From positions 1 to 46,536 of the forward strand of contig NIVC01004423.1 of the NCBI GenBank assembly GCA_002269645.1: DNA of 46,536 nucleotides, written 5' to 3'. How positions within the stretch are numbered: the stretch's first letter is position 1; each line of letters starts with the position of its first letter. Under the pieces are notes generated by a model, which was given only the letters and a program-made list of their open reading frames with translations, was not told where the DNA came from and ran no database searches. The position numbers and the translations under genes are program-made. This document shows, piece after piece, positions 1-46,536 of this stretch. The stretch is from Macrostomum lignano. Lineage: Eukaryota.

Positions 1-1073
1 TCTGACTCTCATCACGTGTTTTGATTGTGTCAGACTGTCTGACTCTCATCACGTGTTTTGATTGTGTCAGACTGTCTGACTCTCTCACGTGTTTTGATTG
101 TGTCAGACTGTCTGACTCTCATCACGTGTTTTGATTGTGTCAGACTGTCTGACTCTCATCACGTGTTTTGATTGTGTCAGACTGTCTGACTCTCATCACG
201 TGTTTTGATTGTGTCAGACTGTCTGACTCTCATCACGTGTTTTGATTGTGTCAGATTCTGACTCTCCCACGTGTTTTGATTGTGTCAGATTGTCTGACTC
301 TCCTCACGTGTTTTGATTGTGTCAGACTGTCTGACTCTCATCACGTGTTTTGATTGTGTCAGACTGTCTGACTCTCATCACGTGTTTTGATTGTGTCAGA
401 TGTCTGACTCTCTCACGTGTTTTGATTGTGTCAGACTGTCTGACTCTCATCACGTGTTTTGATTGTGTCAGACTGTCTGACTCTCATCACGTGTTTTGAT
501 TGTGTCAGACTGTCTGACTCTCCTCACGTGTTTTCATTGTGTCAGACTGTCTGACTCTCATCACGTGTTTTGATTGTGTCAGACTGTCTGACTCTCATCA
601 CGTGTTTTGATTGTGTCAGACTGTCTGACTCTCATCACGTGTTTTGATTGTGTCAGACTGTCTGACTCTCATCACGTGTTTTGATTGTGTCAGACTGTCT
701 GACTCTCATCACGTGTTTTGATTGTGTCAGACTGTCTGACTCTCATCACGGTTTTGATTGTGTCAGACTGTCTGACTCTCATCACGTGTTTTGATTGTGT
801 CAGACTGTCTGACTCTCATCACGTGTTTTGATTGTGTCAGACTGTCTGACTCTCATCACGTGTTTTGATTGTGTCAGACTGTCTGACTCTCATCACGTGT
901 TTTGATTGTGTCAGACTGTCTGACTCTCATCACGTGTTTTGATTGTGTCAGACTGTCTGACTCTCATCACGTGTTTTGATTGTGTCAGACTGTCTGACTC
1001 TCATCACGTGTTTTGATTGTGTCAGACTGTCTGACTCTCATGCACGTGTTTTACTTGTGTCAGACTGTCTGAC
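1..1073. repeat. 37-bp minisatellite (TCTGACTCTCATCACGTGTTTTGATTGTGTCAGACTG), about 29 copies, truncated by the window edge
   Basis: Near-identical tandem units read directly; no spacers. Confidence 0.95.
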
Positions 1074-1546
1074 AATCAAGCAAAAACTCTGGTGGAAACG
1101 CTATCATATATACGAGCTATAGAAAACTAAAAATTCAACAGTGCGATAAGAGTGAGGTGTCTTCTATACTACAGAGCGGTCAGCTGAACTAAAATATTTC
1201 TGTTTAAGAGTCTACTTGACTGGTGAAATAAAAAAATGTCACGCTCACTTACTTTAGCTCAAAGATTACAGTTTTTGCGTACCGCAAGTCTATTGGAGCC
1301 AATGCTTTTTAAGCAAGTCAAAATTTTTAGGTAAACGGCGTTAGCAACTATGCCTTTAACACCTCGTCATCTTATTAGTCAAGTAAAAGTAAACAACAGG
1401 AGTAACTATCTGTTTGTTTACAAGTCTGAAAGCCTCGCCAGCTGATTAGCAAGGAAAGCTAGTTGCACAAAGGCTCCAACAGTCTTATAGAAAATTTAAA
1501 ATATCACGAAAGCAGCAGCAAATGAAAAGTAAATAATAAAAGAAGC

Positions 1547-4500
1547 TCAACGCGGCGGCTTCAAACTCGGCGGAGGTTCTTCGCCGCTGCCGCTGATTAG
1601 ACGACGACCGTTCGAGCGCTGACCGCCGCCGCTGTCGGCGCTGCCTGGTCGACCTCCGACGCCGCCGCCGGCAGACCCAGCAAGTGCGGAGCTCACTCTA
1701 TAAGCGGCAAACTGCCTGCTCTGCTGCTTCTGGGCCAATCTCTGCAGAGCTTCATTCAGCGCCGCTTCGTCGTAGGCTGTCAACGAGCGAAGATTGCCGC
1801 TGGAGTTCACGGCGGCAAAGGAGGACGAGGAGTTACCGCGCCGCCGGCTCCGCCGCTGCCGCCGCTGCCGCCACTGCCGCCGCTGAGGCCGACGCCAACA
1901 CGACTGGCTGATGGCCGGCTGAGGTGACCTGAGAGTGACGGAGTGAGTCTTGGGGAATGAGTCATTTAGAGTGAATCAGAAAGAGTGAATCATGGAAGTG
2001 AAGCATAGAGTGAGTAAACAAAAGAGAGTGTATCACAGAGAGTGAATCATAAAGAGTGAATCATGGAGAGTGCATCATGGAGAGAGTGAATCATAGAGCG
2101 TGAATCCTAAAGAATGAACCAAAGAGAGTGAATCATAGAGTGAATTATAAAGAGTAAATCCTAGAGAGTGAATCAGAGAGAGTGAATCAGAGAGAGTGAG
2201 TCATAGAGTGAATCACGTGAGTGAGTCATAGAAAATTAATTAGAGAGAGTGAATCCGAGAGAGTGAATCCTAGAGAGTGAATCAAAAAGAGTGAATCATA
2301 AAGAGTGAATCATGGAGAGAGAATCATAGAGAGTGAATCATAGAGAGTGAATCATAGAGAGTGAATCAGAGAGAGAGTGAGTCAAAGAGTGAATCACGTG
2401 AGTGAGTCATAGAGAATTAATCAGAGAGAGTGAATCCGAGAGAGTGAATCCTAGAGAGTGAATCAAAAAGAGTGAATCATAAAGAGTGAATCATGGAGAG
2501 AGAATCATAGAGAGTGAATCATAGAGAGTGAATCATAGAGAGTGAATCAGAGAGAGAGTGAGTCAAAGAGTGAATCACGTGAGTGAGTCATAGAGAATTA
2601 ATCAGAGAGAGTGAACCAGAGAGAGTGAATCCGAGAGAGTGAATCATAAAGAGTGAATTATAAAGAGTGAATCATAAAGAGTGAATTATAAAGAGTGAAT
2701 CATAAAGAGTGAATTATAAAGAGTGAATCATAAAGAGTGAATTATAAAGAGTGAATCATAAAGAGTGAATCATAAAGAGTGAATCATAGAGAGTGAAACA
2801 GAGAGAGTGACCGGAAGTGACACCATAAATCAAACTGATAATCCCGGCTCACCGGAAGCGCTAGACGGCCGTTTCAATCCGGGCGATTGTGAATAAACTT
2901 GCACCGCAGTTCGATACGAGCTGCCGAACAGCTCCGCCCCAGATGGACCGAATGTGCCGCTGCCACCGCCGCCGCCGCTGTCTCGTCTCTCCCGTCGATA
3001 ACTCGACACGGATGACGAACCCACAATGGAAGCGGAACCGGAAGACGGATTACCGGAAGTTGACGCTGATGTTGACGCTGATGCGGTTGCCGATGCAGCG
3101 GCTGTGGCTGCCGCGGTTGCCGCTGGCGAAGCAATAAAGACCCGGCAGCCTTGTTAACCAGAGTGTAGCTGGTGAGCAGCGACTCCAGCTGGGATTCTTC
3201 CGCTAAGCGGAGAAAGCTGGTGAACTGCGGCTCGGGCACTCCGGCTGGGGCACCGTCTGCGTTTAAATTCGCGAGAAAAATATTCGCTTAGCTTTTCGCT
3301 ACTGTAAGTAGGGTAGTTAAAATATTGAGCAACCCAATAAAGTGAGTGAGTTCACAATCATTCACTCTGTGATTCACTCTCGATATCATTCACTCTGTGA
3401 TTCACTCTCGATATCATTCACGCTGTGATTCACTCTCGATATCATTCACTCACTCTGTGATTCACTCGCGATATCATTCATTCACACTGTGATTTACTCT
3501 CGATATCATTCATTCACTCTGTGATTCACTCTCGATATCATTCACACTGTGATTCACTCTCGATATCATTCATTCACTCTGTGATTCACTCTCGATATCA
3601 TTCACTGTGATTCACTCTCGATATCATTCATTCACTCTGTGATTCACTCTCGATATCATTCATTCACTCTGTGATTCACTCTCGATATCATTCACTGTGA
3701 TTCACTCTCGATATCATTCATTCACTCTGTGATTCACTCTCGATATCATTCACTGTGATTCACTCTCGATATCATTCATTCACTCTGTGATTCACTCTCG
3801 ATATCATTCATTCACTCTGTAATTCACTCTCGATATCATTCACTGTGATTCACTCTAGAGCTCACTTTCACTCACTACCCAGTTCACTCTAAATTTGATT
3901 TTTAAATAAGAAAAGCTAGAAAAACTCCAGATTCCTCACCCTCCTGCTGCGGCCTCATCCCCTCGGTGTCCCGAGAGTAGGACCTGACAAAGTCAGCCAG
4001 CATGTTAGCCAAGATCCTCTGCCGCTGCCTCAGACCCAGCCTCCGACTTGGGCCGGCAATTTTCGCTCCAGCAGCCCGGCGCAGAAAGCGCAGCACCAAA
4101 TCCAGCTGCTCGTTGGCCAGACGATCGGCCTCGTCGCCAGTCGATGGCGGCAGCTGATGATCGGCTAGCAGCCTGCGCTGCACTCGAGTCAGGTAGGCAG
4201 CGAACGCTTGGCGAGCCTGCGGTGTTTTTGTGTTTACAATCATATTTATAGAGATATGCTGACTGTGCTACTGGCAGTAGGCGGATTTGAATATTTATTA
4301 TAACTCACTAACTGACTAACTGACTGACTGACTAACTGACTGACTAACTAACTGACTAACTGACTGACTAACTAACTAACTAACTGACTGACTAACTAAC
4401 TAACTAACTAACTAACTGAATAACTGACTAACTGACTGACTGACTGACTGACTGACTAACTAACTGACTGACTGACTAACCAACTAACTAACTGACTGAC

Positions 4501-4786
4501 TGACTGACTGACTAACTAACTAACTAACTAACTAACTGACTAACTAACTGACTGACTAACTAACTGACTAACTGACTGACTAACTAACTAACTAACTAAC
4601 TGACTAACTAACTAACTAACTAACTAACTGAATAACTGACTGACTAACTAACTAACTAACTGACTGACTAACTAACTAACTAACTTACTAACTAACTAAC
4701 TAACTAACTGACTAACTTACTTACTAACTAAATGACTAACTGACTAACTAACTAACTGACTAACTAACTAACTAACTAACTAACTG

Positions 4787-4833
<47 letters not shown>

Positions 4834-4938
4834 GACTAACTGACTAACTAACTTACTAACTAACTAACTAACTAACTGACTAACTTACTTACTAACTAAA
4901 TGACTAACTGACTAACTAACTAACTAACTAACTAACTG

Positions 4939-4971
<33 letters not shown>

Positions 4972-6651
4972 ATAACTAACTTACTAACTAACTAACTAAC
5001 TAACTAACTGACTGACAAACTGTAGTGATCCGCTAATTGGTGTTAGGCGTCGCACTTTGTCAGCAGTCGCCCTTGCCTTCGCCCTCGCCCTGGGTTGCTG
5101 TCTGCCGCTGGTCAGCTTCCCGCCTCCCTCCTTTTGTCTGTCTGTTGCTGCTCCCTTCCCTCCCTTCTGCCCGTGTTGCCCTTCGTTTCTCAGCCCTCAG
5201 CTTCTCTGCTGTGGGCTGTTCTTGCTTCGTGAGTCTCTGTTTCCCTGTTATGTGAGCCAGTCACATGACAGGCCTTGCTTTCTTGGAGTCTTAAAGTGCA
5301 GTAAACATGTTTACATGTTTACATGTTTACATGTTTACTGCACTCGCTGTCCCTGTTTACCGGGTGAGTCACATGCTTTCGGTCCCCTCCCTTCTCTAAG
5401 GAGAGGAGTGACTCATGATGCTAAAAATAGCAACTGAGTCACAGCCATGTGCACTCTGCCGGGCGAGTCTCAAGTGACGTCAGTTCTAAAAATAGAACAA
5501 GTCACGAGGTCTTGTGCGCGGGTGTTTCCCGGCTATAAATAGGACCCCCCTCCCCCTTGTTTCCGTCATGGAGTTTTCAGTCATCAGTATTTGTAGCCGA
5601 GTTCCTGAGATTCTGACTATTCGTCTTCGGAATCTTCTTCTTCTTGTCTAGTTTTCCGGACTTCGTTCAGTTGCCCATTTAAGCTATCACCAATTGGCCT
5701 GACTAAAACTTAGACGCCCAAGCCTAAGGGAGGCTAACACTGCCTTCCCAGCCACCCCTGAGCCCGGCGGGGATCTGCTGATCAGGACGCCTTGTTCATT
5801 AATCTGCAAATCTGCACGCTGTGCTGAGTTCGTTGACTTGTTTATTTCGTTCCGACGGGAAGCTCACCTCACCGAAGGCCGATACCTGAAGGAACTGGTG
5901 GCAGCACTAACGCTACTGAGAGAGCTAAGAGAACTTCCCACTGAAGAGGCTCGAGACTTAAGGTAATCTTAAGTGCCTAAACCGGGAAGAAACACCATTC
6001 TACTTCATAACTAACTAACTAAGTCAGCATTGGATGCTCACCTGCACTTTAGTCATGTTGCCCCCCTGTTTGAGGACGGTCTCGGCGTCAAATGCAGGAG
6101 GTTTCACGCTTCGAGCCGCCTGCTGCTGCTGCTGCTTGCCAGGCCCAGGCGGAGGCTTATCAGCCTCAGTCTTTGTTTCTGTCTTTGTACCAGCCGCAAC
6201 ATCGACTGCCGCCTGCCCATTACCCGCGTCGACAACAACTTCCGGTTCGGGCGTGTCCGGTTTGATCAACTCGCCGCCCCGGAACTCGCCTCGGGCTGGG
6301 CGTGCGGCCCGAACACGGCTGGCCGCTTCGGCGGCAGGCTCTGCGACCGCGACAGCTGGCTGGAGCCGCGGCTGCGTTGCCTGCCGTGCGACGACGATGA
6401 GGCGCCCAGCTTCCTTTCGTAGAATAGAGTGCGCTGAGATGCGGACCGGTACATCCGGTGCACCTTGCGGTGGTGCTCGGAGTGAGAGTCCAGCACAGTG
6501 GCCAGGTTGTCGCTTGAGAGACTGTGCAGTGGCACCTGGGGTGGGGTGGGTAGACAGATAGATTAAAAGATTGATTAATAGATAGATAAAGAGACAGAGA
6601 CAGACAGACAGACACACAGACAGACACACAGACAGACACACAAACAGACAC

Positions 6652-6710
<59 letters not shown>

Positions 6711-6741
6711 CACAGACAGACAGACAGACACACAGACAGGC

Positions 6742-6774
<33 letters not shown>

Positions 6775-9700
6775 CACAGACAGTACCTTGCACTTGGCGC
6801 CTGAAGCCTGCGGAGTGGACTTGGCCTGGCGCCAGACATTGGGAAACAGGCGCTGATGCAGCAGCAGGTTGTTGGGGCTGAGAGTCTGCAGGAAGCCGCT
6901 GTACGCCTCCCAGCTGTCTGGCGTGGGGAAAATCCGCAGCCAGCCGCCGCGCCGGTGGAATTCTTCCCGACACCGGCGAATCATTCGGACCTCCTCGGCG
7001 CTGAGCGGTGGGGCGGCACCGGCTGCGGAGGCAGCAGCAGGGCCCGATGACTGCTGCCGCTGGTGCAGCGGGCCCTGCTGCTGGTGCCAGCCGCCGAGGC
7101 GAGTGGCTGACAGGGACCGCAGGGAGCTGGCAGAGCCAGGGCGACTCATTTGAGCTTGCCGACTCCTGGCGACGGAATGGGAGAAGTTCGAATTAGGTTG
7201 TAAATCAAAAGATCCCGAATGCCGATAAATAAATCACTTATCCTAACAGCACAAGTTGAATTTTATAGAAATCCCAAAAGGGCGAGTACTCGAATACTTA
7301 GTAAAATCCTAACAACTCGAATCATCTAGTGAAATCCCAAATTTTAACAGCTTGAATCCTATAGAAATCCCCAAATCCCAAAAAATAAATTTTCTAATGA
7401 AATCTCAAATCCCATCAACTCTAATCTTCTAGTTCTAAATCCTAAATCCCAAATCCCAACAGCTTGAATCCTAAAGAAATCCAAAATCCCAACGACTCGA
7501 GTCTTCTAGTGACATCCCAAATCCCAAATCCCAACAGCTTGAATATTCTAGCGAAAGCCCAAATCCCAATAAACTCGAATTATCTAGTGAAATCCCAAAT
7601 CCCAATAAATTCCAATTATCTAGTGAAATCCCAAATCCCAATAAACTCGAATTATCTACTGAAATCCCAAATCCCAAATAAACTCGAATCTTCTAGTGAA
7701 ATCTCAAATCCCAATAAACTCGAATTATCTAGTGAAATCCCAAATCCCAAATAAACTCAAATCTTCTAGTGAAATCCCAAATCCCAAGTAAACTCGAATC
7801 TTCTAGTGAAATCCCAAATCCCAATAAACTCGAATATTCTAGTGAAATCCCAAATCCCAATAAATTCGAATCTTCTAGTGAAATCCCAAATCACAAATCT
7901 CAACAGCTTGAATCCTAAATAACTCCCAAATCCCAAAGTACCGGTACCGGTGGAATGTTAAATAAATCCCCCTCCTCAAAAAAACGGCACAATTAGAAAT
8001 CGATAGAAATTCCCATAGAAGTTTCCCACCTGGCAGCGGACACCGGGCTGTCCCTGGAGCCGGAGCCGCTTCCCGCCGCGGTGGCTCTGCCAGAAGTGGT
8101 GTGCAGCTGCCGCAGCATTGGGTCGTGGCAGACGAACCCGACTAAAGACAGCAAATCACTGAGCATGTGACATTTGATCTTGAAATCCAATGGAGAATCG
8201 CAGGCCAACGACGGACTCAAGTTGACCTCAAGTAGCCAGGGGCGAAGTGTGTCGTCTATGATGATGTCGAAGCCGTATAGTTCGAAACAGTTGCCTTTGT
8301 GAGGCTGGAACATTTTGCAGGCAGACGCGATGGGCATCTCGACGCTGAGGATGGCCTTCACGATCACGTCTTCCAGGCGCATCATCAGGGCTGACGTGTC
8401 GTGGCCTTCGGACTTCAGGTACCTGAGTGCGCGAGTGTGGGGGAATCTCGGGGTGTGGGGGAATCTTGGGGTGTGGGGGAATCTTGGGTGTGGGGGAATC
8501 TCGGGTGTGGGGGAATCTTGGGGTGTGGGGGAATTTTGGGGTGTGGGGGAATCTTGGGTGTGGGGGAATCTCGGGGTGTGGGGGAATCTTGGGGTGTGGG
8601 GGAATTTTGGGGTGTGGGGGAATCTTGGGGTTTGGGGGAATCTTGGAGTGTGGGGGAATCTTGGGGTGTGGGGGAATTTTGGGGTGTGGGGGAATCTTGG
8701 GTTTGGGGGAATCTTGGAGTGTGGGGGAATCTTGGGATGTGGGGAATCTTGGAGTATGGGGGAATCTTGGGGTGTAGGAGAATCTTGTGGTGTGAAGGAA
8801 TCTCGGGGTGTGGGGGAATCTTGGGTGATTGGGGGAATCCCATGGTGATTGGGGGAATCCCATGGCGATTGGGGGAATCCCATGGTGATTGTGGGGAATC
8901 CCATGGTGATTGTGGGGAATGTCAGGGGAATCCTGGAGTGATTTGGGGAATCTCTGGGTGATTAGAAAGCTACATTTCTGTTTGCATTAAGTGATCAGGA
9001 AATTACGATTAAGATTTTTAGTGAGATAATTTAGACGCAATATTGCTCACCGTAGCAACGCTCCTAGCGACCACTTGTTGCCGTAGTCTTCAACATCTGC
9101 ATCGTCATTTTGCACATACTCTTGATTCTTCTTATTAACGCTATAGTTGGTGAGGTGCATGCACTGGTTGCGGCTGTACCTCAGTGCCGCTTGGTATTTC
9201 ACGGTGGCAAACCTGGCCAGGCCCTCCTCGTACATGTAGATCACCAGCGGGTCATACGAGGTCACGGCTACGTAGATTCGCAGATCAAATTTGAAGCCGT
9301 CAACTACGAGGGGATTGGCAACGTATTTGCAGACCACCAGCTGATCGTCCAGCGGGATCTGGTCTGGGTGAGTAGCAATGAAAATCCCCCTGCCTCTACT
9401 AGAAGCAATTGGCTTCACAATAAACGGTCCCTTGTCTTTCAGATAGTAGGTGCAAAATTCTTGAAATTCAGCGGGAAATATGAATGTCGGCGGGACAAAG
9501 TCGAAATGTTTGACACCTTTGAGTTGTTGAAGGCGTTGTACATTTTTGTAGAGCCGATCTTTTCGAGTGAGCTCGTAGGACCTAGGGAAATGGTTGACCT
9601 TCTGGAATTCGCTCAAACTGCGCAGAACGTAGGGCTTGAGGTGGCTGCCAGTCCACATCAGGTTGAAATCTGAGCTGTTTGGGTGAGTCTCGTGGAAGCC

Positions 9701-10003
9701 ATGTGACACCAGGATTGTCTTGAGCAGCTTGCAGTCGGTCTTGATAATTTTGAAGGCCATGTGATATTTTTCACCAACACTGCGAAACTGAGGATCTCGG
9801 CGTTCCACGGCGTGAGGGGAAAATATGAATATTGGGAACTTTTTGTTTGGCCCGCACCATACTATGCAGGGCGTGTCGGCATCTTTCACGATTATAGGCT
9901 CTTCTGTGGTCTCTGTTGCATCGTCCGCCTCTTCCTCGGCTTCGTCATCTTGGACTAGCTCGCTCAGGTCCTCTGAAGACTCATCAGCACCAGCTGCAGA
10001 CAT
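1547..10003 (-). CDS. TTLL5: Tubulin polyglutamylase TTLL5-like. Exons (minus strand): 10003(acceptor at 10018)-9051, 8422-8030, 7165-6787, 6535-6042, 4216-3940, 3256-2853, 1928-1547. Three apparent single-base deletions in the 3' exons.
   Basis: TTL-domain motifs ([66 protein letters not shown]). TTLL5-specific C-terminal blocks recalled from vertebrate TTLL5 ([69 protein letters not shown]). GT-AG junctions with matching phases. The true start may lie in an unidentified upstream exon. Confidence 0.9.
1965..2810. repeat. Degenerate 13-16 bp minisatellite (GAGAGTGAATCATA-type) filling TTLL5 intron 6
   Basis: Tandem units read directly. Confidence 0.9.
3355..3860. repeat. 26-32 bp minisatellite (CACTCTGTGATTCACTCTCGATATCATT) in TTLL5 intron 5
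   Basis: Tandem units; the core TGATTCACTCTC is the reverse complement of the intron 6 repeat core. Confidence 0.9.
4306..5016. repeat. (TAAC/TGAC)n tetranucleotide microsatellite in TTLL5 intron 4
   Basis: Read directly; a short TAAC run resumes at 6008-6022. Confidence 0.95.
5021..6007 (+). mobile_element. Solo-LTR-like insertion of about 1 kb inside the (TAAC)n tract, antisense to TTLL5
   Basis: Starts TG (5021) and ends CA (6007); flanks AAAC/TAAC form an imperfect 4-bp TSD; internal enhancer cluster and TATA box; GC-rich relative to the flanks. No RT or integrase sequence. Confidence 0.45.
5296..5541 (+). promoter_or_regulatory. Dense enhancer/promoter module: FOX-type TGTTTAC array, 3x AP-1, 2x MEF2, CRE, TATA
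   Basis: Palindrome-bounded GTAAACA/TGTTTAC array 5296-5343; TGAGTCA 5365 and 5435; TGACTCA 5409; CTAAAAATAG 5421 and 5486; TGACGTCA 5475; TATAAATA 5534. Confidence 0.7.
6553..6782. repeat. (GACA/CACA)n microsatellite, TTLL5 intron 3
   Basis: Read directly. Confidence 0.95.
7290..7935. repeat. About 36-bp minisatellite (GAAATCCCAAATCCCAATAAACTCGAATTATCTAGT), TTLL5 intron 2
   Basis: Tandem units read directly. Confidence 0.9.
8435..8960. repeat. 18-19 bp G-rich minisatellite (GTGTGGGGGAATCTTGGG), TTLL5 intron 1
   Basis: Tandem units; explains the spurious low-complexity ORFs at 7993-8961. Confidence 0.95.
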
Positions 10004-11542
10004 TCGAGCCAAGTGGTCCTGGATTTATAGATGACACTAAGCAAGTACTAGCAAAGCTTGCATAAGAGAGAAATTTTGTTAAACAAATTGATTGAAAAAA
10101 TATTGACATCATATTACGAGTATTGTGACAAATTTACCTGTCTGTAAGATTTTAAGAAACTATAAAAATATTATTAGGAACAATATATATATATTAAAAA
10201 GTTATTTCTTAACATTAACACTGGACTAGAAATAGAAACAATACTCTAGCTTAGAATGACCTATCAGTAAAAAAATTATTTGGGCCTAACAAAAAGCACA
10301 GCTACATAAAAAATTATTTAATTTCAACTTTTTTATATACTATGCAACTCAAAGATCAAAAAGTATTTATTTACAAATAAAATGTAGCTAGCAAGTGCTA
10401 AAAAAACAGAAATTGAGAAATATCATGTTATATAATATATGCTTTCTTGTTTTTTATGTCTGCTTTTGTGTGTTCTTTAACAAAAAAGATCCTCCTTGTT
10501 TTATCGTTGCTTGTTTAAGTTAGTTAAGTTCCTCACTATAAACGTAAGTTTTAGCCATTTGCCATTTACATACGAATAATGAATGCAGATAATAATAGCA
10601 TGATATCCACCTATACTAAAAATGGTTTATCGGTGTCTATAATCTATCTAAGTAGTATGACACTCAAAATATAAAATCTCAAAAATACTGACATAAGATT
10701 TGACCTAGCGATCAGAAAAGGAAACAAAAATACAACTATTTACAATTGATCGTTGAAGTTAGGCGATTTGAGCTCAATACAGCTAACAATTTTGAGTTAA
10801 GTACAGATGCTGATGGGAATGATGATACAGTACAAGTTGAGAGAAAATGTGGCATATTTTACTGGACTGAAAATTTGGTAATGCCATCTGTCTGTCAGTT
10901 ATAATTATGCCCTGAAGTTTAGTCAGTAAAAAACAAAGTTTTTTGTTACGGTTGAATAGTTAAATGACAAAAAGTGTCCCAAAAAATTATGCGTGACTAT
11001 AAAATGTGTTAAGTTACAGTAGATGCTTATTTAACTTTAAAAAAGCGTTTTTTTCTAGAAAACAGACATTAAGTGCATTGCACTTGCGCAGTACGTAACG
11101 TAGGTTTAGCGGAATAAAAAATATAAAATAAAGTTACCTTTTGTTTTGAGTTCTGCCATTTATTTAAAACCTATTGAATTTTGCTAGTATAGACTCGTGA
11201 AAATAGAAGTTTCTAGCTAGGTAGGTCAGGTGTATAGATAGTAATATAGGCCTAGTCAAGTCAGGCAGTCAACAAGGATAGAAGTTTTAATTAATCTTAA
11301 TTAGTGCTCGGACCAAATTTTTTCTACAAATTTCTTGATTGTTTATTTAATCAATTAGAATTTGAAAGATTTCTTGTAATTTCACAAATATATTTTAGAT
11401 TAGACATAGGCCCCCCTAGCATTTTAATTTTTTCTAATAGCTCAAACCCCCTGTCCTATCTTTAGCTTGTCAAGTACTAATTAAACAATTCACACTTGGC
11501 TAGAAATCATAGTTGTGCAGACAGTGTTAAATTACCTTTAAT

Positions 11543-14500
11543 ATGGCCCCAGATAATAATAATTCTACTACTGCCACTCTTCATCTGCCATGTGATGATA
11601 TTATTCAATTCAAGGTAAGAGCTTGACTGAGACTAAGCCATAGGCCGAGGCCTAGAATCTAGAATCTAGTATACTATACTGATACTGTATAACTAGGCCT
11701 ATATATATAGACTATATCTATAGTATCTGTATTTGTAGCTAAAAGTTAGTAAATTCTATTGTATTGACTTATTAGGTTGTAAAAGCTATATAGTATTTAT
11801 ACTATAGACCTGTTAACACTAAAGTTAAAATTAGGCCAATATTTACTAGTTTTAAATATAATGCCAACGGATGATTAAGTCCTAGATACTAGAGATTAAG
11901 GATTTAAGGAATAAAGAAATATGTTTATTGTGTCCTAGGTCTAGTATTGCTTTTATCAGTCTAACTGAGAATAAAGCCATCCAAAGTGAGAATCCTACCT
12001 ACGCTGACTGCGAAAAGCCTGGCTGCATGCAGCCTTAGTATATGGGCCATAGACAATAAAAGACAAACAAAGTGATAAAAAGCCATCCAATGTGAGAATT
12101 GATTGGTCTATGTATCGTATTCTTTTATTTTTATACCTTCTGAGCTTCTGAGCCATATGACTAGCCAATCCTAGCTTATCCTTTATAGTCTATGGCTCAT
12201 AGACTAGGCTGGATGCAGCTAGGCCCTTTGTATTCAGCGTAGGCAGGATTCTCATATTAGATAGCTTTTTATCACTTTGCTTGTCCTTTATTGTCTATGG
12301 CCCTGGCCCATAGACTAAGGCTGCACGCAGCCAGGCCCTTCACAGTCAGTGTAGGCAGGATTCTCACTTTGGATGGCTTTATTCTCAGTTAGGCTGACAA
12401 AACCAATAGTAATATAATTAAATAGATAAAGGCTAAAATTAAAATGAATAGGGTATTTAACTTTTAATATGATAGAGCTCCTAAGTCTCTAAGCCATGGA
12501 GTAAAGCAAAAATGTTATACTATTTTCACATTGTGTAGTTTAGATAATAGGAGCTAAGGCCAAGGGTAAGATAAATATAATCCTAACCATATTTTATATC
12601 TTAGCTATTTTTTATTGCTATCATTTAGTCCTTTATTATTATTATAGATTATCATAGGCCTAATAAATGATAAAAGAACTATTGTTATTGCTATTTGGTT
12701 TGGTATCATTTAAAGTTATGGTAAATTATAGGAATTAGTAAAGACAGATCTTAGAGATTTAGTATAGGTGGATTATACTATTTAGACAAATATTTAATTC
12801 TTAATATTTAATTTTAATTAAAGAAAGAACAAATTTTATTGAATCTAGAATATAAAAAATAACAAAATACAATTAAAGTATAAATACTTCAAAGGAATAC
12901 CAGTCCTTTAGTCAATAGCTTTAAGTATAAGTGTAGATCAGTTATATCAATTACAGTAAAAGGCAGTTGCAGTACCATATAATCTGACTATATTGTTTTT
13001 GTTTATTAATGATATTGATATCTTATACCTATCTCTACATATAAAAATCAAAACTCTATATGTGTGTCTGTCTGTGGACAATTTTGATTGCTATGGACTC
13101 CTAAACTGCCTAACCAAATGACACCAAATTTTGCACCCACCTTAAACTTACTATGGAGAATGTCTTAGGCTACCTTAAAATTTCCTAGACTCAAGTCTTC
13201 CTACCTAAAAGTACAAAAAAACTGCTCAAAATGTGCAATTTTTTTCACTAAATCCTCCATAGCACTGCTCCACTTCTACCGATTCTTTTCAAATTTGACA
13301 CAAACAATCTTCAATTATTTTGGCACAATTGTGTAAAATTTCGAGTCTTAAAGTTGATCCTGAACGGCGCTGTGCACTTTTAAAATTAGGCTGTTTTTTC
13401 ATTGAGGCAGCCACCCAACCTCATCCCGCCTGCCTCTCTTTCCCGATCCTGATCTGGGCCAAGATGTGTAAAAGGGTTTCAAAATTGACTAACTTTCAGC
13501 TACCATAAGTTTGCTCCACGTGAAGCGATTGACTTTAAACTTGACACAATTCTTCATTGACTCATTCTCTATCTAAATATAAAGTTTCAACTCTGTAACT
13601 CAACCAAAAAAGAAAGTGTAAGCATGTGAAGTTTGTCTGCTTTTTCTGTTGTTTGTGCCACTCACTCACTCATTCCTAGAGAGCCAGACAAAGGGTCAGG
13701 CAATAGGGCTGAATGTACATGGCAATGTACAGTGTTTTGGAATAGCTTTGTTTGTGGCTTTCTCTGCACCCCTATGGAGAGGCTACGTTTAGCCATCCAT
13801 AACAGCACTGTCCTCTATATAGGCAAACTCTGCAGCAGTTTAACAGTGGATGGCAATTGGCAAATCAAGGTAATCTAGCATGGTTTGTAAAAGCAAAATA
13901 TTTATGAAAAGGCAATGCAATGCGATTCAACCCTACTAAATTAGTCACACGACTCACACCATGAAAATTGTAAGTTCTCTTAAAGGTACTTTTAAATTTA
14001 AATGGCCTCCTAAGAAATGCATATTTCCTTGGTTGTTAGACTGTTGCAGACTGCAGTGGAGCTGAAGATACAAAAATTCCTTTCAGGACTGCAAATTGGG
14101 AAGAAAGATGACATGATCAAAGCATGAGAACAACAATGAGAGTAGTATGTCCCAGAAACTGGCTTTCAAAGCAGGGATCGGCAGACTTTTACTTCAAAAG
14201 CCAGATAAAGAATACAGCTTATGTGCGGGCTAGATGAGAGTGGAAAGGAGAAGGAATAAACTATTCGAAAAGAGGAGAGGCAAGAGGGGGGTAAGAAAAA
14301 ACATAGAAGATAAGAGAGACAAGTGGTGAGGAGAGAGCAGAGAAGAAGGGAGGAAGAAGCAAGAGGAGGGGAGAAAAAAGGGAGAGGAAAGAGTAAAGGT
14401 GAGAAGAGGGGAGATATGAGAGAGTAGAGAAGAGAGTTAAGAGATGAGAGAAAAGAATAGAGAGGAGAAGGAAGAGACAAGAGAAGAGAGGGAGAGAGGA

Positions 14501-17319
14501 GAGAGGAGAGGAGAGAGAAAAGAAGAGATAAAAGATATGAAAGAGAAGAAAGATGAGGGAAAATACGAAAGAAGATGGGAGAGAGGAGAGAGGAGAGGAG
14601 AGAGAAAACAAAAAGTAGAAAGGAGAGAGGAGAGGAGAGAAAAAAGAATAGGGAAGAGATGAGATAAGAGAGATGAAAGAGAAGAGAGATGAGGGAAGAT
14701 ACGAGAGAAGAGAGGAGAGAGGAGAGATGAAGGACAAGAGAGAAGAAAGGAAACAGAAGAGATGATAGAAATTTTAAAGGATCCAAGGGACATAAGGAGA
14801 GTCAGGGAGAGGCCAGAGTTGCCAATACATGTTTTAGAGTCAGACAGACATTGCCTGGCATTCTGCAGAGTATCCTAGCCAACAATATCAATGTTTGCTT
14901 CAAACCCTAATTTTACACGAATGTGCTCCATTTTATGTCTATCTCTATCCTACTAACTATTAATTTTTGTGTATAGCCTTAGATTTCAGAATACATGCAA
15001 AAATAGTTCCGGGGATTAGAATTCCCTGGGTTCAAAATCCGCGGGTTTCAACAGCTTGTTTGTATATAAGTTATTAAAAGTGGTTTTAAATGTGTTTCAA
15101 TATCACTAATTATTGCCAATGTTATATAGTTTTACAAGATAATTCCAAGCTTATGTACTACATGTGTTTAGTTGGATTATATCTAAATCATATATATTAA
15201 TAAACAAAGAGAAGCCCAATGTACTGAGCAATAAAAAGGGACATTGTATAGTATGATTAATAGTATTTTAGATAGTAGCATACAAACAATTATTGGCTTC
15301 CTAAGCTGCCTACTATATACTAAGGTATAAATATAGCAAATGACTATTTAAGACTTTGTGATATTAATTAATAATATATTATAGATACAATCTTATACTA
15401 GAATTAAGAAATAAAAAGGCAATTTTCATTTTTATCTTTAGCTTTTATATCAAAATTAACTTTTTCTAGCCCTTTGGAACTTACAATAGAAGGAGACCTA
15501 TATTAATGATTAGTTAATTTTCAAAAACAATTTTAATCTAAACTTATTATGTTCATTTTCACAGTGAGTTAATAAAATTGTCAATTGTGTTTACAAATTG
15601 AAATAATAAACCTGTTTATTCTTTATAGTGAACAATCAATAGCAATAAATTTGTGGGTCAACACAATAGTTTTGCTAAGATATAGCTTTTGTAAGCACTT
15701 AATTATGAAAAATATTAATTGTTATTTGTTTGTTACTGTTGGTTCATTACTGATATAACATAAAGATCAAGTTGTTAAAGAAAATCTTAAATAATAAATG
15801 TAGAGAATTAGGGGAAAATCACAGGTATTTTGGGGAAGAAAATCACTGATAATTATAAGAAGGCAATCACTGGTAATTAGGGGAAGAAAATCACTGAAAA
15901 TATTTAATAACAAACTTATAATGTCTATAATAATTTTATTATACAGTATGATTAAAAAACATTTATATATCACTCCTTAGACATAGGCATGAAAATTCTA
16001 GCATATATGGCATAACATAGACTATGGTAAATGTAATAGCAAATCTGACAAATGTAGATTTTATTCTTAGTCTTAACAGGGCCCCTGTTTAATAAATTTG
16101 TTGCAAATCAAGTTGGGCAAAAATGAAGCTTTTCTTTTCATTATTTTACAAATATAGTTAAAAATTAAAACTGATCTATAGACAAGAATTGAATTTGTAA
16201 GTACAAAGTTTATGCAAATTTTTTTGTTATATTATTTGTGAGTTATGCATTTTCAATCGCAACTAAAATTCACCTAGAAGCAGCTCGAGTCTGCTCGGAA
16301 GGTTGACGATCGGATTCAAAATGAGCTAAATAGTCGCCTGCCGGCTTCCGCTTATTTTCGTTCCAAAGTTGATCCCCGCCGCGTCTGTCAGGAGCTGTTT
16401 GAATCGCTGCGGTGCGCCCACTCCAGCCGGGATTCGGCAATTAAACGGTGCATCAACCTCACGGAGCAGGAGGTGCGATCTATGCTGGGCGAGGCTGGTC
16501 AGGACAAAGCTAAGGGCGGTGCTGCGACTGGGACTGCCTCTGGCGCTATTGGCAAATCGCAGTCAAGGTCAGGCTTAAATCAAGGGGATTGTTGCTTATC
16601 AAGTTAAGTAATGAACACAACCCTCGCAAATCCTGAATCTTACTTAACTGAGCCACTTCTACATTCCCAAGATCCTTATTCGATGGGCCATATTCCAGAT
16701 CCTCAGTTGCTGGGCCAGCCTCCCAGATCCTCAGCTTCTGAGCCACAGCCTCCCAGAGTGTCAGTTGATAGGCCAGCCTCCCAGAGTGTCAGTTGATAGG
16801 CCAGCCTCCCAGAGTGTCACTTGATAGGCCAGCCTCCCAGAGTGTCAGTTGATAGGCCAGCCTCCCAGAGTGTCAGTTGTTAGGCCAGCCTCCAGATCCT
16901 CAGTTGCTGGGCCAGCCTCCCAGATCCTCAGTTGCTGGGCCAGCCTCCCAAATCCTCACTTGTTGGGCCAGCCTCCCAGATCCCCAGTTGCTGGGCCAGC
17001 CTCCCAGATCCTCAGTTGCTGGGCCAGCCTCCCAGATCCTCAGTTGCTGGGCCAGCCTCCCAAATCCTCACTTGTTGGGCCAGCCTCCCAGATCCTCAGT
17101 TGCTAGGCCAGCCTCTCAGATCCGTCACCCACAACACGTCACCATCCAAAACTCATTCCCAACTACCCAATGAAAATATGTCACTGCAGGCTGCGCCAGC
17201 TCCGCAACGACCTATACGAAGAGGAGATAATCCAGCGCAACACTTACAAGTTTCTATACGAACGATGTCGCGATATCTACGTGCCAACTGACCTGCCAAC
17301 TGACCTGAAATTCTCGTAG
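11543..17319 (+). CDS. MIX23: MIX23/CCDC58 (caffeine-induced death 2 family) mitochondrial protein, 163 aa. Exons 11543-11614, 16278-16567, 17190-17319.
   Basis: Spliced product MAPDNNNSTTATLHLPCDDIIQFK|KQLESARKVDDRIQNELNSRLP...VCQELFESLRCAHSSRDSAIKRCI...|RLRQLRNDLYEEEIIQRNTYKFLYERCR matches the recalled CCDC58 pattern (C-E/D, R.IDDRI..ELN, C.QL.ESL..AH.SRD..IK.CI, EE++..R+.K.F.ERCR). GT-AG junctions, phases 0 and 2, total 492 nt. Confidence 0.85.
11945..12408. mobile_element. Foldback/MITE-like element with long imperfect inverted arms in MIX23 intron 1
   Basis: 11945-12100 (TATTGCTTTTATCAGTCTAACTGAGAATAAAGCCATCCAAAGTGAGAATCC...) is the imperfect reverse complement of about 12255-12408; possible TA TSD; internal ~100-bp unit duplicated. 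Confidence 0.7.
13031..13330 (+). mobile_element. Possible non-autonomous Helitron/HINE-like element (5' part)
   Basis: Begins ATCTCTACATATAAAAAT...TGTGTGTCTGTCTGT...AAACTGCC..ACCAAATTTTG, an arrangement recalled from Lep1/DINE-type elements; 3' end not located. Confidence 0.3.
14240..14780. repeat. Polypurine (GA-rich) low-complexity tract, MIX23 intron 1
   Basis: Read directly; source of the spurious L/S/F-rich ORFs. Confidence 0.9.
16690..17120. repeat. 28-bp minisatellite (GGGCCAGCCTCCCAGATCCTCAGTTGCT and variant), MIX23 intron 2
   Basis: Tandem units read directly. Confidence 0.9.
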
Positions 17320-18009
17320 TGTTTAACTGATCGACTGGCAATCGCTTCTCGCCTACATTATTATAAAACGGCCTTTGTCTCAAAGGAAATAATTTTGCTA
17401 ATTCAACCCGATGAAAATTGTTTTCATCTCGTGCATGTGCTCTTATAGACTACTGTTAGTAACATTGTGTGTAGGTAGCAAGTTTTCTAATATACAAATA
17501 ATTTTGTTTCTTAGACGTTTCTAAACTCCCTTAAATATCATATGTTTATTTTAGTTCCGTAATGTTCCACATAAAAATTATGTGTAGATCATGCATCATA
17601 ATATAATGAAAAATCTTTCGGGGTCACATTATGCGACCAAACTTTATTGAACTTAAAAGTAGAATTTTTATTACTTATTGAAATTTATTTCTCGTTTTTC
17701 AGCTAGCTTAGGGTTTTTGTCGCTATACTAATTTTAAGTAGTATTGTAGGTTAGTTTTTCTGTGAAAGAACCGGACTAATTCGGCATTTTACTCGTAGGT
17801 ACAACCCATGATATAATAAGCATAATCGTTTAGACTACTTAGCTAAAAAGTAGTTTGAACGAATATTATTTTCTAGAAAGTTAATAAACTACTACTAAGT
17901 AGTATCTGTTTAAAATATAAATTAATTATCCCTCTTAGTAGTTGGATTTGTACTTTTGTAGCTGTAGTTACAGTATAGAGATAAATTTTTAATGCTGTAA
18001 AATTTTTGC

Positions 18010-21000
18010 ATGGCTCAGCAGACGCGAACTCGTAGCGGTGTTGCTACCAGTGCCGATGTTATTCACTTTGCTGGCGACAGCTCTTTTAGTAATATGGTAC
18101 GGTCTATTGTCATTTATTATATAAAGTACGCTCAGTTCTATTTTTTCAAATTTACAAATCTAAGTGCTAATGATGGTAATTTATTTTTTATTTTAGGACT
18201 GTGATAAACGGCTGAAGCTTCCAAAAAAGTGAGTTATTCAACTTTTCTAAAAATAGATCTTGAAGTACTATTACTATAACTCTATTAGTACATTTGTTAA
18301 AGTGCATTTAATAAAGTACACTAGTTGATTTGTATCAAGTACATAAGGATATTATTGCTTTTTCTTTCAGAGCATTGGTTAATTAGGTACATTCATATAA
18401 TTCAGTTACTAAAGTACACGATTTAAGCAGTATAGTCAGGAAACTCTATTAAAGTACATTTGTTAAAGTGTCTTGAAAAGCACATTCATTAAAGTGCATT
18501 TTTTTGGTTAAATTGCATTGAAGAAAAGAGCGTCTATTTAAGTACATTTGTGAAGTGCATTAAATAGTTCATTTTACACCCTTTATGTTCTTGTTGTAGA
18601 ACTGGTTTCGTGTATGACGAACGCATGACGTTGCACAAACACGATTGGAACCCGAAATTTAATGAAGCTCCGGAACGAATCACCACCACCCATGCCAGGC
18701 TGTGCGAACTGGGATTGGTGCAACGATGCGAGCGTATTAGTGTGAGGATTTGTCTGTGTTTTATTTTATTTATTAGAAGCAGGGGGGTTGTGTGCACCCT
18801 GGCGCACTTTAAGCGACATAGGCACACAACCGGCGGGAGGCATTACTGCCCATTCCGCCGACTCCCCTGAGCAGGCATACAAGCGCGCGGATACGTACGC
18901 AGGCACATACTCACACAGAAGTGTACAGCGGCCCTAACTTTATTTTCTGGTTAGGCATGTACACTTCACTGCGCCTTGGGGGGTTGGCTCTCAAGGCCGT
19001 TAATTGCACGAGCAGAGCCAAGCCGAGATTCCAATTCAGCTCCAAATTAATGTGACTGCACTTGGAATCGAGCCTGGGCCGCTGGCACACCAGAGCAGCT
19101 GCGCTACCGCTGGGCTACGGCCCCCCCCCCTTTGTCTGTGGTTACTAAGCTTGTTTCTAGGATGTTCATTTTGGTTTCTATTCCTGTTGCTAGGCTTAGT
19201 CGCTGCTGCTGTGAATCGCTAAGGGGTGACTCTTTTGTGACTTTTAAACGACTCAAACGACTGCAATGCGACGGAGAGGCGACTGTTGATTCACGAGAGC
19301 GCATCACGCGAGTTGCAGAATCGTAAAAAAGAGTCGCTAAAAAGTCGTCCAAAAGTCGTTGTGTTGGCGCTTAATAACTTTCCAAATGCGAAATGCGATT
19401 CTAATTCATCAAGTGACGCAGATGCGCTTTAGACGCAACCCTACAGTCCCAGAGTCGTTCCAGAGTTGCAGACCATAAAACATCTTAAATTGACACTTAA
19501 CGCGACTGTTTAGCAACTTTTGCCAAGATATCGTTTTCACATTGGAATCCGCGATTTTTTTGTAATCTGTCTCAGGCTGAACCAATCACCGACGAAGACA
19601 TCCTGCGGTTGCATTCGCCCGAATTGCTGCAACTATTAAAAGACAGTCAGCAGATGAGCGACGAGGAACAATGCAAACTAAGAGAGAAATTTGACGAGGC
19701 TCCGCTTAGTGTGGTAATTAGAAACCATAATTGCATGCTTTCAAATCAATTTACTGATAACTTTCTATTTAGCCTACTTCCAGCAGAGTAGATAAGGTTT
19801 TTTAAGTAAAAATTTGTTTACACTTTAGCACACGCACGATGCGGCCCGTCTATCAGCCGGCGGTTTGCTAAAACTGACCCAAGCTGTTCTGGATGGCAAG
19901 TTATTAAACGGATTCGCTCTGATCAGGCCGCCCGGGCATCACGCTATGCGCGATTATTTCAATGGATTCTGCTATCTTAATAATGTTTGCTTGTCGGCGT
20001 TGAAAGCGCTGTCTAGTTCCGAAGGAAAGAGGTTCGATTTCTGTCATATTTATGAATTCTCCGGTGACTATTTATTGATACTTTGATTTTGGGGAATCCT
20101 TTGTATAGCTTTGTTAAATATCGTGTCTATTTATAGCTCTGTGGCTGTAATTCCGTGTCTATTTATAGCTCTTTGGAAATCCCGTGTCTAATTATAGCTC
20201 TTTAGGAATTCCGTGTCCATTTATAGCTGTTTGGGAATCGCGTATCTATTTATAGCTCTTTGGAAATCCTGTGTCTATTTATAGCTCTTTGGAAATCCCG
20301 TGTCTATTTACAGCTCTTAGGGAATCTCGTGTCTATTTATAGCTTATTAGGAATTTCATGTCTATTTACAGCTTTTTGGGAATCATGCGTCTATTTATAG
20401 CTGTTTGGGAATCCCGGATCTATTTATAACTTTTTGGGAATCCCTTGTTTATTTATAGCTCTTTGGGAATCCTGTGTCTAATGTAGTGATGGATCGAAAT
20501 TATTTTTCAAATCCAAATCGAAATTTTCGGTTCTTTAGAATCGAAATCGAAATTGAAATCGAAATCAAAATCGAAGTTTTTTGAGCTTAACAAATTTTTA
20601 CTTTTTCGCTAATCATGCAAAAAGGTTAACACCTTGCCTCTGCATGTATGAGCTTACATGTTTTATAAAAAAGTATCTTTGATATGTTTAAACCAGAATA
20701 CTGAAGATTTAACTTAATTTAATAAAAATACGAAATAGAAAATGCTGGTGTATTATGTATTATACACTCGTACATAGAAATATAGTAGTTGTATTATACT
20801 TCGCCGCTGTTTAAGCTGAAGATCTAGATACGATTAGCCTATATCCATTTCATTAATTCTTCAAGTCTTTAGCCAATTAAAATCCACGCCGATGAGTTCA
20901 GCCAGTGGGCTTGTGGAGGTTGAGGTGGGTGCAGCACAAGGCCTGGAACAGTGTGTGCCCCGCACAATCTTTTCTTGTAGAAAAGGCGATTCTCACCTCC

Positions 21001-23915
21001 CCACTGAGTCTTTGAACCGCACTTCCTTTCACTTCCTATAGATTTTCTTACTGGTGTAGCATGATCATCAATGTCTAAATTGTTAAAATATAACCAAAAT
21101 TTCGAAATGATTTTCGATGAATGGTGTCGAAATTCGAAATCGAAATCGAAATTATTTCGATGCAAAATTAGTTTCGAAATTTGGAATATCGAAATCGAAA
21201 TCGAATTTCGATCCATCACTAGTCTAATGCTGCTTAGTGAATCCCGTATCAGTTTCATACCATTGGCACCATATGCCTGCTACAAGTTGAATTTTCCTCA
21301 AATCTCCCCAAACCGGCTTCCCAACCAGAATCCTGATCGTAGACTGGGACGTGCACCACGGTCAGGGCATTCAGCAGGCGTTCTACAACAGCTCCGATGT
21401 GCTGTACATCAGCATCCACCGCTACGAGCGCGGCGAGCATTGGCCAAATCTGCGCGAAGGCGACTACGATTTTGTTGGCATTGGCAACGGCCTTGGTTAC
21501 AATGTGAACGTGCCGCTGAATGAAATTGGCTTGTCTAATGCGGAATATTTGGCCATATTTCATAATTTAATACTGCCTATTGCTACAGAGGTTTGTTATT
21601 AACTTATTGATTGACCAAGTTGAATTAGAGGTTTCGAAATGAGATTAAAGCTTGGGAGATGAGATTGGAGCTTGTGAGATGAGATTGGGGCTTGTGAGAT
21701 GAGATTGGAGCTTGGGAGATTAGATTGGAGCTTGGGGATGAGACTGAAGCTTGGGAGCTGAGAATGAAGATTGGAAAATGAGATTGGAGCTTGGTAGATG
21801 AGATTTGAGCTTGGTCGATGAGATTTTAGCTTGGAAGATGAGATTGAAGCTTGGAAAATGAGATTGGAGCTGGAAAATAAGATTAATTTTTTGGAGCTTG
21901 GTAGATGAGATTAAAGCTTGTGAAATGAGAATGGAGTTTGCTAGATGAGATTGAAGCTTCTGAATCTGAGTTGTGAGATGAGATCGGAGCTTGGGAGATA
22001 AGATTGGAGGTTGTGAGTTGTGAGATGAGATTGGAGCTTGGGAGATAAGATTGGAGCTTGGGAGATGAGATTGGAGCTTGTAAGTTGTGAGATGAGATCG
22101 GAGCTTGGGAGATAAGATTGGAGGTTGTGAGTTGTGAGATGAGATTGGAGCTTGGGAGATAAGATTGGAGCTTGGGAGATGAGATTGGAGCTTGTAAGTT
22201 GTGAGATGAGATTGGAGCTTGGGAGATAAGATTGGAGGTTGTGAGTTGTGAGATGAGATTGGAGCTTGGGAGATAAGATTGGAGCTTGGGAGATGAGATT
22301 GGAGCTTGTAAGTTGTGAGATGAGATTGGAGCTTGGGAGATAAGATTGGAGCTTGGGAGACGAGATTGGAGCTTGTAAGTTGTGAGATGAGATTGGAGCT
22401 TGGGAGATAAGATTGGAGGTTGTGAGTTGTGAGATGAGATTGGAGCTTAGGAGATAAGATTAGAGCTTGGGAGATGAGTTTGGAGCATGTGAGTTGTGAG
22501 ATGAGATTGGAGCTTGGGAGATGAGATTGGAGCTTGTGAGTTGTGAGATGAGATTGGCGCTTGTGATGAACAGACTACACATAGTACTTACTTACTAATA
22601 ACTCTATTTCACTTCAGTTTTCACCGGATCTGGTGTTTGTATCAGCTGGATTTGACTGTGCCATTGGTTGTCCTTTGGTGAGCTGTGGTTGCTATGCCCG
22701 CATTTATAATGTATACAGATTTTATTCTTTCATACCAAAGAGAATTTCGAACTAAATTTCAGGGCGAAATGCGGGTTCATCCAGCCTGTTTCGCTCATTT
22801 TACTCATTATTTGATGTCGCTGGCCAATGGTCGCATTGTGATAGCGTTGGAGGTGAGTAACGTTTGCAGGAATAGGGAAGTAACACAGAAAAGGGTTGGA
22901 GGATCGTAAACATTGGGGAAGAATCACGGGTAATTAGGGGAGAATCACTGGTAATTAGGGGGAGGAAATCACAGGTAATTAGGGGAAGACAATCACAGGT
23001 AATTAGGGGGAGGAAATCACAGGTAATTAGGGGAAGACAATCACAGGTAATTAGGGGGGAGGAAATCACAGGTAATTAGGGGGAGGAAATCACAGGTAAT
23101 TAGGGGAAGACAATCACAGGTAATTAGGGGGAGGAAATCACAGGTAATTAGGGGAAGACAATCACAGGTAATTAGGGGAAGACAATCACAGGTAATTAGG
23201 GGGAGGAAATCACAGGTAATTAGGGGAAGACAATCACAGGTAATTAAGGGAAGACAATCACAGGTAATTAGGGGGAGGAAATCACAGGTAATTAGGGGAA
23301 GACAATCACAGGTAATTAGGGGAAGACAATCACAGGTAATCAGGGGAAGACAATCACAGGTAATTAGGGGAGAATCGGGATTACTTTCATTCAAATTCTA
23401 TTCCCAATTTCCGCAGGGAGGCTATTGTCTCTCTTCCCTAAGCGAAGGCGTTGCCATGACAGTCAGGACGCTATTAGGCGACGCTTGTCCCCGACTCGAG
23501 GCCCTGGGCGAGCCGTCGGATAGCATCAAAGAGACTTTGCTGAACTGTCTGACAGCTTTGAGGCCGTATTGGAAATGCCTGCGAATGCAGGGCTCCACTG
23601 GTGACATGTTGATTCCGGATATATCGCATCTCAGCTTGAATTCAACGTGAGTTCGAAATTATAATTGTGGCTAAATATGCGACTAATCATTGTGGCTGTC
23701 TGTCTTACAGTCTATGTCAAACTCAATAGATACTTGTGCGACGAATTTGTCATCTATTTTCACTTATGTAGTCTTGTGTCACTTATGCCACTTATTTGGA
23801 CACTTCACTTTTGAGATAAGTGTCCGAAAGATGCGTCTAGAGTCAAATAAAAGATGAACTGTGCCGCAGACAGACAGACACACAGACAGAAAGACAGACA
23901 GACACACACACACAC

Positions 23916-23950
<35 letters not shown>

Positions 23951-23966
23951 GGCAGGCAGACAGAAT

Positions 23967-24058
<92 letters not shown>

Positions 24059-27000
24059 GGCAGGCAGACAGAATGACAGACACACAGACAGACAGACAGA
24101 ATGACAGACAGACAGACACACAGACAGACAGACACACACAGACAGACAGACAGACAGACAGGCAGACAGAATGACAGACACACAGACAGACAGAATGACA
24201 GACAGACAGACACACACAGACAGACAGACAGACAGACAGGCAGACAGAATGACAGACACACAGACAGACAGAATGACAGACAGACAGACACACAGACAGA
24301 CAGACACACACAGACAGACAGACAGACAGACAGGCAGACAGAATGACAGACACACAGACAGACAGAATGACAGACAGACAGACACAACCAATGATTTGGT
24401 ACCAATGATGCAGCATTAGCTTTTGCGGTATGGGCCTTAGGGTAAAAATGGCACCCTATAAGTGTAAATTAAAAATCGCCACTGAACTCCTTGAACTCCA
24501 GCCACGCCACTAAGCTGAAGTATCCGTGGGTGGAGTACAATCCAGAACTTACTCCTGAGCAACTAGTCGCCTTCGCCAAAGAAGTCGACCGCCTCACAGC
24601 CCTTGCCGACCTTCGACCTGCCGATGCCGACGCTAACAATTATCGCACCTGTCTGGCTTACGACGTTAAAATGTGCAGACACGAGAACCTGCTAGACCGG
24701 AGCCACCCGGAACTGCCTAGGCGCATTGTGTACATCTACGATCAGCTGTGCGCCAAAGGCCTGTCTGGACTGTGCCGATTTGCCAGCTCGCGCAGATGCA
24801 CAGACGAAGAGGCGATGCTGTTTCATACTCGCGACAATCTGGACATGATGGCCGCTTGGAGAAATTTGGACTCGGAGAGCGACAGATTTGCCGAGTTGCA
24901 AAGTCGATTTGATTCACTTTATGTGCATCCGGTGAGATGTTTGAAACTGTAATTAACCTGCCTCTAAACCTTTTTATAGGGCGAAAATTCTTGTCTATTA
25001 CATAGGAGTGAGATTTCCCAAATCTTTAGGTGAGAGATTTCCAAGTGTGTCTCATTGTGTCTGTGCGAGATTTCCAAGTCTGTCTCAGTCTGTTACTGTG
25101 AGATTTCCTGACTCCTTAGATGTGAGGTTTCCCGAATCCTTAGAGGATCTAATCTAATCGAATCCTTAGAGATGAGATTTCCCGAATCCTTAGAGGTGAG
25201 ATTTCCCGAATCCTTAGAGGTGAGATTTCCCGAATCCTTAGAGGTGAGATTTCCCAGATCCTTAGAGGTGAGAATTCCCGAATCCTTAGAGGTGAGATTT
25301 CCACGTTTTTCTCAATCTGTCACTGTGAGATTTGCAAGTGTGTCTCATTATGTCAGTGTGAGATTTCCAAGCTTGTCTCACTCTGTTAGGTGAGATTTCT
25401 AAGGAATCTGTCAGTTTCTAAGGCAGATATCCAATACTAACCCAATCTAATTGCGATGAGAGTTGATCCAGTCGAAAACCCGCAACCGATTTTTCAGCTG
25501 TCCTACGATGCCGCTCAGCTGAGCTGCGGCACTCTGCTCTCAGTGGTGGAAGAAGTTTGCTCCGGCCGCAGCAGAAACGGTTACGCAATAGTCCGCCCGC
25601 CTGGGCATCACGCAGAATCCGACAAGCCTCGAGGCTTCTGCTTCATCAACAATGTAGTGGTGGCGGCTCGTTACGCTCAGACTAAACATTCTAATAAAGT
25701 ACGCCGCGTACTTATCCTAGACTGGGATGTGCATCACGGAAACGGAGTTCAAGACGCTTTCTATAGTGACGACTCTGTGCTGTACATCAGCCTGCACCGC
25801 TACGACTTTGGTCGCTTCTATCCTGGTAGTAGCGGCGCTAAGGAGAATGTCGGCTGCGACAAAGGATTGGGGTACAATGTTAATGTGCCCTGGAATGTGA
25901 GTCAGTTCTAATGTTATGGTAGTGGGTCCGGATTCTGGGTCAAGGGGTCCAGATTCAGGGTCAGTGAGTCTAGATTCTGGGTCAAGGGGCCAGATTCTGA
26001 CTCAATGGGTCTAGATTCTGACTCAATGGGTCTAGATTCTGACTCAATGGGTCTAGATTCTGACTCAATGGGTCTAGATTCTGACTCAATGGGTCCAGAT
26101 TCTGACTCAATGGGTCCAGATTCTGACTCAATGGATCTAGATTCTGACTCAATGTTTCTAGATTCTGACTCAATGGGTCCAGATTCTGGGTCAGTGAGTC
26201 TAGATTCTGGGTCAGTGAGTCTAGATTCTGGGTCAAGGGGCCAGATTCTAACTTAATGGGTCCAGATTCTGACTCAATGGGTCCAGATTCTGACTCAATG
26301 GGTCTAGATTCTGACTCAATGGGTCTAGATTCTGACTCAATGGGTCCGGATTCTGACTCAATGGGTCCAGATTCTGGGTCAGTGAGTCTAGATTCTGGGT
26401 CAAGGGGCCAGATTCTGACTCAATGGGTCTAGATTCTGGGTCAGTGAGTCTAGATTCTGGGTCAAGGGGCCAGATTCTGACTCAATGGGTCCAGATTCTG
26501 ACTCAATGGGTCTAGATTCTGACTCAATGGGTCCAGATTCTGGGTCAGTGAGTCTAGATTCTGACTCAATGGGTCCAGATTCTGACTCAATGGGTCCAGA
26601 TTTTGACTCAATGGGTCTAGATTCTGACTCAATGGGTCCAGATTCTGGGTCAGTGAGTCTAGATTCTGGGTAAAGGGGTACAACTGGGTCAGTGGGATAA
26701 CGATTTTGAGTAAATGAATCTAAATTCTGGGTCGGTGAGTCTAGATTCTAGGTCAATGGGTTGAGAGTGTAGGTCAATGGGTCCAGAATCTGGGTCGGTT
26801 AGTCCAGATTCTAGGTCAGTGGGATGGACGTTCTGGGTCGGTTAATCCAGATTCTGGGTCAGTGGGATTTAGATTCTGGGTCAGTGGGATTTAGATTCTG
26901 GGTCAGTGGGATTTAGATTCTGGGTCAGTGGGATTTAGATTCTGGGTCAGTGGGATTTAGATTCTGAGTCAGTGGGATTTAGATTCTGGGTCAGTTGAGA

Positions 27001-29194
27001 TTCTGGGTCAGTGAGTCTATATTCTGGGTCAAGGGGTACAACTTCTGGGTCAGTGGGATTTAGATTCTGTGTCAATAGATACAGATTCTGGGTCAGTAAG
27101 TCCAGATTCTGTGTCAGTGGGATTTGAGGTTCTGGACCAGTGGGGATTAAGATTCTGGGTCACTCAATGAAAACCTCAGGATTCCAATGATCAATCATAC
27201 AGTCACCCGTCCCAAGTTCAATTCTCAGCCTCAACTTTGCCCCCCACCCACCTGCACTCTCAAATGCATAGGGCAGAGTCGGGGACGCCGAGTACTTGGC
27301 CGCTTTCCACCACATTGTGCTGCCAATTGCTCAGTCGTTCAATCCCGACCTGGTCCTGGTCTCCGCTGGCTTCGACGCAGCAGTTGGCGACCCGCTGGGC
27401 GGATTAAAGCTCACCCCTGCCTGCTACGGTCACCTGGCTCACCTGCTGTGCGGCCTGGCTGGTGGGCGGGTCGTGCTGGCGCTGGAGGGCGGCTACAATC
27501 TGGCGTCTATTGGCGAGGCCTCGTGCCATTGTGTGGCTTCTCTGCTGGGCCTGCCGCCCCTGCAGCTGCCCAAGCAGCTGGTGCCAAACGTTCAGTGAGC
27601 TGATGGGTTCTATTCGCATTCTATCCTGATTCTATTCGACTTCTATCCAGATTCTATTCGCATTCTATCCTGATTCTATTCGACTTCTATCCAGATTCTA
27701 ATCGGGTTCTATCCAGATTCTATTCGACTTCTATCCAGATTCTAATTGGATTCTATCCAGATTCTATTCGACTTCTATCCAGATTCTATTCGCATTCTAT
27801 CCAGATTCTAATCGGGTTCTATCCAGATTCTATTCGACTTCTATCAAGATTCTATTCGCATTCTATCCAGATTCTAATCGGGTTCTATCCAGATTCTATT
27901 CGACTTCTATCCAGATTCTATTCGGATTCTATCCAGATTCTAATCGCATTCTCTCCAGATTCTAATCGGATTCTATCCAGATTCTGATTGGATTCTATCC
28001 AGATTCTACTCGGATTCTATCCAGATTCTAGTCGGATTCTATCCAGATTCTAATTGGATTCTATCCAGATTCTACTCAGATTCTATCCAGATTCTAATCG
28101 GATTCTATCCAGATTCTAATCGGATTCTATCCAGATTCTAATCTGATTCTATCCAGATTCACTCTCGTGTTCAATATACATTCGACCAGACGTATATTTG
28201 ATTGATATTTATTAAATCCAATATTAAAACTTTTCAGTGGTGTCAGAGCAATCAGGGAAGTGATCGATATTCACAAGGCTTATTGGAAGCATCTTAAGTT
28301 TTCAGGTATGAGTTTAATTCAGTTTTACACAGTATTTAATTTAGAATATTGTGAGGAAAGGCATATTTTTTACTTGCTTAATTTTAATTCCAGACGATAT
28401 CCCGAACTGGGTGACCAGCCTGCCAGAGGATGCCACTAAGTGAGCGTTTATTTATTTGTTTATTTAAAGTTGTTCCACAGACACATATGTACAAGTACAA
28501 TGTGTTTATTGTCGCTAAAGTCACACACAAACAGATGTACAATGCGTTTATTGGGTCTAGTTGCACAGATCGGCCTTTACGTTCGTTATTGTTCATTTTA
28601 AAAGCATTGATGTATAGAATTAATACCGTGCAGACTAATATGTTTCATTAATTCCCTCTCGTAACCCCGTGCAGATCAGCTGACAGCGTCAACACTTCGG
28701 TGGACCAGCTGGCCCGAGAACTCGACAATTTGGACGTTTCCGCCGCCGCAACGTCGGTGACAGACTTCATCGAAGCTTCTTCAACTGCTGCTGCTGCTGC
28801 TGCTGCTGCTTCTGGCGGAGCTGTCGGCGGTTTTGAATTTCTTCTTCTAGAGGATCAGCAATTTTTTGCCGTTCATCCTCGATCGGATTGTCCTCACGTG
28901 ATCCAGCCGAGTCACGTGACTCGCATAGCCGACGGTCGCGGAGTTGACGCTCGAGCAGTCTGTCAGACTTGCTCGGATGGCAGCGAGAACTGGCTCTGCC
29001 TGGCCTGCCTGGAGACCCACTGCGGCAGGTACGTGTCTAAGCACATGCTGAGCCACAGCGAGTCTACTGGCCACGTCATCGCTCTGTCATTTAGCGATCT
29101 GTCTGTGTGGTGCTACCACTGCGACTCGTACATTGTGTCGCCTGTGGTGGAGCCGTTCATTGCCGCGGCTGCCAGGTCCAAGTTTGGCGAATAA
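18010..29194 (+). CDS. HDAC6: Histone deacetylase 6 (CD1 + CD2 + ZnF-UBP). Exons 18010-18096, 18197-18228, 18600-18741, 19576-19713, 19829-20031, 21329-21590, 22618-22677, 22763-22852, 23417-23646, 24502-24931, 25498-25896, 27272-27594, 28238-28305, 28394-28439, 28675-29194.
   Basis: Two catalytic domains, each with RPPGHHA, DWDVHHG, SAGFD and LEGGY; C-terminal ZnF-UBP ([30 protein letters not shown]). All junctions are GT-AG and phase-consistent; no frameshift seen. The two short 5' exons are the least certain. Confidence 0.93.
18780..19122 (-). mobile_element. tRNA-derived SINE-like element in HDAC6 intron 3
   Basis: Minus strand has Pol III A box TAGCCCAGCGG (19117-19107) and B-box-like GGCTCGATTCC (19074-19064) at tRNA-like spacing; 3' boundary uncertain. 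Confidence 0.55.
20120..20480. repeat. 29-30 bp minisatellite (TTTATAGCTCTTTGGGAATCCCGTGTCTA), HDAC6 intron 5
   Basis: Tandem units read directly. Confidence 0.9.
20484..21221. mobile_element. Non-autonomous hAT-type DNA transposon (738 bp), HDAC6 intron 5
   Basis: Perfect 18-bp TIR TAGTGATGGATCGAAATT / AATTTCGATCCATCACTA; exact 8-bp TSD GTCTAATG at 20476-20483 and 21222-21229; subterminal TCGAAA repeats at both ends. Confidence 0.9.
21645..22565. repeat. 20-bp minisatellite (GAGATGAGATTGGAGCTTGG) with higher-order variants, HDAC6 intron 6
   Basis: Tandem units read directly. Confidence 0.9.
22915..23375. repeat. 24-25 bp minisatellite (GGGGAAGACAATCACAGGTAATTA), HDAC6 intron 8
   Basis: Tandem units; related degenerate copies at about 15805-15900. 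Confidence 0.92.
23866..24385. repeat. (GACA)n-type microsatellite, HDAC6 intron 9
   Basis: Read directly. Confidence 0.95.
25000..25400. repeat. 24-bp minisatellite (GTGAGATTTCCCGAATCCTTAGAG) with degenerate flanks, HDAC6 intron 10
   Basis: Tandem units read directly. Confidence 0.85.
25922..27165. repeat. 21-bp minisatellite (GGGTCCAGATTCTGACTCAAT and variants), HDAC6 intron 11
   Basis: Tandem units read directly. Confidence 0.92.
27607..28160. repeat. 22-bp minisatellite (CTATCCAGATTCTAATCGGATT), HDAC6 intron 12
   Basis: Tandem units read directly. Confidence 0.92.
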
Positions 29195-29911
29195 ATTTTG
29201 CTATGCGAATATGCACTACTGATGTCAGACTGTCCGGCTTTAATTATATTCTAAGATAATCAATAAAATCATATCTAATTGTTACTGTTTTGCTGAATTT
29301 TATTATTTTTATTTTATTATAATCTTATTTTATGCTGCAGATGAAATTAAAATTCCCTACTTGAAATCTGGTTAATTTAATTGATTAATTCGGCAAGTTT
29401 GAAAATCAATATATTGAAATGCATAACGTTGTTGCTTCATTGTCTAGTTGTTTTAGGGGCTGATCTCCAAGGCACAGAGAGTGTACATGCCTGACGATTA
29501 GGGCCACTGTACACCCTGTGTGAGCGTGTGTGTGACTGCGTGCTTGCATACAGTATTGGAAGTTAGTGGAATGGGCAGAAGTGGTGTGTGGGGGACACAG
29601 CCGTCCTGCAAATATTTGCTATTTATTGTTTCGTGGGAAACAAGTATTTTCTTGGTGCTTTCACAACTGGCAAATTTAAGCAAACTTAAAAGCAACAAGT
29701 GAAACATGAATTGCTGCGCTCTCTGTGCTGGATAGTGCTTCACCTTGCGGATTTATTTCCAACATACCGTCTCAAAAGAGATCGGTAAATTTTGGGGTAG
29801 TTCTACGCAGGTATACAATTTTGTAATGCATTCCAACGTTTAGATGTATTTGTCTTGACTACAGGTCGATGGTTGCTTTCGTCGACTCGTCTATTTCATT
29901 TGGTGTTTTGC

Positions 29912-30990
29912 TTAGTACAGATAGGCAGGTACAAGCCATTTTTTGTTCCTGAAGCCGTCGGAGAGCCACTTCTTGTTCCTGAAGCCGTCGGAGGGCCACT
30001 TCTTGTTCCTGAAGCCGTCGGAGAGCCACTTCTTGTTCCTGAAGCCGTCGGAGAGCCACTTCTTGTTCCTGAAGCCGTCGGAGAGCCACTTCTTGTTCCT
30101 GAAGCCGTCGGAGAGCCACTTCTTGTTCCTGAAGCCGTCGGAGAGCCACTTCTTGTTCCTGAAGCCGTCGGAGAGCCACTTCTTGTTCCTGAAGCCGTCG
30201 GAGAGCCACTTCTTGTTCCTGAAGCCGTCGGAGAGCCACTTCTTGTTCCTGAAGCCGTCGGAGAGCCACTTCTTGTTCCTGAAGCCGTCGGAGAGCCATT
30301 TCTTGTTCCTGAAGCCGTCGGAGAGCCACTTCTTGTTCCTGAAGCCGTCGGAGAGCCACTTCTTGTTCCTGAAGCCATCGGAGAGCCATTTCTTGTTCCT
30401 GAAGCCATCGGAGCGCCACTTCTTGTTCCTGAAGCCATCGGAGAGCCATTTCTTGTTCCTGAAGCCATCGGAGAGCCACTTCTTGTTCCTGAAGCCATCG
30501 GAGAGCCACTTCTTGTTCCTAAAGCCATCGGAGAGCCATTTCTTGTTCCTAAAGCCATCGGAGAGCCACTTCTTGTTCCTGAAGCCGTCGGAGAGCCACT
30601 TCTTGTTCCTGAAGCCGTCGGAGAGCCACTTCTTGTTCCTGAAGCCATCGGAGAGCCACTTCTTGGTTTCTTGTCGATAGTCTGCCACCTCATGGACTCC
30701 GGTTACTCCATCCTTAGTCTGTAAAAATCAACCAGAAATGAAGTAGAAATTCAAATAGCACTTCAATCCAGAATAACCATAAATTTCTATAACTGTCTAA
30801 ATCGAATTTCGCACTTACGATGTCACTTGATGCCCCGTCGACAGAAGCAGTTGAGAATGCAAGAACTGAAAATGGTAATGATGCGAATCAAGCAACGTGA
30901 AACTTCATTAAACCTTGGAATAAGCAAATACGAGCGATGTGCCATGATGCACATACCACAAGCGGCAACAAGCCAAGCAGTTGGTCGCAT
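29912..30990 (-). CDS. Putative neuropeptide precursor, 295 aa. Exons 30990-30957, 30865-30819, 30718-29912. Signal peptide plus 24 copies of KK-WLSDGFRN (22 exact, one WRS, one WPS).
   Basis: Spliced N-terminus MRPTAWLVAACVLAFSTASVDGASSDITKDGVTGVHEVADYRQET; GT-AG junctions with phases 1 and 0; recurrent unit variants AAG/AAA, GAC/GAT and TTC/TTT are synonymous in this frame; AATAAA on the minus strand at 29757-29752. Confidence 0.82.
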
Positions 30991-31870
30991 CTTTGCCGGT
31001 GTTGCAAGAACACTGTTCGTTTAGTTCTATTATTTTCCTTAAATTCTGACTTGTTGGATTTTATTCAGCTGATTGAAAGTCTCTTGATTCCTTGACTCAG
31101 CGAAAGAAAAGCGAAGGTATTTCGCAGACTTACATGGAGGCTTCCATGCGCCTCCGCTCCGCATCCAGTTAAAGGTCTTGTCGGTGCTTCGACCAATCAG
31201 AAATGTTCGCCCAAATTTATCAGTTTTAACGACAGTGAAGCCGCCTGCCAAGTTAAAACCGTCAGTTTTAACGCATTTTTCGTTGTGTCAATAGTTGAAT
31301 TTCCGTTTAAACAAAAATGCATTGTTTGAGTTGTATAAGGTTCTAGAGTGAATGCAGTGTCTGTGCTGATTCCCTTGCAAAATTCTGCATAGAAAACTGC
31401 TGTCAAAGTTAATTTGGCAGCCGGTTCCGCCTTCGTCAGCTGTGCTCAATTTTCCGTGTATATCAAATTCTTCATCAAACTATATTCTGCTGGGGAACAC
31501 AGATTGCTTGGCCCGGCAAAGGAGCCTCCTGATTGAATTTCCTGCATAGCTTGGCTTCTCCCGGAACAATATGTGCTCTTCTAGCGGAGCCTTGCATGGC
31601 TTGACTTTGGCTTGTTCGAGATGCAATCTGCATGCGTCCAAGAGTTGCTTGCAACATTGATCAGATTAAGCGGCCACTCTTTCAGGGCAATCTTTTCGGC
31701 TATTCAGGTCGAGGTTCAGATTGTTTAATCGCAACAAAGTACACCATATATTTCAACATGAATTTTCAGTAACATAACACTCGTTCACCCGACCGTCAAA
31801 TCAGTCATCGAAAAAAGTCAAGACGCCCGGTTAGCATTTTAGTATACTCCCGTCGTGTCCTAAGAAAAAT

Positions 31871-32475
31871 ATGGCCACTTCAGGACATAGGTTTCCACTT
31901 CAGGACATAGGTGGCAACTTCAGGACATATGTGGCCACTTCAGGACATAGGTGACCACTTCAGGACATAGGTGGCCATGCACTTCAGGACATAGGTGGCC
32001 ACTTCAGGACATAGGTGACCACTTCAGGACATAGGTGACCACTTCAGGACATAGGTGACCACTTCAGGACATAGGTTGGCACTTCAAGACATAGGTGGCC
32101 ACTTCAGGACATAGGTGGCCACTTCAGGACATAGGTGGCCACTTCAGGACATAGGTGGCCACTTCAGGACAATAGGTTGGCACTTCAGGACAATAGGTTG
32201 GCACTTCAGGAATAGGTTGCCACTTCAGGACATAGGTGGCCACTTCAGGACATAGGTGGCCACTTCAGGACATAGGTGGCCACTTCAGGACATAGGTGGC
32301 CACTTCAGGGCATAGGTGGCCACTTCAGGACATAGGTGGCCACTTCAGGACATAGGTGGCCACTTCAGGACATCGGTGACCACTTCAGGACATAGGTGGC
32401 CACTTCAGAATATAGTTGCCTACTTCAGGACACACGTGGCCAATTCAAGACTCGGCTGGTCACTTCAGGATACAT
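31871..32475. repeat. 20-bp minisatellite (CACTTCAGGACATAGGTGGC), intergenic
   Basis: Tandem units read directly. Confidence 0.92.
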
Positions 32476-34389
32476 GTGTTTACATGCACTTTAGGATATA
32501 GGGTGTCTACATGTGTATGTAATTTAATTTCAATTTAAAAAAAGGAATTTACATTTAAAGTGTTCGATATTTAGTTTGCTTCTATCTTCCTTGCATTTTA
32601 TCTTGATTGACCTACTTGGCTGCGATCGGAGCTTTCAACTTCTACTTAACATGCGGCCAGAGAAGTTTTTGGTGTCAGGTGTTAGCTTTCGGGCTCTTAA
32701 TTGTGACCTCGCACTGAGTTACGAAGCTTGGAAGAAGCTAGCCAAGAAAGTCTGACTGAAAAAAAGGGATCGCCACGTATCGTGAAGTAATGATTTTTTC
32801 GGTCGGATTTATTTAAAAGTTCTGTAAGCTCGTACAAGTGTAGAACACAAGGGCTAAAAGTGATAAGTTTAGGGACGGCTACTAATCGATCGATAGAAAT
32901 GCCTGCGAGTGATTTTTTGTTCGTATCCTTTTAAGGCCTTGATAAATTCTAATATTCAATACATTGGGTCACTGAGTACAGATATATGGTTTATAGGCTC
33001 GTAAAAACAGCTATCAACTAAAAAGCAAAGGTCCGATAGCTATAGGTAATTAAATTTCAGGCAACAATGATAAGCAAAAACGCGTTTCTCAGCCAAATAT
33101 CAATAATTTCTTAGCTTACTACTCACTGAGACAGCTAAGTAGTATGAAAGTAGCGCATAAATTCTGGTAATTTCTCTATTTCCTAGAATATGCGGTGTGC
33201 CTATGGCAACAGAAAAAAATTAATGTGGTTTGCGCGGGCATGAAAAGAGAGACAGGGACTGCGTGAGAGTTTTGTATTGCACATTGGTAGAAATATTAAG
33301 CAACGTACTGAGTTTGCTGGGTGAGCATATAGAGTATACACCAAAATGGAGAAGAGAGAATGACAGGGGTCGTTCGTTCAGCTAAAGCTATAGACTGCTT
33401 TTTAAAAGAGGCTCTTTAATTTATTGCCAAGCTTCTGGCAGCAGAGACTTAGTGGTGTTGCCCCACAGGGGGCAGGGAGGGATAGATCGCATGTACATGT
33501 ACGTACAGTAGATACTAATAGCTATACTCAAACGAAGCTCCGAGCTATACTAACTGCACAGCGTGAGGTACGTAGCAGCAATTATATGCGCAGATATAAG
33601 CTACTCGTAACCTCTCGTACAATAGCTCCGAATACATAAGACACAGCGCAAGAGTGCAGACATTTTGTAAAGCTTCACTTTCTGATCTTATTGTCGTAAG
33701 TTTCCAGCGTCTGACCCGCGCGACTAAATTAAGAGCATATCCAGAGAATCTTCTGTGGCCTGAAAACTGTAAGCTGCATGTTTGACCGCTGCTAAAGCTA
33801 GTTTACTGCATGCATTTAATATTTCAGCTCAAATTAATGGGGTACTGCTGCGAGGCAATTATGTCATATATAAGTTCGCTAGCTCCAAGCCACAGGGTGC
33901 CTCAAAACTTTTAAGCACCACTTTCTGCAAGCTATACCCACCAGCCCGCAATTATGAAGACCGCGGTTTCAAAGGGCATGCATCGTTTCGAAGATGGGTG
34001 GAGATTCAGATGGGCGAGCGACTGTCCAGATGTCCAGATCGATGCGTCTTGCCATCAGGCACAATTGAGATTCAAGCAGGTTTGCCTGCCGCACCTCCCG
34101 AATTCGGTACAAAGGACCCGACAGAATTCCCGCTCCAAGTTTCACTCTCTCTGCGAAAGATGGCACAATTAAGTGTGACTATACGGAAGATGTACGTGCG
34201 ACCCTGAGCTTTAGACTGAGCAGTTCTTGCGTCCGTCTTGTCCGCGAACTTATGACACAATTATCCCCCGTAGGGGTACTACGAGTACAGTAGTCATGCA
34301 TTACAGAAAATTTCACCCCAAAAACAGAGTCCAGGAAATAACGGCCGATCGATCTCTTCCGGAAGCCAGCTACATAAAAGCACAATATA

Positions 34390-37382
34390 ATGGCGGAAAC
34401 GAGTGAATGGCGGGAGGACATGCGAGATACATTCAACATGTTCGACAAGAACGGAAATGGAGAAATCGAAGTGAACGAGCTGAGAACCGTTATCCAGTGC
34501 CTGGGACAGAATCCCACCGAGAAGGACGTACAGGTAAGAATCAGATAGAACATGATTAGGGTCGAGGGATGAGAAGAATATTGACTGCTAAGGATAGAAA
34601 AGATATTCGTACAAAGTAAAGATAGTGAGACAATTAGGGTGGATGAGTGTGGTAAATGGTATGGTACTTGAGTAAAAAAACTCGGCGTGTGGTAAATAGT
34701 ATGGGAGTGCGGTAAAGACTAGGCGGAGTTTTAAAGATTAGGGGGTGTAGTAAATAGTAAGAGTGGGGTAAGAATGACAATAAATGCATTTCCAAAGTGA
34801 GATTATTACACAGCCGTGTTTGCAACATAAAATTTTAATGCTTTTCTGCAGCTGATGATTCAAGAGTACGACCTAAACAAGGATGGTACAATCAATTTTG
34901 AGGAATTCTGCCAGGTGGGTGATGTATTGTCAGTCACTCAAACATGTTTATGATAATCTGATTATTAATAATTTAATAATTTTTATTCAATCAATAAAAA
35001 TCAACTCTAGATGATGAAGAATCGAATCAAAACGGTCGAGTCCAAGCAGAACGAAATGAAGGTGGCGTTTCAGATGTTCGACAAAAATGGCGATGGGTGA
35101 GGGCTCGATCAGGTGTACTTACCGCTTTCTGATGCATTGTTAAGTACAGGTCGCCATCGGGGGGGGGACCCGATGGGTCATGTCCCTCTCACAGTAAAAG
35201 CTTTTGGGTAGACTGCAATGCTTTGTCACCTCCACCTAATTGTGACCCGTTGTGAGGAAATCAAAAGTTTTTCTTCAGGGCGCCAAATTGAGTGCCTGCC
35301 TGCGCGCCAAAATGAGTGCCTGCCTGCGCGCCAAAATGAGTGCCTGCCTGCGCGCCAAAATGAGTGCCTGCCTGCGCGCCAAAATGAGTGCCTGCCTGTG
35401 GCGCCAAAATGAGTGCCTGCCTGCGGCGCCAAAATGAGTGCCTGCCTGCGGCGCCAAAATGAGTGCCTGCCTGCAGCGCCAAAATGAGTGCCTGCCTGCG
35501 GCGCCAAAATGAGTGCCTGCCTGCGGCGCCAAAATGAGTGCCTGCAGCGCCAAAATGAGTGCCTGCCTGCGGCGCCAAAATGAGTGCCTGCCTGCAGCGC
35601 CAAAATGAGTGCCTGCCTGCGGCGCCAAAATGAGTGCCCTGCCTGCGGCGCCAAAATGAGTGCCTGCCTGCGGCGCCAAAATGAGTGCCTGCCTGCGGCG
35701 CCAAAATGAGTGCCTGCGATGCCAAAATGAGTGCCTGCCTGCGATGCCAAAATGAGAGCCTGCGATGCCAAAATGAGTGCCTGCCTGCGATGCCAAAATG
35801 AGTGCCTGCCTGCGGTGCCAAAATGAGTGCCTGCCTGCGGTGCCTAAATGAGTGCCTGCCTGCGGTGCCAAAATGAGTGCCTGCCTGCGGTGCCAAAATG
35901 AGTGCCTGCCTGCGATGCCAAAATGAGTGCCCTGCCTGCGGTGCCAAAATGAGAGCCTGCGATGCCAAAATGAGTGCCTGCCTGCGATGCCAAAATGAGT
36001 GCCTGCCTGCGGTGCCAAAATGAGTGCCTGCCTGCGGTGCCAAAATGAGTGCCTGCCTGCGGTGCCAAAATGAGTGCCTGCCTGCGGTGCCAAAATGAGT
36101 GCCCTGCCTGCGGCGCCAAAATGAGTGCCTGCCTGCGGCGCCAAAATGAGTGCCTGCCTGCGGCGCCAAAATGAGTGCCTGCCTGCGGTGCCTAAATGAG
36201 TGCCTGCCTGCGATGCCAAAATGAGAGCCTGCGATGCCAAAATGAGTGCCTGCCTGCGATGCCAAAATGAGTGCCTGCGATGCCAAAATGAGTGCCCTGC
36301 CTGCGATGCCAAAATGAGTGCCTGCGATGCCAAAATGAGTGCCTGCCTGCGGTGCCTAAATGAGTGCCTGCCTGCGATGCCAAAATGAGTGCCTGCGATG
36401 CCAAAATGAGTGCCTGCCTGCGATGCCAAAATGAGTGCCTGCGATGCCAAAATGAGTGCCTGCCTGCGATGCCAAAATGAGTGCCCTGCCTGCGGTGCCA
36501 AAATGAGAGCCTGCGATGCCAAAATGAGTGCCTGCCTGCGATGCCAAAATGAGTGCCTGCCTGCGGTGCCAAAATGAGTGCCTGCCTGCGGTGCCAAAAT
36601 GAGTGCCTGCCTGCGGTGCCAAAATGAGTGCCTGCCTGCGGTGCCAAAATGAGTGCCTGCCTGCGGCGCCAAAATGAGTGCCTGCCTGCGGCGCCAAAAT
36701 GAGTGCCTGCCTGCGGCGCCAAAATGAGTGCCTGCCTGCGGTGCCTAAATGAGTGCCTGCCTGCGATGCCAAAATGAGAGCCTGCGATGCCAAAATGAGT
36801 GCCTGCCTGCGATGCCAAAATGAGTGCCTGCGATGCCAAAATGAGTGCCTGCCTGCGATGCCAAAATGAGTGCCTGCGATGCCAAAATGAGTGCCCTGCC
36901 TGCGATGCCAAAATGAGTGCCTGCGATGCCAAAATGAGTGCCTGCCTGCGATGCCAAAATGAGTGCCTGCGATGCCAAAATGAGTGCCCTGCCTGCGATG
37001 CCAAAATGAGTGCCTGCGATGCCAAAATGAGTGCCCTGCCTGCGGTGCCAAAATGAGTGCCTGCGGTGCCAAAATGAGTGCCTGCCTGCGGTGCCTAAAT
37101 GAGTGCCTGCGGTGCCAAAATGAGCGAACAACGCCAATTCTCAGAATAATGTACATGTAGGAATAGTCATGTAGAATGCTTGCTGTCCCCCCCCCCTACA
37201 ATAAAATCCATGCGACAAAAAACTCCAGGAAAATCAGCAGCAACGAGCTGATGGAGGTGATGACGAAACTCGGCGAGAAGCTGACCATGGACGAAGTCAA
37301 AGAGATGATTACCGAGGTTGACGTTAACAACGACGGGTTCATCGACTATGGAGAGTTCGTGCAGATGTACGCGACCAACTAG
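34390..37382 (+). CDS. Calmodulin-like four-EF-hand protein, 148 aa. Exons 34390-34533, 34852-34914, 35011-35096, 37229-37382.
   Basis: EF loops [48 protein letters not shown]; linkers LGQNPTE and LGEKLT; phase-consistent GT-AG junctions. Too divergent to be canonical calmodulin. Confidence 0.92.
35280..37125. repeat. About 20-25 bp minisatellite (GCCAAAATGAGTGCCTGCCTGCG[GC/GT/AT]) filling calmodulin-like intron 3
   Basis: Tandem units; source of the many repetitive ORFs at 35218-37156. Confidence 0.95.
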
Positions 37383-37849
37383 AGCCGGAGAAGCTATTGT
37401 TATTTGTTACTGTTGAATCAGATCGTAGTTTATAAATTGCTAACTTTTTACTAAACGGCTATATACTTTTCAGCTATACAAAATCTAAATAAATGCGCGT
37501 CTATATCTATATAAACTTGGCTCTAGCGCTGCTACTTAATTTATCAAAATGTTTAACTCAAACACAGAGAGCATTTTTCATTACTTCGAGCGTTTTAACT
37601 TGGGATGCAAAGTGTAACACCGGTAGGAAATAACCAGGAGCAAGCAGTGCATGACTGCATGACTATATTTGAATTTAAGATCAGAGTCTTCTGTTTATGT
37701 TGTCGACATTTTCAGGCTGGCTAAGGCCTGTAAGATTGGGAAAATAATCGAGGCGTAAAACGCGGTGGTTTGTTTGCTTTGGTTTTTGCTTTGATTGTTT
37801 TCCGTGTGGAAAAGAAGAGGCTTGAATAATTGCGCGTTAGGGTGCTGTA

Positions 37850-38045
37850 TATTTATATTCGTGTTAATAGAACATTCCGGAATCCGGAAAGTTCGAGAAG
37901 CAGTTTCTAGAAAGGTGTGCGCGGGAGTTCAAAATACAAATATAGAAAGTGAGTGTTTACGCGGAAGTTTCTAGAATACAAGTATTGTACTGTACGCTAT
38001 CTTATACCGTATACGCGCGTTGTTTAGTTGGAGAACTTTCCAGAA
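37850..38045 (-). promoter_or_regulatory. Heat-shock-type promoter: four perfect GAAnnTTCnnGAA elements and a TATA box pointing leftward
   Basis: HSEs at 37870-37882, 37887-37899, 37964-37976 and 38033-38045; extra TTCnnGAA at 37905-37912; TATAAATA on the minus strand at 37857-37850, followed by an A-rich leader. Confidence 0.75.
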
Positions 38046-38732
38046 TATTAAGATTTAAGCATGTTATGGAATATTATAGAAAATACAAATACGCTACAAT
38101 AGTTATAATATAGTGAATACGCTACAGGCCTACATGTATAGCTTGTTGGAAAAGGGGGTGATAATGTAGGACAAAAGTCCCGACTTCAAACGATGATAGC
38201 TGAGCCATGCAGTTATGGTGTCGCATATTGTATTTTTGATTTAAAATGATTATTGACAATTCATAAAACTGAGTAAGCATTTCGGGATTAGAAATTAAAG
38301 GTTGTTGCGACTCAGACCTCAGTTCTCAACAGATCGATGGCTAATCAAAGAAATTTATAATTGAAATCTATTTGGTGTTTAAAATGGAATTTGCAATGCA
38401 ATTTATGCAATAAATTATGCAATATACTACACATTCAATTTATAGTAGAAAAACCAACTGTCGATTTTAATAGTTGAAAATGTTATAAAAATGAAAAAGG
38501 TTAAGAAATGAAAACTTACGTATTACGTTAGTTTTAAGTCGAGTTAAGGGGAAAGTTTGTCTTACACTTTGTTATCCAATGAATATGCAGTTGGATTCGT
38601 GTTAGATTAACGTAGGAATACTGCAGGCTTGATAAATATAGCTGGGATGAATTATGATTAAAACATTAACGGCAGCAAAAACCATGTTTGTTAGAGAAAA
38701 ATATGGTTGAGAATCTGATCTTTCAAAACCTG

Positions 38733-40978
38733 TCAAATATACATCATCATCTTGATGAAGTTGTCCTGCTCCAAAGCCTCCTTTGTCTTCACAGTCGCTT
38801 CGTAGGTAGTAAAAGCGGTCCTCATTCGCACCGATAGCAGGATGAAATCCTCGAAGCTCACGACGCCCTTAGTTGGGTCCGTATACCGCATGGCAACCGT
38901 CTCGAACACCTTGTTGCTCAGATTGTAGCCGGCAGCTTTCAAAGCGTCGCGCAGCTCGAACGAGTCAAATGAGCCATTTCCATCGGCGTCTTTCTCTTTG
39001 AAAATTGTCTTTAGCAGGCGGATCTGGTTCCAAAGCACTTTGAACTCGTCGAATTCCATGTAGCCGGACATGTTCAGGTCCATCAGAGCAAGCATGCTGC
39101 GACAGGCTTCGGCGCTGAATCCGGAAAACTCCTTCACCTCTTTGCCGAAGGATCTGTTCAGGATCTGCTGCAGCTGGAATGCGTGAATTCGACCCGCGCC
39201 GCCGGAGAAGCCCTGGAAGGCTTTGCGCAACGGTTCCTCGTTCTCCGGTGCGCTGACGGGGCGGCGATGGCCGGACTGACCTCCATCTTTGTCTCCGAGT
39301 CCAGCACAGCCGCGAGGTTCGGCTTTTCGGAGAACATGCGCAGTATGAATTGCGCCTCCTCGTTCGGATTAAAGGTAGAGGGCACGATCACGTATCGACC
39401 CGGGGGTAGCTTGTGCCGGCCGCTCACCTCGCGTTGATTTACAAACGCCGACTTATCCGTCTGTTTGTTATAGCGGAAGAACTTCTGGTCAAGGGGGCTG
39501 TCATTATGGCCTCTCAGCTGGTAAATAGCATAGCCAATGGTGAAATATTCGCCGCCAACTGTGATCTTGCGCACGTCCTTCTGCATTAGGCCGACAATAA
39601 TGGTGCCCAGATTTTCATCGTCTTCTTCATCCGGGTCGACAATCTCCACGCGGAACTGCTGATTAGTGTGGAAGCTGTCAATGAAGTTCCTGCAGCCGCC
39701 GGCGCTCACGTTCTTCTTCCACTCGCCCTTCTCTATGCTGATCTCCCAGCGGCGCTTTTTGGCGGCGGCGCCCTTCACAGTGCCGGACATGGTCTCTGGG
39801 CACAGGTGGCAAATCTCCAGTTTAGTGAACTCCTGGACAAAGTCTTTGAACGCCATCCAGAACTCGCCATCATCGCTGGCGTCCATTTTCAGCCGGGATT
39901 TCTCATCCGCGTTGACTTGGTTCCACAGGGGGCTCCGGTCGCTCCAGTCGCCTTTCCACTCGCACTCGTTGCCCCACGGGTTGCGAACCCGGACTAGCGC
40001 TTCTTCCTGGCCGTTTTTCAGTTTGCAGTTTCTGACGTCAGTCACAGAGTAAGCGTGTCCAGTGATCAGGCCGTTTTCTAGTTCGCCCTCAATCTCCTCG
40101 CTCTCAATGCTGCATCCCATCAGAGACTCGCTTTTGTTGGCCTGAAACATCACGCTAAACAAGTCGGCCGGTGCCTTGATGAGATCGAAGTTTTCGCACA
40201 GGCCGCCGGTGAAGTCCTCCATAGCCTCGGACTGGCTCCCACCTGTCAGGGCCTCATAGCTACCGTTGACTTTAGCGTAGGCTTTCTCTAGTAGGGCCGA
40301 CCAGAACTCGTTGCGATCCTGGCTGCGCATGAAGCAGAGCCGCCCCGCCTTAGTAGGCAGCCGATCATCGACAACCACCTCTTTCCAGCGGCCAAAGTGC
40401 CAAAACCGGAAACGGAACATTCCACAATAGCCTGCGTCGAAATCCTGACCGGGAGGAACCACTCGGTCAAATAAACTTTTGTTCATAGAAAGGGAAGCAA
40501 TTGAAGCCAGTAGCCAACAGTCGCCCAGTTCTCCTTGTTTAACATCGAACCGGCTGACACCATCGCTAATAAACATTGGCGATTGGCAGATTTCTTTCGG
40601 CCGCTTCCACACATACCTCTGATTAGGCCTCGAAGGATAAATGCTGCGACCCTCCGCTGGGAATTTGGGATCCTCGTACAATTGCTTGGATTGAATCAGG
40701 TTCTTTCTCAGCTCCTCTAAGTCTATCTTTTTTACAACTGCGTCTTGCAAATTTCCAGTGGAGGCGGCGACTAAAGCACGAGGTGATTTGTTAGCAGATC
40801 CGATGGCGGGTTTGAGTACGTCCTGTTGCTGAGATTGCGGCTGTTGCGGCGGCGCCGGCTGCTGCGGCCTCGGCTGAGCCTGGCTTGAAGCTGTTACAGT
40901 AGCTGGACTCGCAGCAGATTGCGTCTTCGAGTCGTTGCTGGTGTTCAGGTACTCGCGAACAATCTTGACGCGTGACAT
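38733..40978 (-). CDS. Classical calpain (CysPc, C2-like domain III, penta-EF), intronless CDS with one apparent -1 frameshift near 39258-39261
   Basis: Catalytic QGELGDCW, GHAYS and RNPWG; FWSALLEKAYAK; YVIVPSTF; the penta-EF domain is in the overlapping ORF 38733-39230. One extra base in the G4 run joins the two ORFs. Confidence 0.92.
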
Positions 40979-41799
40979 TTTGCTGGATCTAATTTTTTAC
41001 CCTATTCAGAATGTCGCTTTTGGTGTAGCCAAATTTTTGTAGCCAAATAGCGCTTTTCTATATCATATTCGGTGTCTCTAAAACTTATAGTTTTTTTAAC
41101 AAAAGGGGACGAACAAGAGATGGCTGGAACGGAGACTTAATTTAAAAGCCTCGTGCATGCCACACAGCTATAAGACTGCCTGTCCATTGTTCTCAGCAAT
41201 CCGCTCTTACCCAACTGTACTGCAGCAACTTGCCGGTTTGAATATGAGCGAATTCGCCCACTGAGCCCCCCCCCCCCTGGAATTGTGTTCAGCGCAAAGC
41301 AACTGCGTGCGACATTCTGTCGCCCCAACTTAAATATTGACCATTGTATAAGCATAACGAATGAGTAATGCAATTTTGCGACAAGTGACGGAGGAGCTCA
41401 CATACGCTCGGACGCATCTAATTGAGGCCGGTTCAAACTACCGCTAGTGGCTTCGCGGGCCAAAGATTGCTCAATGAATCAGCCACTCGCGGTAAAGTGA
41501 ACCGCGGCTTAAGCCAGCTAAAGTGATGCAGATTTGCAGTGAATAGTTAACTGTCAAATAATAAAAGAAAAATACCAAAACTAAAGCTCGAAGAATAATA
41601 GTGATTGATATACTCAAACTCTTCAATAATTTAATTGTTTATTACCCCACCACCAATTGTCCGTTTTAAAGGTGACAAAACAGAATCAGTTCGGTTTGTT
41701 AATGTCAACTAACACTGCAACTAGTCATTGGTTAGTATAGATTCCTTCATCGAATACAAGCTTTGGTGGATTAGAACAGACATTTCCTTTGCCACTAGA

Positions 41800-43490
41800 T
41801 TAGTAAGATCCGTAGCTTCCCTTATCACCAGACGGATAAGGATCGTAGCTTCCAGTGCCGCCAGACGGATAGGGGTCAAAGCTTCCAGTGCCGCCGGACG
41901 GATAGGGGTCAAAGCTTCCAGTGCCGCCAGACGGATAGGGGTCAAAGCTTCCAATATCGGCAGACGGGTAGGATCCATAACTTCCATAATCCATATCCCG
42001 TTTCTTCCAATACGAGCTGCTTGGGTAGTAAGAGGAGTAGCTGCTTGGGTAGTAAGAGGAGTAGCTGCTTGGGTAGTAAGAGGAGTAGCTGCTTGGGTAG
42101 TAAGAGGAGTAGCTGCTTGGGTAGTAAGAGGAGTAGCTGCTTGGGTAGTAAGAGGAGTAGCTGCTTGGGTAGTAAGAGGAGTAGCTGCTTGGGTAGTAAG
42201 AGGAGTAGCTGCTTGGGTAGTAAGAGGAGTAGCTGCTTGGGTAGTAAGAGGAGTAGCTGCTTGGGTAGTAAGAGGAGTAGCTGCTTGGGTAGTAAGAGGA
42301 GTAGTAGGAGCTATATTCACGCTTCTTGTAAGAGTACGAGTAGGACGGGTAGCTACTGCTTGGGTAGAAAGAGGAGTAGCTGCTTGGGTAGAAAGAGGAG
42401 TAGCTGCTTGGGTAGAAAGAGGAGTAGCTGCTTGGGTAGAAAGAGGAGTAGCTGCTTGGGTAGAAAGAGGAGTAGCTGCTTGGGTAGAAAGAGGAGTAGC
42501 TGCTTGGGTAGAAAGAGGAGTAGCTGCTTGGGTAGTAAGAGGAGTAGCTGCTTGGGTAGTAAGAGGAGTAGTAGGAGCTATATTCACGCTTCTTGTAAGA
42601 GTACGAGTAGGTGGGGTAGCTGCTGCTCGGGTAGTACGAGTAGGTGGGGTAGCTGCTGCTCGGGTAGTACGAGTAGGTGGGGTAACTGCTGCTCGGGTAG
42701 TACGAGTAGGTGGGGTAGCTGCTGCTCGGGTAGTACGAGTAGGTGGGGTAGCTGCTGCTCGGGTAGTACGAGTAGGTGGGGTAGCTGCTGCTCGGGTAGT
42801 ACGAGCTATATTCCCGCTTCTTGTAAGAGTACGAGTAGGACGGGTAGCTGCTGCTCGGGTAGTAGGTGGGGTAACTGCTGCTCGGGTAGTACGAGTAGGT
42901 GGGGTAACTGCTGCTCGGGTAGTACGAGTAGGTGGGGTAACTGCTGCTCGGGTATTACGAGTAGGTGGGGTAACTGCTGCTCGGGTAGTAGGTGGGGTAA
43001 CTGCTGCTCGGGTAGTACGAGTAGGTGGGGTAGCTGCTGCTCGGGTAGTACGAGCTATATTCCCGCTTCTTGTAAGAGTACGAGTAGGACGGGTAGCTGC
43101 TGCTCGGGTAGTAGGTGGGGTAACTGCTGCTCGGGTAGTACGAGTAGGTGGGGTAACTGCTGCTCGGGTAGTAGGTGGGGTAACTGCTGCTCGGGTAGTA
43201 CGAGTAGGTGGGGTAGCTGCTGCTCGGGTAGTACGAGCTGTATTCGCGCTTCTTGTAAGAGACATCGAAGCTTGTTGGATAGTAGCTTGGATCGTAGTAT
43301 GAAGAAAAATCGTTTAACGGTTTCTAAAATTTTCACAACAGTTTTCAAAAAAACATTAGCAATGACATAAAACCGAACGAGTATGAGCAAACAGAAGCAT
43401 GAAATACATTTATTAGTTGATTGCACTTACCGCATCAGCGGCAGCAGATGCCAGAATCAAGAGTGCTGTCAGCAAGCAAACCTGACGCAT
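41800..43490 (-). CDS. Secreted Tyr/Ser/Pro-rich repeat polyprotein with six KKR sites. Exons 43490-43431 and 43323-41800; 527 codons with one in-frame TAA at 42957-42955.
   Basis: Exon 1 encodes the signal peptide MRQVCLLTALLILASAAADA (GTAAGT donor, phase 0). Acceptor TTTTAG at 43324 opens the frame KPLNDFSSYYDPSYYPTSFDVSYKKREYSSYYPSSSYPTY..., which ends in the annotated ORF 41800-41994. AGC/AGT, CGN and TAC/TAT variants are synonymous in this frame. AATAAA on the minus strand at 41643-41638. Confidence 0.75.
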
Positions 43491-44214
43491 GATTGCTAGT
43501 GATCAGATACTATATTAGCTTCAACCTATTATAAAGAATAAACTTTCTGTTGGTTAAGTTTTTAGGAAAAATTCAACAGCTATATATGCTAGAAGTTTGA
43601 TGGCACAGCTGCGAAGGAACTTAACTGTTTTTGCTGACGTGTTGCATTCTATATGCGGTTGACGCGGAGAAAAAACTTGCTGTTGTCTTAGGCGACTGAC
43701 AGGTAGGCGAAGTAGCAGCTATCTACTATATTTGCCCTTCAATAGTGCAGCTGAAGGTCTGGGTAGCAAATTTGCTTTCACCCACTAATTGACTCCACTT
43801 CCGGTAGTTAAATCACGAATCAGTCAGTCAATTAGATTTATATTTGTTTAGCTTCTCTAGCCAAGGGTGACAAAACCAAAGCCAAGCACTAAATAAAAGA
43901 ATAAACAGTTTTTTTAGAGAAGCACTTCTTCACTGATGAACCAGCTGGTCCGAAAAGCAAATTTTGAGAACGGGACTTTACTTAACTTTTGCAGGTGAAC
44001 AGGTGAAAATTTCATTGAAATCTCCTTAAAACGGCAGATCAATAAAATGAAATCAATGAAAGTCAAAACTGAAACGATGCATATTTTGTTGTTTATAATG
44101 ATTGTGCAAATTTCATAGTTGATTGGCATGCAGCTGTACAATAATTTCTAATCGCGTCATGTCAAACATAAAACAAGCGTTATTTCAAAAATGAAGACAG
44201 CGTCAAAGATTCAA

Positions 44215-44722
44215 TGGGAAATTCTCTAGGATTTCAAGGCTCATGGGAAATTTCTGAGATGTCAAGGCATATGGGGGAATGCTGAGATGTCAAGGCTTAT
44301 GGGGGAATTGCTGAGATGTCAAGGCTTATGGGGGAATGCTGAGATGCCAAGGCTTATGGGGGAATGCTGAGATGTCAAGGCATATGGGGGAATGCTGAGA
44401 TGTCAAGGCTTATGGGGGAATTGCTGAGATGTCAAGGCTTATGGGGGAATGCTGAGATGCCAAGGCTTATGGGGGAATGCTGAGATGTCAAGGCTTATGG
44501 GGGAATGCTGAGATGTCAAGGCTTATGGGGGAATTGCTGAGATGTCAAGGCTTATGGGGGAATGCTGAGATGCCAAGGCTTCGGAGGGATTTCTGAGATG
44601 CCAAGGCTTCGGAGGGATTTCTGAGATGCCAAGGCTTCGGAGGGATTGCTGAGATGCCAAGGCTTATGAGGGAATGCTGATATGTCAAGTCATGTGAGGG
44701 AATGCTGAGATGTCAAGGCTTA
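44215..44722. repeat. About 28-bp minisatellite (GAGATGTCAAGGCTTATGGGGGAATGCT), intergenic
   Basis: Tandem units read directly. Confidence 0.92.
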
Positions 44723-44726
44723 CAGG

Positions 44727-46536
44727 GTTCAGCACGCCTGTGTAGCATGAGACAGACCAGGCCTACGAGTTAAGGTCTGCGATCCTACACACCTGCACCC
44801 CCTCTATTCTGGTGCAGGAATGGCAGGAGAACTCTCTCCAAGCTGACGATCACAAGCCGACCCAGGGGTTCACGCCCCGCATGTGTTCAAGGCAGCTCTA
44901 GGCTGCTGGACTGACTGGGCTCCGGCGGCGGCAACCCATCCGTGCCAGCTGGCCAATTTGGGTACGGGCCCCGCCCGGAAGTGAACCTGTGCGTATCAGG
45001 TACCTCTGGCCACGGCTCTGAGGAACAGGTATCACCCTCTGACTTTAACAGGGTATGCGGCCAGTCCCGCAGGCTCCGGGGACAGCCTCTTGTCCCCCTC
45101 AAGTGTTAGCACGCGCTGATGGTCCTTTGGTTCGGCTCTGGTTTTTCCAAGCCGGGCTCTTTAGCCGGGGAGTTTCTCGGTTGCTAGCGTCGGGCCGGTA
45201 AGGGCTTAAGCCACCCCCGGTCGCTACCTCTTGGCCTGGCTGTTGGGTTTGGGGTTACGGCCAGCGGCTTCTCACTCAGATAGTCCCTAGGCCTTTCAGC
45301 GACTCATGGAGTATTCATTTACTTCCGACACGTCTGAAGCTGCTGGAGTACCAACCGAGGTTGGTACGCGGCCCAGCCGGACATTGCACACCGGAACCCC
45401 AGTGCCTCTCAGTCAGCCCTGCCGCCGCTCAGGATAATACCGGAGTGGCTGGACAAGACAGCGGACCTCAGATTTCTAAAAAGAAGGCCCGTAGCATTGC
45501 TCGCTACAAAGCTTTTCTCCAACGCAAAGCGGAGGAACGGAGGAATGCGAAAGCCGCCCCTCCGGCCGCCTCCGAGGAGGGTGCCGGTAACTCTGCGAAC
45601 CCGCGGAGGAGCCGACATCCGACAAGGGGGTGGACCCCGCGCGCCGGTCTGATGCGTCAGGTGCCGCCGAAGCTCCTGTGCGGCTGGCCCCTCTCGTGAC
45701 GGGACCTCTGCCCGTGTGGAAGCTCCCACGGCCGTGGAGGGATCCAAAGCGGGGGTGCTGGCCAAACCACCGAGCCAAAGTGCACCTATGCGGCTATGGC
45801 CAAGAGGCAGCCGGCCCTGATTATCCAAGGCCAGGAGACGCCTCTTAAGGCCGAACAGCTCGACCTACTCTGGCGCAGGTCGGACTCCCACCTGGTCTAG
45901 ATGGCCTTGAGTGTACCGCTATTCAAGTCCAAAAGACGAAAGTCGAGGACCAAGCCCTCCATATCCAGCCCGCCGACAGTCAGTCGGGACAGCAGCTCCT
46001 CGAGATGCTGAAAGCATTCGACTGGGGTACGGAGTTGAAAACCTGTTTATCTATAAGGAGGACGAGCGACCCCGGACACACCGGCACCGTGCCTGGATTC
46101 CGGCTCGCAGCTGCATCACCAAGGCCGACGAGCTGGCGTCGCCTGCTAGTGGCTACCAACCCGGAGCTACCGCAAACGGTGTCGTAGTTCACGAGACCAT
46201 CTCCAAGCCGGGCGGAGACGGTTTCACGGCTATTCTTGACTGTCGATAGCTGATGCTCCGCTATCCGGACATGTCCATCATCTCTGTCGGCTGATGCAGA
46301 TTCAGCTCTTTAGCTTTGAGTCTGACGCCACCCGCCCACCGCCCCGGAGAAGCGTAAGCGGGCAGTCGGGGCTCTGCCAGGCAGAAACGCCAGGAAAAGA
46401 AGCTCCCGTTCGTCTCGACCCCTCGAGGACGTGGACCCTGTCAGAGGGAAAGCCGCGAAAGCTGCAGCAACAGGCGGACGTGGAAAGGGCCGGAAACCCT
46501 CCCCCCCGGAACACTATCCGCTCTGGTCTGACTCAG
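44727..46536 (+). mobile_element. Probable 5' end (UTR plus frameshifted ORF1/gag-like region) of a non-LTR retrotransposon, possibly R1/LOA-like; runs off the window
   Basis: Abrupt GC-rich, hairpin-rich segment. Coding-like fragments across shifting frames (KKKARSIARYKAFLQRKAEERR, TYAAMAKRQPALIIQG, HRAWIP, LLVATNPEL) recall LINE ORF1 (DUF4780-like) motifs. No RT in the window. Confidence 0.4.

Follow-up and report, generated by a model that had tools for sequence, protein, structure and literature searches.

Genes and tandem repeats of the contig

The window analyzed here spans the complete contig NIVC01004423.1 (46,536 bp) from assembly Mlig_3_7 (GCA_002269645.1) of Macrostomum lignano. 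The candidate peptide gene described below has two neighbors on the plus strand, a TTLL-type ORF and HDAC6; the latter has Hist_deacetyl and zf-UBP exons and its stop codon at 29194. A four-exon EF-hand gene and then a calpain gene follow. The 30-bp tandem repeat that the initial annotation had placed behind HDAC6 does adjoin it, and HDAC6 and the candidate gene, which is on the minus strand, are convergent. Two AATAAA signals on the plus strand, at 29190 and 29262, belong to HDAC6 itself, and the array should accordingly lie outside the HDAC6 3'UTR. A search with the HDAC6 zf-UBP exon returned no M. lignano protein.

The EF-hand gene (34390-37380, plus strand) encodes a calmodulin-like protein of 148 aa in four exons, and its third intron (2.1 kb) is filled by a 25-bp minisatellite of 76 copies (35282-37124). 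A frameshift near 39257-39260 breaks the calpain gene (38733-40978, minus strand) into two overlapping ORFs, of 606 and 165 aa, whereas it is intact, with a single exon, in the sister contigs (748 and 753 aa); the split is either a long-read indel error or the mark of a decaying duplicate. The contig is extremely dense in minisatellites, with 66 TRF rows in the 46.5 kb (overlapping rows counted) and periods of 3 to 181. One array, with a period of 37 bp, occupies 1-1073, and another, in which a 21-bp unit is repeated 57 times, lies between HDAC6 exons (25923-27121). A 313-aa gene annotated in GenBank (41800-43490, minus strand) consists almost wholly of 24- and 33-bp minisatellite units (TTRAAATPPTR..., TPLTTQAA...), and since multiple reading frames of both strands are open over 41721-43370, this gene call may be no less arbitrary than the frame that GenBank gives for the peptide gene.

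Two further copies of the region were compared. Contig NIVC01001881.1 (L003) is about 97-99% identical to the window around the peptide gene, which leaves too few differences to give a dN/dS comparison any power. Contig NIVC01000084.1 (L001) is more diverged (88-94% identical); the stretch of it compared, 546298-568559, reaches to within about 800 bp of the peptide gene at the end that aligns to window position 31770. Its EF-hand protein differs from that of the window at four residues.

Structure of the candidate peptide-precursor gene

A 295-aa ORF with the layout MRPTAWLVAACVLAFSTASVDGASSDITKDGVTGVHEVADYRQET-(KK-octapeptide)x24-KKWLVPAYLY* results when the minus-strand segments 30990-30957, 30865-30819 and 30718-29912 are joined. 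The two small GT-AG introns that had been proposed here both carry consensus splice sites (GTATGT...TTTTCAG, 91 nt, and GTAAGT...TTTTACAG, 100 nt). Exon 1 (30957..30990) starts with the ATG at 30990, encodes MRPTAWLVAAC and the first base of the next codon, and ends at the donor GTATGT; its sequence is identical in L003. It is predicted to form the n- and h-region of a signal peptide, as this start has Arg at position 2, an 11-residue hydrophobic core and then small residues (STASVDG-A). Intron 1 (30866..30956, 91 nt, GTATGTGC...CCATTTTCAG) shows no differences from L003. Exon 2 (30819..30865, 47 nt) encodes (V/F)LAFSTASVDGASSDI and likely holds the end of the signal peptide with a putative signal-peptidase site. 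Most of the differences between the window and L003, one of them in length, are concentrated in intron 2 (30719..30818, 100 nt, GTAAGTGC...GATTTTTACAG), which also contains a stop in the peptide frame three codons upstream of the acceptor.

Exon 3 opens with a pro-region (TKDGVTGVHEVADYRQET, 30665..30718) and continues with the repeat body (29945..30664), in which 24 in-register 30-nt units each encode KK and an octapeptide. The last unit is degenerate (29912..29944) and reads KKWLVPAYLY before the stop codon TAA (29914-29912). The stop thus directly follows the array, an AATAAA signal is located about 155 nt farther downstream on the same strand (29752..29757), and from this arrangement the peptide gene looks like an independent transcription unit. 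No Cys is present in the precursor after the signal peptide.

An alternative first exon, here called exon 0 (31134..31164, minus strand; ATGCGGAGCGGAGGCGCATGGAAGCCTCCAT), encodes MRSGGAWKPP and is followed by the donor GTAAGT. When it is spliced straight to exon 2 and exon 1 is skipped, the product begins MRSGGAWKPPFLAFSTASVDG..., a much weaker signal peptide: the best 9-residue Kyte-Doolittle mean is 1.66 from the exon 0 start and 2.97 from the exon 1 start. Each of the two starts keeps the frame, and they share the exon 2-encoded region with the putative signal-peptidase site. Exon 0 is the start used in the UniProt models A0A1I8FXQ2 and A0A1I8FTA2, so that, of the gene model in the initial annotation, the structure is present in the sequence while its exon 1 is skipped by these database models (start 31164-31134). 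An CTGATTGG motif resembling an inverted CCAAT box is recognized at 31193-31200 (minus strand), where it precedes the ATG of exon 0 by about 30 nt, and an AATAAA is situated between exon 0 and exon 1 (31060-31065, minus strand); with these two elements, exon 0 might belong to a separate upstream transcript or to an alternative promoter.

The spliced starts were evaluated under fixed rules, namely an ATG, a donor GT[AG][AT]GT, a pyrimidine-rich YAG acceptor and an in-frame join to exon 3. The real sequence upstream of exon 3 (about 480-500 nt) contains exactly two models under these rules. Among 3000 dinucleotide-preserving shuffles, 126 contained any spliced-start model, and only five had one with a hydropathy of at least 2.4 and equaled the exon 1 model, so the hydrophobic spliced start claimed for this gene is indeed rare by chance. 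For the combination of a spliced secretory N-terminus with a KK-bounded multicopy layout, a chance origin is unlikely.

The repeat array and its predicted peptides

The 30-bp array was recognized by TRF at 29934-30665, with 24.4 copies, 97% matches and no indels. All of the 24 octapeptides are flanked by KK, and every site has the form R-N-K-K with Arg at P4. The initial annotation counted 24 copies of WLSDGFRN; the 24 KK-octapeptide units are there, and WLSDGFRN itself makes up 22 of them, unit 9 being WRSDGFRN and unit 23 WPSDGFRN. Because no Gly precedes KK, there is no amidation signal and WLSDGFRN is expected to be non-amidated, as had been stated, and our independent calculation agrees with the given [M+H]+ of 994.47.

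Three variants recur between the units (position 6 G>A, position 18 C>T and position 24 C>T). In the peptide frame, none of the recurrent variants alters a residue, and every variant that does so occurs just once. The claim that the recurrent variants are silent in this frame and change amino acids in the others holds for the other two frames of the same strand; the antisense frame FLKPSESHFL, however, is likewise left unchanged by them. Its third codon positions coincide with those of the peptide frame, and for that reason it passes this test and the codon test alike. The silent-variant argument is therefore weak, since it comprises just three mutational events and the antisense frame passes too. 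In codon-usage log-odds (against the window genes) and in phase-specific GC, the peptide frame and this antisense frame were equally favored, and the non-repeat coding part of the precursor scored slightly negative; because the antisense frame scores equally, codon usage was dropped as evidence for the peptide frame. The frame is uninterrupted by indels over 24 units in the window and 30 in L003, whereas the nearby calpain gene does carry a frameshift. The 97% identity of the array DNA indicates that it is evolutionarily young or homogenized, and long-term constraint is not readable from it.

The array differs in copy number between the window (24 units, 29945-30664) and L003 (30 units, 19818-20717), and in L003 one KN and one KR spacer, both absent from the window, are found, of which KR is still dibasic. 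Alleles or recent duplicates therefore differ in peptide dose and at one cleavage site.

Database models of the locus

In GenBank, the locus is annotated as a single-exon ORF of 265 aa in another frame (29896..30693, minus strand; MRWQTIDKKPRSGSPMASGTR...) without a signal peptide, and an equivalent ORF of 295 aa in that frame is called in L003. An exact-sequence cluster search with the 265-aa ORF gave no match. In the annotated frame, SGSP(M/T)ASGTR, all three recurrent variants are non-silent and the codon usage amounts to -4.6 bits per unit, and the ORF is probably a mis-framed call of the longest ORF with an ATG. UniProt, however, contains two fragments in the peptide frame from the older ML2 assembly: A0A1I8FXQ2 (P0126), which is named 'Secreted protein' and matches the L003 allele, and A0A1I8FTA2 (P0210), which matches the window allele. 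Both are independent models, and both agree with the precursor in the boundaries of exon 2, in its junction with exon 3 and in reading frame. The gene, which had been called hidden, is thus mis-annotated rather than wholly hidden: GenBank gives another frame, and fragments in the peptide frame were already deposited in UniProt.

A paralogue in M. lignano and searches beyond it

A paralogue was found in M. lignano inside UniProt A0A1I8IJ38 (P0124), a mis-predicted model of 1007 aa. Its array reads ...HEVSGYDDDERLTKK(W[IL]GDGFRSKK)x11 or, in fuller context, ...SSHEVSGYDDDERLTKK(W[IL]GDGFRSKK)x11 WIAG.... Put differently, it has 11 copies of KK-W-[IL]-G-D-G-F-R-S preceded by HEVSGYDDDERLT and followed by KKWIAG..., and its layout and peptide core match those of the window gene. 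Six of the eight positions of WLSDGFRN are kept, with Gly for Ser at position 3 and Ser for Asn at position 8, and Ile and Leu alternate in a three-unit pattern. Before the first KKW, the paralogue has SSHEVSGYDDDERLT where the window precursor has its pro-region, and the context HEV..Y..E..TKKW ahead of the first unit is common to both. The retention of KK-W-[IL]-x-D-G-F-R-x in the paralogue is in favor of the peptide reading of the initial annotation. The paralogue gene was not found at the loci near the paralogous calpain.

A homologue beyond M. lignano was not found in word-indexed, phmmer or metagenome searches. The word-indexed search of the precursor against 5.8 billion proteins gave no match and is an unreliable negative, since it also missed the existing UniProt fragments. 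An exhaustive phmmer search of 1.84 billion representatives gave 344 hits, four of which are M. lignano entries, and all of the inspected hits outside M. lignano were unrelated low-complexity repeat proteins. In the metagenomes, the single match, at 592-915 of L005 (Ga0116192_1091817), a high-GC bacterial contig, was rejected as a chance match to a membrane protein of the bacterial small-multidrug-resistance type, which shares SDGFRNKKWL, a chance identity of 10 residues to the repeat junction. Pfam matches of the repeat translations (PMG, DNAP_B_exo_N and Intu_longin_1) were likewise discarded as repeat artefacts, no single stretch passing alone. The papers searched contained no relevant mention of WLSDGFRN or its fragments, no expression or peptidomic data for it and no neuropeptide catalogue for M. 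lignano. In the supplementary files examined from Collins et al. 2010 on Schmidtea mediterranea (PMC2953531), the strings KKWL, KKWI, KRWL, DGFR and GFRN were absent.

Evaluation of alternative explanations

The 30-bp array is one of many in this contig, and it might be a non-coding minisatellite in which the open frame, the dibasic pairs and the 'exons' are coincidental and the database proteins prediction artefacts. Besides the abundance of tandem repeats in the window, this is favored by the behavior of the frames: four of the six frames are open across the 30-bp array, the annotators chose a different one of them, and neither the variant test nor the codon test isolates a single frame. In the other minisatellites of the window with a period that is a multiple of 3, one to five frames are open, and two of these arrays have about one dibasic pair per unit, so that an open frame with one dibasic pair per unit is not unusual here. 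In addition, the UniProt models P0121 and P0124 (A0A1I8IJ38) are clearly junk fusions. Nevertheless, coincidence would have to account for the consensus splice sites of both introns and a hydrophobic start seen in so few shuffles, for a poly(A) signal on the appropriate strand, and for a paralogue conserved at the peptide level, including non-repeat residues before the first KKW. It would also have to account for a frame free of disrupting indels over 24 units in one contig and 30 in another, in a long-read assembly in which the neighboring calpain is frameshifted. We therefore regard the non-coding reading as rather improbable. It is less probable still that the array is translated in another frame, either SGSP(M/T)ASGTR as annotated on the same strand or FLKPSESHFL on the plus strand. 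GenBank calls ORFs in the former on both contigs, and the latter equals the peptide frame in the silent-variant and codon tests. The SGSP frame, however, is changed by every recurrent variant, has unfavorable codon usage and lacks a secretory start, whereas FLKPSESHFL has neither an ATG nor an upstream exon, lies beyond the poly(A) signals of HDAC6, and is matched in Pfam only by repeat artefacts.

If the peptide frame is translated, the product might be a secreted repetitive protein that is left uncut, such as a gland, mucus, adhesive or seminal-fluid protein, with KK serving for charge or cross-linking. M. lignano makes repetitive secreted gland proteins. The gene structure and the secretory start fit such a protein equally well, and perfect 10-residue repeats with two lysines each would suit a structural or adhesive role too. 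A structural repeat, however, usually conserves only its composition, whereas the paralogue keeps the octapeptide core and KK exactly; the unit is also highly complex, with nine different residues, and its composition is not of the Tyr/DOPA-type, Cys-rich or Gly/Ser-rich. The layout also matches that of precursors in which cleavage at KK is documented by mass spectrometry (Platynereis WLD), and an uncut protein seems unlikely to us. The reading that we favor, with reasonable but by no means complete confidence, is that a gene of three exons on the minus strand encodes a secreted multicopy peptide precursor, with the array as its coding body.

Proposed processing and significance

As judged from its architecture, the precursor is probably genuine, lineage-restricted and neuropeptide-like, with one paralogue. 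In the proposed processing, the N-terminus (MRPTAWLVAACVLAFSTASVDG) would direct the protein into the secretory pathway and then be removed, a prohormone convertase would cut after each Lys-Lys (R-N-K-K, with Arg at P4), and a carboxypeptidase would trim both lysines. The products would be about 22 copies of non-amidated WLSDGFRN, one each of WRSDGFRN and WPSDGFRN, the C-terminal peptide WLVPAYLY and an N-terminal pro-peptide. Once released, the peptides would most likely serve in extracellular signaling, as neuropeptides or peptide hormones. From sequence features we infer the transcription of this exact isoform, the cleavage at KK, the release, the neuronal or gland expression and any receptor, and a role in neuronal signaling is less certain than a secreted, processed precursor.

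M. lignano is a genetic model flatworm for research on regeneration, ageing and reproduction. If real, the precursor and its paralogue would add a two-gene family of non-amidated peptides, a kind missed by the searches and antibodies directed at amidation that are in common use for flatworms. Peptide surveys based on homology or annotation would also miss the locus, given its mis-framed GenBank entry and its fragmentary UniProt entries. The concrete mass and sequence given above can be used in peptidomics, in situ hybridization, RNAi and receptor screening. For minisatellite-rich genomes in general, the locus suggests that dozens of non-coding arrays can conceal one that encodes a multicopy precursor, and that an open frame with dibasic pairs is by itself an unsafe criterion for precursor genes.

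Comparison with known peptide systems

The initial annotation saw a resemblance of WLSDGFRN to the pedal peptide/orcokinin superfamily, which our comparison does not support. Many non-amidated copies between dibasic sites, some of them KK, are common to this family and the M. lignano precursor, and both have a Gly-Phe or Phe-x-Gly element near the C-terminus. Peptides of this family are about 12-20 residues long overall, with the conserved pattern x-F-D-x-I/L-G...F-x-G. Those compared have 14-15 residues or more and the pattern x-F-D-S-I-G...S-x-F-x-G-L, whereas WLSDGFRN has only eight, starts with Trp and lacks FDxIG; the comparison with the Platynereis peptides SFDSIGHSSNFAGLD and AFDSIGHHSAFGGL thus speaks against membership, and no sequence search tied WLSDGFRN to the family. 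The npp/spp-type prohormones of the planarian Schmidtea mediterranea belong to the same general class of lineage-restricted multicopy precursors.

The closest known architecture is that of the WLD proneuropeptide of Platynereis dumerilii (UniProt F8UKU1), as judged by sequence layout. The WLD precursor has a signal peptide and about 20 tandem, non-amidated copies of WLDNSQF[KR]xED, mostly separated by KK (Conzelmann et al. 2013, PMC3890597). WLDNSQFKDED and WLDNSQFRED were detected by mass spectrometry, as were the KK-flanked, non-amidated copies of pedal-peptide-1 in the same annelid (PMC3890597), and these provide a precedent for the cleavage at KK to non-amidated peptides that had been proposed for the M. 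lignano precursor. No orthologue of WLD outside Platynereis was reported there, and an effect of WLD on ciliary beating is attributed to earlier work cited in that paper (PMC3890597).

The WLD and M. lignano precursors have in common KK, a Trp-Leu start, a later Phe-Arg/Lys and non-amidation. BLASTP of the WLD array against the M. lignano array gave 34-37% identity with an E-value of about 1e-7, which is inflated because the match is essentially KKWL plus F-R/K, repeated. There are also differences: the WLD peptides, of the pattern W-L-D-x-S-x-F-[KRN]-x-[DE], have 10-11 residues, an acidic tail and Phe at position 7, whereas WLSDGFRN has Phe at position 6 and no acidic tail and does not share Asp-3 and Ser-5. 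Furthermore, both ends of the WLD precursor are rich in Cys (CHKCKSLEGAAKLKCVARAC in the N-terminal and CFHQHCAHLAKMNYQNCVQARC in the C-terminal region), and the M. lignano precursor has no comparable non-repeat region. Homology of the two is possible but unproven. The M. lignano precursor is a directly testable candidate in a model flatworm, with a possible link to the annelid WLD peptides. In a bolder reading, which we think quite unlikely, WLSDGFRN and W[IL]GDGFRS would be the ligands in a flatworm peptide-signaling system not described before and also true homologues of annelid WLD. If it were true, the WLD peptides would represent a family of non-amidated Trp-Leu peptides spread more widely among spiralians, and, as this animal moves by ciliary gliding, a function in ciliary locomotion could be tested in it.
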